Source of the DNA: Alphaproteobacteria bacterium
Lineage (GTDB): Bacteria; Pseudomonadota; Alphaproteobacteria; MPNO01; UBA830
Direction of reading: 5' to 3'
Length of the DNA: 64,000 nucleotides
Assembly: GCA_965243135.1 (NCBI GenBank)
Contig: OZ251539.1
Span: 3,872,001 to 3,936,000, forward strand
A model generated the notes under the pieces. That model saw only the letters and a program-made list of their open reading frames with translations, had not been told where the DNA came from and did no database searches. How positions within the stretch are numbered: position 1 is the stretch's first letter; each line of letters opens with the position of its first letter. This document shows, in pieces, positions 1 through 64,000 of this stretch. A program made the position numbers and the translations under genes.

Positions 1-115
1 TTTCGACGTTGCAACCATTTTACGGGCAGCGTCCTTTCCTGGCTCCAGAGAACGGGAACCTGTCCATGTCGCGAGCAAGGTGCCGTCCGCCCGGCGAGCG
101 CGCTCCGCCCCGCGC

Positions 116-874
116 TCAGTGCATGACCATGCCGCCGTCCACGACGATGGCCTGCCCCGTCACGAAATCCGAATCGGGCGAGACGAGGTAGATCAGCGCG
201 CCGATCAGGTCGTCGGGCGCCTGTTCCCGGCGCATGGAGCGTCCCGTCAGACTCAGGTTAACGTAGAATTCCAGCTTTTCGCGTTGCGCCTCGATCCTGT
301 CGCTCATGGTGAAACCCGGCGCGATCGTGTTGACCCGGATGCCGGCGGCGCCCAGCTCGCGCGCCAGAGCCCGCGTCATCGCGTCCACCGCGCCCTTGGA
401 TGCGACGTAATGCAGCATCAGCGGCACCCCCGAATAAACGGTGCTGGACGAAATATTCACGATCTTGCCGTAACCTCTCTCCCGCATCGTCGGGGTCGCG
501 GCCTTGATGCAGTTGAAGACGCCCCGCGTGTTGACGGCCATGAGCCGATCCCATTCGTCGCCGTCGATTTCCTCGAAGCCGCGCCGTTCGATCTCCGCGA
601 ATATGGCGGCGTTCGTCACCAGGATGTCCGCGGATCCGAAGGCCGAGACGGTTTCCGCGACCATTTTCTCGCACGCCGCCATGTCGGTGACGTCGGCCGG
701 CACGCCGATGGCCTCGCCGCCCGCAGCGCGTATGCGGTCGACCGCGCCGCCGGTATCCATGATATCGGACACGCAGACCGCTGCGCCTTCCCGCGCCAGA
801 GCGGCGGCGTAAACGGCCCCGATGCCCTGCGCAGCGCCCGTGACGATCGCGGCCTTTCCATCCAGCCTGCCCAT
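116..874 (-). CDS. SDR family NAD(P)-dependent oxidoreductase
   Basis: TGAAQGIG Rossmann motif, YVASK catalytic motif, 252 aa, typical C-terminal DGG; GGAGG RBS upstream. Confidence 0.93.
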   Translation of the reverse strand: MGRLDGKAAIVTGAAQGIGAVYAAALAREGAAVCVSDIMDTGGAVDRIRAAGGEAIGVPADVTDMAACEKMVAETVSAFGSADILVTNAAIFAEIERRGFEEIDGDEWDRLMAVNTRGVFNCIKAATPTMRERGYGKIVNISSSTVYSGVPLMLHYVASKGAVDAMTRALARELGAAGIRVNTIAPGFTMSDRIEAQREKLEFYVNLSLTGRSMRREQAPDDLIGALIYLVSPDSDFVTGQAIVVDGGMVMH

Positions 875-957
875 TCTCTTTCCTCCTGTTGCATCCTTAC
901 GAAGGCGCGAGCATACATCAGCGGCGCCGGCCGTGCGCGTCGAAGCGGGAGAATGCT

Positions 958-1836
958 ATGTCCAACCCTCGCGTTGCCGTAAGGGAAACCTGCATTCTCG
1001 GCGAATCTCCGATCTGGTCGGTTGCGGAGCAGGCGCTTTACTGGGTGGACATCCGGAATCCGACGATCCACCGCTTCGAACCTGCGACCGGCTCCCGCAG
1101 GAAATGGCGCGTTCAGACAGAGATCGGCTCGATCGGGTTCGCGTCCGGAGGCCGGCTGATCGCCGGCACGAGGATGGGGTTCGCGCTTGTCGATCTCGAT
1201 GACGGCGCGTTCGAGGAACTTGCGGATCCCGAAGGCGACGGACGGCTCAACCGGGTGCGCATGAACGACGGCAAGGTGGATCGCCGGGGCCGCTTCTGGT
1301 GCGGTTCCATGCAGGATCCGGGCAACGCCCGGATCGGATCGCTCTACCGCTTCGATCCGGATCGCGCGGTGCGCCGCATGGCCGGGCCCGTGAGCATTTC
1401 GAACGCAATCTGCTGGAGTCCCGACGACGCCGTCATGTACTTCGCGGATTCGCTGCTGCGCACCGTCTGGGCCTACGACTACGACGCCGAGGCGGGGGAG
1501 ATCGCTAACCGGCGCGTCTTCGTCGAGGTTCCCGAAGCCGAGGGCGTTCCCGACGGCGCGACGACGGATGCCGACGGTTTCGTCTGGATCGCGCATATGC
1601 GGCGCGGCGCCGTCAGGCGCTACGATCCCGACGGGAAGATGGAACGGGAATTCGAGTTCCCGGTTTCGCTGACGACCTGTCCCGCCTTCGGCGGTCCGGA
1701 CCTTTCCACGTTGTACGTCACGACCGCATCGACGAGGTTCGGTCCCGCGGATTTTGGGCGCGAGCCTTATGCCGGGTCCGTGTTCTCGGTGGAAACCGAC
1801 GCGAAGGGGGTGCCCGAACCGATTTTCGGAGCGTGA
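958..1836 (+). CDS. SMP-30/gluconolactonase/LRE family protein
   Basis: LGESPIW...LYWVDI, RMNDGKVD, SNAICWSPD, PDGATTD motifs; start placed at ATG 958. Confidence 0.92.
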   Translation: MSNPRVAVRETCILGESPIWSVAEQALYWVDIRNPTIHRFEPATGSRRKWRVQTEIGSIGFASGGRLIAGTRMGFALVDLDDGAFEELADPEGDGRLNRVRMNDGKVDRRGRFWCGSMQDPGNARIGSLYRFDPDRAVRRMAGPVSISNAICWSPDDAVMYFADSLLRTVWAYDYDAEAGEIANRRVFVEVPEAEGVPDGATTDADGFVWIAHMRRGAVRRYDPDGKMEREFEFPVSLTTCPAFGGPDLSTLYVTTASTRFGPADFGREPYAGSVFSVETDAKGVPEPIFGA

Positions 1837-3038
1837 CGCGCTTGGCGCCATCCGCTACCCGATGGGGCGCGATCGGCCTGATCCTGTTCGCCGGAGCGGT
1901 GGGCGCCGCGCAGATCGGGAAGCTTCCGGGCGCGTTGCCCGCCATCCGCGCCGAGCTGGGCATCGGGCTGTTCGTTGCCGGTCTCGTCATTTCCGCCATC
2001 GTGGCCGTCGGCGCGGCGGGCGGCATGGCTGCCGGCGCGATCTCCGACAGGTTCGGACATCGCAGAATCGCGCTCGCCGGCACGGCGCTGATGGCGCTGG
2101 GCAGCCTCGCCGGCGCTCACGTCGACGATACGAGCGCGCTGATCGCGACCCGTGTCGTCGAGGGCGTGGGCTACATCGCGCTGATCGCGGCCGCCCCGGC
2201 CCTTATCGTTCGCGCCGCCCGGGATGCCGACCGCGGCGTCGCTTTCGGTATCTGGTCGTTCTACATGCCGTTCGGCATGGCGGCGATGGTCGCGCTTTCG
2301 CCGTTGCTCATGGCGGGCGGATGGCGCGGCCTGTGGACGATAAACGGTTGCCTGGCGGCCGCGGCCTTTCTCCTTCTCCTTCGGGCGCTGCAAGGACAGC
2401 GCTTCGAAAAGCGGCAGGCCGCCGCACCCTTCGGCCGGCAGGGGGTCGCGGCGACGCTGTCGCGGCCGGGGCCCCTCGTCCTTGCCTTGTCGTTCGGCGC
2501 CTATTCGCTGGTTTACCTGTCCGCGATGTCCTTTCTGCCGACCTTCCTGATCGAATCCAGAGGAATGGCGACCGGCACCGCCGCGGCGCTGGTGGGCCTC
2601 GCCATATTCATGAACGCGCCCGGCTGTCTTGCCGGCGGCTGGATGATCAAGAAGAACGTCGCGCCTTGGGCGGCGATCGGAGCGGGCTATGCCGGGATGG
2701 CGGTCTGCGCGTTCGGCCTGTATCTCGAAGACATTCCGTTCGGCCTGCGATACGCCTTGGCGCTGGCGCTTCCTTTTTTCGGCGGTTTCGTCCCGCCTAC
2801 GGTGCTCGCGCGCGCGGAAGCGCATGCGCCGTCGCCGGCGCTCTACGGGATGACGGTCGGGCTGATTGTCCAGGTAATCAGCATCGGCCAACTGATCGGG
2901 CCGCCAGCGCTTGCGGCGCTCGTCGCGCGGTCAGGGAACTGGCAGTCGGGGGCGTGGCTCACCGTAGGAGCCTGCGCGACGGGTTTTCTGACGGCGCTCG
3001 CGCTGCGCCGCCTGGACCGGCGAGTGGAAATGGCATAG
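1833..3038 (+). CDS. MFS transporter
   Basis: About 12 hydrophobic segments, GAISDRFGHRR motif A; overlaps upstream stop (GTGA). Confidence 0.88.
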   Translation: MTRLAPSATRWGAIGLILFAGAVGAAQIGKLPGALPAIRAELGIGLFVAGLVISAIVAVGAAGGMAAGAISDRFGHRRIALAGTALMALGSLAGAHVDDTSALIATRVVEGVGYIALIAAAPALIVRAARDADRGVAFGIWSFYMPFGMAAMVALSPLLMAGGWRGLWTINGCLAAAAFLLLLRALQGQRFEKRQAAAPFGRQGVAATLSRPGPLVLALSFGAYSLVYLSAMSFLPTFLIESRGMATGTAAALVGLAIFMNAPGCLAGGWMIKKNVAPWAAIGAGYAGMAVCAFGLYLEDIPFGLRYALALALPFFGGFVPPTVLARAEAHAPSPALYGMTVGLIVQVISIGQLIGPPALAALVARSGNWQSGAWLTVGACATGFLTALALRRLDRRVEMA

Positions 3039-3040
3039 AA

Positions 3041-3895
3041 ATGACCATGCTTGAACACCGTCCGCGCCGAAGCCTGCTTTTCGTTCCCGGCCTGCGTCCG
3101 GATCGCTTCGAAAAGGCGCTCGGCTCGGGCGCCGACATCGTTTGCGTCGATCTCGAAGACGCCGTCCCGCTTGCGCGCAAGGAGGAGGCGCGCAAGCTGA
3201 CGCTGCCTCTGTTCGCCGGGCCGCCGCATCCGCAAGTGGAAACCATGGCGCGGATCAACCCGCTGTCGACCCCCGAAGGGCTGAAGGACATCCTGGCGCT
3301 TCTCGACTGTCCAGCGCCGCCCGTCGCATTGATGCTCGCGAAGCCCGGGTCAGGCGCGGAGATTCGCCTGTACGACGATCTGCTGCGGGGCCGCTGCGCG
3401 GAGACGCGCTTTCACGTGATTATCGAATCCACCGACGGTCTCGCCAACGTGATGGAGATCGCCGCCGCGTCGCCGCGCATCGACTCGCTGCTTTTCGGCG
3501 CGGTCGACATGTCGGCGGACTTGAGAGCCGACAAGACATGGGAGACGCTTCTCTGGGCCCGGTCGCAGGTCGTTCACGCCGCCGCGCGGCACGACCTCGA
3601 CCTCCTGGACGTACCCTGGCTCTCGCTGGACGACCGGGACGGTTTGGCGAGGGAAGCGGAACTGGCGCGGGCGCTCGGCTTTACCGGCAAGGCGGCGATT
3701 CATCCGAAGCAGATCGCCGACATCAACCGGGTTTTCTCCCCCGCCCCGGAACTCGTGGAACGCGCGCGCCGGATCGTCGCCGAATTCGAAAAGGACAGAA
3801 CCGGTTTGCTGGTCGTCGACGGGGAACTCGTCGAACGTCCGGTACTCCGCTCTATGTCGCGCGTTCTCGCCGTCGCCGATTATCTCGACCGATAA
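3041..3895 (+). CDS. CitE-like CoA ester lyase (HpcH/HpaI aldolase/citrate lyase family)
   Basis: RRSLLFVPG, DLEDAV, GFTGKAAIHPKQ motifs; C-terminal part of listed ORF 1754..3895. Confidence 0.9.
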   Translation: MTMLEHRPRRSLLFVPGLRPDRFEKALGSGADIVCVDLEDAVPLARKEEARKLTLPLFAGPPHPQVETMARINPLSTPEGLKDILALLDCPAPPVALMLAKPGSGAEIRLYDDLLRGRCAETRFHVIIESTDGLANVMEIAAASPRIDSLLFGAVDMSADLRADKTWETLLWARSQVVHAAARHDLDLLDVPWLSLDDRDGLAREAELARALGFTGKAAIHPKQIADINRVFSPAPELVERARRIVAEFEKDRTGLLVVDGELVERPVLRSMSRVLAVADYLDR

Positions 3896-3913
3896 AGGCG
3901 ATCTGCCCGTCGA

Positions 3914-4708
3914 TCAGCGCGTCCAGCGGGTGACTGGCCGCTCGGTCTCCTTGCCGTCGACAAGGACCGCGTCCACGTTCTCGGCATAGAAGCAAACGAG
4001 ATCCTTGATCCCGGGACATTCGGGAACCGGATCCTCGTAGGACCAGGCAATGTCCTTCCAAGTGCGGCCGCCCGCGGAGACGGACCAGTAGCGGGCGCGT
4101 CCCTTGTAGGGGCAGCGCGTGGTCGTATCCGTTGCGGCAAGCAATTCCATTCGCACGTCTTCCCTGGGAATGTAGTGGCGAGTGGGAAGTCCGGTCTCGA
4201 ACAGGAAACGGGCGCGGGCGGTCTCGGCGACGATCTCGCCGCCCAGAAGGATCTTGACCGGTCGCGACGAGACGAGAACGTCGACCCGCTTGTAGGGGTC
4301 GCGAGGGTGCACGAAGATTTCCTCGTCTTCCTCGTACCAGTGGTCGACGCGATCCCAGTAGAAAGCGCGGTAATTCTGCAAGCCCAGAGCCGCCATTTCG
4401 TCGTATGGCGACCGATAGGCCCAGACCGCGTCGTCCGCCCGCTTGCCTCCCGCCTCGATCGTCCAGTACGAGGCCTCGCCCTTGTACGGGCAGTGAGTGG
4501 CATGGTCGGTCGGTCGAAGAAGGTCGTCGCGAACGTCCGCAACCGGGAAGTAGTACACCGGAAGATGACGTGCCTCGAGCATCAGCATCATGTTCGTCGA
4601 GTCCGCGACCCATTCGCCCCCGAACCTTACGCGGACGCGCCGCGGCGAAGGCTCCAGCCGGATCTGGTGGTCGGGATTTTTCCGGTACCCCGGCGCCGGA
4701 TTGGTCAT
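3914..4708 (-). CDS. DUF427 (NTP_transf_9) tandem-domain protein
   Basis: Two copies of T.CPYKG.A.YW motif; start MTNPAPG with AG-rich RBS. Confidence 0.88.
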   Translation of the reverse strand: MTNPAPGYRKNPDHQIRLEPSPRRVRVRFGGEWVADSTNMMLMLEARHLPVYYFPVADVRDDLLRPTDHATHCPYKGEASYWTIEAGGKRADDAVWAYRSPYDEMAALGLQNYRAFYWDRVDHWYEEDEEIFVHPRDPYKRVDVLVSSRPVKILLGGEIVAETARARFLFETGLPTRHYIPREDVRMELLAATDTTTRCPYKGRARYWSVSAGGRTWKDIAWSYEDPVPECPGIKDLVCFYAENVDAVLVDGKETERPVTRWTR

Positions 4709-4973
4709 CTGTCGCTCCCTCTCTCGATCATTCCTGAGCGCATCATCGCGCCGGGACGTGCCGCAGGCAATCCGGCGCGACGGCAGATGTCCGCACGGAA
4801 CCTGCCTGTGCACCGCGCCTCGGACCGTTATCCATGAGAACGACCGGCGAGCGGTTCCCGCTCACGTTGCCGCGTCGCCGGAAACGACGTTGGCGCCCAT
4901 GCTCGCGCTTCAGGGGGAAACCCGACCGGCGAGAGCCTCGGGCGCGCCCCGTTTTTCCTGGATGCACGCCGGC

Positions 4974-5237
4974 TCAGCTGCGCTTTCGCTCCGTATTACC
5001 GGGCCATTCGGTTCGGCCGGGATTCGAAGTGTCGGTCGTCGCGATTCGTCCAGCCGGCCTCGTCGCCGCGCGATAGGCATCAAGGCCTCGATCCTTTTCT
5101 CGCCAGCCGCCGTAGATCTGCATGACCTCGCGAAAGCCTGGACGGGCGAGCGCCGCCTCGAGCATTGCAACGCGTTCCTGTTCGCGACTGGAGACCCCGC
5201 GCCCGTCGGCCTCCTTCTTGGTTGGCTTGGTCATCAT
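4974..5237 (-). CDS. small hypothetical protein (87 aa)
   Basis: Strong RBS (GGAGAGAGGAA) before ATG; protein-like composition unlike GC shadow ORFs. Confidence 0.5.
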   Translation of the reverse strand: MMTKPTKKEADGRGVSSREQERVAMLEAALARPGFREVMQIYGGWREKDRGLDAYRAATRPAGRIATTDTSNPGRTEWPGNTERKRS

Positions 5238-6038
5238 TTCCTCTCTCCGCGGCCTCGCGAACCGCCGATACTCTCTTGCGGTCTCCGCGCATCGACGCGA
5301 CGCGAACCGCGACCCTCGCGTCGCATGAAAGCAGGCCGGAAATTCCTGCGCAACCGCCTCGACCCGACCCGAAGGACGTGACGTCCGTGGGTTGTCGGGA
5401 GATCATGCATGCTGTCGGAATCGTAGCTGCGTTCTGGTCTTCCTTCTTCGCCGCGGCGGAAGCGCGGCTCCTGCCGTAACTCCGCCGCGTCGCGAAACCT
5501 GTCTTCCGCCCGCGCTTGCGGGAGCGCCGTCGCCGCTGCGAGCGTCCGCCGTTCTCGCGAACGGCATCGAGCGGGAACGCGCAGCCGAAAAACGATTTCA
5601 AGTCCAGACGGCAAGCGGAAGAATCTGTCCGACCTGCCGGGCGCATCCCGACTCCCGGCGCCAAGTTTCCGCCGCAACGGATTCAGCGCTGACTTGAAGT
5701 CGAAGCGCTTCACGGTCCGTCGGCGCAACTGGCGAACCGGCGCTCAGGGCGAAGAGCGCTTTTCCGCCGCGCCCAACGGGCGGACGCCGCGCTCCGGCTT
5801 CGCCGCATCGCTGTCGGAATCAAGTCTTTGCGCAACCAGCCAGCGCCGGAGTTGCCTCGAAAGGCTCGTTCGCGTTCGGTTTCTTGCTCTCCGCTCCAGA
5901 CGCCTTGACGAAGTTGAAGTTCACCGGGATCTCGTACCGGGTCTCGGCGAGCAGCGGAACCACGGCTATTGCCTTTCCTTCGGAAATCGCCCCCTCTTGC
6001 GCCGCGCATTGGCCGGCGCCGCCCCTGCGCAGCGCCGC

Positions 6039-6912
6039 TCAGAGAATCCAGTGCTCTACGGACCGCGAAAGAAACTCTTCGACGGCGATGCCGTCAGCGC
6101 CGACAAGCAACGTTCGCGCTGGACGAAAGGCCTCCTCGAAGGCCGCCGTTCCTTGCAGCGACCGGCGCGTTCGCCCGCTCTTGACTTCGATCGCCGTTAC
6201 CTTGCGGCCGGCCCGCACCACGAAATCCACTTCCCTGTTGCGCTCACGCCAGTAGAACAACTCGCACGCGCCTCCGGCGGCGGCGTTCGCCAGATGCGCG
6301 CCCACTGCGGATTCGACCAGCCGCCCCCGGAATTCGCGATCCTTTCGGACTTCGTCCATCGCAAGACCCGAACCCGCTGTCATGAGGGCGGTATTGAGAA
6401 CCTGCAACTTCGGACTGGAACTTCGCCGCCGCGCCGCATCCGCGGCAAATTTCTGCAGGCCCGTGAGCAGGCCCGCGTCCGACAGCAGATCGAGGTAATG
6501 GGCGAGGGTCGTGGTATTGCCTGCATCCTGCAACTGGCCCAGCATCTTGTTATAGGACAAAATCTGACCGGAATAGGCGCAGCCGAGTTCGAACAACCGG
6601 CGCAACAGCGCTGGTTTATCGACACGAGCCATCAACAATACGTCGCGCGCGATCATAGGCTCGACGAGCGAATGACGGATATAGTTCGACCAACGAGCGG
6701 GCTGGCCTGCCAAAGAGACCGCTCCAGGATAGGCGCCGTAGAAGAGGTAGCGCTCCAGAGACCAGCCGAAGGCCGCCTGCATCTCGGAAAAACTCCAGTG
6801 CGGCAAGCGCAGAACCTCGAAACGGCCGGCAAGGCTTTCCGTGAGGCCCTGCGCCAGCAACAAGGGGGCCGATCCCAGCAGCACGACCTTGAGTTGCCGT
6901 TCGGCGCGTCCG
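6039..6912 (-). pseudogene. 5'-truncated AAA_14 ATPase / DUF4143 protein
   Basis: ESLAGRF, SSPKL, EVDFVV...IEVKSG motifs present; Walker A/B missing; frame breaks at the stop of the upstream PD-(D/E)XK gene. Confidence 0.8.
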
Positions 6913-6915
6913 GCT

Positions 6916-8433
6916 TCAGGCTACCTCACAATCGAACCCGACGATGTTGCGCTCCGCCCGGCTGAACTCCACCCCGATCAGGTGCACCGAACGACCGAGG
7001 CGGCGGTACTTGTCCGCATAGCCCTTCTCCCGCAACTGCGCGAGCGCGATCCCCTCCCGCCCGCGCTCCACCACCTTGAACTCGAACAGGTAGACGCGCC
7101 CGCCGGCGCGGATCGCCATGTCGGCGCGCCCCAGGCTGCCGCTGTCCTCGGCCACCGGCTCGAAGCCCTCCATCAGGAAGCAGCTGTGGATGACGCTCGC
7201 GTAGTGGGCCTCGTACACCGGGCTGTTCATGTACCACTGGTGCGGGGCGAAGACGCCGCGGAACAGGGTCCCGAGGCGCTCGAAGTCGTTCGCCTCCAGC
7301 AATTCGCCCAGCCGCAGGCGCGCCGTCTTCCTGCGCGCCTCGACCGGGAGCAGTTCTCCCAGCAGGGCCTCGCCCAAGCTCTGGCGCACCTCGAGGTTCG
7401 GGTAGTCCAGCCGGTAGCGCCCGTCCTCCTCGCCCGCGATGGTGAGGTAGCCGGTCTGGAACAGAAGCGCCTCGACCGAGATATTGTCCACGTCGAAGGT
7501 CGAGAGCAGGCTCTCGCTGCCGATCATGCCGTCGAGGTCGGGAGTGGGCAGGTCGCGGCGCGTCAGCGTCTCGATCAGGAAGGTCGGCGTGCCGCTCTCG
7601 AACCAGTAGTTGCCGAACCTGCGCTCGGCGAGCAGCAGCAGGATGCCGAACGGATTGTAGAGCCTCTCCGGCCCGCGCCAGTTGTAGCCGTTGTACCAGC
7701 GCCGGACCTCGTCCCGGTCCAGGCCCTCGAGTTCCGGGGCGAAGACTGCGCCCAGTTCCGCGTCCGTACAGCCGCAGATGTCCGAGAATTCCGGCGCCAG
7801 CGTGATGTCGCGCAGGTTGTTCAGGCCCGAGAACAGGCCCGCCAACTTGCTCACCCCCGTCAGGAAAACGAAACGGAGATGCCTGTCGCAGTCCTTGATT
7901 ACCCCGTACAGGTCGCGCAGGAAGCCGCGGTTGGCCAGCGCCAGCTCCCGGTCGCCGAGCGCGTCCAGGATCGGCTTGTCGTACTCGTCCACCAGCACGA
8001 CCACGCGCCGCCCGGCGCGCTCGTGCAGTTCGGAGATCAGATGATGAAGGCGGTCGGAGGCGTCCGGGTAGCCGCATTGGACGCCGGCGCGCTTTTCGGC
8101 GGCGTCGAGCTGCATCATCGCGTTCCTGTGCAGCCGGTCGGGGACGACGAAATTGCGCCCGCCGAAGCTGAGCCGCACGACCGGATGGCGCGCCGACCAG
8201 TCCCACTTGCCGTGCACGGCGAGGCCCCGGAACAGCTCCTCGCTTCCCTCGAACAGCTCCTGCAGCGTGTCCACCAGCAGGGTCTTGCCGAACCGGCGCG
8301 GACGCGACAGGAAATAGTACTTGCCCCTCTCGATGAGGCGGCGCGCATGGTCCGTCTTGTCGACGTAGTAGCAATCCATCCCCCGGATCTCCCGGAGGGA
8401 GGAAAAGCCGATCGGAAGCATGCGTTTCGCCAT
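6916..8433 (-). CDS. AAA-ATPase-like + PD-(D/E)XK (PDDEXK_9) nuclease domain protein
   Basis: LPIG...YVDKT, LSRPRRFGKTL, LVDEYDKP, FVFLTGVSK; C-terminal GRADM...FEFK...KGYADKY. Confidence 0.92.
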   Translation of the reverse strand: MAKRMLPIGFSSLREIRGMDCYYVDKTDHARRLIERGKYYFLSRPRRFGKTLLVDTLQELFEGSEELFRGLAVHGKWDWSARHPVVRLSFGGRNFVVPDRLHRNAMMQLDAAEKRAGVQCGYPDASDRLHHLISELHERAGRRVVVLVDEYDKPILDALGDRELALANRGFLRDLYGVIKDCDRHLRFVFLTGVSKLAGLFSGLNNLRDITLAPEFSDICGCTDAELGAVFAPELEGLDRDEVRRWYNGYNWRGPERLYNPFGILLLLAERRFGNYWFESGTPTFLIETLTRRDLPTPDLDGMIGSESLLSTFDVDNISVEALLFQTGYLTIAGEEDGRYRLDYPNLEVRQSLGEALLGELLPVEARRKTARLRLGELLEANDFERLGTLFRGVFAPHQWYMNSPVYEAHYASVIHSCFLMEGFEPVAEDSGSLGRADMAIRAGGRVYLFEFKVVERGREGIALAQLREKGYADKYRRLGRSVHLIGVEFSRAERNIVGFDCEVA

Positions 8434-8668
8434 ATAAAGAGAGTAGGCCGCCATGGCGGAATTGTCAAAAGCAGGCGCTTGCAAGGCGTTTGCGCCGTTC
8501 CGTTCTTTGTCGGCCGCCGTCCGCTCGACGCCCCGCTCCGGCCGCCCGTCCGCAGCTCCGCGAGGGTTGCGCAGACGGGCAACCGCGGAACGAAAAAGCG
8601 CGCCCATTCAAGTTTGAATGTACCTCGACCACATGCACCGAGCTTTCCAAAATGCTTGCGTCACCGGG

Positions 8669-8860
8669 GGCGTCCGTACATGAAGTGCAACATGCGTGGT
8701 GGCTGACCGACCGCTTGCGGCAAGATGTTGCGGAAAGTTCAGGCGATAGTGAGTTCAAAAACGGGGGCCAACGCCTACCATCACCTGACCCGCGACGAAC
8801 GTTGGCAGAAGGAAAGCGGCGAGGCCGCGATAGCGAGGCGGCTCGGCCGGAACCGCTGTC
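8669..8860 (+). mobile_element. IS30-family remnant (left end plus degraded N-terminal HTH)
   Basis: AYHHLTRDERWQ...AIARRLGRNR resembles the IS30 transposase N-terminus; preceded by TGAAGTGCAAC, IS30-like end sequence; no catalytic domain follows. Confidence 0.55.
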
Positions 8861-8897
8861 GCCGCCGTTTCTTTCGGGCGGACGAGCCGCGCGGGCC

Positions 8898-9704
8898 TCA
8901 CTTGCCTCTGAATACGGGGTTGCGCTTTTCCATGAACGCGGCGCGGCCCTCCGCGTAGTCCTCGCTCGCGAAGCAGGCATCGATCTCGGCCTGCACCCGC
9001 GACATGTCGCGGTCCTCCGCGTCGCGGAGCGCCGCACGGATCGACGTCTTCACCGAACGCAGGGTCAACGGCGCATTGGCGGCGATGGTCCGCGCGATTC
9101 CGGTCGCCGTGTCCCGGAGTTCCGCGGCCGCCGCGACCCGGTTGACCAACCCCATCGCGAGGGCTTCCTCGGCCGAATACCGGTTTCCGGTGAACAGCAT
9201 TTCGGCGGCGCGAGCCGGCCCGACGAGATCGATCAGACTGGCGACGGCCGCGTACGAAAACCCGAGCCCGAGCCTCGCGGGCGGCACCCCGAAACGCGCG
9301 TTGTCGGCCGCGATCCGGATGTCCGCTCGCATGGCGGTCATGACCCCGGCGCCGAGACAGTATCCGTTGATCATCGCGATCATCGGCTTCGAAAGCGCCG
9401 CCATTGCGCGGTCGGCGCGTTCCGACGCCCTGTCGTACTCCTTCCGCGCTTCTTCCGATGACCGCTTCTCGCCGAACTGCGAAATGTCCGAGCCCGAGAT
9501 GAACGCCCGGTCGCCGGCGCCCGCGAGCATCACCACGCGGATATCGTCGTCGTCTTCGAAATCCGCCAGGATGCCCGGGATCGCAACCCGCATGTCGTAG
9601 GTGACCGCGTTGCGCTTCGCCTGGTGGTCGTAGATCATCCAGCCGATCCCGCCTTCCTTGCGGGCCGTCATCTTGCCGGAGGCCTGTTCGGTGGGAGCCG
9701 TCAT
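8898..9704 (-). CDS. enoyl-CoA hydratase/isomerase
   Basis: AFISGSDI, KPMIAMINGYCLGAG, DYAEGRAAFMEKRNPVFRGK. Confidence 0.92.
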   Translation of the reverse strand: MTAPTEQASGKMTARKEGGIGWMIYDHQAKRNAVTYDMRVAIPGILADFEDDDDIRVVMLAGAGDRAFISGSDISQFGEKRSSEEARKEYDRASERADRAMAALSKPMIAMINGYCLGAGVMTAMRADIRIAADNARFGVPPARLGLGFSYAAVASLIDLVGPARAAEMLFTGNRYSAEEALAMGLVNRVAAAAELRDTATGIARTIAANAPLTLRSVKTSIRAALRDAEDRDMSRVQAEIDACFASEDYAEGRAAFMEKRNPVFRGK

Positions 9705-9736
9705 GTCGCGATTTCCTGCGTCAGGGCGTTCGAAGG

Positions 9737-10912
9737 CTATATTGCGCCATCTTCGCGCAACCCGGCGACCGCCCCGTCATCGTATCCAAGGCCGGCGAGG
9801 ATGTCTCGCGTGTGCTCTCCGCGCTCGGGAGCCGCGCTGCGAATGCCGCGCGGCGCGCGGCTCATGTTCAACGCCGGGCCGACGACCCGCATGTCTCCGC
9901 GGGTCGGCGAGCGCACGGGCGCGGCGAGTCCGAGATGCCTGACTTGCGGGTCGGCGAAGACCCTGTCGATCGCGTGAATCGGCCCGCAAGGCACGCCGGC
10001 GTCGTTCAGGAGCTCGACCCACTCGGCGCCGGTCCGCCGCCGGGTGTATTCGGAAATCGCGGCGTTGAGGGCGTCCCGGTTGTCCGACCGCAGCCGCCCC
10101 GTCGCGTAGTCGGGATTGGCGGCAAGTTCGTCCGCGCCCAGCGCGCGGCAGAGCCGCTCGAACATATTCTGCCCTCCCGCCGCGATGTTGATGTGCCCGT
10201 CGCTGCAAGGATAGACGCCGGTCGGGATCGAGGTCGGGTGATTGTTTCCGGCCTGGGGCGGCACCTCGCCGCCGATCAGCCAGCGCGCCGCCTGGAAATC
10301 CAGCATGGAGACGAGCGACTCCAGAAGCGACGTGTGCACCCATTGCCCTTCTCCCGAGACCTCGCGTTCGAGAAGCGCGACGAGAATGCCCACGGCGCAG
10401 TAGAGGCCGGCCGAAAGATCTGCCACCGCCGTGCCGGCGCGAACCGGTCCCTGGCCCGGCAGGCCGGTGACCGACATCAGCCCGCCCAGGCCCTGGGCGA
10501 TCTGGTCGACGCCGGGACGGTCCCGGTAAGGGCCGTCCTGTCCGAACCCGGAAATCGACCCCAGAACGATTCCCGGATTGACGGCCCGGAGCGTTTCGTA
10601 ATCGATGCCGAGACGGCGTTTCACGTCGGGCCGGTAGTTCTCCACGACCACGTCGGCCTCGCGGACGAGCCGGAGGAAGATTTCGCGGCCCGCGCGCGCC
10701 TTCAGATTGAGGGTGAGAGAGCGCTTGTTGCGATGAAGATTCTGGAAATCCGGGCCGTGCCGGTCGCCCGTGACGCCTTCCTTGCCGTCGGCCGGCATCT
10801 CGATCATTATGCAGTCCGCGCCCCAGTCGGCCAGTTGCCGTACGCAGGCGGGACCTGCGCGAACCCGCGTCAGATCGAGAACCCTGAAGCGGGCGAGCGG
10901 CAATGGCGACAC
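9737..10912 (-). CDS. CaiB/BaiF family III CoA-transferase
   Basis: RVLDLTRVRAGP, HRNKRSLTLNLK, ADVVVENYRP, ISGFGQDGPY. Confidence 0.93.
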   Translation of the reverse strand: MSPLPLARFRVLDLTRVRAGPACVRQLADWGADCIMIEMPADGKEGVTGDRHGPDFQNLHRNKRSLTLNLKARAGREIFLRLVREADVVVENYRPDVKRRLGIDYETLRAVNPGIVLGSISGFGQDGPYRDRPGVDQIAQGLGGLMSVTGLPGQGPVRAGTAVADLSAGLYCAVGILVALLEREVSGEGQWVHTSLLESLVSMLDFQAARWLIGGEVPPQAGNNHPTSIPTGVYPCSDGHINIAAGGQNMFERLCRALGADELAANPDYATGRLRSDNRDALNAAISEYTRRRTGAEWVELLNDAGVPCGPIHAIDRVFADPQVRHLGLAAPVRSPTRGDMRVVGPALNMSRAPRGIRSAAPERGEHTRDILAGLGYDDGAVAGLREDGAI

Positions 10913-11057
10913 GGAACGAACCTCCGGCGGCGATGTTCGATCAAGGTGAAACGCCGCGGCGCCCGTGTCAATCGGCGCGACCGCTTCGCCTCGAGCCTCG
11001 GTCGAAAAGGCCTTGCGGAACGAAGCGAAGCGCGTTATCTTCTCTTCCCGTTCCGGT

Positions 11058-11134
11058 CGGAGTGTAGCTCAGCCTGGTAGAGCACTGTCTTCGGGAGGCA
11101 GGGGCCGGTGGTTCGAATCCACTCACTCCGACCA
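11058..11134 (+). tRNA. tRNA-Pro (anticodon CGG)
   Basis: Cloverleaf CGGAGTG...CACTCCG-ACCA; D loop AGCCTGGTAG; anticodon stem CTGTC/GGCAG with loop TTCGGGA; T loop GTTCGAATC. Confidence 0.97.
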
Positions 11135-11232
11135 GCCGTATCCCGCAATTCGCATTTTCCTCGACTCGCGGTCCGCGCCGAGACCCGTTCTCGTCCGCCG
11201 CCTCGCGCAACTTCCGCATGCCCGAACGGCCG

Positions 11233-12591
11233 TCAGCCGCCGACCTCGACGAGCCGAACCTTCCCGCTCTCGCGGGGAAGCGCGCCGGGCGGCAGCCACC
11301 GTATCTCCGGCGAAACCCGCAGGGTGCGACGGCAACGGGCGACGATTTCTCCGGCCAGCGCGTCGAGACCGTCCGCGGATTCGCCCTCCCCGAACTCCAC
11401 GCGCAGGCGAAGCGGCGGCGGCGCCAGCGGTCCCGGACGGTCGAGCGCAATCCGGAAGTGTCCGGTGACGCGCGGACGAAAAGCGGCGACGACGTCCGCG
11501 ATCGCCGACGGATACACGTTTACGCCTTTCACGATCAACATGTCGTCGACGCGACCGACAATCTTGAACAGCCGTCCCGGCGTCGGGAGGTTCGCCGGCT
11601 CGTCCCAGACCTGGATGAGGTCGCCGAGGGCGTAGCGCATGAAGGGCGTCCCTTCCCAGTCCAGGAAGGTGAAGACCATTTCGCCGATCGCGCCGTTCGT
11701 CTGCGCGACGGGTTCCCGGCTTTGCGGATCGATCAGTTCGAGCAGGCAATGGTCCTCCGAAACGAACTGCATGCCCGAGCAGCGCTCCGGCGGCTCGTCG
11801 GGAGAGATGCCGTGAAAGGCGTGCCCGCCGCCCGTATGGTCGAAGATCCTCGCGCCGAAGCCCTCGGCGAGGGCCTTCCGGACTTCCGGCATGCCGCCGC
11901 CGGGCTCGCCGGCGCAGAAGAACGTCCGCAGGCCGAGCGCCGCGGCCGGCTTCCCGGCGCGCTTCGGGCTTTCCTCGATCAGGTAAAGGCCGAAAGACGG
12001 CGTCGCGATGATCGCCCGAGGCCGGGTGAGTTCGATGAACCGCAACACGCGCTCGGTTCCCCCCTCGATGCCGACCGGAACGATGCAGGCGCCGAGATGC
12101 TGCACGCCCTGGGACACGGGAAGCCCGCCGGTGAACATGCTGAGCGAGACCGCCTGGATCATGACGTGGCCGGGACGAAGCCCGGCGCGCCAATACTTGC
12201 GCCCGTTCATCTCGTTTATGACCGCGACGTCGCGGGCGGTATGGGTGTAGAGGGTCGGAACGCCGGTCGTTCCGGAGGTCGAGACGATGCGCACGATCCT
12301 CTCGGCCGGCGCGCACGCGAGCAGCGCGTAGGGATTCCCGTACCGTTCGAGCGATTCCTGCTGCGACGCCCTGTGCTCCTCCTTCCCCATCAGCGGCAGC
12401 TTCGCGAAATCGTCGAAGTCTCCGATGTCCTCGGGGCGCGCGCCGACCGAGGCGAACTGGCGCCGGTAGAACTCCGAATTGTCGTGGTTGTACGTCAGTT
12501 GCCTCAGGAGGCGCCGGAGCTGCAAGGCCCGAATTTCGTCGCGCGACAGGGTCTCGACATCCGGATTCCACAAGAGGCGTTCGGTCGTCAT
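11233..12591 (-). CDS. phenylacetate-CoA ligase (PaaK-like) family protein
   Basis: STSGTTGVP P-loop, AGEPGG, RYALGDL, GRVDDMLIVKGVNVYP. Confidence 0.88.
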   Translation of the reverse strand: MTTERLLWNPDVETLSRDEIRALQLRRLLRQLTYNHDNSEFYRRQFASVGARPEDIGDFDDFAKLPLMGKEEHRASQQESLERYGNPYALLACAPAERIVRIVSTSGTTGVPTLYTHTARDVAVINEMNGRKYWRAGLRPGHVMIQAVSLSMFTGGLPVSQGVQHLGACIVPVGIEGGTERVLRFIELTRPRAIIATPSFGLYLIEESPKRAGKPAAALGLRTFFCAGEPGGGMPEVRKALAEGFGARIFDHTGGGHAFHGISPDEPPERCSGMQFVSEDHCLLELIDPQSREPVAQTNGAIGEMVFTFLDWEGTPFMRYALGDLIQVWDEPANLPTPGRLFKIVGRVDDMLIVKGVNVYPSAIADVVAAFRPRVTGHFRIALDRPGPLAPPPLRLRVEFGEGESADGLDALAGEIVARCRRTLRVSPEIRWLPPGALPRESGKVRLVEVGG

Positions 12592-14891
12592 CCGCCGGTC
12601 TCCAAGCTCCCCGCGGAAGCGCCCGGCCGCGGGTTCGTCGCCGCCAGGACCGCCTCCGGCCGGAGCGGCAGACTGTAGAGCGGCTCAAGATCGGCGCGCG
12701 GCCCGGCAATCCGCGAGACGGCGTTGACGACGGCCGGCGGCGCGGGCATGACGCCGCCTTCTCCCACGCCCCGCACCCCGAGCGGATTGGTCGTCGGCGC
12801 CGAGCGTACGTGGTCGAGCCGGACCCGCGGCGCTTCGGCCGCCGTCATCACGAGGTAGTCGGCGAGCGTTCCGGTCAGCAACTGTCCGTTCTCGTCATAG
12901 AGGATTTCCGAAAGCGCCGCGCATCCCATGCCTTCGACCGCGCCGCCGACGATCTGGCCCTCGACGATCATCTCGTTCAGCATCCTGCCCGCATCGTGCA
13001 AAACGTAGTAGTCGACGATCCTGACGCGGCCCGATTGCCGGTCGACGGCGACCCTTGCGGCGTGCACCGAGAGCGCGAACGTCAGCGCGCCCCGGCTATC
13101 GTGCACGAACTCCGCCTCCAGGGCCGCGGCGCCCGCGTGAAGCTGTCCGCCGGGCGAGACGGCGCGGGCAATCTCGGCGAGCGACAGTCCGGTCGTTTCG
13201 CCGTCGCGACAGGCTATCGCGCCGCGCCGCATCTCTAGCTCTTCGGGCCGGCGCTGCAGGAGCGCGCCGGCGCATTCGAGAATCTTGGCGCGAAGCCGGC
13301 GGGCCGCCCCGGCAACGGCGTTGGCGCCGACGACGGCGCCCCGGCTCGCGAACGTGCCGTGCCCGAACGCAAGGGCGTCGGTGTCGCCCAGCCACACCTG
13401 CTCCGGGGCGACGCCGAGTATTTCCGCGACCACGCTCGCGCAGGCCGTCGCCTGCCCCTGGCCCTGGGTCGTCAAACCCGAGCACAGGGCCACATTACCC
13501 GCCCCGTCGACCCTTATTCTTGCGGCTTCGAGGCCGACGAACCCCGTCGCCTCGATCCCGCAGGCAAGGCCCCACGCGGCCCGCTCGCCGGAGGGCAACG
13601 TTTCGACGCTTTCGTCGTACCCGCTGCGATCCGCCGCGCGGCGCACCATCGCGGGAAAGTCGCCGCTCTCGAAACGCGCTCCCGGACCGGCGTAGGGTAT
13701 GGAGGGCGCGTAGGGCATGTCGCGGGGCGCCACGATGTTGCGAAGCCGAACCTCGCTCGCGGAGATCCCCAGGTCCGCGGCGACGAGATCGAGCATGCAT
13801 TCCAACGGGAACGTCGCTTCAGGTTGGCCTGCGCCGCGATAAGTGGCGGCGGGCGTCTTGTTGGTGCCGACGCAAAGCGCGTTCACTTCGACATTCGGAA
13901 TCCCGTAAGGGCCGGCGCATTGTCCGGCGGCGACCTCGGCCGCAAGAACCCCGCTGGCGGCGACGTAGGCGCCGATATCGACGATCAGTCTCGCGCGCAG
14001 CGCATGAATTCGGCCGTCGTCGTCGTAGCCGACTTCGATCCTGGTGTCCGTCGCGCGCGAATGGGTCGTCGCGCGAAGGCTTTCCGCCCTGTCTTCTATC
14101 CACTTGACGGGCCGTCCGAGCAACCGGCTCGCGTAACTGACGACGATTTCCTCGGGGTAGGGTCTCGATTTGGCGCCGAACCCGCCGCCAACGTCTTCGG
14201 CGACGACGCGCACGGCCTGTTCGGGAAGGTCGAGCAATTCCGCCAGGTTGGCGCGAACGCTGTAATGAGTCTGCGTCGACACCCAAGCCGTCAACCTGCC
14301 GCGGCCCGCGTCGAATTCCGCGACGCAGCCGCGAGGTTCGAGAGGCAGGCCCGACTGGCGGCCGAAACGGAAGCGGCGCGAGAGCCGCCTTGGGCACCTG
14401 TCCATGACGTCGGCGGCGTCGCCCGCCCGGTTGACGAGTTCGGCCGCCACGTTGTCCGTCCATTCGTCGTGAAGCCCGATCGCTCCCGGCGCCATCGCGG
14501 CTTCCGCCGTCGCGAGAACGGGCAAGGGCCGGTAATCGACCTCGACCAGAGGCGCCAGATCCTCGGCCCGGTACCGGTCGTCGGCGACCAGCAAAGCGAC
14601 GGGCTCGCCCACGTATCGGACCCGGTCGACGGCGAGAAGCGGCGGCTTGCCGCCGCGGATGTTCGGATTCCAGTAACGGGCCGCAAGCCGCCGCTCGATG
14701 AAGGGCAGGTCGCGGGCGGCGAGAACCGCCCGCGCGCCGGCGGACAGAGCGCGGGACGCATCGATCGAAACCACCTTCGCGTGCGCCATCGGGCTGCGCA
14801 GAAAGACGCCGTGAACCATCCGGTCGAGATGAATGTCGTCGGCGAACCGCGCCCGCGCCCTAAGAAGTCTGGGATCCTCGCGCCGGCCCAT
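12588..14891 (-). CDS. xanthine dehydrogenase/CoxL-like molybdopterin-binding large subunit
   Basis: RREDPRLL, VGGGFGAK, TYRGAGQPE, QGQG, GVRGVGEGG. Confidence 0.9.
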   Translation of the reverse strand: MGRREDPRLLRARARFADDIHLDRMVHGVFLRSPMAHAKVVSIDASRALSAGARAVLAARDLPFIERRLAARYWNPNIRGGKPPLLAVDRVRYVGEPVALLVADDRYRAEDLAPLVEVDYRPLPVLATAEAAMAPGAIGLHDEWTDNVAAELVNRAGDAADVMDRCPRRLSRRFRFGRQSGLPLEPRGCVAEFDAGRGRLTAWVSTQTHYSVRANLAELLDLPEQAVRVVAEDVGGGFGAKSRPYPEEIVVSYASRLLGRPVKWIEDRAESLRATTHSRATDTRIEVGYDDDGRIHALRARLIVDIGAYVAASGVLAAEVAAGQCAGPYGIPNVEVNALCVGTNKTPAATYRGAGQPEATFPLECMLDLVAADLGISASEVRLRNIVAPRDMPYAPSIPYAGPGARFESGDFPAMVRRAADRSGYDESVETLPSGERAAWGLACGIEATGFVGLEAARIRVDGAGNVALCSGLTTQGQGQATACASVVAEILGVAPEQVWLGDTDALAFGHGTFASRGAVVGANAVAGAARRLRAKILECAGALLQRRPEELEMRRGAIACRDGETTGLSLAEIARAVSPGGQLHAGAAALEAEFVHDSRGALTFALSVHAARVAVDRQSGRVRIVDYYVLHDAGRMLNEMIVEGQIVGGAVEGMGCAALSEILYDENGQLLTGTLADYLVMTAAEAPRVRLDHVRSAPTTNPLGVRGVGEGGVMPAPPAVVNAVSRIAGPRADLEPLYSLPLRPEAVLAATNPRPGASAGSLETGG

Positions 14892-14963
14892 CGGCTACGA
14901 ACGGGCCTGCAGGGCCGGACGGTCCGGCCGAGGGCGAAAGGCGGAAGGCCTGCGGTCCATCGC

Positions 14964-15749
14964 TCAGAAAAGAGGTCCCTTGTTGACCATGCCGCCGTCC
15001 ACCGTGACGATCGTGCCGGTCGTGTAGGCTGACAGGTCCGACGCGAGAAAGATCGCCATGTGAGCGATTTCGTCCACCGTCGCGGCGCGGCCGAAGGCGA
15101 ACGGATCGAGGAATTCCTCGTAACGGCTCTCGTCGTTCCACTTGTCGCGCGCCGCCTTCTTCATCATGCTCACCAGCTTCTCGGTCGCGACGGGACCCGG
15201 ATTGAGGCCGACCACCCTGACGCCGTCCTTCGGCGAATCTCCGCCCAACGCCCGCGTGAAGGCCATCAACGCCGCGTTGCCGGTGCTGCCGCAGATATAG
15301 TCGGAAACCGGTTTCTCGCCGCCGTTGCCGATGACGTTCAGTATCACGCCGCTCCCCCGCGCCTTCATGGCCGCGTAGAAGTGGCGGCAGAGATTGATGG
15401 CGCCGAATACTTTGAGGTCCCAGACCTCCCGCCACTGCGTCTCCGCGATTTCGTCGATCTTCCCTTTTGGAATCGCGCCGGCCGAGTTGACGAGAATGTC
15501 CGCGTCCGGACAGGCGGCGAACAACGCGCGCTGGTTTTCGCTTTTGCCGAGGTCCAGCGGGCAGCACGTCACCGACACGCCGCGAGCGGCTTCGAGCTCC
15601 GCCTTCAGTTCGTCGAGCCGCTCCGCATTGCGCGAGGCCACGAACAGGTTCGCGCCCTGAGCGGCCAGGCCGGAGGCGATGGCGCGCCCGATGCCTTCGG
15701 AAGCGCCGGTGACCACGGCGCATCGCCCTTCAAGCCCTGTATCAAGCAC
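14964..15749 (-). CDS. SDR family oxidoreductase
   Basis: TGASEGIG, NSAG, VTVDGG; GTG start with GGAGG RBS. Confidence 0.88.
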   Translation of the reverse strand: MLDTGLEGRCAVVTGASEGIGRAIASGLAAQGANLFVASRNAERLDELKAELEAARGVSVTCCPLDLGKSENQRALFAACPDADILVNSAGAIPKGKIDEIAETQWREVWDLKVFGAINLCRHFYAAMKARGSGVILNVIGNGGEKPVSDYICGSTGNAALMAFTRALGGDSPKDGVRVVGLNPGPVATEKLVSMMKKAARDKWNDESRYEEFLDPFAFGRAATVDEIAHMAIFLASDLSAYTTGTIVTVDGGMVNKGPLF

Positions 15750-16349
15750 CGTTCGCCTCCCTTGCGGACGGACTCTCCGCTTGCCCGCCTCGCTTCGCGA
15801 CGCCTGCGTCCCCGACCATAGTTCGCCCTTCCAGTCCGGAAGCAAGGACAGTATGGATTTTTCCTCTCGTTCGCGGAAGGTCCAGGCTGCGGCCTGTCGT
15901 CCTGCCGATTTGGAAGCGTCCGGCGAACGCGCACGGCCCCGTGCCGCGAAGCCCGCGCGTCCGGAAACGGACTCTCGCCGACACGCCGCGGCGCGACGAG
16001 AAGTCGAGGCTGCCGTCTCCGTCAGCCGCAGGTCGGCTTCTCGCGGCGACGGCAACCGTTCTCGCGGATCTTGCGGAAGGTGCCGACGGACGGCTCGCGT
16101 CTCGTCGCGCCGCAAGCGCCGCCCGAAAGGACGCGCGGCGTCATGCTCCACGGCGTCGACAGCGAACAACACGAACGAGCTTGCGCTCCGGAACGCCGTC
16201 GACGCGCGACATGGCCGGCGAAGCGCCCTATGTTATCGTCGGAGTTCAGTATGGATGAGGCGGCAATTCGTGCTTCGGGAAAGCATTGACGCTCCGTCCG
16301 GCAGACAGCCGGCATCGAGAAGACGAGCCGCGGCCGGTCGGCGGCGGCA

Positions 16350-16861
16350 ATGAAAGCATCGCGAACCGGATACCGCCTCGGCGTCGACGTAGGCGGCACG
16401 TTCACGGATTTCCTGCTGGTCGACGACGAGGGGAAAAGCCGCGTCTTCAAGACGCCCTCCACGCCGCGCGATCCTGCGGAAGCGGTGCTCGACGGCCTCG
16501 CGGAGATCGCCGCCGACCTCGGGCTTCCGGATTTCCTGGAACGGGTGGAGCGGATCGTCCACGGCACCACGGTGGCCACTAACGCGATACTGACCGGCGC
16601 GGCGGCGCGAACCGGCCTTCTGACGACCCGCGGTTTCCGGGACGCGCTGCAGATGAGGCGCGGCATTCGCGAAGAACGCTACGACAACAAGTGCACGGCG
16701 CCGGAACCCATCGTGCCGCGCTGGCTGCGGCTGCCGGCGCGGGAACGGATCGATCACCGCGGCAAGGAGGTCGCGCCGCTCGCGCTCGAAGACGTGGAAG
16801 CCGCCGCCAGGCTGTTCGACGAGGCCGGCGTCGAAGCGGCCGCCATCTGCTTCATGCACGC
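16350..16861 (+). pseudogene. hydantoinase/oxoprolinase A subunit, N-terminal part (IS-interrupted)
   Basis: GVDVGGTFTD, HGTTVATNA; ends ICFMHA at the IS insertion. Confidence 0.9.
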
Positions 16862-18510
16862 CAGCAATTCCCGCTAAGGCTCGAAACCCTTGAAAAATAT
16901 GGGGCCGGAAAAAAGTCTTTCGTGGACTTTTCGAGGTGATTCGGGGCTATTTGCCTTCGAGCGGAGCATTTTTCTCTGGAAAGTGGTCCGAAGGCGAGGC
17001 GGGATTGTAACCAAAATGGCCAGAATGCCAGGCATGCGCAAGACGCTCAGCGCTCCGGGATTGCTGAAGGAAGTGCGAGCTTGTTTCGACCGTATCGAAG
17101 ATCCGATCGCGAGCAGGGGGCTGAACCAGACGGACTGTCTGATGTCGGGTCTAGCGGTGTTCGGTATGAAGTATGCGTCGCTTCTGCAATTCGACGAGGC
17201 CGCGCACGCCGACGAAGTGGTTCGGCACAACCTCGCGACCTTATACGGCGTCAAGCGCGTGCCGTCGGACACTGCGATGCGCGAACGGCTTGACGAAGTC
17301 TGTCCGCGGCAATTGCGGCGTTGTTTCACGAAGATGTTCCAGGTTTTGCAACGAGGCAAGGGATTGGAAGAATACACTTGTCTGAACGGGCATTACGCTC
17401 TTTCGATCGATGGAACGGGATACTTCTCGTCGGACAAGGTGCACTGTAAAAATTGCTGCGAGAAACACCACCGCGACGGTACGATTACCTACTACCACCA
17501 GATGTTGGGAGCCGTTCTGGTGCATCCGGAACAAAAGGAGGTTTTTCCGTTTGCACCGGAACCGATCCTGAAGGAAGACGGCGCAAAAAAGAACGATTGC
17601 GAACGCAACGCAGCGAAACGGCTTCTGAAAGATGTGCGTCGCGAACACCCGCACCTGAAGCTGGTTGTGTTGGAAGATGGGCTGGCCTCGAACGGACCGC
17701 ATGCCAATCTTCTCAAGGAGTTAGACATGCGTTTCATACTGGGGGCGAAGCCCGGCGACCACAAGTTCCTGTTCGAGTGGGTCAACAACGCGCCGTCCGT
17801 GGAGCGCCGGGAGTTCACGGACGGTGACAACATACGGCACGAATTCCGGTATCTTAACGGAGTGCCTCTGAACGATACGCACTTCGACCTCAAAGTGAAC
17901 TTTCTCGAATACTGGGAGAAGCTCCCAAACGGCAAGAAACAACGTTTCTCCTGGGTCACGGATCTGCCAATTGACGAAGGGAACCTGATGGAGTTGATGC
18001 GCACCGGGCGGGCGCGCTGGAAGATCGAGAACGAAACTTTCAACACCCTGAAGAACCAAGGCTACTGCTTTGAGCACAACTTCGGTCACGGTAACAAGAA
18101 TCTGTCGACGGTCTTTGCGTTCCTGATGATGCTGGCGTTCCTGATTGACCAGATTCAACAGCGATGTTGCAAACTGTTCCAACAGGCGCAAACGAAGGCC
18201 AAGCGGCCCATTTACTTCTGGGAAAAGGCGCGGGGATTGTTTCTCGAATACTTCTTGAAGGACTGGGAAACACTCTACCGAATGATCGCGTTTGGATACC
18301 GGAAAGCAGAGGGAATTCCCTACGACACCTCCTGACCTGGCACCGTGACCGAATGTGCTAAAGCAAGTTTTTCAGGGGAAACAGGATGGTCAAGGCTAAG
18401 TCGGCACCAAGCCGAAGCGGGGAAGGTGCGTCGCGGCGGCTGGTCCCTCGGTAACGACGCTATCTCGACGCGCCTTTCGCAAAGGGCGGCCACCTTAGCG
18501 GGAATTTCTG
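16862..18510 (+). mobile_element. insertion sequence (ISNCY-like DDE), 1649 bp
   Basis: Terminal IRs CAGCAATTCCCGCTAAGG / CCTTAGCGGGAATTTCTG (17/18 match); 9-bp target duplication CATGCACGC at 16853-16861 and 18511-18519; lower GC. Confidence 0.95.
17016..18335 (+). CDS. DDE transposase
   Basis: SIDGTGYFSS, EDGL, RARWKIENETFNTLKNQGY; intact ORF inside the IS. Confidence 0.92.
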   Translation: MARMPGMRKTLSAPGLLKEVRACFDRIEDPIASRGLNQTDCLMSGLAVFGMKYASLLQFDEAAHADEVVRHNLATLYGVKRVPSDTAMRERLDEVCPRQLRRCFTKMFQVLQRGKGLEEYTCLNGHYALSIDGTGYFSSDKVHCKNCCEKHHRDGTITYYHQMLGAVLVHPEQKEVFPFAPEPILKEDGAKKNDCERNAAKRLLKDVRREHPHLKLVVLEDGLASNGPHANLLKELDMRFILGAKPGDHKFLFEWVNNAPSVERREFTDGDNIRHEFRYLNGVPLNDTHFDLKVNFLEYWEKLPNGKKQRFSWVTDLPIDEGNLMELMRTGRARWKIENETFNTLKNQGYCFEHNFGHGNKNLSTVFAFLMMLAFLIDQIQQRCCKLFQQAQTKAKRPIYFWEKARGLFLEYFLKDWETLYRMIAFGYRKAEGIPYDTS

Positions 18511-20089
18511 CATGCACGCCTACGCCAACGATGCCCACGAGCGCGCCGCCGCGAAGCGGCTGCGGGAATTTCTGCCCGAACTCTACGTCTCGATTTCCTC
18601 CGAAGTCCTGCCCCAGGTGCGCTTCTACGAACGCGTCAGCACGACGGTTCTGAACGCCGCCGTCGGTCCGATCCTCGAGGCGTACATCGACCGCCTGGCG
18701 GCGCGGCTCGGGCAGGCGGGTTTCTCGGGCGCGCTGTGGATCATGCAATCCAACGGCGGCGTGTGCGCGCCGGAAGCGGCGGCGCGCCGGCCGGCGCACG
18801 CGCTGCTGTCGGGGCCCGCCGCCGGACCCGTCGCGGGACTCTCCTGCGCCGGGCGCAGAAACGAAAACAGCTTCATAACCATCGACATGGGCGGAACGAG
18901 CTTCGAGGCCTGCCTCGTGCGGGACGGCGCGCCGACGATAACGACGGACGCCACCGTCGGACGCTTCGCAATGGCGCTGCCGTCCATGGACATCAAGAGC
19001 ATCGGCGCGGGCGGCGGCTCCATCGCCTGGATCGACAGCGGCGGCCTTCTTCACATGGGACCGCAAAGCGCCGGCGCCAGGCCCGGCCCCGCTTGCTACG
19101 GTCTCGGCGGAAACGAACCGACCTGCAGCGACGCCAACCTCCTGCTGGGATATCTTTCGGCCGGGCGGTTCGCCGGAGGCCGCCTCCCTCTCGACGCGGA
19201 TCGCGCGCGCGACGCGATCGAGAAACGCATCGCCGTCCCTCTCGGCTGCGACGCGACCGAAGCGGCCGCCGGCATGTACCGGCTCCTGAACACGGCCATG
19301 GCGGCCGCGATTCGCGAGATTTCCGTCGAGCGCGGCGTGGACCCGCGCGACTTTCCCATGATCTGCGCGGGAGGAGCCGGCGCGATCCATGCCGCGATGA
19401 TCGCCCGCGAAGTCGGCATCCGGCAGGTGCTGGTTCCCTGCGACGCTTCGGTCTTCTGCGCCGCGGGCATGATGCATGCGGATCTGCGGCACGATTTCGT
19501 GCGATCGTGCGCGGCGCCGCTGGCGAACGGCGCGCTGGACCGCCTGCCCGTCCTGATGGCGGAGATGGAGGACGAAGGGCGTCGCGCGCTCGCGGGCATG
19601 ACGGAAATGCGGTTCGATCATGCGCTCGACCTCCGCTATGTCGGCCAATACCATGAAGTGCGGGTGGATCGGATTCCCGAAGAGGCGATCGAGGGCCCCG
19701 ACCCCGAGATCGTCCGGAAGTCGTTCCACGAGGCGCACGAACGGCTCTACGGCTACGCGCTCGAAGACGCGCCTGTGGAACTGATCAACGCCAGGCTCGC
19801 CGCGGTGGGGATTACGGAAAAACCCGCGCCGACCGAGCAACCCGAAGCCGGAGACGACCCGGAACCCGCCTTCCGCGAGCGGCGCAGGATCTTTCTGCCC
19901 GAGGGCCGGCGTTTTTCGGAAGCGCCGGTCTACGACGGCGACAGGCTTTCTCACGGCAACCGCCTCGCAGGACCGGCCGTCGTCGAAACCGCGGTGACGA
20001 CCATCCTCGTGCCCGAGGATTTCGCGCTGTTCGTCGATCGCTTCGGAACCGCGGTGCTCACCGACGAATCCCGGAGCGCCGGCCCTTGA
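18511..20089 (+). pseudogene. hydantoinase/oxoprolinase A subunit, C-terminal part
   Basis: Resumes MHAYANDAHE in frame after removing the IS plus one TSD; LSGPAAG, DMGGTSF, IGAGGGS, GPACYG. Confidence 0.9.
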
Positions 20090-21822
20090 TCGATCCGGTT
20101 CTCGCGTCGGTGATTTCGCGCCGCCTCAAGTCGATCACCGAAGAGATGGGGCTGACGCTCTTGCGCACCACGCGGTCGCCGATCCTGAACGAAGCCCGCG
20201 ACTTCGTGACGGGGCTGTACGACGCGAACGGCGACATGCTGGAGCAAACCGAATACATCCCGGTGCTCGCGTTCGCCCTGGAACCGGTCTGCAAGGAGAT
20301 CGTGTCGTTCTTCGGAGACGAAATCCATCCGGGCGACGTGATTCTGCACAACGACGTGTTCAGCGGGGGCAACCAGAACAACGACGTCGCCGTGTTCCGG
20401 CCGGTCTTTCACGACGGAACGCTCGTCGGCTGGGCTGCCTGCAAGGGTCATCAGGCCGATATCGGAGGCGCGCAAGCGGGCGGCTACAACCCCGACGCGC
20501 GCGAGGTCTGGCAGGAAGCGCTCCGCATTCCGCCGCTCAAGATCCACGAGCGCGGCGAACTGCGCAGGGACGTCTGGCGGATGGTGTTCGCGAACATCCG
20601 CTACCCCGTCGTCGAAGAAGACATAAAGGCGCAGATCGGCGGAACCCGGATGGGCGAACGCGGGCTGCTGGATCTCGTCCGGCGATACGGCCTCGAGTCC
20701 TTCGCCGCCCACAAGAACCATTTGTTCGACAGCGCCGAAGCGATGGTCGCGCGGGAGATCGAAGCCATCCCCGACGGCATCTACCGCGGCGAAAGCACCG
20801 TTTTCTACGACGGCGTGACGGACGGCTCGGAAATGCGGATTCGGCTTGCGGTCACGGTCGAGGGCGGGCGCGTGACCTTCGACTTCACCGGCTCTTCGCC
20901 GCCGACCCCCGGCTTCGTCAACGCGCCCGCCGCGGCCACCGCGTCGGCGACGATCCTGACCTTCCTGATGCTGATAGATCCCCGCATCCCGCATAACGCA
21001 GGCCTGTTGCGGCGGATCCGGATCGTCAATCCCGAGGGATCGTTCCTCAACGCGCCGTTCCCGTCGGCGACGACTTTCGGCAACTCGATCACGGGGCCGA
21101 CGTCCGACGCGATCATGAAAGCCTTCGCCGAAGCGGTTCCGGACAGGGTGACCGCGGGCTGGAACCGCTTCCTCGGCTTCGCCGTCACGGGCCGCGACCC
21201 CCGCAAGGACCGGCCCTACGCCGACATCCTGTTTCTCGCGCTGAAAGGCGGGTCGGGCGCGACCCGCGGCGCCGACGGCTACGACCACATCGGCCTCATC
21301 AATTGCGCCGGCGGCATTCTGGCGCAGGACTACGAGATGTTCGAAATCCAGAACCCCCACTTCCTGACGAAGCACGAATACGCCACCGACTCCGCCGGCG
21401 CGGGGCGCTGGCGAGGCGGCCTCGGCGTCGACACGGAGTTTCGCATCGACGGAACCGATGTGACCGCGGTCGCTTTCGGCGACGGAACCGAGGAAGGCGC
21501 GCGGGCGTTCGGCCTGTTCGGCGGAAGGAGCGGATCGCGCAACCACGCCGCGCTGCGCAGTCCCGACGGCGCCGAGACCGTCGCGAAATCCAAGCAGATC
21601 CTGCGCGGAATCGCGCCCGGCACGATTCACCGGCAGACCGCCGGAGGAGGCGGCGGCTACGGCGACCCGTTCGAGCGGCCGGCAGCCCTGGTCGCCGACG
21701 AGGTGCGCGACGGCGTCGTATCGCCGGAAGCTGCGGAACGGGACTACGGCGTCGCCGTCGATCCGACGACCCTGGCGCTCGACCGCGACCGGACGGACCT
21801 GCTGCGAAAGGCGCGAAACTAA
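20086..21822 (+). CDS. hydantoinase B/oxoprolinase family protein
   Basis: EEMGLTL.RTTRSP, DSAGAGRWRGGLG, GGGGGYGDPFER. Confidence 0.92.
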   Translation: MIDPVLASVISRRLKSITEEMGLTLLRTTRSPILNEARDFVTGLYDANGDMLEQTEYIPVLAFALEPVCKEIVSFFGDEIHPGDVILHNDVFSGGNQNNDVAVFRPVFHDGTLVGWAACKGHQADIGGAQAGGYNPDAREVWQEALRIPPLKIHERGELRRDVWRMVFANIRYPVVEEDIKAQIGGTRMGERGLLDLVRRYGLESFAAHKNHLFDSAEAMVAREIEAIPDGIYRGESTVFYDGVTDGSEMRIRLAVTVEGGRVTFDFTGSSPPTPGFVNAPAAATASATILTFLMLIDPRIPHNAGLLRRIRIVNPEGSFLNAPFPSATTFGNSITGPTSDAIMKAFAEAVPDRVTAGWNRFLGFAVTGRDPRKDRPYADILFLALKGGSGATRGADGYDHIGLINCAGGILAQDYEMFEIQNPHFLTKHEYATDSAGAGRWRGGLGVDTEFRIDGTDVTAVAFGDGTEEGARAFGLFGGRSGSRNHAALRSPDGAETVAKSKQILRGIAPGTIHRQTAGGGGGYGDPFERPAALVADEVRDGVVSPEAAERDYGVAVDPTTLALDRDRTDLLRKARN

Positions 21823-22886
21823 GTGTCGAACAGATCCGGCTGATCGCCCCGGGGCGGCCTGAAGCGGGCGGTATCGAGGGAGAACCCGGGCAGGACGAGT
21901 CCGAACCGCCGGCGCGCCACGAGAAAGCGTTGCCGAATCAGATCGGCGTAGGGCCCGCTGCCCCGCATGCGATCACCGAAACCGGATTCGTACATTCGGC
22001 CGCCCCGGGTCTCGCGCACCGCGGCCAGGACATGCTTCGCCCGCAACGGCGCATGCAGTTCCAGCCATTCGCGAAACAGGTCCTTCAGTTCCAGCGGCAA
22101 TCGCAGCAGAACGTAGCCTGCGCTGCCGGCGCCGGCTTCGCCGGCCGCCTCGAGAATCGCTTCGATCTCGTGATCGTTCAGGGCCGGGATCACCGGCGCG
22201 ACCATCGCGCCGGTCGGAATCCCCGCCTCGGCGAGCCGCCTGATCGTTTCCAGCCGGCGCGACGGCGACGGCGCGCGCGGCTCCATGTCGCGCGCGAGGC
22301 TCCGGTCCAGGGTCGTCACCGAAACGCAAACCTGCACGAGATTCCTTTCGGCCATCGGGGCAAGGATGTCGATGTCGCGGGTGACGAGGCCGGACTTCGT
22401 GACGATCCCGACCGGATGATCGCAAGCGGCAAGCACTTCCAGCACCTGCCGCGTGATTCCGAGCTTGCGTTCGACCGGCTGGTAAGGGTCGGTATTCGCG
22501 CCCAGCGCGAGAACGTCGCAGACGTAGCCCGGCGCGCCCAGCTCCTTTTCCAGCAACGCTCCGGCATCCGCCTTGAAGAACAGCCGGGTCTCGAAATCAA
22601 GCCCTGGAGAAAGGCCGAGAAAGGCGTGGCTCGGCCGCGCGAAGCAGTAGATGCAGCCGTGCTCGCATCCGCGATAGGGATTGATCGAACGGTCGAACGG
22701 CACGTCTGGAGAGTCGTTGCGCGCGATGATGCGGCGCGCCGCGTCCGGCGTCAGCGTCGTCCGCGGAGAGGACGGGACCTCGTCGGAATCCCATCCGTCG
22801 TCCACCGCCTCGACCCGATAGGCCTCGAAACGGCCCGTCGGGTTGGTGGCCGCGCCGCGGCCCTTGCGCGCAAGAGGAATGGTCAT
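21819..22886 (-). CDS. PA0069/Rv2578c-family radical SAM protein (SPL-like DNA repair)
   Basis: NPYRGCEHGCIYCFAR, LGANTDPYQP, LRLPLE; start MTIPLARKGRGA. Confidence 0.92.
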   Translation of the reverse strand: MTIPLARKGRGAATNPTGRFEAYRVEAVDDGWDSDEVPSSPRTTLTPDAARRIIARNDSPDVPFDRSINPYRGCEHGCIYCFARPSHAFLGLSPGLDFETRLFFKADAGALLEKELGAPGYVCDVLALGANTDPYQPVERKLGITRQVLEVLAACDHPVGIVTKSGLVTRDIDILAPMAERNLVQVCVSVTTLDRSLARDMEPRAPSPSRRLETIRRLAEAGIPTGAMVAPVIPALNDHEIEAILEAAGEAGAGSAGYVLLRLPLELKDLFREWLELHAPLRAKHVLAAVRETRGGRMYESGFGDRMRGSGPYADLIRQRFLVARRRFGLVLPGFSLDTARFRPPRGDQPDLFDT

Positions 22887-22892
22887 GGCGCC

Positions 22893-22925
22893 ATTATGGA
22901 CCGCGTTTCGGAACGAAACAAGATT
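22893..22925 (-). promoter_or_regulatory. sigma70-like promoter overlapped by degenerate alphaproteobacterial LexA box
   Basis: Minus strand TTGTTT-N17-CATAAT, 6 nt before ATG; plus strand GAAC-N7-GATT versus consensus GAAC-N7-GAAC. Confidence 0.5.
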
Positions 22926-23300
22926 CTCGGAGGCTTGCGCGCCGCTCTCTCGGGGAATGCTTTCGGCCCCTTCTCCGCCGCAGCGAAGAACGCTTCGGCG
23001 AACCTTGCGAGCCGCCGTCGGGCGGTCGCCGACTTGCGCCATCGACCGCAGCGGTCGCGCCTTTTCTCCCGCCCCTGACTGGTCGCTGGGGCACGGTCGG
23101 GCACGGTCGGGCTCGCTCCGGGTCTGCGGCGTCGCGCCCCGGTAGCCGGAAATTCGCCTCTTGTCTTGAAGAAAGCCGTCCGCGCCGCCCTTGCGGATCT
23201 GCCGACGGGCGGCCGGAGCGAGGCGCGGACAGCAGCCGGGGGCAACGCATTCGCCTCTCCACTTGACTGCATCGTGCAATATAGAGTATGGAGGCGCATT

Positions 23301-23567
23301 ATGAACGGAACCACATTCGACGCTCTCGCCGCCGCCCGCAACCTTGAAGCAGCAGGCCTCGGGCGCGAACAGGCCGAAGCCATCGCTGCCGCATGCAGAC
23401 AGGCGGCCGGCACCGATCATCACACGCTCGCCACCAAGGCCGACGTCGCCGCCGTGAAAGCCGACGTCGCCGCCGTGAAAGCCGACGTCGCCGCCGTGAA
23501 ATGGGTCCTCGGCTTCGTCGCCGTTTTCGTTGTCGCCATGTCGGCTCGTCTGTTCGGCATAATCTGA
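23301..23567 (+). CDS. DUF1640/CCDC90-like small coiled-coil membrane-anchored protein
   Basis: FDALAAARNLEAAG...QAEAI...LATKAD head, heptad repeats, C-terminal TM helix; GGAGG RBS. Confidence 0.8.
   Translation: MNGTTFDALAAARNLEAAGLGREQAEAIAAACRQAAGTDHHTLATKADVAAVKADVAAVKADVAAVKWVLGFVAVFVVAMSARLFGII
23439..23501 (+). repeat. perfect 21-bp tandem repeat x3 (ADVAAVK heptad)
   Basis: GCCGACGTCGCCGCCGTGAAA at 23439, 23460, 23481. Confidence 0.95.
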
Positions 23568-23814
23568 CGATAGGGTTGGTCGTCAACCGACCCCGAAAGA
23601 TTTCGCGAAAAACGTTTGCGACCGCTTGACCTCGATCGGCGCATGAACGCCGACGGAACCTGCGGCTAAGGCTTTACGCCGTTGAAAATACAGGGTTCGT
23701 CTTCGCGGACATTTCGGGGTGATTCCGAACCCCTGTCAACTCTGAAGCGCAATGGATGCTGTCGGCAATCTCCGCCGGGCAAGCCGAGGTTCCCCGCAAC
23801 CCCGAGCCGCGCTC

Positions 23815-24963
23815 TCACGGCTGGCCCGCGCGCTCCTTCGAAGCGTCGAATTCGGCGAGAAAGCGCGCGGCGGGCTCGATCCGCAGACCGGACGGGTAGG
23901 ACTTGCTTTGCCCGAGCTCGCCGACGACCTGCGTTCTGCCGACCGGTTCGTCCGCGAGGAGCCGCGCGAAATTGCGGCTCGGCGACGCGTCGCGCCATTT
24001 TACCTCGAACATCCGCCACGGGCGTCCGTCCCGCGTGACCAGGAAATCGATTTCCCGCCCCTCGCGGTCCCGCACGTAACGCAGATCGACATCGCAGCCT
24101 TCGACGTCCTGAGCGCGGTGCAGCTCCTTGAGCAGCGCGCATGCGACAAGATTCTCCAGTCGCGACCCGGGGTCTCCCCGCACCATCGCGTTGTCGAAAA
24201 AGTAGTACTTGGGCTCCTTGCTCAGCGCGCGCGCAACGTTCCTGTGGAAGGGCGGCACGCGGAAGATCACGTAGAGGTCCTCCAGCAGGCGCAGCCAATG
24301 CTGCACGGTATTGCGCGACTTCTGCAAATCGCGGGCGAGCGAATTCGCGGAAACCGGGCTGCCGACCCGGGAACGAAGCAATTCGATGAGCGTTTCGATG
24401 GACTGAATGTCCCTGACTGCGGAGAGAGCGAGCAGATCCTCCTTGAGGATAGCGTCGACATGAGCGCGCTTCCATCGGTTGTACCAGGATCTCGACCCTC
24501 GAAGAAACGGCTCGGGAAAGCCCCCGAGCTGCATCAGGCGGTCGAAGATATCGTCCGCGTTCAGATCCGTTCGATTCAGCGCCTCCTTCATGTCGACCGG
24601 ATGCAGCCGGAAGTGGAAATAGCGGCCCGCGAGGGAATCTCCGGTCTTGCGGAACGCTTCGAGCCTGGCGCTGCCGGTGACGATCAGCGCCGGCGGCAAC
24701 CCCTCGACGTCGTATATTCCCTTGAGCCAGGCTCTCCAGCCTTCCATCTTGTGAAGTTCGTCGAGAACGATCAGCGCCTTGCGACGATCCCAGCTCTTCT
24801 CTCGCAGCAACAATCGATGTTCGGCGAGATCGTGATTAATGCATTGATGGTCCGGATGCAGCATCCGAGCGAGCGTGGTCTTGCCTGATTGCCGCGGCCC
24901 CGAGAGCAGCACGATCTTGCAACGGAGGTCTGCGGCGATCGCCGACTGAAGGTATCGTTCCAT
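23815..24963 (-). CDS. AAA_14 ATPase / DUF4143 protein
   Basis: GPRQSGKTT, LDELHK, DSLAGR, KEPKYYFFD, EIDFL...FEVK. Confidence 0.92.
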   Translation of the reverse strand: MERYLQSAIAADLRCKIVLLSGPRQSGKTTLARMLHPDHQCINHDLAEHRLLLREKSWDRRKALIVLDELHKMEGWRAWLKGIYDVEGLPPALIVTGSARLEAFRKTGDSLAGRYFHFRLHPVDMKEALNRTDLNADDIFDRLMQLGGFPEPFLRGSRSWYNRWKRAHVDAILKEDLLALSAVRDIQSIETLIELLRSRVGSPVSANSLARDLQKSRNTVQHWLRLLEDLYVIFRVPPFHRNVARALSKEPKYYFFDNAMVRGDPGSRLENLVACALLKELHRAQDVEGCDVDLRYVRDREGREIDFLVTRDGRPWRMFEVKWRDASPSRNFARLLADEPVGRTQVVGELGQSKSYPSGLRIEPAARFLAEFDASKERAGQP

Positions 24964-25003
24964 GGTCGGGCACCAAGATTCTGACTCCGCATTTTTTCAC
25001 GAA

Positions 25004-25050
25004 ACTGACGAAATGTCGAGTCTTTTCGTCAGTCCGATGACGAAATGTCG
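25004..25050. promoter_or_regulatory. putative operator: three alternating TGACGAAA boxes
   Basis: ACTGACGAAA (25004-13) / TTTCGTCAGT (25024-33) inverted repeat, plus direct repeat TGACGAAATGTCG. Confidence 0.5.
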
Positions 25051-25079
25051 GGTCGCGAAACCTCGCCGGACCGGTCTCG

Positions 25080-25685
25080 CTACACAGGGCGGCGCGCCTT
25101 CAGCGCCGTGGTCAGCGTTCCGTCGTCGAGGTAGTCGAGTTCGCCGCCGACCGGCACGCCGTGGGCGAGGCGGGAGATCTTCGGCCTGTCGCCTTGCGGC
25201 AAATCCTCGAGGCGGTCGGTGACGTAGTGCGCGGTCGTCTGGCCTTCCACCGTCGCGGACATCGCGAGGATGACCTCCGCGACGCCGCCGCCTGCAACCC
25301 GCTCGACCAGTTCCGAAATCCTGAGATCCTCCGGGCCCCGTCCGTCCAACGCCGACAACGTCCCGCCGAGAACGTGATAGGCGCCCCTGAACGACGCGCT
25401 GCGTTCGAGCGCCCACAGGTCGGCGACTTCCTCGACCACGCAGATCGTCGTCCGGTCGCGGCCGGCGTCGCAACACAAGACGCACGGATTCTCGGTATCG
25501 AGATTGCCGCATACGCGGCAGGCGCGCACCGTCCGCGCCACTTCCTCCATAGTCCGGGAAAGCGGCTCCAGAAGAGTCTCGCGGCGCCTGACGAGATGCA
25601 GCGCCGCGCGGCGCGCGGATCGCGGTCCCAGTCCCGGCAACCTCGCAAGCAGCCGGATCAGATCTTCGATTCCGGACGAAGGCAC
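25080..25685 (-). CDS. recR: recombination mediator RecR
   Basis: [12 protein letters not shown]4 zinc finger, Toprim, [11 protein letters not shown]; conserved synteny. Confidence 0.97.
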
Positions 25686-25713
25686 CGGTCCGAAGGCGGC
25701 GCGGCGGCTTCCG

Positions 25714-26031
25714 TCAGAAACGCAGTTCCGGAGGAAAGGTCAGGCCCCCGGTGGCTTTGGACATCTCTTCCTGGCTGCGGTCGTCGGCCTTGGTCTTGGC
25801 GTCGCCGTAAGCCGCGACGATCAAGTCCTCGAGGACGCCCACGTCTTCGCTGTTGAACAGGGACGGATCGATTTTGATCCGCAGCATTTCGCATTTGCCA
25901 TTGAGCGTCACCGACACCATGCCCCCTCCGGACGCGCCGGAAATTTCCATTTTTCCGAGGCGCTCGCTCACCTCCTGAAAACGGACTTGGACGCTCTGGG
26001 CCTGCCTCATCAAGTTCCCGAAATTCTTCAT
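25714..26031 (-). CDS. ybaB: YbaB/EbfC nucleoid-associated protein
   Basis: [20 protein letters not shown]; lies between dnaX and recR. Confidence 0.95.
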
Positions 26032-26033
26032 GA

Positions 26034-27794
26034 CTATCCCTCGGCTGCGCCGGCGAGCGCCCCGAAGGGCGCGTCGGCAGTTCGGATTTTTATCTTGGCG
26101 CCGGGAAAAGCGTCCAGCGCCTTCGCGACCGCCGGATGAGCGAGCGCCGCGGCGCGCCGCTCATCTTCCTCTCTTTTCCGCTGTTGCCGCAAAGTGGGCG
26201 ATCCTTCTTCGTCGCAGTTCTCGACCGTCCAGCCGGCGCCGGTCCAATCGCTCAGACGCTCGGCGACCCGACTCGGGAGATCGCGCGGCGCTTCCTCGGT
26301 CAGTCGAAGCGCGATGTTGCCGGCCTCGAACCGCACCAGATGCGCATTGTTGACGAGATAGGCATGCAACAGCGGCTCGCCGCGAGCTTCGAACAGGTCG
26401 ACGGCTTCCACGAAGCTGGCGGGCGAGGCCGCAGGCCTTTCTGCGATCGGGGCGGGCGCAGGCGAAGCTGTCGGCTCAGGCCTTTCGACGACCGGCGCAG
26501 GCGAAGTTGCCGTCGCAGTCCTTTCGACGCCTGGGGCGGGCGAAGTTCCCGCCGCAGTCGCAGGCGAGGCTGCCGACGTTTCGCCGGACGCCGCCGAGGC
26601 CGGGGTTCCCGGCGCTCCGGAGGCAGCGGCAGATTTCCCTCTCAACGCGGCCGCCAGATCCGCCGGAGTGGGCAAGTCGGCGACATAGGCGATGCGAACC
26701 AGCACCATCTCCGCGGCCTGCGCCGCCGACGGCGCGTTGCGCGTTTCCTCGATCCCCTTGAGCAGCATTTGCCAGGTTCGCGCCAGCGCCGCCATGGGCA
26801 GACGCTCCGCAAGGCCGCGGCCGCGCTCCATGTCGAATGCCGGCGCGATGCCCGCCGCGCCCGGCGCGGCCTTCAGCCGCGTCAGCCAATGGGTCAACTC
26901 GGCAAGATCCCTCAGAATCGTTACCGGATCGGCGCCGGCTCCGTACATGGAATCGAACAGTTCCAGCGCCTGGGCGATCTCGCCCTTCATGAGGCGTTCG
27001 AAGAGCTCCACGACATGAACGCGCTCCGCGACGCCGAGCATCTCGCGCACGGCTTCCTCGCCGATCTCCGCGCCGGGCCCGCCATGCGCAACCGCTTGGT
27101 CGAGCAGCGACAGGCCGTCGCGCACCGAGCCGTCCGCCGCCCGGGCGATCAGGGCGATCGCGCCTTCGGAAACGCTGGCGCCTTCCTTGCGCGCGATCTC
27201 GGAGAAATGCCCGGCGAGGACCTCAAGGCCGACGCGGCGCAGGTCGAAGCGCTGGCAACGCGACAGCACCGTGACCGGCACCCGGCGTATTTCCGTCGTC
27301 GCGAAGATGAACTTGACGTGCTCCGGGGGCTCCTCGAGAGTCTTGAGCAACGCGTTGAAAGCGTTGCGCGAAAGCATGTGCACCTCGTCGACGATGTATA
27401 TCTTGAAGCGTCCCGTGACCGGCCGGTAGAGCACCCCGTCGATCAGATCGCGAATGTCGTCGACCCCGGTGCGGCTGGCGGCGTCCATTTCAAGCACGTC
27501 GACATGGCGGTCCTCGGAAATCGACGCGCAGTGCTCGCAAGCGCCGCACGGATTCGGCGTGGGGCCTCCCTGCCCGTCGGCGCCCACGCAATTCAGGGCG
27601 CGGGCGATGATCCGGGCGGTCGTCGTCTTGCCGACGCCGCGCACGCCGGTGAGGATGAACGCGTGCGCGAGGCGGGCGGACTCGATCGCGTTCGACAGCG
27701 TCCGCACCATGGCCTCCTGGCCGATCAGCGTCGAGAAATCGACGGGCCGGTATTTGCGAGCCAGAACGCGATAGGGCTGTGGGGCGTCTGTCAT
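26034..27794 (-). CDS. dnaX: DNA polymerase III subunit gamma/tau
   Basis: YRVLARKYRP, GVRGVGKTT, DEVHMLS, LSRCQRFDL; start MTDAPQ. Confidence 0.97.
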   Translation of the reverse strand: MTDAPQPYRVLARKYRPVDFSTLIGQEAMVRTLSNAIESARLAHAFILTGVRGVGKTTTARIIARALNCVGADGQGGPTPNPCGACEHCASISEDRHVDVLEMDAASRTGVDDIRDLIDGVLYRPVTGRFKIYIVDEVHMLSRNAFNALLKTLEEPPEHVKFIFATTEIRRVPVTVLSRCQRFDLRRVGLEVLAGHFSEIARKEGASVSEGAIALIARAADGSVRDGLSLLDQAVAHGGPGAEIGEEAVREMLGVAERVHVVELFERLMKGEIAQALELFDSMYGAGADPVTILRDLAELTHWLTRLKAAPGAAGIAPAFDMERGRGLAERLPMAALARTWQMLLKGIEETRNAPSAAQAAEMVLVRIAYVADLPTPADLAAALRGKSAAASGAPGTPASAASGETSAASPATAAGTSPAPGVERTATATSPAPVVERPEPTASPAPAPIAERPAASPASFVEAVDLFEARGEPLLHAYLVNNAHLVRFEAGNIALRLTEEAPRDLPSRVAERLSDWTGAGWTVENCDEEGSPTLRQQRKREEDERRAAALAHPAVAKALDAFPGAKIKIRTADAPFGALAGAAEG

Positions 27795-27815
27795 TCGTCC
27801 GCGCCGGTGATGAAC

Positions 27816-27909
27816 GGAGACCGGCCTGACGACCCGGAAACATCCCGCTGCGGCTGCTTCCTTCCGGACCTGACCGGGTTCACGGGCGATCCGTCCGCCG
27901 CCGGCCTCC
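27816..27909 (-). ncRNA. ffs: signal recognition particle 4.5S RNA
   Basis: Minus strand contains GGTCAGGTCCGGAAGGAAGCAGCC; terminal GGAGG/TCTCC stem; upstream of dnaX. Confidence 0.95.
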
Positions 27910-27987
27910 TGCGGGCAGTATACCAGACGCCGCGCCTCGACAAAGCCGCCGATTGCGTCCTGCCGGGGTCTGTGCGACTCTTGCCGC

Positions 27988-28884
27988 ATGCACAACCACT
28001 ATGCCGACGTGACGCTGGATCGGGTTGCGCATCTTCGCGCCGACGAAGCTTGGCTGCGGACGCGGCTGGAGGCGCCCGAAACGATCTTCGTCCCGGTCTG
28101 GCGTTCGAAAAACCTGGTCGTCCGGCGGGAAACGCCGCAGGGGGTAATGATGCGCGAGGGCGAGGCCAGAGATCTCGTCGACGCGGCGCGCACAACGGTA
28201 CTGCTGGGCCTGCGCGGCGAAATCGCGCATTTCGCCGTCGACATATCCCATGTCGAGGAAAAGGATCTCGACTCGCTGCGAGGCGCCGCCGAGTTCGTCG
28301 ACCTGCGCTCGGTCGGCGCCGTCATGGACCGAGGCGAGGCGTCGATTCTCGCCTACGCCAAGGGCATCATGCACTGGCATGCGCGCCACGGGTTCTGCGG
28401 CGCGTGCGGCGCGCCCACCCGGATTCGGGAAGCCGGCCATCTGCGGGAATGCGGGCGCTGCGGCGCGCTTCATTTTCCGCGCACGGATCCCGCCGTCATC
28501 ATGCTGGTCGCCAGGGGCGACCGCGTTCTCCTCGGGCGCAAGGCGGAATGGATGGACGGCATGTATTCGACGCTGGCCGGCTTCGTGGAGCCGGGAGAAA
28601 GCCTCGAACATGCGGTCGCCCGCGAAGTCATGGAGGAAGCGGGGGTCGCGGTTTCGAACATCCGGTACCATTCCTCCCAGCCTTGGCCGTTTCCGGCGTC
28701 GCTGATGCTGGGCTTCCACGCCGACGCCGACACCGACGCGTTCACGCGCAACGAAGAGGAACTCGAGGACCTGCGCTGGTTCACGCGGAAAGAACTGGCG
28801 GAGGGCGGCGCGGGAATCTCGCGGCGGCCGCGGTCCGACTCGATCGCGAGGCGATTGATCGACGAGTGGATCCGGCGAGGTTAA
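27988..28884 (+). CDS. nudC: NAD(+) diphosphatase NudC
   Basis: FCGACG, FPRTDPAVI, Nudix box GFVEPGESLEHAVAREVMEE, SQPWPFPASLM. Confidence 0.95.
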   Translation: MHNHYADVTLDRVAHLRADEAWLRTRLEAPETIFVPVWRSKNLVVRRETPQGVMMREGEARDLVDAARTTVLLGLRGEIAHFAVDISHVEEKDLDSLRGAAEFVDLRSVGAVMDRGEASILAYAKGIMHWHARHGFCGACGAPTRIREAGHLRECGRCGALHFPRTDPAVIMLVARGDRVLLGRKAEWMDGMYSTLAGFVEPGESLEHAVAREVMEEAGVAVSNIRYHSSQPWPFPASLMLGFHADADTDAFTRNEEELEDLRWFTRKELAEGGAGISRRPRSDSIARRLIDEWIRRG

Positions 28885-29753
28885 GCGCCGGCGCCGCGTC
28901 CTTTGCCCGGCCGCGTTTTACCGCTTCTGAAGGGATCCGCGGGATAGGTGCCGAGAAGGCGCACCTCGCGGGTGAAGAAATCGAGCTCCTCCAGGGCCAG
29001 CCGGACGTCGCGGTCGCGAGGGTCGCCTTCGATGTCGGCGTAGAACTGCGTCGCGAAGAAATCCCCTCCGAGCATGTAGCTTTCCAGCTTGGTCATGTTG
29101 ACGCCGTTGGTGGCGAAGCCGCCGAGCGCCTTGAACAGCGCCGCCGGCACGTTGCGCACCCGAAAGACGAAGGTCGTGATGACCGGCGTCGCGTCCCGCC
29201 GGCGCCTCAACGGGGTGCGCGCCAGGACGAGGAAGCGGGTGGTGTTGTGCTCGGCGTCCTCGATGTTGGCTCCGAGGGAATTCAGGCCGTAGACCTCGCC
29301 CGCCAGCTTCGACGCGATCGCGGCTTCGGCGGGGTCGCCGGCGGCCGCGATGTCGGCGGCGGCTCCCGCGGTATCCGCGTGGACGACGGGCTCCAGTTCA
29401 TGCCGCCGAAGAAAATCGCGGCATTGGCCGAGCGCGTGCACGTGACTGTGCACGCGCTTGATCGTCTTCAGCGTGGCGCCTTCGGGCGCGAGAAGATGAT
29501 GGTTCACCCGCGCGAAATGCTCGCCGACGATATGCAATCCGGATTCGGGCATCAGCCTGTGGATGTCGGCGACCCGGCCGGCCAGCGAATTCTCGATGGG
29601 AATCATGGCGTAGCGCGCGCGCCGGTCGCGCACCGCCGCGAGCGTGTCCTCGAAAGCGCGGGTCGCGAGCGCCCTCAAGTCCGGAAAGTAATCGCGGCAG
29701 GCCAAGTGCGAGTAGGCACCCGGCCGGCCCTGAAATGCGATGGATGCGGGCAT
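28881..29753 (-). CDS. pheA: prephenate dehydratase
   Basis: IAFQG.PGAYS, PIENS, NTTRF, ACT domain NMTKLES. Confidence 0.95.
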   Translation of the reverse strand: MPASIAFQGRPGAYSHLACRDYFPDLRALATRAFEDTLAAVRDRRARYAMIPIENSLAGRVADIHRLMPESGLHIVGEHFARVNHHLLAPEGATLKTIKRVHSHVHALGQCRDFLRRHELEPVVHADTAGAAADIAAAGDPAEAAIASKLAGEVYGLNSLGANIEDAEHNTTRFLVLARTPLRRRRDATPVITTFVFRVRNVPAALFKALGGFATNGVNMTKLESYMLGGDFFATQFYADIEGDPRDRDVRLALEELDFFTREVRLLGTYPADPFRSGKTRPGKGRGAGA

Positions 29754-29767
29754 GCAGTTGCGAGCCG

Positions 29768-30505
29768 TCAGAAAGAACCGGCCGCGAGCAGCGCCCGCGC
29801 CCGGTCGAGATCCGCCGGAGTATCGACGCCGATCGGAACCGTGTCAACGAGCGTCACGTCGATTCGCATCCCGGCCTCGAGCGCGCGCAATTGCTCGAGC
29901 CGCTCCGCGATCTCCAGACGGCCGGGAGGCAACGCGACGAAGCGGTCGAGAGCGCCGCGCCGGAAGCCGTAGAGACCGAGGTGGTGATAATGCGGACCGG
30001 CGGGCGGCACCGTCGCCCGGCTGAAATAGAGCGCCCGCCCGGTCCGCTCGTTCCCGCAAAACGCGATCACCGCCTTGACGACGTTCGGGTCGGCCCGCTC
30101 GCGATCGTCGGAGATTTCGACGGCGAGGGTCGAAATATCGACGGCAGGCTCGGCGAACGGCGTCAGCGCCTCGGCGATCGCGCCGGGATCCACCGTCGGC
30201 AGATCGCCCTGCACGTTGACCACGACGTCGTGCCGTCCTTCGGGATCGATGCGGCGCACGGCCTCGCAGACGCGGTCGGATCCGCTCGCGTGACCGGGTT
30301 CGGTCATCACCGCCCGCCCGCCGGCGGCCTCCACCGCAGCGGCGATTTCGGGATCGCCGCAGGCGACGACGACCGGGCCGATGCCCGCCGCCGCCGCCCG
30401 CCGCCAGACATGGACGATCATCGGCTCTCCCAGAAGATCCGCCAGCGGCTTGCCGGGAAACCGCGTGGCGGCCAGGCGCGCAGGAATGACGAGGACGGGA
30501 TTCAC
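29768..30505 (-). CDS. kdsB: 3-deoxy-manno-octulosonate cytidylyltransferase
   Basis: IPARLAATRFPGKPL, SGSDR, NVQGD, LEQLRALE. Confidence 0.96.
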   Translation of the reverse strand: MNPVLVIPARLAATRFPGKPLADLLGEPMIVHVWRRAAAAGIGPVVVACGDPEIAAAVEAAGGRAVMTEPGHASGSDRVCEAVRRIDPEGRHDVVVNVQGDLPTVDPGAIAEALTPFAEPAVDISTLAVEISDDRERADPNVVKAVIAFCGNERTGRALYFSRATVPPAGPHYHHLGLYGFRRGALDRFVALPPGRLEIAERLEQLRALEAGMRIDVTLVDTVPIGVDTPADLDRARALLAAGSF

Positions 30506-30627
30506 GGGCGCGGCGTTCTCCGGAAAGGCTGGCGCGACATTATACCCCTTGCGCGGCGCGGCCGGGCAATGGACAGGCGGGCGCGCTGCGGATAGACTCG
30601 CTTCCGCTCAGACTAGCGGATAATCTC

Positions 30628-31164
30628 ATGTCGTCACTGGAACTCAACAAGATCGCCGGAGCGATAATTCTCGCGACCCTTATCGTGTTCTCGATCGGCA
30701 AGATCGGCGACAATCTCGTGGCCCCCGGCGGCGGGCATGCGCCCGTCGCCGCCGTCAAGGCGACGCCCGAGCCGGCGGTCCGGCCTTCGGCCCCGAAAGC
30801 GCCGGAGGTGCCGTTCGCCACCCTCCTCGCCAATGCCGATCCGGCGCGCGGCAAGAAGGTCTTCAACAAGTGCAAGGCCTGCCATACGGTGACCGACGGC
30901 GGAAAGGACGGAATCGGCCCCAATCTCTGGAACGTGATCAATGCGGAACCGGCGTCCAATTCGGGGTTCAAATATTCCGCCGCCCTCGAGGGGCTGAAGG
31001 AAAAGCCGTGGACCTACGACAACCTCAACGCGTTCCTCACGAAACCGAAGAACTACGCGAAGGGCACCAAGATGACGTTCGTGGGGCTCAAGAAGCCGAC
31101 CGACCGGGCGAACGTCATCCTCTATCTGCGCAGCCTGAGCGCAACGCCAGCGCCGCTCCCTTAA
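30628..31164 (+). CDS. cycM: membrane-anchored cytochrome c (CycM/c2-like)
   Basis: N-terminal TM, CKACH heme motif, GPNLW, GTKMTF; divergent from kdsB as in alphaproteobacteria. Confidence 0.9.
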   Translation: MSSLELNKIAGAIILATLIVFSIGKIGDNLVAPGGGHAPVAAVKATPEPAVRPSAPKAPEVPFATLLANADPARGKKVFNKCKACHTVTDGGKDGIGPNLWNVINAEPASNSGFKYSAALEGLKEKPWTYDNLNAFLTKPKNYAKGTKMTFVGLKKPTDRANVILYLRSLSATPAPLP

Positions 31165-31241
31165 TCAACTCCGAAACGCAACGCAGGCTGTCGGCAATCT
31201 CCGTTGCGAGGGCGAGCCAACCGCAATGTTCGAGCGAAGGT

Positions 31242-32402
31242 TCAGAATTCTGCGTCGTGCAGCGCGCGCCAAGACAGGAGAGTCGCCTCCGAGTGCCGCT
31301 GCAACTGATCGCCGCCATAAACTGCGACGATTGGTTGCGCAGCGAACTGCCGCCGGACACGCTGAAGGCCTTTGTACAGGCTCGATGACGGGGTTTGCGC
31401 AGCCTTGATCTCGACGAGCGTATCGCCGGACGGGCCGGAGACGACGAGGTCAACCTCGGCTCCGCCGCGGTCACGATAGAAAAACAGGCCGCCCGTTTCT
31501 CCTCTGTTGCTCCGTTGCTTTGCGATTTCCGAAACCACCCAGGTTTCGAAAATCGGACCGCGAAGCGGATGCGTGCGCAGCTGATCGGACGTGCGAATGC
31601 CCACGAGCCAGCAAACGAGGCCGGTGTCGTAGAAATGCAGCTTGGGCATCTTCACGAGGCGCTTCCGAAAGTTCGCGCGATACGCGGGCAGGCGGAAAAC
31701 GACGAAGCTGGCCTCGAGCAGGCTGATCCAAGCTTTCGCGGTGGGCTGCGAAATGCCGCAATCGCCAGCCAGCGAGGAGTAGTTCAGCAACTGCGCCGTA
31801 CGTCCGGCGCACAGTTCCACGAATCGCTGGAAGAGCGCGAGATCTCCGATATTGCTGAGCGCTCGCACGTCGCGCTCGATGTAGGTGGCGACATAGGAGC
31901 GGAGCCAGTCGGCCGGATCGAGGCCGCGATCGAATATGGCGGGATAGGCGCCAGTGAACAGAGCTTCTTCGAGACCCTCGGGATACCGGCTGAAACGCTC
32001 GGTCTCCCGGCGCGTAAGCGGAAGCAGGCGATGCATTGCGGTTCGGCCGGCGAGAGACTGGGCGACCGATTCCAAAAGAGAAAGATTTTGCGAGCCGGTG
32101 AGAATCCATCGCCCGGGTTCCGGCTTGTCGTCGATGACGCCTTGCAAATAGGAAAGCAGTTCCGGCGCGTGCTGCACCTCGTCGATAACGGCCCCGTTCG
32201 GGAACCCGTCCAGAAACGCGCGCGGATCCTCCGTCGCGAATGCGCGCGTATCGAGCGCTTCGAGGGTCACGTACGGGCGCCCTGCGAACGCGGTTCGGCA
32301 AAGGGTCGTCTTGCCGCTTTGCCGCGGCCCGGTAAGGGTGATGGACGGCCATTTCCGGGCAGCCTTCGTCAATACAGCAGCAAGGTCGCGTTCGATTATC
32401 AT
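31242..32402 (-). CDS. AAA_14 ATPase / DUF4143 protein
   Basis: GPRQSGKTT, IDEVQ, QSLAGR, YIERDV, KMPKLHFYDTGL, EVDL...VEIK; start MIIERDL. Confidence 0.92.
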   Translation of the reverse strand: MIIERDLAAVLTKAARKWPSITLTGPRQSGKTTLCRTAFAGRPYVTLEALDTRAFATEDPRAFLDGFPNGAVIDEVQHAPELLSYLQGVIDDKPEPGRWILTGSQNLSLLESVAQSLAGRTAMHRLLPLTRRETERFSRYPEGLEEALFTGAYPAIFDRGLDPADWLRSYVATYIERDVRALSNIGDLALFQRFVELCAGRTAQLLNYSSLAGDCGISQPTAKAWISLLEASFVVFRLPAYRANFRKRLVKMPKLHFYDTGLVCWLVGIRTSDQLRTHPLRGPIFETWVVSEIAKQRSNRGETGGLFFYRDRGGAEVDLVVSGPSGDTLVEIKAAQTPSSSLYKGLQRVRRQFAAQPIVAVYGGDQLQRHSEATLLSWRALHDAEF

Positions 32403-32418
32403 GTTCCGAAGGATATCC

Positions 32419-32465
32419 GAAAATTGCGCTAATTCAAATTCCAATTTTGAATTAGCGCAATTTTC
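32419..32465. promoter_or_regulatory. perfect 20-bp inverted repeat upstream of AAA_14-DUF4143 gene
   Basis: GAAAATTGCGCTAATTCAAA-N7-TTTGAATTAGCGCAATTTTC, 16 bp upstream of the start codon. Confidence 0.7.
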
Positions 32466-32573
32466 CGGCGGCGGAAACGCTGCGCTGGTTGCTTCCTCCT
32501 TGCCAATCCCGGCCTTGCCGAGAGACCGCCCGGAAACGTTCACGTCCGGGCAACCTCGGAAACCGGCGCTTCG

Positions 32574-32881
32574 GGCGCGCGGCACAAGGGTCTTCAACAA
32601 GTGCAAGACCTGCCATACGGTGACCGATGGCGGAAAGAACGGAATCGGTCCCAATCTCTGGAACGTGGTCAATGCGGAACCGGCATCCAGACCGGCATTC
32701 AAGCATTCCGCGGCTCTTCAAGGGCTGAAGGGAAAACCGTGAACCTACGACAACCTCAACGCGTTCCTCACGAAGCCGAAGAACTACGCGAAGGGCACCC
32801 AGATGACTTTCGCGGGGATCAAGAAGCCGGCCGACAGAGTGGGCATTTTTTCTATCGGCGCAGCCTGAGCGCGACGCCAGC
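32574..32881 (+). pseudogene. diverged duplicate of cycM 3' part (direct repeat of 30843-31151)
   Basis: RVFNKCKTCHTVTDGGKNGIGPNLW; TGG>TGA nonsense near 32740; no start or TM segment. Confidence 0.9.
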
Positions 32882-32970
32882 CCAAGGCAACCTCCTTCGG
32901 GTCATTGCCGTTCGGAGACGTGTCGAGAGCGCTCGGAACATGCCGGAGCGACCGCGAAGCACCCGAGCGC

Positions 32971-33588
32971 TTACGGCGCGGCGCGGCGGATGGCCCTCCG
33001 CAGGGAAACGCATGTAGCGGCGCGCTCGGCGCCTATCCGTTCCACCACCCATTGGACGTGCCAAGGTAAAACGCTCATGCGAGCGCACTGCAGGCTATTG
33101 AAGACGGCGTCGGCCAGTCCGTCGCGGCCGAGGACGGCTTCGACGTTCGGGTGCGCCAAAAAATCGATCGTGCATCCGATTACCAATCCTTGAAAGCGCT
33201 CAGCGCATATTCGATGGGCCTTGCGTTCGTCGATCAAAGCCGCTCCGGATCGTCCCAACGCAACTGCTATAGTTGCTGCCTCGCCATCGTCGAGAGTTTC
33301 CGGCGCGGGGCCATTCACAAGACTTGTGAAATGCTGAAGTTCAATATCCGTAAGCGTCACGATATCGACCGCTCCACTTTCGGAAAGCGCAAAGAGCGCA
33401 TCGGCGTCGGATCGACCCGACGCTTTGCCTTCTGCAAGCTCCGACGCCACCTTCTCCGTAACTAAAACGGATTGCGGTAACGCGTCCAAGATTGCCCGAA
33501 CGCAGCCGGTCGCATTCAAATTAATGATGACGCTTGCATCCGCAACGACCGGCACGGAAACGTCATCGAACGATGCGCAGCATACCAT
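32971..33588 (-). CDS. PIN-domain (VapC-like) putative RNase
   Basis: Acidic tetrad pattern VADASVIINL / VASEL / LDDGEAATIA / LIDERKA; start likely MVCC at 33588, overlapping upstream gene. Confidence 0.78.
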   Translation of the reverse strand: MVCCASFDDVSVPVVADASVIINLNATGCVRAILDALPQSVLVTEKVASELAEGKASGRSDADALFALSESGAVDIVTLTDIELQHFTSLVNGPAPETLDDGEAATIAVALGRSGAALIDERKAHRICAERFQGLVIGCTIDFLAHPNVEAVLGRDGLADAVFNSLQCARMSVLPWHVQWVVERIGAERAATCVSLRRAIRRAAP

Positions 33589-34732
33589 TCGTTTCGTCTT
33601 TTTCTGCATCCGCATCGTCCAGTATTTCCCGCAACCCTATCCTGTCTACGCGCAAAAGACGGGCAAGTTGCCCCTCGCTGAGCAAATCCTTTCTCCACGC
33701 TTCCGCAGCCAGCGAATGCAGTCGGAATTCCGTCACCGGCTTCGCGTCCAAGGCAGCGAAAGCGCGATCACCAAGAGCCTGCCGCGCCTGCTCGTCGGTA
33801 ATTCCATCGTTAGCCTTGAACCAGTCCCACGCGCCGCGTTTGACGATGCCGATTTCTTCCAGCCGCCGGACCATTGCTTCACGAGAAACGCCGAAGCGGT
33901 AAGCCAGCAAGATGACGTGCCGCCTAGTCAAGACATCGGCTCCCGTGGTGATCTCCCGAAATAAATCAGTTACCGTACGCATTGGAGTCAAGAACGCTCT
34001 TGCAAAAACATTCGCGTAGCGTTCCTCGCGTGAAACGTCAAATTCCTCCGGCCCGAAGACGTCCGGTTTCCGACGCGACGAAACGAGATGTCCAAGCTCA
34101 TGTGCAGCGGTGAAAGTGCGTCGCGCCGGTGGATGTTTGACGTTGAAAAGCATGCATCCTCCTACATGGTCGTCATAGGCGAACAAGCCGGATATGCTGG
34201 AATCGAGAGGCCTGATATAGACACGAACTCCGAGTTCCAATTCCAGCAAACTTACCAAATCACGAACGGGGGCGCTTCCCAATCCGAGCCTTTGCCTGAG
34301 TTCGATCGCGTCGTTTTCCGCCTGAATGCGCACGTCCCCCGACATGAGAGGCCTTTCGGGCGGAAGATTGCGAGTTCTTTCGATGCCTAGAAGGTTCTCC
34401 AGTTCAACCTCCGCCCTGACGAGGTCGTTCAAAATCCGCGCAGCTTCCTCAGTCGGCTGTCGCGTTTTTCCGGGAAAGCTTCGGAAACGCGGCAAGAGAT
34501 CAACATGTACCGCCTCCTCGCGCAGCAATGCATTGGCAGAAGTGCCGTACAAGCGAGCGAGACGCGAAAGTTCCGTCGTCTGTATGCGCCGCTTGCCTTG
34601 CTCTATGGCGATCAGCGTCGTGCGCGTGATTCCGATATGATCTGCGGCCTTTGCCTGCGTTATGCCGTGCGCTTCACGGGCTGTACGCAAGCGCGAGCCA
34701 ACCTCGGCAATTTGGATTCTCTCCGATGCCAT
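33563..34732 (-). CDS. XRE HTH - ImmA/IrrE (M78) metallopeptidase fusion
   Basis: N-terminal HTH (ITQAKAADHIGITRTTLIAIEQG), FTAAHELGHL HExxH, EERYANVFA; C-terminal HTH-like LSEGQLARLL. Confidence 0.92.
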   Translation of the reverse strand: MASERIQIAEVGSRLRTAREAHGITQAKAADHIGITRTTLIAIEQGKRRIQTTELSRLARLYGTSANALLREEAVHVDLLPRFRSFPGKTRQPTEEAARILNDLVRAEVELENLLGIERTRNLPPERPLMSGDVRIQAENDAIELRQRLGLGSAPVRDLVSLLELELGVRVYIRPLDSSISGLFAYDDHVGGCMLFNVKHPPARRTFTAAHELGHLVSSRRKPDVFGPEEFDVSREERYANVFARAFLTPMRTVTDLFREITTGADVLTRRHVILLAYRFGVSREAMVRRLEEIGIVKRGAWDWFKANDGITDEQARQALGDRAFAALDAKPVTEFRLHSLAAEAWRKDLLSEGQLARLLRVDRIGLREILDDADAEKDETNGMLRIVR

Positions 34733-34733
34733 G

Positions 34734-36110
34734 TCACCGGCTCCCCTTGGCCCATTGATTTATGAACGATACAGATCCAAGAGATTCAACAAAACCGTTC
34801 CATTCCTCGCCATGCTGTCGGAGCATTCTTAAAAGCCTTCGGCGAGTTTCGACAGTGTCTAGATCGAAAAATTGACTTAGAAAAAACTCTTCATTTTTTA
34901 ATGAGGGCAACTCCTCAAAGCACTCGGACAGTTCGGCAATATGTTGAAGATGAAGTACGCCCGCAATTGCATATTCGTAAAGTGCGCCTTTAGGCTGTCT
35001 TCTTTTAAACGTCGAGGCCGCACCATCCTCGTATCGCGGTGCATTCAGATCCTCCCAAACGTACGCCTCCTTATTCTCCGATTGACCCGCCGCATAAACG
35101 CTCATCCGTCGAAGAAGGCACGCCGCACAAATACCGCACTGTCGCCGACGGCCGGAAACCGACACCTGTCTCGAATCTTGCCAGCATGACCGCGTCTTCC
35201 TCCATGACGGTTCGTCAACGAATTCGTTCAGATAGGCTCCTAGAGTCTCACCCTTGGTATGCCAAATACGCGGAAAATCATAGTGAATTGGATGATCGAA
35301 AAGTGCATTAATAAATTTCTCCATAAAACCCATAAAACGAGGATGACTTCGATAATCAGGATATGCATGTCCTACTGGCACTAATGAACATCCCAATGCG
35401 CCCTGTCCGCTTTCCGGGACGATAATTTTATTGGTCTTCGATAAATAGGCCGCGATAGCGCTGAGTAAAGCAAATTTGAATCCTCGAGAACGGCCACTAA
35501 ATTCCTTACGAGAAATAGGTGCACATGACACTCGGTAAGGAAGCACTGCAAATGGTTCTTTTGATTTATTGAACTTCCCATTATTCAATCCACAGGTTTC
35601 CAGTCGAGCTAGAATGATTTTATTTTGAGATCTCCGTTGCATAAGTCTCCACACAACGTATGAATCTAGCCCATTACTGTAAGACATTACGTATTGCAAA
35701 CGATCCGGTATCGGAAAATTCCATTGCCTAGGTTGGTCCGCCTGCTTCTTTCTTTCGACGAAATCGATCTGCCATACATCACCCGTCAAGAAATTCAAGG
35801 CGTCGCGAAGCGTTTTGGAAACGCATCGATCTCTCCACAGGTCTAGGTTGTGGACGGGTACGGTCAAATAAAATCTTCTGCCCCAACCCCTTTTTGGTCT
35901 CATCTTTATATAATCGCAAAACTCTATAGCAGCTGAAACAACGAGAGCATCGTATAGTTTCGGTTCCCAATTTGCCAAACAGTATGAGACCAATCCTTTT
36001 TCATTAAACATAATATTTCTTCCGATTTCGCATTGCTGATTTTGGGTATTTTCAACAGAAAAACCCTCTTCGGTTACGTTGACGCACAGTTCAGGGAAAG
36101 AAACCATCAT
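34734..36110 (-). CDS. long-form QueC-family (QatC-like) PP-loop enzyme
   Basis: SYSNGLDS PP-loop variant, RSRGF, PESGQGAL, RSHP, TKGE, SCW...CGICAACLLRR zinc site; about 140-aa N-terminal extension. Confidence 0.85.
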   Translation of the reverse strand: MMVSFPELCVNVTEEGFSVENTQNQQCEIGRNIMFNEKGLVSYCLANWEPKLYDALVVSAAIEFCDYIKMRPKRGWGRRFYLTVPVHNLDLWRDRCVSKTLRDALNFLTGDVWQIDFVERKKQADQPRQWNFPIPDRLQYVMSYSNGLDSYVVWRLMQRRSQNKIILARLETCGLNNGKFNKSKEPFAVLPYRVSCAPISRKEFSGRSRGFKFALLSAIAAYLSKTNKIIVPESGQGALGCSLVPVGHAYPDYRSHPRFMGFMEKFINALFDHPIHYDFPRIWHTKGETLGAYLNEFVDEPSWRKTRSCWQDSRQVSVSGRRRQCGICAACLLRRMSVYAAGQSENKEAYVWEDLNAPRYEDGAASTFKRRQPKGALYEYAIAGVLHLQHIAELSECFEELPSLKNEEFFLSQFFDLDTVETRRRLLRMLRQHGEEWNGFVESLGSVSFINQWAKGSR

Positions 36111-36124
36111 TCATCCACCCTCAA

Positions 36125-36673
36125 TCATAACCTGATGCCATCGTCTATTCCGGTCATTTTATCAGACGGTCGCGATCTTCTAATCCCGGCTAAATGATTT
36201 CTCGCTATCTCGGTTATCGGTAATTTTCCACGCGCCTCTTTTAGTCGATTAATCACGCGGTCACAGCGATATGATTTTCGCAAATAGTGTTCTTCCATTT
36301 GGCGAATACTGCTTGCAAAACGGTCATAGAGCGCTTCACAAAGCGCATTTTCCACCTTTCTGTCACCTAATTTATTATCCCATAATCGAATAACATGATC
36401 GATAAATGCCGTGGCAAACGGATATCCGGCCGCTATTCCTGACTTTAAGTTTTCAATTTTTTCGATATCCCAGAGATCGAGCTGCTGATCAATCAAAAGA
36501 GATTGAATTTGCCGCAAAAGTCGATCCGGAAATTCTTCGCGTAGATCATCTTCAAGCGCATATCCACCCAGCTGGATAAGCTTTTCCATATCAGCCGCCG
36601 GGTTGTCGGCATGTTCAGCCAGTCGTTTCCATGCTTGCCTCATCGGCAGGCTTCTGTGCGGCCCGTCGCTCAT
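36125..36673 (-). CDS. hypothetical alpha-helical protein, first gene of QueC operon
   Basis: AGGAGG RBS, 182 aa, same AT-rich composition as queC-like gene, 14 nt from it. Confidence 0.8.
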   Translation of the reverse strand: MSDGPHRSLPMRQAWKRLAEHADNPAADMEKLIQLGGYALEDDLREEFPDRLLRQIQSLLIDQQLDLWDIEKIENLKSGIAAGYPFATAFIDHVIRLWDNKLGDRKVENALCEALYDRFASSIRQMEEHYLRKSYRCDRVINRLKEARGKLPITEIARNHLAGIRRSRPSDKMTGIDDGIRL

Positions 36674-36685
36674 CGCATACCTCCT

Positions 36686-36722
36686 ATGTCAACAAGTTCA
36701 GTTTTTTTTCTGACATTGTCAA
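36686..36722 (-). promoter_or_regulatory. promoter/operator of QueC operon (TGACA boxes)
   Basis: Minus strand TTGACA within palindrome TGACA-N-TGTCA (36711-36721); third box ATGTCA at 36686-36691 next to the RBS. Confidence 0.5.
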
Positions 36723-37398
36723 TACTGTTTTACGAAAAATTCCATTCCACGAAACTTCTCATAACATACTGAATTTAATGGAAAAATATCCTATTGCCGC
36801 GCTGCTCGGCAGTTCACGCTGACGGGATGTGTCGAATCTTGAACGCCGAATGTCCCACCGATGTCGTTGCGCCGACGCTGAGGTGCCGAAAGAGACGCCA
36901 ATCACGTCGCCGGAGCGAGGTTTCGCGCGTCGCGGAGCTATGGCGTGAGAGGCTCCAACGCACGCGTCCGCCGCTTCCGGCATCATTATCCGCGGCCGAA
37001 CATCGCGCAAGTGAGCGGCGAACCGCCGCTGGACGCGCAGCACGCTTTCGAGAAGAGCGATGACGCGACCCGCGCAACCACGACTTCAACTGAGCATCGA
37101 CGGATCGGCGCGGAGGGGGATCCTTGAAAGTCTCTAGGGCGAATTTTTCTTTCAGCATAACCCAATGATAATGAAAGGGAAAATCCGTTCAAGAGCCGTT
37201 TGCGCTGCGCCGTTTTTTTTGCCGGCTGCCGTCCGGCCGACGCCCCGCGGCTCGCTTCGCCCGCCGCCGTCTCGCCGATCTCGCGCCGCTGACGCCTCCT
37301 CGCGGGCAGCGCTTGGCAACGGCCGCGCCATTCTTGAATTCGCCCTGGAAAGTCTCGTGCGGCCTTGCAATGCGACCCTATTCGCGTCAGGTTGAATT

Positions 37399-38223
37399 AT
37401 GCGCTTAACGTACTATCCCGCTCTCTGCCCGCCGGAGTTCCTCCGGATCGCGCATTCCCTGGCCGACGCCGCGGGCGAGATCCTCCGGCGCTATTTCCGG
37501 ACGCCGGTCGCGGTCGACGTCAAGCCCGACGATTCTCCGGTCACCGCGGCGGACCGGGAAGCGGAAGCGGCGATCCGCGAAATTCTTTCCAGCCGCAGGC
37601 CCGCCGACGGCGTGGTCGGCGAGGAATTCGGCTCCGAGAACGCGGATGCGGAGTTCGTCTGGGTCATCGACCCGATCGACGGCACGAGATCCTTCATCGC
37701 CGGACGCCCGATCTTCGGCACCTTGATCGCGGTGCTTTCCGGCGGCGTCCCCGTTCTCGGCGTCATCGATCAACCGGTCGCCGGCGAGCGTTGGACCGGA
37801 TGCTTCGGCGGCGGCGCCCTGCTCAACGACGTGCCGATCTCGACGCGGGCTTGCGCGAAGCTGGCGGACGGATTGCTCGCCACGACTTCGCCGCATCTCT
37901 TCGCGTCCGGCAAGATGGAGCGTTTCCGCAGGATCGAGAGCCGCGCCCGGCATGCGATCTACGGCGGCGATTGCTACAATTACGGCCTGCTCGCGGCCGG
38001 GCATCTCGACGCTGTCGTGGAATCGGGACTGAAACCCTACGACTTCTGCGCGTTGGCGCCGATCGTGCGGGAAGCCGGCGGACGAATCACCGACTGGTCG
38101 GGCGAGCCGCTAAGCCTGTCGTCGAACGGCGACGTCGTCGCGGCGGGCGACGCTCGCCTGCACGCCGAAGCGCTGTCCCTCCTCGGAGCGTCGGCGCAAG
38201 GCCAAGGAAAGGTCGAACGATGA
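37399..38223 (+). CDS. hisN: histidinol-phosphatase (IMPase family)
   Basis: SPVTAADREAE, GEEFG, WVIDPIDGT, YGGDCY, LKPYDFCAL. Confidence 0.92.
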   Translation: MRLTYYPALCPPEFLRIAHSLADAAGEILRRYFRTPVAVDVKPDDSPVTAADREAEAAIREILSSRRPADGVVGEEFGSENADAEFVWVIDPIDGTRSFIAGRPIFGTLIAVLSGGVPVLGVIDQPVAGERWTGCFGGGALLNDVPISTRACAKLADGLLATTSPHLFASGKMERFRRIESRARHAIYGGDCYNYGLLAAGHLDAVVESGLKPYDFCALAPIVREAGGRITDWSGEPLSLSSNGDVVAAGDARLHAEALSLLGASAQGQGKVER

Positions 38224-40022
38224 CGAAACGCGTCGCAGCGGCGATTCTTCTGGCGAGCGTCGCGGCTCCGGCCGCGGCCGGCACGGTCAGCCACGGCCTC
38301 AGCCTGATCGGAGACCTCAAGTATCCGGCCGGATTCGCGCATCTCGACTACGTCAATCCCGACGCCCCGAAGGGCGGGACGCTGCGCCGCCACGCCATCG
38401 GCACGTTCGACACCTTCAATCCCTTCATCATCAAGGGCTCCGCGGCGTCCGGCATCGGCCTGATCCACGAAACGCTGATGACCTCGCCCGCCGACGAAGC
38501 CCCCGCCGAATACGGCCTCGTCGCCAAGACCGTCGAGGTGCCCGACGATCTCTCCCATGTCGTCTTCGAGCTGCGCCCGGAGGCGAAGTTCCACGACGGC
38601 ACGCCGATCACCGCGGACGACGTGATCTGGACGTTCGAGACGCTGAAGGAAAAGGGCGCGCCGATCTACCCCTTCTACTACAAGAACGTCGCCCGCGGCG
38701 TGAAGCTCGGCGACCGCCGGGTGAAGTTCGAGTTCGCCGGCCCTCCGAACCGGGAACTTCCCCAGATAACCGGGCAGCTGCCCGTCCTCTCCAAGGCCTG
38801 GTGGTCGACTCGCGACTTCTCCAAGACCACCCTCGAACCCCCGATGGGCAGCGGCCCTTACAGGATCTCGTCCTTCGAGGCGGGACGCTTCGTCGAGCTC
38901 GAACGGGTCGGCGACTGGTGGGGGAAGGATTTGCCCATCAACGTCGGACAGTACAATTTCGATCGCATCCGGTTCGACTACTACCGGGACGAGACCGTGG
39001 CGCTGGAAGCCTTCAAGGCGCGGCGTTACGACCTGCGGCTGGAGAACGCGTCGCTGACCTGGGCGACGGGTTACGATTTTCCCGCGCGGCGGGAGGGCAA
39101 GGTCAAGCTGGAGGAGGTGCCGAACGCTCGACCGACCGGCATGCAGGCTTTCGTCTTCAATCTCCGGCGCCCGCAGTTCGGCGATCCGGTCCTGCGCCGC
39201 GCGATGGCCTACGCCTTCGACTTCGAGTGGTCGAACAAGCACCTCTTCTACGGCCAGTACGCCCGCACGAAGAGCTTCTTCTCCAATTCCGAGCTCGCCG
39301 CGAGGGAATTGCCGTCGAAGGAGGAACTGGCGCTTCTCGAGCCGTGGCGCGGCCGGATCCCCGACGAGGTCTTCGCGAAAATCTACGAACCGCCCTCGAC
39401 CGACGGTTCCGGCAACCTGCGGAGCAATTTGCGGACGGCGCTGCGGCTGCTCAAGAACGCAGGCTACCGCATCGAGGACCGCAAGCTGATATCGCCCGTC
39501 ACGAAGGCGCCGGTCGCCTTCGAAATCCTCCTCGTCAGCCCGGCGTTCGAAAGGATCGTCTCGCCCTTCGCCCGCAACCTCGAACGCCTGGGGATCGAGG
39601 CCGCGGTGCGGACCGTCGACCAGTCGCAATACGTCAATCGCGTCCGGTCGTTCGATTTCGACATGATCGTGGGCGGCGCGGGCCAGTCCGAATCGCCCGG
39701 CAACGAGCAACGCGACTACTGGAGTTCGGCGGCCGCCGACCGGCAAGGCAGCAGAAACGTCGGCGGCATCAAGAATCCCGCGATCGACGCGCTGGTGGAG
39801 AAGATCGTCGACGCCCGCAACCGAAAGGAAGTGATCGCCGCCTCCCGGGCGCTCGACCGGGTCCTGTCGTGGAACCATTACGTCATCCCCCATTGGCACA
39901 TCCGCGCCGACCGCCTCGTCCGCTGGGACAGGTTCGGCGTTCCCCGGCATCCAAAATACGGACCCGACGTCATGAGCTGGTGGGTCGACGCCGCCAAGGA
40001 CCGCGCGCTTCGGACTCCCTGA
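38220..40022 (+). CDS. yejA: YejA-like ABC peptide transporter substrate-binding protein
   Basis: Signal peptide, LKYP.GF.H.DYVNPDAPKGG, AFDFEW, SPGNEQRDYW. Confidence 0.9.
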   Translation: MTKRVAAAILLASVAAPAAAGTVSHGLSLIGDLKYPAGFAHLDYVNPDAPKGGTLRRHAIGTFDTFNPFIIKGSAASGIGLIHETLMTSPADEAPAEYGLVAKTVEVPDDLSHVVFELRPEAKFHDGTPITADDVIWTFETLKEKGAPIYPFYYKNVARGVKLGDRRVKFEFAGPPNRELPQITGQLPVLSKAWWSTRDFSKTTLEPPMGSGPYRISSFEAGRFVELERVGDWWGKDLPINVGQYNFDRIRFDYYRDETVALEAFKARRYDLRLENASLTWATGYDFPARREGKVKLEEVPNARPTGMQAFVFNLRRPQFGDPVLRRAMAYAFDFEWSNKHLFYGQYARTKSFFSNSELAARELPSKEELALLEPWRGRIPDEVFAKIYEPPSTDGSGNLRSNLRTALRLLKNAGYRIEDRKLISPVTKAPVAFEILLVSPAFERIVSPFARNLERLGIEAAVRTVDQSQYVNRVRSFDFDMIVGGAGQSESPGNEQRDYWSSAAADRQGSRNVGGIKNPAIDALVEKIVDARNRKEVIAASRALDRVLSWNHYVIPHWHIRADRLVRWDRFGVPRHPKYGPDVMSWWVDAAKDRALRTP

Positions 40023-40111
40023 CGACCGCCCCGCGAACGCCGGGCCCCGCTTCCCGGAGGGAGGCGCCGACGATACCGTTCGCGCCGAAAAGGCGATAGA
40101 ATGGCGCCGAC

Positions 40112-41953
40112 ATGAAACGGTTTGCGATTTTCTCCGCCGCGGCCTGCTTCCTGGCGGCCGCCTCGGCGGTTGCGGCCCCGCGCCACGGGATCAGCGTCTT
40201 CGGCGATCTCAAGTATCCCGCCGATTTCCGGCATTTCGAATACGCGAATCCAAACGCGCCCAAGGGCGGCGCCATGAGGGTCTACGCGATCGACACGTTC
40301 GAGACGGTCAACCCGTTCATCCTGAAGGGCCGCAAGGAAGAGCTGGCCGAAGCGCTGTTGTTCGACACGCTCATGACCCCGGCGCAGGACGAGCCGGACT
40401 CGCTTTACGCGCTCGTCGCCGAGTCCGTCGAAACGGGGGACGGCCTCGTCGCCTTCAACATCGATCCGCGCGCCAGGTTCCACGACGGCTCTCCGGTCCG
40501 CGCCGAAGACGTCGCCTTCGCCTTCGACCTGCTGCGGGAAAAGGGACACCCTCAATACGGGACGATCTACCGCGACGTCGAACGCGCCGCGGTCGCGGCG
40601 CCGCTGCGCGTGGAGTTCGTCCTCAAGCCCGGAAAGCACCGCGACCTGCCGACGCGCCTCGCGGCGTTGCCCGTCCTGTCGAAGGCGTACTACGCCGACA
40701 GGAAATTCGACGAAACGACCTTCGAGGCGCCGCTCGCCAGCGGGCCGTACAGGGTCGCCAGGCTGGATCCCGGCCGGTCGATCGCCTACGCCCGCGCGCC
40801 GGACTACTGGGCCAGGGATCTGCCGGTGAACCGCGGGCGGTACAATTTCGACGAGATCGTGGTGGAGTATTTCCGCGACCGCGAGGTCGCGTTCCAGGCG
40901 TTCTTCGCGAAGGAGTACGATTTCCGGGAGGAGTTCACGTCGCGCCAGTGGGCGACGCAGTACGACGAACCGCCGGTCCGCAAGGGGCTGATCGTGCGCG
41001 AGACCCTTCCGGACGAAACGCCGTCCGGCGTGCAGGCGTTCATCCCCAACCTGCGCCGCGGGAAGTTCGCGGACGTTCGCGTCCGGCATGCGATCGACCT
41101 CGCCTTCGATTTCGAATGGACCAACAAGACGCTCTTCTTCAGCTTGTACGAGCGCACCAATTCCATGTTCGAAAACTCGGATCTGGCGGCCCGCCGACCG
41201 CCGTCGGCTTCCGAATCGGCCCTGCTCGAACCCTGGCGCGGCAAGGTGCCGGACGAAGTCTTCGGCGCGCCGTTCCGGGCGCCCGTCACGGACGGTTCCG
41301 GCCGCGTTCGCAAGAACCTGCGCAAGGCGGCCCGGCTTCTCAAGGAGGCCGGGTGGCGCGTCGAGAACGGCGTTCTGAAGAACGCGGCCGGCGAGCCTCT
41401 GACGATCGAGTTCCTGCTCTTCGAAGCGAGCTTCAACCGCATCGTCAACCCGTACATCGCCAATCTGAAGCGGCTGGGAATCGAGGCGTCGGTCCGGATC
41501 GTCGACGCGGCCAATTTCAAGCGCCGGACGGATTCCTTCGACTTCGACATCGTCATCCGCCGCATCTCGCAGCCTCTGACCCCCGGGCTGGAGCAGCGCG
41601 GCTACTTCGGCTCCGCGGCCGCCGAAGTGCCGGGCTCGTTCAACATCGGCGGCATAAGCGATCCGGCGGTCGACGCCCTGATCGAGGAAGTGGTCGCGGC
41701 GTCCTCCCGCGCGGAACTGACGACCGCGGTGCGCGCGCTCGACCGCGTCCTGATGTGGAACCGTTACGTGGTCACCCAGTGGTACAAGGGAGAACACAAC
41801 ATCGCGTACTGGAACAAGTTCGGCCGGCCGGCCGTTTCGCCCAAATTCGGCATGGGCGTGCTCGACACGTGGTGGTACGACCGGGAGAAGGCGGCGGCGA
41901 TCGCGCAAGGAAACGCGCCGCCCCGGCCGCCGGGCGCCCTTCCGCCGCCTTGA
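40112..41953 (+). CDS. yejA: second YejA-like substrate-binding protein
   Basis: Paralogous motifs LKYPADFRHFEYANPNAPKGG, AFDFEWTN, RALDRVL. Confidence 0.9.
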   Translation: MKRFAIFSAAACFLAAASAVAAPRHGISVFGDLKYPADFRHFEYANPNAPKGGAMRVYAIDTFETVNPFILKGRKEELAEALLFDTLMTPAQDEPDSLYALVAESVETGDGLVAFNIDPRARFHDGSPVRAEDVAFAFDLLREKGHPQYGTIYRDVERAAVAAPLRVEFVLKPGKHRDLPTRLAALPVLSKAYYADRKFDETTFEAPLASGPYRVARLDPGRSIAYARAPDYWARDLPVNRGRYNFDEIVVEYFRDREVAFQAFFAKEYDFREEFTSRQWATQYDEPPVRKGLIVRETLPDETPSGVQAFIPNLRRGKFADVRVRHAIDLAFDFEWTNKTLFFSLYERTNSMFENSDLAARRPPSASESALLEPWRGKVPDEVFGAPFRAPVTDGSGRVRKNLRKAARLLKEAGWRVENGVLKNAAGEPLTIEFLLFEASFNRIVNPYIANLKRLGIEASVRIVDAANFKRRTDSFDFDIVIRRISQPLTPGLEQRGYFGSAAAEVPGSFNIGGISDPAVDALIEEVVAASSRAELTTAVRALDRVLMWNRYVVTQWYKGEHNIAYWNKFGRPAVSPKFGMGVLDTWWYDREKAAAIAQGNAPPRPPGALPPP

Positions 41954-41960
41954 GGCGGCC

Positions 41961-43070
41961 ATGCTGGCCTACGTAATCCGCCGCCTCCTCCTCATGATTC
42001 CCACCCTGCTGGGAATCATGATCATCAATTTCGCGATCGTGCAGTTCGCGCCGGGCGGGCCGATCGAGCAGATCATCGCCGAGGTGACGGGCATCGACGC
42101 CGGCACGACCGGACGGATCAGCGGATCGGGAAGCGAGGTGTCCGGCGGCAGCGCCGAGGCGGCGGCGCGCGCCCCGACGGCCGACAGCCGCTACCGCGGC
42201 GCGCAAGGCCTCGATCCGGAATTCATCGCGGAACTGGAGCGGCAGTTCGGCTTCGACAGGCCCATGCACGAACGGTTCCTGCTGATGATGGGCAACTTCA
42301 TCAGGTTCGACTTCGGCACGAGCTACTTCCAGGACAGGACCGTGATCGACCTCGTGCTGTCGAAGATGCCGGTCTCGATCTCGCTCGGCCTGTGGACCAC
42401 GCTGATCGTCTACGTCGTCTGCATCCCGCTCGGCATACGCAAGGCCGTGAAGGACGGCACGCGGTTCGACGTGTGGACCACGACCGCGCTGACCGTCGGG
42501 TTCGCGATTCCCTCGTTCGTCCTCGCGATCCTGTTGATCGTCCTGTTCGCGGGCGGCAGCTTTCTCGACTGGTTTCCGCTGCGGGGGCTCACGTCCGAGA
42601 ACGCCGCGGAGCTCTCGCCGTTCGAGCAGGCCGCCGACTACTTCTGGCATCTGGTGCTGCCCATAATCTCGCTCGTGCTCGGCGGCTTCCTGTCGCTCAC
42701 CATGCTCACCAAGAATTCCTATCTCGACCAGATCAACATGCTCTACGTGCAGACGGCGCGAGCCAAGGGCCTGACCGAAAAGCGCGTTCTCTACGGCCAC
42801 GTCTTCCGCAACGCCATGCTGATCGTGATCGCGGGCTTTCCGGCGGCGTTCGTCGGCATCCTGTTCACCGGCGCCATGCTGATCGAGATCATCTTCTCGC
42901 TCGACGGACTGGGCTTGCTCGGCTTCGAGGCCGCGATCCGGCGCGACTACCCGATCATGTTCGCGACGGTCTACTTCTTCACGCTGCTCGGCCTGGTGAT
43001 GAACCTCGTCGGCGACCTGACCTATACGGTCATCGACCCGCGCATCGACTTCGAGGGCCGCCATGTCTAG
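41961..43070 (+). CDS. yejB: ABC transporter permease YejB
   Basis: YVIRRLLLMIPTL, YRGAQGLDPE, TARAKGL. Confidence 0.93.
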   Translation: MLAYVIRRLLLMIPTLLGIMIINFAIVQFAPGGPIEQIIAEVTGIDAGTTGRISGSGSEVSGGSAEAAARAPTADSRYRGAQGLDPEFIAELERQFGFDRPMHERFLLMMGNFIRFDFGTSYFQDRTVIDLVLSKMPVSISLGLWTTLIVYVVCIPLGIRKAVKDGTRFDVWTTTALTVGFAIPSFVLAILLIVLFAGGSFLDWFPLRGLTSENAAELSPFEQAADYFWHLVLPIISLVLGGFLSLTMLTKNSYLDQINMLYVQTARAKGLTEKRVLYGHVFRNAMLIVIAGFPAAFVGILFTGAMLIEIIFSLDGLGLLGFEAAIRRDYPIMFATVYFFTLLGLVMNLVGDLTYTVIDPRIDFEGRHV

Positions 43071-44112
43071 CGCGCGGCGGCTCGCTCCGTCGCCCCTCAA
43101 CCGGCGGCGGCTCGAGAACTTCCGGCGCAACCGCAGGGGCTTCTGGTCGCTGTGGATTTTCCTCGCCCTGTTTTTCGTCACCCTGCCGGCCGAGTTCATC
43201 GCCAACGACCGTCCTCTCGCGGTCTGGTACGAAGGCGGCCTCTACGCGCCGGTGCTGCGCGCCTACCCGGAGACCGCCTTCGGCGGCGATTTCGAGACCG
43301 AGGCGGAGTACCGGGAACCCGAGGTGCAGGAGCTCATCGCCGAAAAGGGCGGCTGGATCGTCTGGCCTCTGATCGAATACAGCTACGATACGGTGAACCT
43401 CAACCTTCGCGTGCCGGCGCCGGCGCCGCCTTCCACCGACAACGTGCTCGGAACGGACGACCAGGGCCGCGACGTGCTCTCGCGGATCATCTACGGGTTC
43501 CGCCTGTCGGTCCTGTTCGGGCTGATCCTGACCGCCCTCGGATCGGCGATCGGCGTGGTCGCGGGCGCGGTCCAGGGATATTTCGGGGGGCGGATCGACC
43601 TCTACTTCCAGCGCTTCATCGAGATCTGGGGCGGGCTGCCGCAGCTCTACATCCTCATCATTCTCTCCAGCGTCATCGTTCCGGGCTTCTGGACCCTGCT
43701 GGTCATCCTGCTTCTCTTCGGATGGACGGCGCTGGTCGGCGTGGTCCGGGCCGAGTTCCTCCGCGCCCGCAATTTCGAGTTCGTCCGCGCGGCCCGCGCC
43801 CTCGGCGTCGGCAACGCCGCGATCATGTTCCGGCACGTGCTTCCCAACGCGATGGTGGCGACGCTCACGTTTCTGCCGCTGATCCTCACCGGATCGATCA
43901 CCAGCCTCACGGCGCTCGATTTCCTCGGACTCGGCCTGCCGCCGGGATCGCCTTCGCTCGGCGAGTTGCTGCAGCAGGGTAAGACCAATCTGCAGGCGCC
44001 GTGGCTCGGCCTTTCGTCGACGGTCAGCATCTCGCTGACGCTGATCCTCCTGATCTTCGTGGGCGAGGCGGTTCGCGACGCCTTCGATCCGAGAAAGGCC
44101 TTCGGTGACTGA
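43063..44112 (+). CDS. yejE: ABC transporter permease YejE
   Basis: FRRNRRGFWSLWIF, LGTDDQGRDV, RAARALG. Confidence 0.93.
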   Translation: MSSARRLAPSPLNRRRLENFRRNRRGFWSLWIFLALFFVTLPAEFIANDRPLAVWYEGGLYAPVLRAYPETAFGGDFETEAEYREPEVQELIAEKGGWIVWPLIEYSYDTVNLNLRVPAPAPPSTDNVLGTDDQGRDVLSRIIYGFRLSVLFGLILTALGSAIGVVAGAVQGYFGGRIDLYFQRFIEIWGGLPQLYILIILSSVIVPGFWTLLVILLLFGWTALVGVVRAEFLRARNFEFVRAARALGVGNAAIMFRHVLPNAMVATLTFLPLILTGSITSLTALDFLGLGLPPGSPSLGELLQQGKTNLQAPWLGLSSTVSISLTLILLIFVGEAVRDAFDPRKAFGD

Positions 44113-45733
44113 ACTTCTGCGGATCGCCGACCTCTCGGTCTCGTTCGGCCGCGGCGCGCGCGAGGTCCGGGCGGTGCGGAGCGCCTCGTTCGACATCGGC
44201 CGCGGAGAAACGGTCGCTCTCGTCGGCGAATCCGGTTCGGGCAAGTCGGTGACGGCGCTCTCGATCCTTCAGCTTCTGCCCTATCCGACAGCTCGCCATC
44301 CGGCAGGTTCGATCATGATCGACGGCGAGGAGCTTCTCGGCGCGCCGTCCGCCCGGATGGAAAAAATCCGCGGCAACCGCGTCGCGATCATATTCCAGGA
44401 ACCGCTCACGTCGCTGAACCCTCTGCACACGATCGAAAAGCAGATCGGCGAGATTCTCTTCGTCCACAAGAAGATGCAACCGGCGGCGGCGCGCGGACGC
44501 ATTCTCGACCTGCTTCGCGAAGTCGGCCTTCCGAACGCGGAAGCGCGGCTCCGCGCCTATCCGCATCAGCTGTCGGGCGGACAGCGCCAGCGCGTGATGA
44601 TCGCGATGGCGCTCGCGAACGATCCCGATCTGCTGATCGCGGACGAACCCACGACGGCGCTCGACGTGACGATCCAGGCGCAGATTCTCGCGCTGCTGCG
44701 GCGCATCCAGCTCGGCCGCGGAATGTCGATCCTCCTGATCACCCACGACCTCGGCATCGTCCGCAAGGTGGCGGACCGCATCTGCGTGATGAAGGACGGA
44801 GAAATCGTGGAGGCAGGAGAAGCCGGCCGGATCTTCGGACGACCCGCGCACGAATACACCCGGCATCTTCTCGCGGCGGAGCCGTCGGGCAATCCGGCGC
44901 CGGCGGACGCAGACGCGCCGCCCGTGGTCGCGGCGGAGAGCCTGCGGGTGTGGTTTCCAGTCCGGAAGGGAATCCTGCGGCGCACTGTCGGACACGTGAA
45001 GGCGGTCGACGGGGTGGACGTGCAGGTCCGCGAGGGCCATACGGTCGGCGTCGTCGGCGAATCGGGTTCGGGAAAAACGACCCTGGCCATGGCGCTGCTG
45101 CGGCTCGAGCGGGCGCAGGGACCGATCGTCTTTGGAGGAGAGCGGATCGACAGCCTCGACCGGAGACGGTTGCGGGAGCTGAGACGCGAGATGCAGATCG
45201 TGTTTCAGGATCCGTTCTCGTCGCTGTCGCCCCGCCTGTCTGTCGGCCAGATCGTCGAGGAGGGGTTGCGCGTTCACGGCCTCGCGGGAGAGACGCGCGA
45301 GGAGCGCCGCGACAAGGTCGGCGAAGCCCTGCGCGAAGTCGGGCTCGATCCGGACGCGCAGGACCGTTATCCGCACGAGTTTTCCGGCGGCCAGCGGCAG
45401 CGCATCGCGATCGCCCGCGCGATGGTGCTGAAGCCGAAGTTCGTGGCGCTCGACGAACCGACCTCGGCGCTCGACATGTCGGTGCAGGCTCAGATCGTCG
45501 GGCTTCTGCGGGATCTGCAGCGGCGCCACCGCCTCGCCTACCTGTTCATCAGCCACGACCTCAAGGTTGTGCGGGCGCTCGCCGACGAGCTGATCGTCCT
45601 CAAGGACGGAAAGGTGGTCGAGCAGGGACCGGCGGCCCGGATATTCGAGTCGCCGGAGCAGGCGTACACGAAGGCGCTCATGGCGGCCGCCTTCGATATC
45701 GAGGCGATCGAAACCGACGCGGTGGCGACCTGA
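44105..45733 (+). CDS. yejF: ABC transporter double ATPase YejF
   Basis: Two GESGSGK Walker A and SGGQRQR signatures. Confidence 0.93.
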
Positions 45734-45739
45734 AACGTC

Positions 45740-46117
45740 CTACGGCGTTCCGGCCTCGAACGGCGTCCGGCTTTTAAGGGCGCGGCCCGCCCGGGAGATC
45801 CTGTCGGCAAAAGCGTCGAGAAAGGCGGCGCCCAGTTCGGTTCGCGCGATGTGCATGCTGCGGCGATCGTACTCGTCGCTCAACCGCCGGGCGTAACCGA
45901 GCCCGCACAGGCGATCCAGCGCCCGCGACACGGCAGGCGGGGAAATCGCGAGGGCTTCGGAAAGGTCCCGCACCGTATGCGGCGGCGGCGCGGTATAGAC
46001 GGTCAACAGGATCGACATCTGACGGGCCGAAAGATCGGGGGCCGAATCGCGCAGGCTCGCGACCAGCGCTTCGCGCCACAGGGCGAGGGCGTCGTCGCGA
46101 TCGAGAAAAACCGGCAT
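45740..46117 (-). CDS. MarR family transcriptional regulator
   Basis: DLSARQMSILLTVY...HTVRDLSEAL.IS.PAVSRALDRL...DRRS. Confidence 0.85.
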   Translation of the reverse strand: MPVFLDRDDALALWREALVASLRDSAPDLSARQMSILLTVYTAPPPHTVRDLSEALAISPPAVSRALDRLCGLGYARRLSDEYDRRSMHIARTELGAAFLDAFADRISRAGRALKSRTPFEAGTP

Positions 46118-46388
46118 GACGGGCGAGCTTATCCGAATCCCCCTTATCGGGCCAATCTCCCCGGCGGGCAAAACGGCACGAATCGGGAATCTCGTTACGC
46201 GCAGCGCATGGTTCCAAGGCCGGACGGTCGGCATCTCGCAGCTAGGAGCGAAGCGAGACGGAAGCGACTCGCAACCCCGCCGGTGCCGACCGCTCGCAGG
46301 CAGGAGAGAGGAGCAGCATGAAACTGCAACGAGCGTCGACAGGCGCAACACGCGAACCTGCCACGGGCGACCGGCGGAAAAAGTTTCC

Positions 46389-47746
46389 ATGACCCCCGAA
46401 CGAATCGCCGCGCTTGTCGCGGGCGGCGGATCCGAAACGCTGGAGTTCAAGAGCACGACCAGAACGCGTCGCGAGGCTGCAAAGACTGCGCGCTTTTTTG
46501 AACCGTCGCGGCGGCGATGCGCTTTTCGGCGTTGCGCCCGAGGGATATGTTGTCGGACAACAGGTCGGAGATCGAACAATAGAGAGCTGAGCGATGAAAT
46601 AGCCGGCCTCCGGCTTTCCCGAGCGTGGAGCGGTTACGGGGCGACTGCAAGATAAACGTCATCGCCGCCCCCCAAGGACCCGTCAAACCGTATCGTTACC
46701 GGGACTATGCCTATTGCAGGATTGGAAACGCCGCCCGCGCCATGTCCGCCGACGATTACAACCGCAAGCTCTTCGAGCGCATGCACAGCGAGCAGCGCTG
46801 GGAAAACCAGCCCGCCGCCGGATGGTCGATCGAAGATCTCGACGAGACCGAGATCCGGCGGGCGGTCGAGGAAGCGATCCGGCGAGGACGGCTGGCGGAT
46901 CCGGGGACTCGGGAACCCGCAGAAATGCTGCGCGGTCTGGGGCTGTCCACGGACAATAGCTTGTTGCGGGCGGCGGTCGTTTTGTTCGGTCGTCCCGAAC
47001 GCATCGAATTCGAAATGCCGCAATGCTTGCTTCGCGTCGCCCGCTTCAAGGGCGTCGACCGTACCGAATTCATGGACAACCGACAGTTTCATGGCAACGC
47101 CTTCGCGCTTCTCGCGCATGCGGAGCGTTTTCTTCTGGACACGTTGCCGATAGCCGAACGGGTCGAAGCGGGTCGCTTCGCAAGAATCGACGAACCGTTG
47201 TACCCTCTGCCGGCCACTCGCGAAGCTTTGGCGAACGCGTTTTGTCATCGCGATTACTCCATAGGCGGCGGCTCCACGGGGGTAGCCGTTTACGATGACC
47301 GTCTGGAAGTAACTTCGTCCGGCATGCTGCACTTCAGGCTGACTCCGGAAAAACCTTTCGCGCCCTACGAGCCGCGGAATCCGCTGATCGCCCGTACCTT
47401 CTATCGGCGCGGCATCATCGAGGAATGGAGGCGCGGGACCCTCGAAATAGCCGAAAGTATGGTTTCTTCCGGGCCGCCGCGTCCGAAAATCGAGGAGGGA
47501 GGCGGGTGCGTAACGGTATGTTTCCGGCGGCATGTTCGCCAACCGCAGCGCAGAGAAGCGGCGGGACAGGAAATCCTTTCCATTCTGGACAAGGCAGAGC
47601 GCCCTCTGGCGTTGCGCGAAATCCGTTCCTTGTTGGGGCCGGCAGCGGACGAGCGGCGATTGCGCCATGACCTCGCCAAGCTGAAATCCCAAGGATTGGC
47701 AGCATGCGCGGGACGGGGACGGGGAGCTACCTGGAAACGACCATAA
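46389..47746 (+). pseudogene. frameshifted AlbA_2(Schlafen)-HATPase_c_4-wHTH ('RecG-like') protein, copy 1
   Basis: MTPERIAAL...SETLEFK in one frame, REALANAFCHRDY and RNPLIA in another; frameshifts at about 46500-46640 relative to copy 2. Confidence 0.82.
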
Positions 47747-47765
47747 AGCCAGCTTGGCGCATGCG

Positions 47766-48037
47766 GCGCATCGCGTCATACGGCAGGGAAATTGGCCAAT
47801 CATGGCGCATCATGGCTCATTGCGGCCAATTACGGCGCATTATGGCTCATTATGGCTCATTGCGTCGCGGCGGGTACGGGGCGGAGTAGCGCATCGCGTC
47901 ATACGGTACGGAAGGCTGCAGCGGATTGGCCGATCATGGCTCATTGGGGCTAATGACGGCTCATACCGGCCAATTGCGGCGCATTATGGCTCATTGCGTC
48001 CCACTGGTATCCGGGGCGGAGTAGCGCATCGCGTTAT
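47766..48037. repeat. 134-bp higher-order repeat with two arrays of seven 10-mers (NNNGGCNNAT)
   Basis: Arrays at 47791-47860 and 47925-47994, each followed by TGCGTC; linker GGGGCGGAGTAGCGCATCGCGT at about 47878 and 48013. Confidence 0.88.
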
Positions 48038-48249
48038 GGTTTGCTGGCTGTAGCCGAAGCATCGGCGCAGGAAGCCCCAACATGTGCCTGGCCTTCCGGG
48101 AACGGCAGCGCTGCGACGCCCATGCGCCTTCCGCTGCAAACGCGATTTGGCTGAAGCCCGTTACAGTCGAAGCATTTTTCTTTCGCCTCGAAGACGGCGC
48201 GCGGATCCTGCGCTTCAACGCCGACAGGTCGTGGCGACGCTCCAGACGC

Positions 48250-48390
48250 GCACTGTCGTTGGCGCGGCGCAAGACGGCACGGACAATAACCAAGTCGAGC
48301 GCCGCGCCGGCGGGCGACCGGGAACTCGGAGAAAAGTCGGGTCGCCTTGGCAAGCCGTTCGACTTGGCCGTCGGCGACCCGTCGCGGCTT
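48250..48390 (-). pseudogene. diverged copy of ibpA 3' end and downstream flank (repeat of about 51675-51830)
   Basis: GGCAAGCCGTTCGACTTGGCCGTCGGCGA versus GGCAAGCCGTTCGGCCTGGCCGCCGGCGA. Confidence 0.75.
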
Positions 48391-48840
48391 CTCGCCCGAG
48401 CAGGAATACACGAAGGCACTCATGGCGGCCGCCTTCGATATCGAGGCGGCGACGCGGCGGCGACCAAACGCTCTGCGGCGTTCCGGCCTGGAACGGCGTT
48501 CGGCCGGTGAGCGCACGGCGCATCCGGGAGATCCTGTCGGCGAAAGCGCCGAGACAAGCGACGCCCAGTTCGGTTCGCGCGATGCGCATGCTGCGTTGGC
48601 CGCATTCGTCGCGCAGCCGCCGAGCGTAACCAAGCTCGCAGAGGAGATTCAGCGCCCGCGACACGGCAGGCCGGGAAATCGCGAGGGCTTCCGACAGGTT
48701 CCGCACCGCATGCGGCACCGACGCGGCGCGAACGGTCAGCAGAATCGGCATCCGACAGGTCGTCAGGTCGGGAGCCGAGTCGCGCAGGCTCGCAACCAGC
48801 GTATCGCGCCACAGAGAGAGGGCGTCGTCGCGAAAAACCG
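48391..48840 (-). pseudogene. diverged copy of yejF 3' end plus degraded MarR
   Basis: [15 protein letters not shown] (+) and AVRNLSEALAISRPAVSRAL (-); direct repeat of about 45650-46110. Confidence 0.85.
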
Positions 48841-49094
48841 GCGGCCGAACTTATCCTCCTCGTCGGGTCATTCCGCCGACGAGAATTCCCGGAACGAATC
48901 GGGAAGCGCGTTACGCGCAGCGCATGGTTCGTTTACGATGGCCGACGGTCGGCATCCTGCGGCGAAAGCGAGGCGAAGGCGTCTCGCAGCCGTCGCGTTC
49001 GCCGACGCCAACCGAGGATCGGCATGAAACTACAACGAACGTCGACAGGGACGGCCTGCGAACCCGCGACGGGCGGGCTGCGGAGAAGGTTGCC

Positions 49095-50537
49095 TTGACC
49101 CCCGAACAAATCGCAGCGCTTGCCGCGCAAGGCGAATCCGAAAAACTGGAATTCAAGCGAACGACCCGATATCGCCGCGAAGCGGCCATCGCTCTGTGCG
49201 CCTTCCTGAATCGGGAGGGCGGCGGGGTGCTGTTCGGCGTCGCGCCGGACGGAACCGTCGCCGGGCAAAACGTGGGAAAGCGAACCATGGAGGAGCTCGA
49301 CAGCGAGTTCGGCAGGATCGATCCGCCAGCCTACCCGACGTTCGAGCGAACTCGCGTCGGCGGCGACCGCGAGGCGATCCTCGTCACCGTCGGCCCGGGA
49401 TCCGCCGGTCCTTACCGGTACGCGGGCACCGCTTATCTCAGGGCCGGAAACGCCAACCGCGTCATGTCCGCGGAAGAATTCAACGGCAAGCTCCTCGAAC
49501 GCACGAACAACGAGCCTCGATGGGAAATCCTGCCCGCCGCGGGATGGTCGATCGAAGACCTGGACGAGGCCGAGATCCGACGAACCGTCGAGAATGCCGT
49601 CCGGCTAGGCCGCCTCCCGGAGCCGGGAACCCGGGACCCGGCGGAAATGCTGCGCTGCCTGGAACTGTCGAGGGACGGCGAATTGCTGCGGGCGGCGGCG
49701 GTCTTGTTCGGTCGCCCCGAACGCCTCGAACTCAAGATGCCGCAATGCCGACTGCGCGTCGCTCGTTTCAAGGGCGTAAATCGCGAGCATTTTCCGGACA
49801 TCTGGCAGTTTCACGAGAACGCCTTCGCGCTTCTCGCCCGCGGCGAGGACTTGCTGGCGAAGACGCTGCGGACCCGCCTGCAGGCCGCCGCGGAGAGCGA
49901 TCCGACGAACCCGCCGACGATCGGCGAGCGGACCGGCGCGGAACGCGACGACCGGAAAGACGAGCCTTTCCTGCCGGCCATTCGCGAAGCTCTGGCGAAT
50001 GCTTTCTGCCATCGCGACTACTCGATCGGCGGCGGGTCCACGAGCATAGCGATTTACGACAACCGTCTCGAAGTGACGTCGTCCGGTGCGCTGCATTCCG
50101 GGCTAAGTCCGCAAGGGTTGTCGGATCCCCACGACTCTCTTCCACGGAATCCGGCGATCGCTCGAACCTTCTATCGGCGCGGCGTTATCGAGCAGCAGGG
50201 AAACGGGACCCTCAAAATGGCGGACGACGCTGCCGACGCCGGTTTGCCGCGTATGGAAATCAAGGAAAAGGGCGGGTGCGTTTCGGTGTGTTTCCGGACC
50301 GAGCTACCATCCCCTTACGACCTGCGTGACCCGATCGTGCGGCCGGCCGCCGTGCAGCAAGCGATCCTCAACGTTCTGGAGGAGGCGGGCGGCCCGCTAC
50401 CGCGGCGCAAGATCCATGTCCGATTGGAAATAGAGGTAGATGACGCGCAATTGGTCTACAGCCTCTCCCAGCTGAGATTCAAGGGATTAGCCATACTCGA
50501 AGGACGCGGACGAGGGTCGGTCTGGAGACTTCCATGA
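49095..50537 (+). CDS. AlbA_2(Schlafen)-HATPase_c_4-wHTH ('RecG-like') protein, copy 2
   Basis: GESEKLEFK, CAFLNREGGGVLFGV, REALANAFCHRDY, RNPAIA, C-terminal GRGRGSVW; TTG start. Confidence 0.88.
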   Translation: MTPEQIAALAAQGESEKLEFKRTTRYRREAAIALCAFLNREGGGVLFGVAPDGTVAGQNVGKRTMEELDSEFGRIDPPAYPTFERTRVGGDREAILVTVGPGSAGPYRYAGTAYLRAGNANRVMSAEEFNGKLLERTNNEPRWEILPAAGWSIEDLDEAEIRRTVENAVRLGRLPEPGTRDPAEMLRCLELSRDGELLRAAAVLFGRPERLELKMPQCRLRVARFKGVNREHFPDIWQFHENAFALLARGEDLLAKTLRTRLQAAAESDPTNPPTIGERTGAERDDRKDEPFLPAIREALANAFCHRDYSIGGGSTSIAIYDNRLEVTSSGALHSGLSPQGLSDPHDSLPRNPAIARTFYRRGVIEQQGNGTLKMADDAADAGLPRMEIKEKGGCVSVCFRTELPSPYDLRDPIVRPAAVQQAILNVLEEAGGPLPRRKIHVRLEIEVDDAQLVYSLSQLRFKGLAILEGRGRGSVWRLP

Positions 50538-51769
50538 AGGCCCGCCCGCGGCGACAGCTGGTTTCGGCGCGACCCTTTCTAGCGCAACGCAGGAGAGCGG
50601 CGATCTCGGCCGCGAGGGCGCGACCCTGAACTTCGCGGGAGCCGGAGGTCGTTAACCAGGCCGGATCCCGGTCGCTCAACGGATGGCCCTTGTTCAGTAA
50701 CCGCCGGCCTCAAGGTCAATCCGGAACTTGACGAAATTCCGCGAAATTCCTTGGATCGTTGCGGAAAATTCCCTGACCTCGACGAAGAACCGGAACGTCC
50801 GGAGAGCGTGGCGCACCGCGCTGCCAACGATCTCGGCGCCGCCGAGGTCCAAGCCCGCGGCATGCGTCGCGCTCTCGACGCCGACGGTCGCGGCGAACAC
50901 GCCGTCGTCGATGCGCGTGCAGGAAGCCCTTGCCGACCAATCCACCAACGATAACAGGCGCCGAGACGCGCCAGGCCGGAAAGGCGGATATGCCGATTTC
51001 GCCTCGAACGCGGAGAGGCCGAAAGGAAGAAGCGCTTACTTCGGACGAACCGGCCGCACGGGGCGGCTTCAAGTCCGTCAGCGGTTCCTGGCTGGCTTCG
51101 AAAGGGCAAGATCGCCGGACAGCAACGCGCCAAGCGCGGCTATTTCTTTCCGGCCGGACAACTCGATGAACGCGACTGCCCGCCGAGAGGTCTCGACCGA
51201 ATCGTTCCGCGTTTCGGCGACGGCCACGCGGCGCGGGCGTGGTTGACGACGCCGCGCCCTTCTCCGGACGGGGTCAGACCGCCGGTTCTTTTCAAGAGAG
51301 AAGAAAGCGGTCGCGTGGCGGCCGCCGAAGGAAGCGCGCACGGCGATTTCGCTTGAACGCCAAACCCGTCGCGTTCGCGAGCGGGTTCAACGACGGGGCA
51401 GCATGCCGTCGCGGCGCAAGCTGCGCCTTCTGGGAACCGCTTGCGCGTGCGTAGCGCACGCCGCGAGATCCCGCATCGGGGCATGGAGGCAAGATCGATC
51501 GTGTCGTTGCACTCGACCGAACGATGAAGTTGGTCGATATCCGGCATGATGCCCCATCGCCGCGCCGACAGAGGTAACGCATGACGCCAGCCATTGGGCT
51601 GGGCGCGCGGCGGCCACCTGCGGTGAAGCGTCGGAGGCGGAGGGCAGGGGCGTGGCCGCGCCCCTGCCGCAAGGGGGCGCTGCCGCTGGCACACGACAGC
51701 GCGGACTATGACGCCCTGAACCGGGTCGCGCGACGCGGCGACGGGCGCGACCCGGAGTTCGGCGAAAGG

Positions 51770-52219
51770 TCAGGCCGCCTCGGCAAGCCGTTCGGCCTGG
51801 CCGCCGGCGATCGGGATCTGCCGCGGCTTCAGGGCTTCGGGGATCTCGCGCTCCAGATCGACGACGAGCAATCCGTCCTGCAGGTCGGCGCCTTTGACCT
51901 CCACATGGTCGGCGAGATGGAAGCGCCGCTGGAAGGCGCGCTTCGCGATGCCGCGATGGAGATAGGTCGCCTCGCCCTTGCCCTGCTCCGTCTTTCCGGA
52001 GACCACGAGCTGGCCGTCGCGGACCTGGACATCGAGTTCGTCCGGGCCGAAGCCGGCGACCGCCACCGTCACCCGATAGGCGTCGTCGCCCGTCTTCTCG
52101 ACATTGTAGGGCGGGTATCCGTCGTCGCCGGAGGTCTTCTGGGCGACGTCCAGAACGGACATCAGCCGGTCGAAGCCGACGGCGCTGCGGTAAAGGGGGG
52201 AAAAATCGAACGTGCGCAT
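51770..52219 (-). CDS. ibpA: small heat shock protein Hsp20 (IbpA-like)
   Basis: MRTFDFSPLYRSAVGFDRL, YPPYNVE, YLHRGIA.RAF.RRF, EIPEALKPRQI. Confidence 0.95.
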   Translation of the reverse strand: MRTFDFSPLYRSAVGFDRLMSVLDVAQKTSGDDGYPPYNVEKTGDDAYRVTVAVAGFGPDELDVQVRDGQLVVSGKTEQGKGEATYLHRGIAKRAFQRRFHLADHVEVKGADLQDGLLVVDLEREIPEALKPRQIPIAGGQAERLAEAA

Positions 52220-52310
52220 CTCACATATCCTCCTGTCGAGCAACATGTCTGGCGGATCGCTGCGATGGCCGATCCTTGGTCCGTCCGATCCCGTCCGGGC
52301 ATCGGACGAG
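52217..52310 (-). promoter_or_regulatory. ROSE-like RNA thermometer in ibpA 5' UTR
   Basis: UUGCU motif opposite SD (UUGCUCGACAGGAGGA) preceded by GC hairpins. Confidence 0.6.
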
Positions 52311-52313
52311 CGG

Positions 52314-52342
52314 TATATGGGGATCGCCGACGCCATTTCAAG
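52314..52342 (-). promoter_or_regulatory. RpoH (sigma32) promoter
   Basis: CTTGAA-N14-CCCCATAT on minus strand upstream of ibpA. Confidence 0.8.
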
Positions 52343-52608
52343 ACCGGGGAGTCCGCTTGCATCATATTCGCGGCGGGCCGGAATCAGGGGTCCGCTTTCG
52401 AGGGTCGCATTCGGCTTCGGGAACCCTTTCCCCAGCAAGTTCCCGACGTTCATGCGCTGTTGACCGTGGCTTTCGTAGCGCTCGGGTTGGATACCGTATT
52501 CGCGGGCGACCGCATGGAGGCGTTCCCGTCGCGCCGTTTCATCTGTCCGTCCACACAGCGGTTGAAGGGACCAGCGGCGGCATTCTTCCGCCATGCCTCC
52601 CGTTGTTC

Positions 52609-52896
52609 CTATGCGATCGGCCGGTTGCGGCCCGTGCCTGCCTTGCGATAACGGGAGGCGGTCGAGAGCAAGTTCTCGCGAGTGATCCGGAGACTGGGTC
52701 GATCGATCTCGTAGCCGAGAGCCTCCATGACCTGACGGGCCATGTGCCCGATCATCCGCTTGAACCGGCCTTCGCCGATCTCGTATTCCGCGAGCAACCC
52801 AGGGGCTGGCGGCTCAACCGCCGCGAGGATCGGCTGGGTTTCAGCCTCCCAAGGCCTGCCTTTCGATGCCTGCCGGGATAAGCGAACGCCGATCAC
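52609..52896 (-). CDS. hypothetical protein, probably 5'-degraded
   Basis: Protein-like core KRMIGHMARQVMEALGYEIDR; divergent from XRE gene across an AT-rich spacer. Confidence 0.45.
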   Translation of the reverse strand: MIGVRLSRQASKGRPWEAETQPILAAVEPPAPGLLAEYEIGEGRFKRMIGHMARQVMEALGYEIDRPSLRITRENLLSTASRYRKAGTGRNRPIA

Positions 52897-53083
52897 AAGC
52901 GTTTGGCCGACAACGAAAAGATATCTCGAATCAACGTTCTAAGAGAGAATTATCGCCAGCCCTGGAAAATTTCCTATCAATCTGTGTAACAAATCCACAT
53001 TTTATCAACAAATATCTATAAAATGTCTATTTACCATCCGTAAAATAGCGCTTAAATTTCAAATTCTCGCACAGGAGGTCGAA

Positions 53084-54061
53084 ATGCCGGATGACCGTAT
53101 CAACCCCAGTGAACTGAAGACCGCGCTTTCGCGTCAGAACATGACCCAGCAGCAACTCGCTGACCGGTTGGGTTGCACCAAGGACACTGTGAGCCGATGG
53201 ATGCGCGGCAAGAACCGCCGCGTGCGGTCCCACCTGCGTCCGCGACTCGAAGAGGCGCTCAAGGTGTCTTTCGAAACGCTCGCCCGGCCGTCCGAGGAAG
53301 CATATCCCGGTCGGCATGACGGAATCTCGCCGGAAAGAGCGGAGATGAGGTTCTCGCTACGCTTGGAGACGCGGGCCGCCCTCCGTCTCGTGGCGCTGCG
53401 CTACAACCTCCCGGCCGCGGTGGTGATGGATTTCGCTCCGCTGCTATTTCTGCTGGCCGCCGAGCGAAGCCTGCTGACCCGCAAGGCGCGGCTTGAGGAA
53501 CTTCGGGCGGGAATCAAGGAGCTGGCTCTCCGGGCGGCAAGCACAAAGCACAGCCGGCTGGCCGATCTGGACTGGGGCCATGGCGATGACGGCGCGTTCT
53601 TTCTCGACGAGGAAGAGGAATCGATCGCAGCACGGGATGTTTTCGGCCGGAACGTATCTTGGGCCACAGACAGTTACATGTTTGTGGATCCGCTGGTGAA
53701 TTTTCTGGAAGAGGAAGCGAAGCAGCTTCCCGACGAAGCGGTGACCGACATAGCTCTCGGCTACGAACCGCTCGGCATTCATTACGAAATCGCGGAGGAC
53801 ACCCTGCGGGAATGCACTGGACTTCAGGAAGGCGATCCTGCGCTGCATTACCTGCTGGCTGGCGATATCGACCTCGACGAATGCCTGCGGATCAAACGCA
53901 CCCGGGACGACGAAGGATACCGCCAGTGGCTTCGGGAGGAACTGGACCGCATTGCTCGGGAGCCGAATCCGTACCGGGAGTCCAAGGAACGCCAGGAGCG
54001 GATCAGGCGAGCGTTGGATGCGAAAGAAATGCCAAGGAACAGCGACCTGGAGGATCGATGA
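53084..54061 (+). CDS. XRE-family HTH protein with long C-terminal domain
   Basis: MTQQQLADRLGCTKDTVSRW HTH; AGGAGG RBS. Confidence 0.85.
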   Translation: MPDDRINPSELKTALSRQNMTQQQLADRLGCTKDTVSRWMRGKNRRVRSHLRPRLEEALKVSFETLARPSEEAYPGRHDGISPERAEMRFSLRLETRAALRLVALRYNLPAAVVMDFAPLLFLLAAERSLLTRKARLEELRAGIKELALRAASTKHSRLADLDWGHGDDGAFFLDEEEESIAARDVFGRNVSWATDSYMFVDPLVNFLEEEAKQLPDEAVTDIALGYEPLGIHYEIAEDTLRECTGLQEGDPALHYLLAGDIDLDECLRIKRTRDDEGYRQWLREELDRIAREPNPYRESKERQERIRRALDAKEMPRNSDLEDR

Positions 54062-54792
54062 CGATGAAACAAACACGGCACAGCAACACCCGGCTTCGGC
54101 AACGCGGATATCGGAAGGACGACATTGACCTGATCCTTGAGATTGGAACGGAAATTTCACCGGAGAGGATCATGCTGAGGCGACGTGACGCGGAGGAAGA
54201 GATCAAGAAACTCAAGAAAGAGATCACGATGATCCAACGGTCAGTGGGCATGCACGTGGTCTCCAGAGGGAGCGCCCGCTCTGCATTGCCATATAGCGGG
54301 CGAAGTCGGCCCCGACGAATGTCTGCGGGTCAAACCCGCCCGAGACGAGGAGGGTTACGGCGAGCGGCCTCGGAAAGAACTGGATCTCAGCGATCAGGAG
54401 CCGAGTCCGTGCCGGGAGTTCAACGAACGCTAGAAGCGGATCAGGCGGGCATTGGAGGCGAAAGAAATGCCTCGGAACAGCGACTTGGAAGACCGATGGC
54501 GATGGAACGCGCACGGCGCGGCGGGATCCGGTCGCGTCAACGCGGCTCCAAAAAGGACGGCGTTGACCCGACCCATGAAACCGAAGCGGAGAATTTGCAC
54601 AAGAAGATAAACCCGGGGAGACGGAGCGCAGATGAAGAAGTCCGAAAACGCAGGAGGAAGATCGCAGCGCTCGAACGGCTGAAAGACACGATCATCGTGA
54701 TTGCCGACGGCCGCCTCGTCACCGCCTATCATGCGAACGGAGGAAAGGTTTCGACCGGGGCTTCGACGCCGCGGCGCCGACGCATTCCCTGA
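54058..54792 (+). CDS. DUF4258-like small protein, internally duplicated/fused (possibly pseudogene)
   Basis: TRHSNTRLRQRG N-terminus and GRLVTAYH C-terminus; about 53835-54270 repeated at about 54275-54720. Confidence 0.5.
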   Translation: MTMKQTRHSNTRLRQRGYRKDDIDLILEIGTEISPERIMLRRRDAEEEIKKLKKEITMIQRSVGMHVVSRGSARSALPYSGRSRPRRMSAGQTRPRRGGLRRAASERTGSQRSGAESVPGVQRTLEADQAGIGGERNASEQRLGRPMAMERARRGGIRSRQRGSKKDGVDPTHETEAENLHKKINPGRRSADEEVRKRRRKIAALERLKDTIIVIADGRLVTAYHANGGKVSTGASTPRRRRIP

Positions 54793-54858
54793 CGGCGCGC
54801 TGACGCGCCGCTACTCGACGCCGTAGCGTTCCGCGCTTCCCTGAATTGCGCGCTCGCG

Positions 54859-54890
54859 CCAGCGACCCCCCTTTCGCGAGGGGTCGCTGG
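54859..54890. terminator. GC-rich hairpin, possible terminator
   Basis: CCAGCGACCCC-N10-GGGGTCGCTGG between convergent genes; no clear U tract. Confidence 0.35.
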
Positions 54891-55302
54891 ATCTCGGCGA
54901 AGGGCAGCGCTACGAGCCTATGCGCGGCCATGCGAACGGCGGTGGCCAAGCAATTTCTGGCGAATTGCCGAATTTCATACCGTTCATCCCGATGCCGCCC
55001 TCACGACAGAAATTGCCAACGCCTGCGTTGCGCATCTGAGTCGGTCATCGATCGCGCAAGCCGGAGAGCGGAACCATGTCGCAACGGTGGAGAGAAGGCG
55101 CAATGGCGGCTGCGCAATCCCGAACTGAACGCGGAGAAACGCCGAGCCGCAGGCGGCGGCGCGCCGACTGCTGCGGAACTCGACCAAGGAAACCATGAAA
55201 AAGGCGCCGACGATATCAACGGCAATGCGCAAGATGTTCTGTGGCGATTCCGATTGAGCGAGCTCGGAGCGACGGTCAGTACGAAGGACGACTATGTTGC
55301 CG

Positions 55303-56961
55303 CTACTTTTTCTCTGTCCAGGTGCACATGCATTTTTTAAGCTCGGCTCCAGTCTTGATGATGCGCGTTTTTTCCTTGAGTTGAGGGTGTATCCGCTCGG
55401 AAGCATAGTCCGTCGGTTCCCCCGTGCCGCCATTCACCACCCATGAAGCCTCCTTGCGTTTCTTTCCGAGGCGGCGTCCTACCGATTGCATAGGGACTCC
55501 GATGGCTTCGCTCACGGCCTCGTAGGTGCATCGAACACATTCAGCGTTCAGGTAGGCAAGGATTTCCTCTATCGACCTGCGTCGGCCGAAACATCCGTCT
55601 ATCATCTCGAAAACGGCGCGCAGGCCCTGCGCCTCGCCGCCGACAGGACGGCCGGGCCGGTCCGATGCGTTCCAGGCCGAGATATCGAAATGCGCCCACG
55701 GGGTAGCGTCGTCGACGAATTCCTGAAGATACAGCGCCGCGGTGATGGCCCCGCCCATCCCGCCTTCGGAAACATTGTTGATGTCAGCCACCTTGCTGTC
55801 GAGCAGCCGCCGGTAGGGCTTCCACAGGGGAAGCCGCCACATGGGATCGTTCACGGCTTCGCCCGCCTCCAGAAGAGCGTCGGCAAGTTCATCCTTATTG
55901 GCGAACAGGGCCGGCAATTCCCCTCCCAGCGCCACACGCGCCGCGCCCGTCAGCGTCGTGAAATCGACGACCAGATCCGGATCCTCCGCATCCGCTTCCG
56001 CCAGCGCGTCGCAGAGGATCAGACGGCCCTCGGCGTCGGTATTGCCCACCTCGACGGCGATGCCCTTGCGGGTCTTTATCACGTCGAGCGGACGATAGGC
56101 GTTGCCCGCAATGCTGTTCTCGACAGCGGGCACCAAGGCGCGAAGGCGGACCGGGATTTCGAGCGCCATGATCAGCTGAGCGAGACCCAACACATGAGCG
56201 CCGCCGCCCATGTCCTTCTTCATGCGCAACATGCCGCTCGCGGGCTTGATGTCGAGGCCGCCGGAATCGAAACAGACCCCCTTGCCGACCAGCGTCACCT
56301 TCGGCGTGTCGGCGGATCCCCAGCGCAGGTCGATCAACCGCGGCGGATCGTCACTGGCCCGTCCGACAGCGTGAATCGTCGGATAGTTCCGCTTCAGCAA
56401 CGCGTCGCCCGAGATCACCTTGACCTGCGCATCGAAACGGCGGCCGAGCTTGCGAGCTTCCGCCGCGAGATGGGACGGCCCCATATCGGCGGCCGGCGTG
56501 TTGATCAGATCGCGAACCAGATTTACGGCTTCGGCCGTCGCGAGAACCCGGGCGCGGTCGGCACCGGAAGGCCATACCAGAGACGCAAGCTCGGCACCCT
56601 TTTTCGTCTTGTAACGCTCGAACCTGTAGCTACCCAAGGCCCAGCCGAGCGCTGCGGACGTCGCTGCGGACGCGTCCATTTCGGCATCGATCCGGTAACT
56701 GCCTGCCGGAAGCCGGGCGGGCAAACCGGCATAATTCCATATGTCGTCGCTGCTGCCGACGCCGACGAGCACCCGGTCGAGCGCGCCGCCGGAGCCGGCG
56801 ACAAGACTGATTTCGCCCTGCCTCGCCTTAAATCCCGAGGTTCTGACCCATTCCGCGACGCCCCCGGATTCAGCCTTCAGCCATTTTTCCAGATCGTCGA
56901 TCCCGACAGGGCTCACGCGAACGGTTCGGGCATTCGCCCTCGTCCTGAATGGCGCTCTCAC
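55303..56961 (-). CDS. M17 leucyl aminopeptidase (PepB-like) with C-terminal HTH-like extension
   Basis: VGKGVCFDSGG, MKKDMGG, NTDAEGRL, TLTGA; GTG start with GGAGG RBS; 93 extra residues after ...GCFG. Confidence 0.92.
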   Translation of the reverse strand: MRAPFRTRANARTVRVSPVGIDDLEKWLKAESGGVAEWVRTSGFKARQGEISLVAGSGGALDRVLVGVGSSDDIWNYAGLPARLPAGSYRIDAEMDASAATSAALGWALGSYRFERYKTKKGAELASLVWPSGADRARVLATAEAVNLVRDLINTPAADMGPSHLAAEARKLGRRFDAQVKVISGDALLKRNYPTIHAVGRASDDPPRLIDLRWGSADTPKVTLVGKGVCFDSGGLDIKPASGMLRMKKDMGGGAHVLGLAQLIMALEIPVRLRALVPAVENSIAGNAYRPLDVIKTRKGIAVEVGNTDAEGRLILCDALAEADAEDPDLVVDFTTLTGAARVALGGELPALFANKDELADALLEAGEAVNDPMWRLPLWKPYRRLLDSKVADINNVSEGGMGGAITAALYLQEFVDDATPWAHFDISAWNASDRPGRPVGGEAQGLRAVFEMIDGCFGRRRSIEEILAYLNAECVRCTYEAVSEAIGVPMQSVGRRLGKKRKEASWVVNGGTGEPTDYASERIHPQLKEKTRIIKTGAELKKCMCTWTEKK

Positions 56962-57848
56962 GGATACCTCCCAACGGATTTCGCTGCGGACGCCATGCGG
57001 TCGCCTATCCCGCAAGACGCCTCGTTACCCGGCAGGCAAGATGGAATGATTCTGCCTGCCGTCCAGATCAATAGCGAAGAAAAGGCGCATTGAGAACAAT
57101 CGTCTCGCGTTTCGCGATTTGGCCGCACAGGCGCACGATACCGAGTTCGGTGGACAAAGTTCCCGCATGGACGGAAGCGACGGAATTTACCGCTGCCACG
57201 GTTACGCGGAAGGCCAATACATGTCGTATACGGCAACGGGCGCGACGACCGGAGGATTGTTTCTTTTGCGGACGTTACCGCGGCGGAAAAAGCGATCGAT
57301 TGATTCGGCTTGACCGTAATTGGCCGCGCCGGTTTCTGGACGTTCGGCGCTACGGAATTCGTGGAGAACGCCCCAAAGAACGGTTTCCGCTCGCGTTCTT
57401 CAACTTGGTTCAAGTGGAAGGCCAACCAAGACAAGGGCGGGGATCCGCAAGGACTTCGCATACGCTCGTTCGAAAGCAACGCCGTATCGCCCGGTTCCGA
57501 CGAGAAGTCGTGCGAGGACCGTTTCCGAAGCGCTCCGAACGACGGCTCCTGAGATCATGTACGCACGCAACCACGAAAGAAGAAGGCAGGCCGACCGCAG
57601 TTCCTCCTGTCGACATTGCGTCGTGGACTTTTGGCGCGAAAATTCCTCTTGACGCAAGCGCGAACCCCACGCCGCGCCGCGCCGCGAGCGAATCCCGCAT
57701 ATCCTCAAGGAAGCACCGCAGCGCTACCGCCTGCGACGTCGCTGCGGCGACCCGACCGCCAGACTACGCTCAAGCGCGCCAGCGGAGGACACGCAGACCA
57801 CGAACGGAAGCGGCCTTTCCCGGACACTCGCCAACGGTCTCAAACCTT

Positions 57849-59051
57849 TCAGTTTTCCGGCGCATCGCTCAACATCCCGGATCTGCGAAGCGAAGCGATC
57901 ATCGCCGCGTTCAACATCAGCCGATACGCGCGCGCCGGATCGGCGGCGACGGCGCGCATCTCGTCGAGATTGCGACGACGCACCTCCGGATCCCGCTCCT
58001 CCATGAGCTTCTTGTTCCGTTCGGTAATTGCGCTGATGGCGTTTATCGCTTCCGGACGGCGCTGCGTCTCGTAACCGTCGAGCTCGTCTTCTTCGGCCTC
58101 TCCGCGCCACACGCGCGCAAGCCTGTCGCAAAGGCTGATGGCGTCGTGCAGTCCGCCATTGAGCCCCATGCCGCCGAGCGGATTATTGATATGGGCAGCA
58201 TCGCCGGCGAGGAAGACGCGCCCCCGGCGATAAGCGCTCGCAACCCGCTGCGACACCCGGTAAATGGCCCGCACGAGTATGGGGTAGTCGTCGGCACGCG
58301 GCAGCAAATTCTGCAAGGCGTTCTGGAGATACGTGTCGGTGACGGCATCGTCCGCCTCGACGGAGGCGTCGACCGGAACGACGATCCGCCACATGTCGGG
58401 GATTTCGAGGAGGAGATACCATTCGACGGGATCGGCCGTGTAGTTGACCGAGCAGATATCCGGCATATGCGCCCGAAAATCGTACTGCGTGCCCGCGACG
58501 AGGAAGTGCTCCGGATGGGTATAGCCGTCGAAGGCAATGCCGAGAGCCCTGCGTATCGTCGACCGGCCGCCGTCGGCGGCGATCAGCCAGTCGCCGGAGA
58601 TTTCGACGTCTCCGTCCGGCGTCCGACAATCAAGGATCACCCGTTCGCCGGTCTGGTGCACTCCGACCACCCTATGGCGAAACAGCAGTTCCGCGCTGCC
58701 GGCGAGCCTGCCATACAACCAATCGACGAGCTTGAACTGCTCGCATTGCAGCCGGTACGGATGCCGGGTGTCGTTCTTGAGCAGATCGAGATCGAATTCG
58801 GCGACGCGCCCCTCCTGGCGGTCGCGGAACTGCCACGTGGGGCATTTAAGGCCGCGGTCGAGCAGCGCCCGGGTGATCCCGCTTTCTTCGAGAAGATCGA
58901 GCGTCGGAGGGTGAAACGTCGAAGCGCGGTAGTCGATCTGAACGCCTTCTTCCGCTTCGACCAGCGTGACCGGAACGCCTTGCCGGGCCAGGAGCCATGC
59001 TGCCGTCGATCCGACCGGGCCGCCTCCCGCGACGAGCACCCGTTTATCCAT
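57849..59051 (-). CDS. FAD-dependent monooxygenase (MhpA/PheA-like, FAD_binding_3)
   Basis: GGGPVG, AADGGRS, RVFLAGDAAHINNPLGGMGLNGG. Confidence 0.92.
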   Translation of the reverse strand: MDKRVLVAGGGPVGSTAAWLLARQGVPVTLVEAEEGVQIDYRASTFHPPTLDLLEESGITRALLDRGLKCPTWQFRDRQEGRVAEFDLDLLKNDTRHPYRLQCEQFKLVDWLYGRLAGSAELLFRHRVVGVHQTGERVILDCRTPDGDVEISGDWLIAADGGRSTIRRALGIAFDGYTHPEHFLVAGTQYDFRAHMPDICSVNYTADPVEWYLLLEIPDMWRIVVPVDASVEADDAVTDTYLQNALQNLLPRADDYPILVRAIYRVSQRVASAYRRGRVFLAGDAAHINNPLGGMGLNGGLHDAISLCDRLARVWRGEAEEDELDGYETQRRPEAINAISAITERNKKLMEERDPEVRRRNLDEMRAVAADPARAYRLMLNAAMIASLRRSGMLSDAPEN

Positions 59052-59211
59052 TCATCCCCCTCCGACGCGACCGATGGCCACGCCGTCGCCGCGGAGCAGT
59101 TCCGCGTCCCCTTTCTTTCTCCGGATTGCTCAGATTCGCGCACGGCGGTCGGCCCACGCCTCCCCGGCATGCCCGGTAACCGATCTCCGCGGCACAACCC
59201 GTCATGGTCGA

Positions 59212-59535
59212 TCAACCCTGACAGCGCGGCGCCAGCTCAGCAGGCAGCTTCACACGCCTCGGACGCCGGCCCGCGCCAAGCCCACGGTCAACCGCGAGCC
59301 AGTCGCTTCGGCGCAGGGTGGCGAACGACGGCGATACCCGACCACCCTCCAGCCGCACGATCATGGACCGGATCGTGCCGGCTCGCCGGGCAACTTTCAC
59401 CTGCGTCAGCTTCGCCGCCGCACGGGCGCGAACCAGCGCCTCGATCAGCGCGCACTCTTCGCCGACCCGCTTGCATTCCTGACGGAATTCCAAGTTTTTC
59501 ACAAAACGATACTTCAATGGCTTCAGTTTCATCAT
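59212..59535 (-). pseudogene. HigA-like XRE antitoxin, degenerate
   Basis: ALVRARAAAKLTQ.KVARRAGT...RLEGGRVSPSFATLRR. Confidence 0.65.
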
Positions 59536-59627
59536 GACGTCACCTGTCTTATTCGTTCCCCGGAAGCCGCAAGCGTCCGGCGCAGCGTCGTGCGCCACTT
59601 CTTCGCAAAGATGTGCAAAATAACCAC
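59532..59627 (-). pseudogene. C-terminal remnant of HigB/RelE (Gp49-like) toxin
   Basis: Translates VVILHIFAKKWRTTLRRTLAASGERIRQVTS*, with ATGA overlap to the antitoxin. Confidence 0.6.
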
Positions 59628-59736
59628 TCATCATAACAAAGTTGCCCTCAGCGGGTTCTGAAGCAAACTGCCTTATACGAGGACCGAGTTTGAAGCCCAT
59701 AGAATAGCGTATCCTCTTCTGCTGATTGCGTAGAAC

Positions 59737-62700
59737 TCAACCGCGAAATTGAGACCTTCTTATCCGTGCTTCCACCTGTTCTATAAGAGCGGAGCGAATA
59801 GATTCTAATTCATTAGAAAAATTAAAATACCGGCCGATTATTTCGTCAATAAACAGATGTTCTTCCGTAAAAATCTCTTGATTTATAGGCAACGGATCTC
59901 TTTTCGAAAGAGCCTGAAATACTTCCTTTGCCTCTGCTGCGAAATCAAATTCATAAGACATTGGTAACCTCTTCATATCTGTCGCCTCTGCTTTGAGCAA
60001 CCCTCCACCTAGATTCTTTCGTCCTGTAATTTCTCGAAAAAGATAAACAAAAGATGAATTAAAATACACCCAAATACAATAATGTAAATCAGACCCCCAT
60101 AAATCATCTGGAAGATAAAATTCTACTGCGCTAAATGATAAGGCTTTACAACTGTTAAATGAGCAATAATATCGATCCCCTACCCCTCTAGGCATTACGA
60201 GCGCAGGAGGACGCCTAGTTTTTGGTACATAATCTCGATTTATTTTACCGTCAGGTCGATCAACAACAAACTGAATGGCTTTGAAAATGACCCCCAAGGT
60301 TCCTCCGGGTTCATCCAATTTGGATTTCGGCACATTGATACCTTGCCCAAACCGGATTTGATTAGCTTGGTTCGTTATACTCGATTTATGATCTACAGAA
60401 ACCATGCTCAATATTCGATCAAACACCTCCGGCATGGAGAACTGATGACCCCATTTGACTCCCGCTTTCGTTCTGTACGTTCGTTTTTCTCTGAGAACCA
60501 TATCGGTATCAGCTGTCGCATGTTCAATGGACAAAATCGCTTTCCTCGTAAACAAAGAAATAATGGCATTAATGTTCGGTCCTTCGGGATCCGAAAAAAA
60601 TTTCGCCGAGGTATCAATAATTCGGAAAAATGAAAACCTTCCCTCGGTGAAAGATTGGAACTCCAATCCATAGTCTGTATTGAGCCAAGCATTCTGAGTA
60701 ATGAAACATCCTACCCCACCTTCTTTTTGCAGAAATACTGCGCTTCTAGCATAAAAATAAATGAGAAGATCACTACCACGAGGAAGTGTTCTGCCCCAAT
60801 CAACCTCCAATTGACTTCCGTAAGCTGTTTTAGCTTGTTCCGACACTAAACTATTTCTCGCCTCAACATAAGGTGGGTTACCAATTACAACATCAAAACC
60901 GCCAGAGATTCCAAACATCCATTCGGAATCGAACCAATCTGCATGGGCATTCTGGTCGTAAGGATTCCATTCTGTAACCTTACATGCTTCGTCGAACGTT
61001 CGGTCATATTTTGTTTTACGTGCGTCAAATTTCTCAAATTTTATTTTTCGAAATTTTTCACGTGTTTCCGTATTTGGCAATGATTCTGCCATATCTTCAA
61101 TTTCTTTTTTTTGGGACAGATCCCACTGGCAGCGCTCGATTTCCAATTTCTCTAGTAATTCGTTTCGAACGCGTGTTTCCTCCCTGATGCTATCGATTTT
61201 TTTATTCCGACTATCGGCGAGAAAGTAGCGTCCACGCACCGCGGCTAGTTCTTTTCTTTTTAACGTTACTCCATTATCAATGAGCAAAGAATCGGTATCT
61301 GCTTTCAGACCAATCAATGTATTCGCAGCGATAAACCGAGTTTCCAGATTGGGAAGCGGACGGATACCCAGATTGGGTGCGTCTGGGTTCGCCTCCTGCT
61401 CAATGGCAAGTGAGATGAAAAAACGCAATTTGGCGATTTGGCACGCAATTGGCTGGATGTCCACTCCATAGATACAGTTCTGGATGAGATAGAGTTTGCG
61501 CCCGTAATCAGTCTGTCGATACCTATCGAAAGTGTCGCCGATTTCGCGAAGCTCTTGGTCACGCAGTTGCCGATCTTGGTTTTCGAATGCATCACCTGCC
61601 CGCTTTATCGCTAGTTCCTTTTGGAGTGTTTCCCAAAGTGCGTTTTCCGGGTCAAGTCGACGTAGAGCTAGTGTGAGTGTTTGTAAAACTCCCATCGGAA
61701 AGGCACCAGAGCCTACTGCCGGGTCGAGCACCCTGAGATCGGCGATCGCTGCGATTATCGTTCGTTTCTCTCTTTCAGTGAAATCTTTGACGGTAGCATG
61801 GGAATGGTCGAGAAGATCTAGCAGATTCTTACGCCAATACGCTGTGCCGCCGCCCGCAGATCTGCATTTCGCGGACAAAGTCTCCGCTAGCGTCTCCCGG
61901 ATCATGTAGTTCACTACCGCCCGCGGTGTGTAATATGAACCGGTTGATTTGCGGGCCGTATCGCGAGTTTCTGGGTTGTACGCTGCAAGAAGATTCTCGA
62001 AAACGCGGCCCAGCAATTCTGGATCGAGGGCTACCTCCTGATCGAGAGGCGTATTTTCCTCGACGGTAAATTTGTAACTGTGAAACAGGGAAAATAGGCC
62101 GTTGTCCTTGTCGAAAAACAGACGCGCCGGGATTTCGATCTCCCATTCCTCTTCGGCGTAATCGTCGATGCGTCTCCCTGGCTTGTCTAAACAATCGAAC
62201 AGACCGCCGTTGACGAAGGGAATGCTACTCAACATCGCGACGAAGCGCTTCGGTTCGGCCAGTAGATCGCGATACAGGTATCGTTCTCCAGTGGAAATTT
62301 CTGGAGAAGCGGACCGAGATTCCTGAAAGCCGCGCTTGCCAATCTCCGCGTTCAAGGTGGCGAAGAATAAATTCTGAAGAACGGCGCGGTAATAATCGGT
62401 ACTATCCGGCGCATGTTCTCGCAAGATGCTTCGTGCGAAGCTTTCCTCGAACAACTCCGGCGGCACCAAGCCCTTTTCCTTTAGAAACCAGATGAACAGA
62501 AAGCGCGTGATCAGGCGAATGACGTACCGCTCTTCGCTTCCAGCCCCTGCGCCATCGTCTGGGAAGGTACATTCGCGAACAGCTCGCTGGAACCATTCGA
62601 AGAGCTCTCTGTAGAAGTTACGATTCAACCTTTCGATATCGAGCGCAGTCTCCCACGCGGCATGCAAATCGTCGAAGTTGCGGATATTATTCAGTCTGGT

Positions 62701-63267
62701 GAGTGCGAGATCGGCAAGAATTTCGACATGTGCACGGTGCGGGCCTTCGAAACGGATATCCTTGACGAGCGTGATCCTTTCCAACACGTCCCGACTAGCG
62801 TCCCGCTTATTCGGACGACGGTGCACCACGGCGAGGGTCAAGGTCGAACCGTGGCGAAAAAGAAGAATGACGGGCATCGGGAACCGGCGGTTGACGGTCC
62901 GGGTTATGTCGATCAGGCGGGCTCGGGCGTAGGTTTTGCTGTCCATGTCAAATGCGAGGAATAGGAAAGACTCCATGCGTCCGTCATCGAAGCCCGATCT
63001 GTCGAACAGGCCGGGCGACGTAGTGATCTCGTCGACAGTGAACTGAAACACGATTTCGACGTTTCGCACGCTGTCGAACAGCGCGCGTTGCTGGTCGGTG
63101 AGCTGTTCCCCACCGCTCTCAAGTAGTGCTACGAACTGATCGACGCTTCCAACCTCTGCCATTCTCTCGCTGCAATAGCCGAGCGCACCGAAAAGCTCGA
63201 CCGCGCAATTCCGCAGCAGCCCTCCGCCGGCAAATCCAGACAACGCTTCGACGAGGGCTTCACGCAT
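59737..63267 (-). CDS. type IIG (Eco57I-like) restriction-modification enzyme, N6-adenine MTase
   Basis: GSYYTP, LDPAVGSGAF (motif I), VIGNPPY (motif IV); C-terminal TRD region. Confidence 0.9.
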   Translation of the reverse strand: MREALVEALSGFAGGGLLRNCAVELFGALGYCSERMAEVGSVDQFVALLESGGEQLTDQQRALFDSVRNVEIVFQFTVDEITTSPGLFDRSGFDDGRMESFLFLAFDMDSKTYARARLIDITRTVNRRFPMPVILLFRHGSTLTLAVVHRRPNKRDASRDVLERITLVKDIRFEGPHRAHVEILADLALTRLNNIRNFDDLHAAWETALDIERLNRNFYRELFEWFQRAVRECTFPDDGAGAGSEERYVIRLITRFLFIWFLKEKGLVPPELFEESFARSILREHAPDSTDYYRAVLQNLFFATLNAEIGKRGFQESRSASPEISTGERYLYRDLLAEPKRFVAMLSSIPFVNGGLFDCLDKPGRRIDDYAEEEWEIEIPARLFFDKDNGLFSLFHSYKFTVEENTPLDQEVALDPELLGRVFENLLAAYNPETRDTARKSTGSYYTPRAVVNYMIRETLAETLSAKCRSAGGGTAYWRKNLLDLLDHSHATVKDFTEREKRTIIAAIADLRVLDPAVGSGAFPMGVLQTLTLALRRLDPENALWETLQKELAIKRAGDAFENQDRQLRDQELREIGDTFDRYRQTDYGRKLYLIQNCIYGVDIQPIACQIAKLRFFISLAIEQEANPDAPNLGIRPLPNLETRFIAANTLIGLKADTDSLLIDNGVTLKRKELAAVRGRYFLADSRNKKIDSIREETRVRNELLEKLEIERCQWDLSQKKEIEDMAESLPNTETREKFRKIKFEKFDARKTKYDRTFDEACKVTEWNPYDQNAHADWFDSEWMFGISGGFDVVIGNPPYVEARNSLVSEQAKTAYGSQLEVDWGRTLPRGSDLLIYFYARSAVFLQKEGGVGCFITQNAWLNTDYGLEFQSFTEGRFSFFRIIDTSAKFFSDPEGPNINAIISLFTRKAILSIEHATADTDMVLREKRTYRTKAGVKWGHQFSMPEVFDRILSMVSVDHKSSITNQANQIRFGQGINVPKSKLDEPGGTLGVIFKAIQFVVDRPDGKINRDYVPKTRRPPALVMPRGVGDRYYCSFNSCKALSFSAVEFYLPDDLWGSDLHYCIWVYFNSSFVYLFREITGRKNLGGGLLKAEATDMKRLPMSYEFDFAAEAKEVFQALSKRDPLPINQEIFTEEHLFIDEIIGRYFNFSNELESIRSALIEQVEARIRRSQFRG

Positions 63268-64000
63268 TGCGGATTACCAACCAAGTGACCAGTTCAAAGC
63301 TGTCGTGCTCCGACTTCCGGGTGAGCCTCGCGCCCCGTTGTTGGCTGACCAATTGTCCCAATTCGGCGTTCCGAAGCGTACCGGCAATGTCTCGCAGAGC
63401 AGCATCCAGCAACCTATCGTATTTCTCCATGCGCTGTCCCTGTCCGGTCTCCTCGTCGAAGGCGTCCTCCAGAACCTGCACAGGATTCGAACGTCCTACC
63501 GCAATCGTCTGAAACAACGCGAGGCACTGTTGCGCCTGTCGAAAGGTATAGCGCACGCTTCCGTCGTCGTGAACGTAAACGAGGAAATACGGTTGCAAGC
63601 GGTTCGGGGTACGCTCGTCCGAATCGGTCTTCTGCTTGAGGCAGAAAATCACTCCGGGATGAACGCCGTCATCAGCTCCGGCGACAGCATAGATGCCGAA
63701 TGGCGCAGCCTCGAGCTCCTTACGATGAATGTATTGCCGGAGGTCGGCGATGAAGTCGTCGAGCGTAAGGTCGCTCATCGCAACGCCGTCCTCTTCGAAA
63801 TCGAGAATTTCGTCGCGTAGACGCTTCAACTGCTCGTCGCGAAACGCCAGCTCCATCTGCGCGGACTCGCCTGCGTCCAACAAATCGTCGGCGCCGGTCG
63901 CCGCCGCGTCGGCAAGGGCCATTCGCGCCTCGACACGGTTCTTAAGATCAAGGTAGCGGTCGAGATCCTGGGTCGGCCAGAAATTGACCATACCGACTTG
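63260..64000 (-). CDS. C-terminus of SNF2-like helicase associated with type IIG R-M (partial, runs off window)
   Basis: VNFWPT.DLDRYL.LK.RVEARM and terminal FELVTWLVI, typical of helicases preceding this MTase class; overlaps MTase start. Confidence 0.72.
   Translation of the reverse strand, partial: QVGMVNFWPTQDLDRYLDLKNRVEARMALADAAATGADDLLDAGESAQMELAFRDEQLKRLRDEILDFEEDGVAMSDLTLDDFIADLRQYIHRKELEAAPFGIYAVAGADDGVHPGVIFCLKQKTDSDERTPNRLQPYFLVYVHDDGSVRYTFRQAQQCLALFQTIAVGRSNPVQVLEDAFDEETGQGQRMEKYDRLLDAALRDIAGTLRNAELGQLVSQQRGARLTRKSEHDSFELVTWLVIRNA

What the first reader, a model, noticed from the sequence alone, without database searches (positions are those of the whole stretch)
32971..36673. 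Candidate new defence system: unknown protein + QatC-like QueC + HTH-ImmA/IrrE peptidase + PIN nuclease
Seen: four tightly coupled minus-strand genes (gaps 14 nt, 1 nt, 26-nt overlap), clearly more AT-rich than the host, inserted between cycM and hisN-yej. Known: QueC-family defence enzymes (QatC of QatABCD, Cap9 of type IV CBASS) attach a 7-deazaguanine base to a partner protein N-terminus. HTH + HExxH peptidases (CapH/CapP, RosmerTA antitoxin, IrrE) act as DNA-damage switches or antitoxins, and PIN domains are RNase toxins. Here there is no QatA ATPase, TatD, cyclase, TGT or queD/queE. Inference: a distinct architecture in which a QueC modification module is wired to a peptidase-controlled PIN effector.
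Basis: partly seen in the sequence, partly recalled or inferred. Interest (0 to 1): 0.9.

Follow-up and report, generated by a model that had tools for sequence, protein, structure and literature searches.

The report
Unnamed Qat-like four-gene defence cassette
Four tightly packed genes (a small tailed helical protein, a QatC-type enzyme, a repressor-protease and a PIN nuclease) form a widespread, horizontally moving, self-regulated cassette that looks like an undescribed relative of the Qat anti-phage system, though nobody has tested what it does.

Summary
Four intact minus-strand genes lie at 32971-36673, spaced as reported, in a low-GC islet (0.45-0.58 against about 0.66) between a cytochrome c remnant and hisN.

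The four genes recur in the same order and strand in the 80 public loci examined, from several phyla: gene 1 in 79 of 80, the protease in 79 of 80, the PIN gene in 75 of 80. The enzyme also occurs on 25 plasmids. Each cassette carries its own conserved promoter-operator, TGACA-N-TGTCA plus a half-site 30-31 nt downstream.

- **Gene 2** is a divergent QatC-clade PP-loop/zinc enzyme. It scores below NCBI's QatC cut-off.
- **Gene 1** has no detectable similarity to QatB. It has a near-invariant N-terminus (M-S/T-D-G-P...L...W) and is predicted to bind gene 2 as QatB binds QatC (ipSAE 0.89, best control 0.00).
- **Genes 3 and 4** resemble a Rosmer-type HTH/M78 antitoxin with a PIN toxin.

Neighbouring genes are often defence or mobile-element genes. 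No named system or paper found here covers the cassette.

Best reading: a new Qat-family variant with an explicit switch and killer. Function and chemistry are untested. This host lacks queC and queD, so deazaguanine chemistry is doubtful. Earlier reports of this scan found the same cassette at least six times.

The parts
36680..36722 (-). Cassette promoter-operator. It has a TTGACA -35 hexamer overlapped by the palindrome TGACA-A-TGTCA (36711-36721), a TGACA half-site 30 nt downstream (36687-36691), and an AGGAGG ribosome-binding site (36680-36685) 6 nt before the ATG.
   Evidence: Sequence read. The strict palindrome TGACANTGTCA occurs in 58 of 77 upstream regions. A relaxed form occurs in 75 of 77, and 73 of 77 also have a downstream half-site, 71 of them at 30-31 nt. 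Only 61 strict matches exist in all 1.13 Mb of loci, and only 1 in the 64-kb window. In the window copy the -10 is weak (GAACTT), and the consensus promoter scan did not flag it.
36125..36673 (-). Gene 1: a 182-aa all-helical protein with a conserved N-terminal tail (MSDGPHRSLPM...W15). It is the predicted partner and substrate of the QatC-like enzyme, a QatB analogue with no detectable homology to QatB.
   Evidence: ORF. No family hit. The family has 998 cluster representatives at E<=0.001. Of the best 150, 128 start M-[S/T]-D-G-P. G4, L9, W15, H129 and G179 are invariant in 78 sequences. AlphaFold pLDDT is 88.2, with nine helices. The complex prediction with gene 2 gave ipSAE 0.89 against a best control of 0.00. 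hhalign against QatB gave probability 1.3%.
34734..36110 (-). Gene 2: a 458-aa QatC-clade QueC-family PP-loop ATP-pyrophosphatase with a zinc site and QatC-type N- and C-terminal extensions. It belongs to a divergent subfamily.
   Evidence: PADLOC QatC 2.9e-30. NCBIfam QatC 122.8 bits, below the cut-off of 280. Solved QatC 9vlk_A 2.4e-10 and 9zee_B 6.9e-10. In 77 sequences S145 is >=90% conserved; G147, D149 and S150 (an SxGxDS loop) and C309, C325, C328 and C331 are invariant. QueC TIGR00364 scores 19.8 bits against a cut-off of 150.3.
33563..34732 (-). Gene 3: a 389-aa fusion of an XRE-type HTH (about residues 11-75), an M78/ImmA-IrrE zinc peptidase (166-292; HExxH at H211, E212, H215) and a conserved C-terminal helical domain (about 300-389). 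It is the probable autorepressor and antitoxin.
   Evidence: Pfam Peptidase_M78 8.4e-19 and HTH_3 1.4e-12. PADLOC RmrA 1.6e-30 and capP 7.3e-15. NCBIfam spr1629 repressor/antitoxin 1.2e-13, below cut-off. H211, E212 and H215 are >=95% conserved in 78 sequences. The closest solved chains are 9vzy_A at 1.3e-6 and CapP 7t5t_A at 5.3e-4.
32971..33588 (-). Gene 4: a PIN-fold nuclease with a roughly 60-aa C-terminal helical extension. It is 205 aa from the conserved Met at 33588; the first in-frame ATG is at 33615. It is the probable toxin or effector.
   Evidence: PADLOC PDC-S70 1.3e-11. AlphaFold pLDDT 93.2. The top Foldseek matches are PIN/VapC chains, E 3.9e-3 to 5e-2, probability 1.00, TM on target 0.51-0.71 among the first ten. 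The acidic residues D26, E59, D110/E112, D129 and D151 (first-ATG numbering) are >=95% conserved in 76 sequences. Pfam PIN matches only 9 of 71 members at E<=1, and not the window copy.

Best explanation
This is a self-contained, horizontally transferred four-gene operon that is a variant of the Qat family of anti-phage systems.

**Proposed working, with each step marked**
1. *Repression (inferred).* Gene 3's HTH binds the conserved operator TGACA-N-TGTCA, which overlaps the -35, and the half-site three helical turns downstream. This keeps the operon low.
2. *Toxin held in check (inferred).* Gene 3's C-terminal domain holds the PIN nuclease (gene 4) inactive, as a Rosmer-type HTH/M78 antitoxin does.
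3. *Core complex (predicted).* The QatC-like enzyme (gene 2) forms a 1:1 complex with gene 1, whose conserved N-terminal tail lies in the enzyme's cleft.
4. *Modification (inferred by analogy with QatBC and Cap9-CdnD).* The enzyme adenylates a carboxylate substrate with ATP and joins it to the N-terminal amine of gene 1. After Met removal that residue is Ser or Thr here, not Gly.
5. *Firing (inferred, the weakest step).* During infection, the modification or a change in the complex triggers the M78 peptidase to cut gene 3. That both de-represses the operon and frees the PIN nuclease, which degrades RNA and stops the infected cell (abortive infection or dormancy).

[quoted passage not shown] 7-carboxy-7-deazaguanine is unlikely to come from this host.
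For: **Conserved as one unit**
- The genome-contig scan found 269 confirmed relatives, and the best 80 were kept. Same order and strand: gene 1 in 79 of 80, gene 3 in 79 of 80, gene 4 in 75 of 80.
- Three of the 5 PIN misses are contig ends.
- Most junctions are 1- or 4-nt overlaps.
- Pairwise-identity matrices of the four proteins over 73 cassettes correlate at Pearson 0.79-0.84 for all six pairs. The front-to-back pairs correlate as strongly as pairs within each half.
- In a sample of 301 genomes of the phylum, the PIN subfamily scores strongly only in the two genomes that also carry the QatC-like subfamily.

**One shared promoter-operator**
- It is present in 73-75 of 77 upstream regions and almost nowhere else.

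**QatC membership**
-, plus shared signature motifs. A4 invariants fit the published QatC-cluster motifs DxWxxxF, RxRxxxF, ExG, HP, P(x)4TK and CGxCxxC..RR.

**Partner binding**
- ipSAE 0.89, 0.88 and 0.90 in three runs; best of 3 controls 0.00. That mark was reached by 58 of 80 solved complexes and 2 of 110 mismatched pairs; these counts hold only roughly, because my own alignments were used. The runs agree in at least 80% of contacts, and partner pLDDT is 75-77.
- The interface uses the enzyme loop 244-252, the C-terminal extension 373-410 and zinc-site residues 310 and 328-329, with partner residues 6-12 and 15.
- This mirrors the published QatBC interfaces (PMC13279940, results read).

**Conserved N-terminus**
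- 128 of the best 150 representatives start M-[S/T]-D-G-P.

**Genes 3 and 4 as a toxin-antitoxin type**
- RmrA 1.6e-30.
- NetFlax describes ImmA-domain antitoxins, often with an N-terminal HTH, paired with PIN-like toxins (PMC10440598, passages).
- A stand-alone HTH-M78 plus PIN-like pair lies elsewhere in this genome.

**Defence and mobile context**
- The 134 nearest-neighbour ORFs include GajA-like (5), Fic/SoFic (5), AbiEi (5), mad2 (5), phage integrases (5), HipA (3), type I RM, RES and OLD-TOPRIM proteins.
- The enzyme gene is on 25 plasmids, 14 of them conjugative.
- The cassette is patchy: 4 of 78 genomes of the order, at different sites and 39-51% identity. Relatives have an empty site.
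Against: - No experiment exists. Defence is inferred from relatives and neighbours only.
- The link between the front pair and the back pair rests on co-inheritance. No tool result shows that gene 1 or gene 2 acts on gene 3.
- Gene 1 shows no sequence, profile or fold similarity to QatB. Its N-terminal residue after Met removal is Ser or Thr, whereas the Gly2 of QatB is essential (PMC13279940).
- The two threonines that are invariant and essential in QatC are not conserved here.
- NCBIfam's QatC equivalog cut-off is missed by a wide margin: 122.8 bits against 280.
- The complex prediction may lean on solved QatBC structures on the enzyme side.
- The host (98.8% complete, one contig) has no canonical QueC above cut-off and no QueD/PTPS. 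Of 46 other cassette-bearing genomes, 13 lack a PTPS hit. A host-made 7-deazaguanine substrate is therefore not generally available.
- QatBC alone suffices for defence in the canonical system, so the back pair need not be the effector.
- The neighbour survey has no matched control.
Confidence: 0.55

Rival explanations
1. Two independent modules travel together. The front pair (gene 1 plus the QatC-like enzyme) is a complete QatBC-type defence unit. The back pair (HTH-M78 plus PIN) is an ordinary toxin-antitoxin addiction or regulatory module that stabilises and regulates the cassette, and is not its effector.
For: - QatB and QatC alone protect against some phages in the canonical system (PMC13279940).
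- HTH-M78 plus PIN-like pairs exist on their own, including one elsewhere in this genome: gene 3 is 29% identical over its full length to that pair's HTH-M78.
- One locus (L027) keeps the front pair without genes 3 and 4, and one (L022) lacks the PIN gene.
- The window copy has a GC step of 0.11 between the front and back halves. That is larger than in any of 73 other cassettes, where the maximum is 0.088.
Against: - Genes 2 and 3 overlap by 1-4 nt in most loci.
- A single conserved promoter-operator sits upstream of gene 1.
- The PIN subfamily was found strongly only alongside the QatC-like subfamily, in 2 of 2 genomes among the 301 sampled.
- Front-to-back identity correlations are as high as those within each pair.
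- Only 2 of 77 assessable loci have lost the PIN gene.
Confidence: 0.22
2. It is not an anti-phage system. The cassette is a mobile-element maintenance or competition device (plasmid addiction, exclusion of incoming DNA) or a DNA-damage or stress switch. In that reading the QatC-like enzyme modifies gene 1 for a regulatory purpose.
For: - The enzyme gene is on 25 plasmids, 14 of them predicted conjugative.
- Neighbours include integrases, IS66 transposases and ArdC.
- Zinc-peptidase switches related to gene 3 include CapP (PADLOC capP 7.3e-15; 7t5t_A), and the ImmA peptidase cleaves the ImmR repressor of a conjugative transposon (PMC10440598). That such switches respond to DNA damage is recalled.
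- No copy was found in 50,697 phage records.
Against: - The closest characterised relatives of three of the four genes are defence proteins or defence candidates: QatC, RmrA and PDC-S70.
- Defence genes recur among the nearest neighbours.
- Addiction alone would not need the strictly conserved enzyme pair.
Confidence: 0.15
3. Gene 2 is a metabolic 7-deazaguanine enzyme, as public annotation says ('7-cyano-7-deazaguanine synthase'), and the cluster serves queuosine or deazapurine metabolism.
For: - RefSeq plasmid records name it so.
- There is a weak Pfam QueC hit of 25.9 bits over the C-terminal part.
- A Y-x-D-Y-R motif resembles the canonical Y-P-D-C-R.
Against: - TIGR00364 (QueC) scores 19.8 bits against a cut-off of 150.3.
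- The protein carries the QatC-type extensions and motifs.
- The host has no queD, so there is no pathway to serve.
- The partner genes are a repressor-protease and a nuclease, not biosynthetic genes.
- Canonical QatC itself cannot replace QueC (PMC13329287).
Confidence: 0.03

Closest known systems
QatABCD anti-phage system, specifically its minimal QatB-QatC core (system attributed to Gao et al. 2020 from memory; structures 9vlk, 9zee; PMC13279940, PMC13376578, PMC13639016)
   Same: - Gene 2 is a QatC-clade enzyme with the same N- and C-terminal extensions, an SxGxDS loop, a four-cysteine zinc site and most cluster-specific motifs.
- It is encoded just downstream of a small all-helical protein with a conserved N-terminal tail.
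- That protein is predicted to bind through the same enzyme surfaces: the active-site loop, the C-terminal extension and the tail in the cleft (compare).
   Different: - There is no QatA KAP NTPase and no QatD TatD nuclease.
- The partner is not homologous to QatB by PADLOC, hhalign or fold search. It is about 189 aa, against 246-296 aa in the six QatB read here.
- Its tail is short and starts M-S-D-G-P rather than MGTS.
- QatC's invariant Thr-x-Thr is replaced.
- The enzyme scores 112-121 bits on NCBI's QatC model, against 297-425 bits for six canonical QatC.
- Two extra genes, a repressor-protease and a PIN nuclease, are fixed parts of the operon.
RosmerTA and related ImmA/M78-antitoxin toxin-antitoxin defence pairs (preprint 10.1101/2022.05.11.491447, by Millman et al. 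as recalled; NetFlax node D25, PMC10440598)
   Same: Gene 3 is an HTH plus M78 zinc-peptidase protein that matches RmrA models (best 1.6e-30). It is followed by an overlapping gene for a likely toxin. NetFlax reports ImmA-type antitoxins paired with PIN-like toxins.
   Different: - Here the pair is never the whole unit. It is welded to the QatBC-like pair behind a shared operator.
- The toxin is a dedicated PIN subfamily with a C-terminal helical extension.
- Neither neutralisation nor toxicity has been tested.
Type IV CBASS Cap9-CdnD deazaguanylation and the CapH/CapP switch (10.1101/2025.04.06.647259; CapP 7t5t)
   Same: - A QueC-family enzyme acts on the N-terminal tail of a partner protein.
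- An HTH repressor plus an M78 peptidase controls a defence operon. Gene 3 hits capP at 7.3e-15 and capH at 3.2e-5.
   Different: - There is no CD-NTase, no Cap10/TGT and no cyclic-nucleotide effector.
- Cap9 is a minimal QueC of about 185 aa that keeps the canonical active site, whereas gene 2 is QatC-like.
- The HTH and the peptidase are one polypeptide here.
PADLOC candidate PDC-S70 (single-gene PIN nuclease defence candidate, unvalidated; PMC12988326)
   Same: Gene 4 matches PDC-S70 models at 1.3e-11 and has a PIN fold.
   Different: PDC-S70 is defined as a single gene. Here the PIN gene is the fourth gene of a fixed operon.

Membership tests
QatABCD system | QatC: a QueC-family enzyme with QatC-specific N- and C-terminal extensions, an SxGxDS PP-loop and a four-cysteine zinc site | tested here: met
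   PADLOC QatC 2.9e-30 over residues 53-361. phmmer to solved QatC 9vlk_A 2.4e-10. In 77 sequences S145 is >=90% conserved; G147, D149, S150 and C309, C325, C328, C331 are invariant. The motifs DxWxxxF, RxRxxxF, ExG, HP and P(x)4TK are shared with the published QatC cluster.
QatABCD system | QatC equivalog score (NCBIfam NF041925, cut-off 280 bits) | tested here: not met
   122.8 bits. In 301 genomes, six canonical QatC score 297-425 bits, while this subfamily scores 112-121 bits.
QatABCD system | QatC's invariant, essential threonines (T278 and T280 in P. aeruginosa) in the substrate pocket | tested here: not met
   Canonical copies have S-T-R-T-T-H-P. This family has Y-x-D-Y-R-x-H-P, with D252 and R254 invariant. 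Which residues are structurally equivalent is ambiguous between the phmmer and MAFFT alignments.
QatABCD system | QatB: a helical protein with an MGTS N-terminus, plus the Pro16 and Trp18 motif | tested here: not met
   Six canonical QatB taken here all start MGTS. Gene 1 starts MSDGP, and 128 of the best 150 relatives start M-[S/T]-D-G-P. PADLOC QatB hits: 0 of 78 members. hhalign probability 1.3%.
QatABCD system | A 1:1 QatB-QatC complex with the partner's N-terminal tail in the active site | tested here: inconclusive
   Prediction only. ipSAE 0.89 against a best control of 0.00; that mark was reached by 58 of 80 solved complexes and 2 of 110 mismatched pairs, roughly. Partner residues 6-12 and 15 touch the enzyme near zinc-site residues 310 and 328-329. 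No binding experiment exists.
QatABCD system | A QatA KAP-family NTPase and a QatD TatD nuclease in the operon | tested here: not met
   The cassette has four genes, none of which matches QatA or QatD. The nearby DUF4143 ATPase matches PDC-S01, not QatA, and is found in only 2 of 80 loci. By contrast, the six canonical loci each have a further ORF directly downstream of QatC, at the place of qatD (not scanned for TatD here).
RosmerTA-type toxin-antitoxin defence | An antitoxin with an M78/ImmA zinc-peptidase domain (often with an N-terminal HTH) and an intact HExxH | tested here: met
   RmrA models, best 1.6e-30. Peptidase_M78 8.4e-19 and HTH_3 1.4e-12. H211, E212 and H215 are >=95% conserved.
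RosmerTA-type toxin-antitoxin defence | The adjacent gene is a toxin that the antitoxin neutralises | not testable with these tools
   Gene 4 overlaps gene 3 and has a PIN fold with conserved acidic residues. Toxicity and rescue need experiments.
PIN-domain nucleases (VapC-like) | A PIN fold with the conserved acidic active-site residues | tested here: met
   The top Foldseek hits are PIN/VapC chains: probability 1.00, TM on target up to 0.71, E 3.9e-3 at best. D26, E59, D110/E112 and D129 are >=95% conserved.
PIN-domain nucleases (VapC-like) | Pfam PIN family score | tested here: inconclusive
   PF01850 matches 9 of 71 members at E<=1, best 0.0019. The window copy has no Pfam hit.
Canonical QueC (preQ0 synthase) | TIGR00364 equivalog score and the catalytic motifs YxQxHxxE, VPxRN and YPDC | tested here: not met
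   19.8 bits against a cut-off of 150.3. Only a Y-x-D-Y-R stretch resembles YPDC-R. The other two motifs were not seen in the alignment.
Type IV CBASS | A CD-NTase, a Cap9 minimal QueC and a Cap10 TGT-like protein in the operon | tested here: not met
   None of the four genes matches them. The only TGT in the genome is the housekeeping one at G000:C1:3863864-3864928, outside the cassette.

The most novel reading that the evidence does not exclude
The cassette is a metabolite-sensing immune switch. The QatC-like ligase joins a carboxylate that is absent from uninfected cells to the N-terminal Ser/Thr-Asp-Gly-Pro tail of gene 1. A candidate is a 7-deazaguanine precursor made by phages that modify their own DNA; that such phages exist is recalled, from no call. 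This idea arises because this host and 13 of 46 other carriers lack queD. The tagged protein would then be the ligand that fires the M78 peptidase, which destroys the repressor-antitoxin and frees the PIN nuclease. That would be a direct, protein-borne link from a phage metabolite to a toxin-antitoxin effector. It would also name the long-sought first substrate and downstream step of Qat-type systems.
Probability: 0.1. Interest if true: 0.9.

Novelty: new variant of a known kind. Interest (0 to 1): 0.7.

Why it matters
How QatBC-type systems stop phages is an open question. The published structures leave both the enzyme's first substrate and the step after QatB modification unknown (PMC13279940, PMC13376578). 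QatA and QatD are dispensable for some phages.

This cassette pairs a QatC-clade enzyme with parts whose jobs can be read: an autorepressor-protease with a defined operator, and a PIN nuclease. It also has a different partner tail (Ser/Thr-Asp-Gly-Pro instead of Gly-Thr-Ser). It therefore offers a second, more tractable model for what QueC-family protein modification does in immunity.

It shows that the QatC clade has at least two non-homologous substrate proteins. It also corrects a widespread mis-annotation ('7-cyano-7-deazaguanine synthase').

The partner family has 998 cluster representatives, and the cassette spreads on conjugative plasmids, so it is not a curiosity of one genome.

Tried and rejected
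- **Fold of gene 1.** Foldseek against the PDB gave nothing (best E 0.19). VIA-align against 48,161 chains gave a best Z of 6.4 on helical bundles, which is within noise for helical proteins. I could not tell whether QatB chains are in those fold libraries, so this does not exclude a shared fold.
- **Homology of gene 1 to QatB.** PADLOC gave 0 of 78 members. hhalign against six QatB gave probability 1.3%. phmmer against the PDB gave nothing below E 0.5.
- **ESM Atlas for gene 1.** Best score 0.85, a lead only.
- **Does the family keep the ancestral QueC Tyr/Asp substrate readers?** The Y-x-D-Y-R motif looks like the canonical Y-P-D-C-R. But phmmer and MAFFT place it differently relative to QatC and QueC, so I make no claim.
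- **The duplicated cycM 3' end as an integration scar.** Rejected. Five relatives have an intact second cytochrome c gene in tandem between cycM and hisN, so the window copy at 32464-32850 is a remnant of that paralogue.
- **DUF4143 ATPase as a QatA stand-in.** Rejected. It occurs in 2 of 80 loci and matches PDC-S01.
- **Consensus promoter scan.** It did not flag the cassette promoter in the window.
- **Phage records.** No match for gene 2.
- **RNA evidence.** No RNA holder was listed.
- **Contigs laid on the window.** They show only that a roughly 96%-identical copy sits at the same locus in another data set.
- **Earlier findings.** Look-ups by place and by sequence gave nothing.
- **Supplements.** Supplementary tables of PMC13329287 (neighbourhoods of the QatC cluster, only about 34% of which sit beside qatA or qatD) and of the Qat structure papers could not be read. 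They may already list this neighbourhood.

Full report
**1.

One search lists four intact minus-strand ORFs:
- 36125-36673 (182 aa)
- 34734-36110 (458 aa)
- 33563-34732 (389 aa)
- 32971-33615 (214 aa from the first ATG)

The first two spacings are 14 nt and 1 nt. The last junction overlaps by 53 nt from the first ATG. It overlaps by 26 nt from the Met at 33588, which the family conserves.

GC drops to 0.41-0.58 across the genes, against 0.65-0.70 around them. Per gene it is 0.457, 0.450, 0.563 and 0.584, with flanks at 0.666 and 0.656.

The flanking genes are prephenate dehydratase, kdsB and a cytochrome c on one side. On the other side are an inositol-monophosphatase-family (hisN-like) gene and family-5 solute-binding proteins.

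**2. What each gene is**

*Gene 2.* It matches PADLOC QatC at 2.9e-30. It also matches solved QatC chains 9vlk_A (2.4e-10) and 9zee_B (6.9e-10). However:
- It reaches only 122.8 bits on NCBI's QatC equivalog model, whose cut-off is 280.
- It reaches only 19.8 bits on the QueC model, whose cut-off is 150.3.

In 77 family members the PP-loop S145-x-G147-x-D149-S150 is conserved. So are the zinc cysteines C309, C325, C328 and C331, and D54, D111-x-W113-xxx-F117, R207-x-R209-xxx-F213, E233-x-G235, H256-P257 and P280-x4-T285-K286. These fit the motif list published for the QatC cluster (PMC13329287, section read).

The two threonines that are invariant and essential in QatC (PMC13279940) are not kept. 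Canonical copies read S-T-R-T-T-H-P, and this family reads Y-x-D-Y-R-x-H-P.

In a sample of 301 genomes of the phylum, six canonical QatC score 297-425 bits. This subfamily scores 120.7 bits (own genome) and 112.1 bits (G342). Gene 2 is therefore a distinct subfamily within the QatC clade.

*Gene 3.* It is a fusion of three parts:
- an XRE-type HTH
- an M78/ImmA-IrrE zinc peptidase, with H211, E212 and H215 conserved
- a conserved C-terminal domain

Its best matches are RmrA of RosmerTA (1.6e-30) and CapP (7.3e-15). The closest solved chains are 9vzy_A (1.3e-6) and CapP 7t5t_A.

*Gene 4.* It has no Pfam hit, but it matches the PADLOC candidate PDC-S70 at 1.3e-11. Its AlphaFold model (pLDDT 93.2) matches PIN/VapC structures first (probability 1.00, TM on target up to 0.71). 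The acidic residues D26, E59, D110/E112 and D129 are conserved.

*Gene 1.* It matches nothing in Pfam, PADLOC, NCBIfam or the PDB by sequence.

**3. The four genes are one conserved unit**

Gene 2 has a large family of full-length relatives: 2745 proteins at E<=1e-5 among 8000 scored candidates.

A scan of one genome per species found 269 confirmed relatives, and the best 80 loci were kept. They come from Acidobacteriota, Alpha-, Beta- and Gammaproteobacteria, Binatia, Chloroflexota and other groups.

tblastn of the window's proteins against the 80 loci:

| Gene | Loci with a match |
|---|---|
| Gene 1 | 79 of 80 |
| Gene 3 | 79 of 80 |
| Gene 4 | 75 of 80 |
| DUF4143 ATPase next door | 2 of 80 |

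Order and strand are always the same, and lengths are about 189, 458, 392 and 215 aa. Most junctions overlap by 1 or 4 nt.

The exceptions:
- Three loci are cut by contig ends (L011, L030, L073).
- L022 lacks the PIN gene.
- L027 lacks genes 3 and 4.
- L069 is decayed.
- L025 and L060 have gene 1 in two pieces.
- L016 is intact, with an extra gene 3-4 copy upstream.

Pairwise-identity matrices of the four proteins over 73 cassettes correlate at Pearson 0.79-0.84 for all six pairs. Front-to-back pairs correlate no worse than pairs within a half. The sequences are related to each other, so this is descriptive and not a formal test.

In the 301-genome sample, the PIN subfamily scores strongly only in the own genome and in G342. 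These are the same two genomes that hold the QatC-like subfamily, and in G342 the two genes are adjacent.

**4. A conserved promoter-operator**

Upstream of gene 1 the window reads TTGACAATGTCAG...(17 nt)...TTGACATAGGAGG...ATG. Counts:
- The palindrome TGACA-N-TGTCA, which overlaps the -35, occurs in strict form in 58 of 77 upstream regions and in relaxed form in 75 of 77.
- A TGACA-type half-site follows in 73 of 77, at 30-31 nt in 71 of them, just before the ribosome-binding site.
- Only 61 strict matches exist in all 1.13 Mb of fetched loci, and only one in the 64-kb window.

Such conservation across phyla points to autoregulation by the cassette's own HTH protein. That is an inference; no binding was tested.

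**5. Gene 1 as a QatB stand-in**

The gene 1 family has 998 cluster representatives at E<=0.001 (745 at 1e-10, 356 at 1e-30) among 1.84 billion proteins.

Of the best 150, 128 begin M-[S/T]-D-G-P: 124 with MSDGP and 4 with MTDGP. Most of the rest look like mis-called starts. G4, L9 and W15 are invariant in 78 sequences. The model is all-helical (pLDDT 88.2).

Six canonical QatB, taken here from loci beside true QatC, all begin MGTS followed by a P-x-W motif. This matches what the papers report.

No homology between gene 1 and QatB is detectable:
- PADLOC gave 0 of 78 members.
- hhalign gave probability 1.3%.
- Fold searches gave nothing above noise.

Yet the complex prediction of gene 2 with gene 1 scored ipSAE 0.89, 0.88 and 0.90, against 0.00 for the best of three controls.
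- That mark was reached by 58 of 80 solved complexes and 2 of 110 mismatched pairs. These counts hold only roughly, because my own alignments were used.
- The runs agree in at least 80% of contacts, and partner pLDDT is 75-77.
- The interface uses the enzyme loop 244-252, the C-terminal extension 373-410 and residues beside the zinc site (310, 328-329).
- It also uses partner residues 6-12 and 15, plus helices 77-138.

These are the same three kinds of contact described for QatBC. Because QatBC structures are solved, the enzyme side may be remembered by the model. The partner side cannot be explained by sequence likeness.

**6. Genes 3 and 4 as a toxin-antitoxin type**

ImmA/M78-domain antitoxins, often with an N-terminal HTH, are the antitoxins of RosmerTA. 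NetFlax found them paired with PIN-like toxins (PMC10440598, passages; preprint 10.1101/2022.05.11.491447, passages).

Elsewhere in this genome there is a stand-alone pair. It consists of a 420-aa HTH-M78 protein, 29% identical to gene 3 over its full length, followed by a 172-aa distant PIN-like protein. The back half of the cassette is therefore a specialised member of a known module class.

**7. Mobility and context**

Several relatives keep cycM and hisN adjacent (G349, G355, G361, G363). Others keep them separated only by a second, intact cytochrome c gene (G352, G353, G354, G356, G358).

The window's cycM-hisN gap therefore holds three things:
- an inserted DUF4143 ATPase (PADLOC PDC-S01, 3.8e-104)
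- a remnant of the second cytochrome c gene, at 32464-32850 with an in-frame stop
- the four-gene cassette

The QatC-like gene occurs in 4 of 78 genomes of the order, at other sites and at 39-51% identity.

It is on 25 plasmid records: 14 conjugative, 6 mobilizable and 5 non-mobilizable. It is absent from 50,697 phage records. In RefSeq the four genes are called hypothetical protein, 7-cyano-7-deazaguanine synthase, XRE family transcriptional regulator and hypothetical protein.

Among the 134 nearest-neighbour ORFs of the cassettes are five each of GajA-like, Fic/SoFic, AbiEi and mad2 proteins and phage integrases. HipA, type I RM subunits, RES, OLD-TOPRIM, ArdC and IS66 transposases also appear. 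That survey has no matched control.

**8. Chemistry**

The host genome is one contig and 98.8% complete.
- It has a TGT gene.
- It has no canonical QueC above cut-off.
- It has no QueD/PTPS.
- Of 46 other cassette-bearing genomes, 13 have no PTPS hit. Several of these are metagenome bins, so absence is not proven for them.

A host-made 7-carboxy-7-deazaguanine, the Cap9 substrate, is therefore not generally at hand. For QatC itself the first substrate is unidentified.

I take the reaction to be ATP-dependent ligation of some carboxylate to the partner's N-terminal amine. After Met removal that residue would be Ser or Thr. This is analogy, not a result.

**9. Comparison and novelty**

- The cassette works like QatBC joined to a Rosmer-type toxin-antitoxin pair.
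- It fails the QatABCD membership tests for QatA, QatB, QatD, the Thr-x-Thr pocket and the equivalog score.
- It passes at the level of the QatC clade.
- PADLOC v2 and NCBIfam name single genes only.

Literature searches found no description of this architecture. Neither did word searches for peptidase, HTH, PIN and the like in the QueC family survey and in two of the three QatBC structure papers; the third was read in its results and discussion. Supplementary tables could not be read.

Earlier reports of this scan describe the same cassette in at least six other genomes, with the same reading. They are not independent evidence, but they show that the cassette recurs. I rate it a new variant of a known kind.

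**10. Verdict**

The feature is real, conserved and unnamed. Defence is the best reading (0.55 for the integrated model). The main rival is two co-travelling modules (0.22). Function, substrate and the link between the two halves all need experiments.

Noticed in passing
window 31242-32702 (-), probable start near 32430: A DUF4143/AAA_14 ATPase (Pfam 6.6e-49 and 2.1e-22; PADLOC candidate PDC-S01 3.8e-104) is inserted between cycM and the cytochrome c remnant. It is a second, separate insertion and not part of the cassette (2 of 80 loci). The cycM-hisN gap therefore acts as a small hotspot for defence-type cargo.
   Followed up: partly
window 32464-32850 (+), with DNA repeats 30840-31151 / 32571-32881: A partial second cytochrome c gene, 88% identical in DNA to the 3' part of cycM and carrying an in-frame TGA. 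Five relatives have an intact tandem second cytochrome c here, so this is a decayed paralogue and not an integration duplication.
   Followed up: partly
window 32419-32438 / 32446-32465: A perfect 20-nt inverted repeat with a 7-nt spacer, right at the 5' end of the DUF4143 ATPase gene. It may be an operator or a terminator.
   Followed up: no
L148:1387-3176 (own genome G000:C1, about 3.5425-3.5442 Mb, outside the window): A stand-alone two-gene pair. It consists of a 420-aa HTH plus Peptidase_M78 protein, 29% identical to gene 3 over its full length, followed by a 172-aa distant relative of the cassette's PIN protein (48 bits to the family profile).
   Followed up: partly
window 32971-36673: The window's cassette has a GC step between its front pair (0.45-0.46) and its back pair (0.56-0.58). 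The gene 3 minus gene 2 difference of 0.113 exceeds that of all 73 other cassettes (mean 0.015, maximum 0.088). This may mean a recombinant origin or uneven amelioration.
   Followed up: partly
whole genome G000: The host has a TGT gene (3863864-3864928, just upstream of the window) but no canonical QueC above cut-off and no QueD/PTPS. It probably depends on salvage for queuosine.
   Followed up: partly
L016:3510-5289: This locus has an intact cassette plus a second copy of genes 3 and 4 about 3.5 kb upstream of gene 1.
   Followed up: no
L063 and L064: Two metagenome bins with very different labels (Babeliales and Acetobacteraceae) give identical tblastn figures for all four genes. This suggests the same sequence was binned twice, or mis-binned.
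   Followed up: no
window 32984-36582 and flanks: A contig from a separate data set (run X6) covers the cassette with 147 differences in 3599 bases. Other contigs of that run cover both flanks, so a related strain carries the cassette at the same locus.
   Followed up: partly
window 36692-36716: In the window copy the -10 region of the cassette promoter is weak (GAACTT), whereas many other loci have TATAAT-like hexamers there.
   Followed up: no
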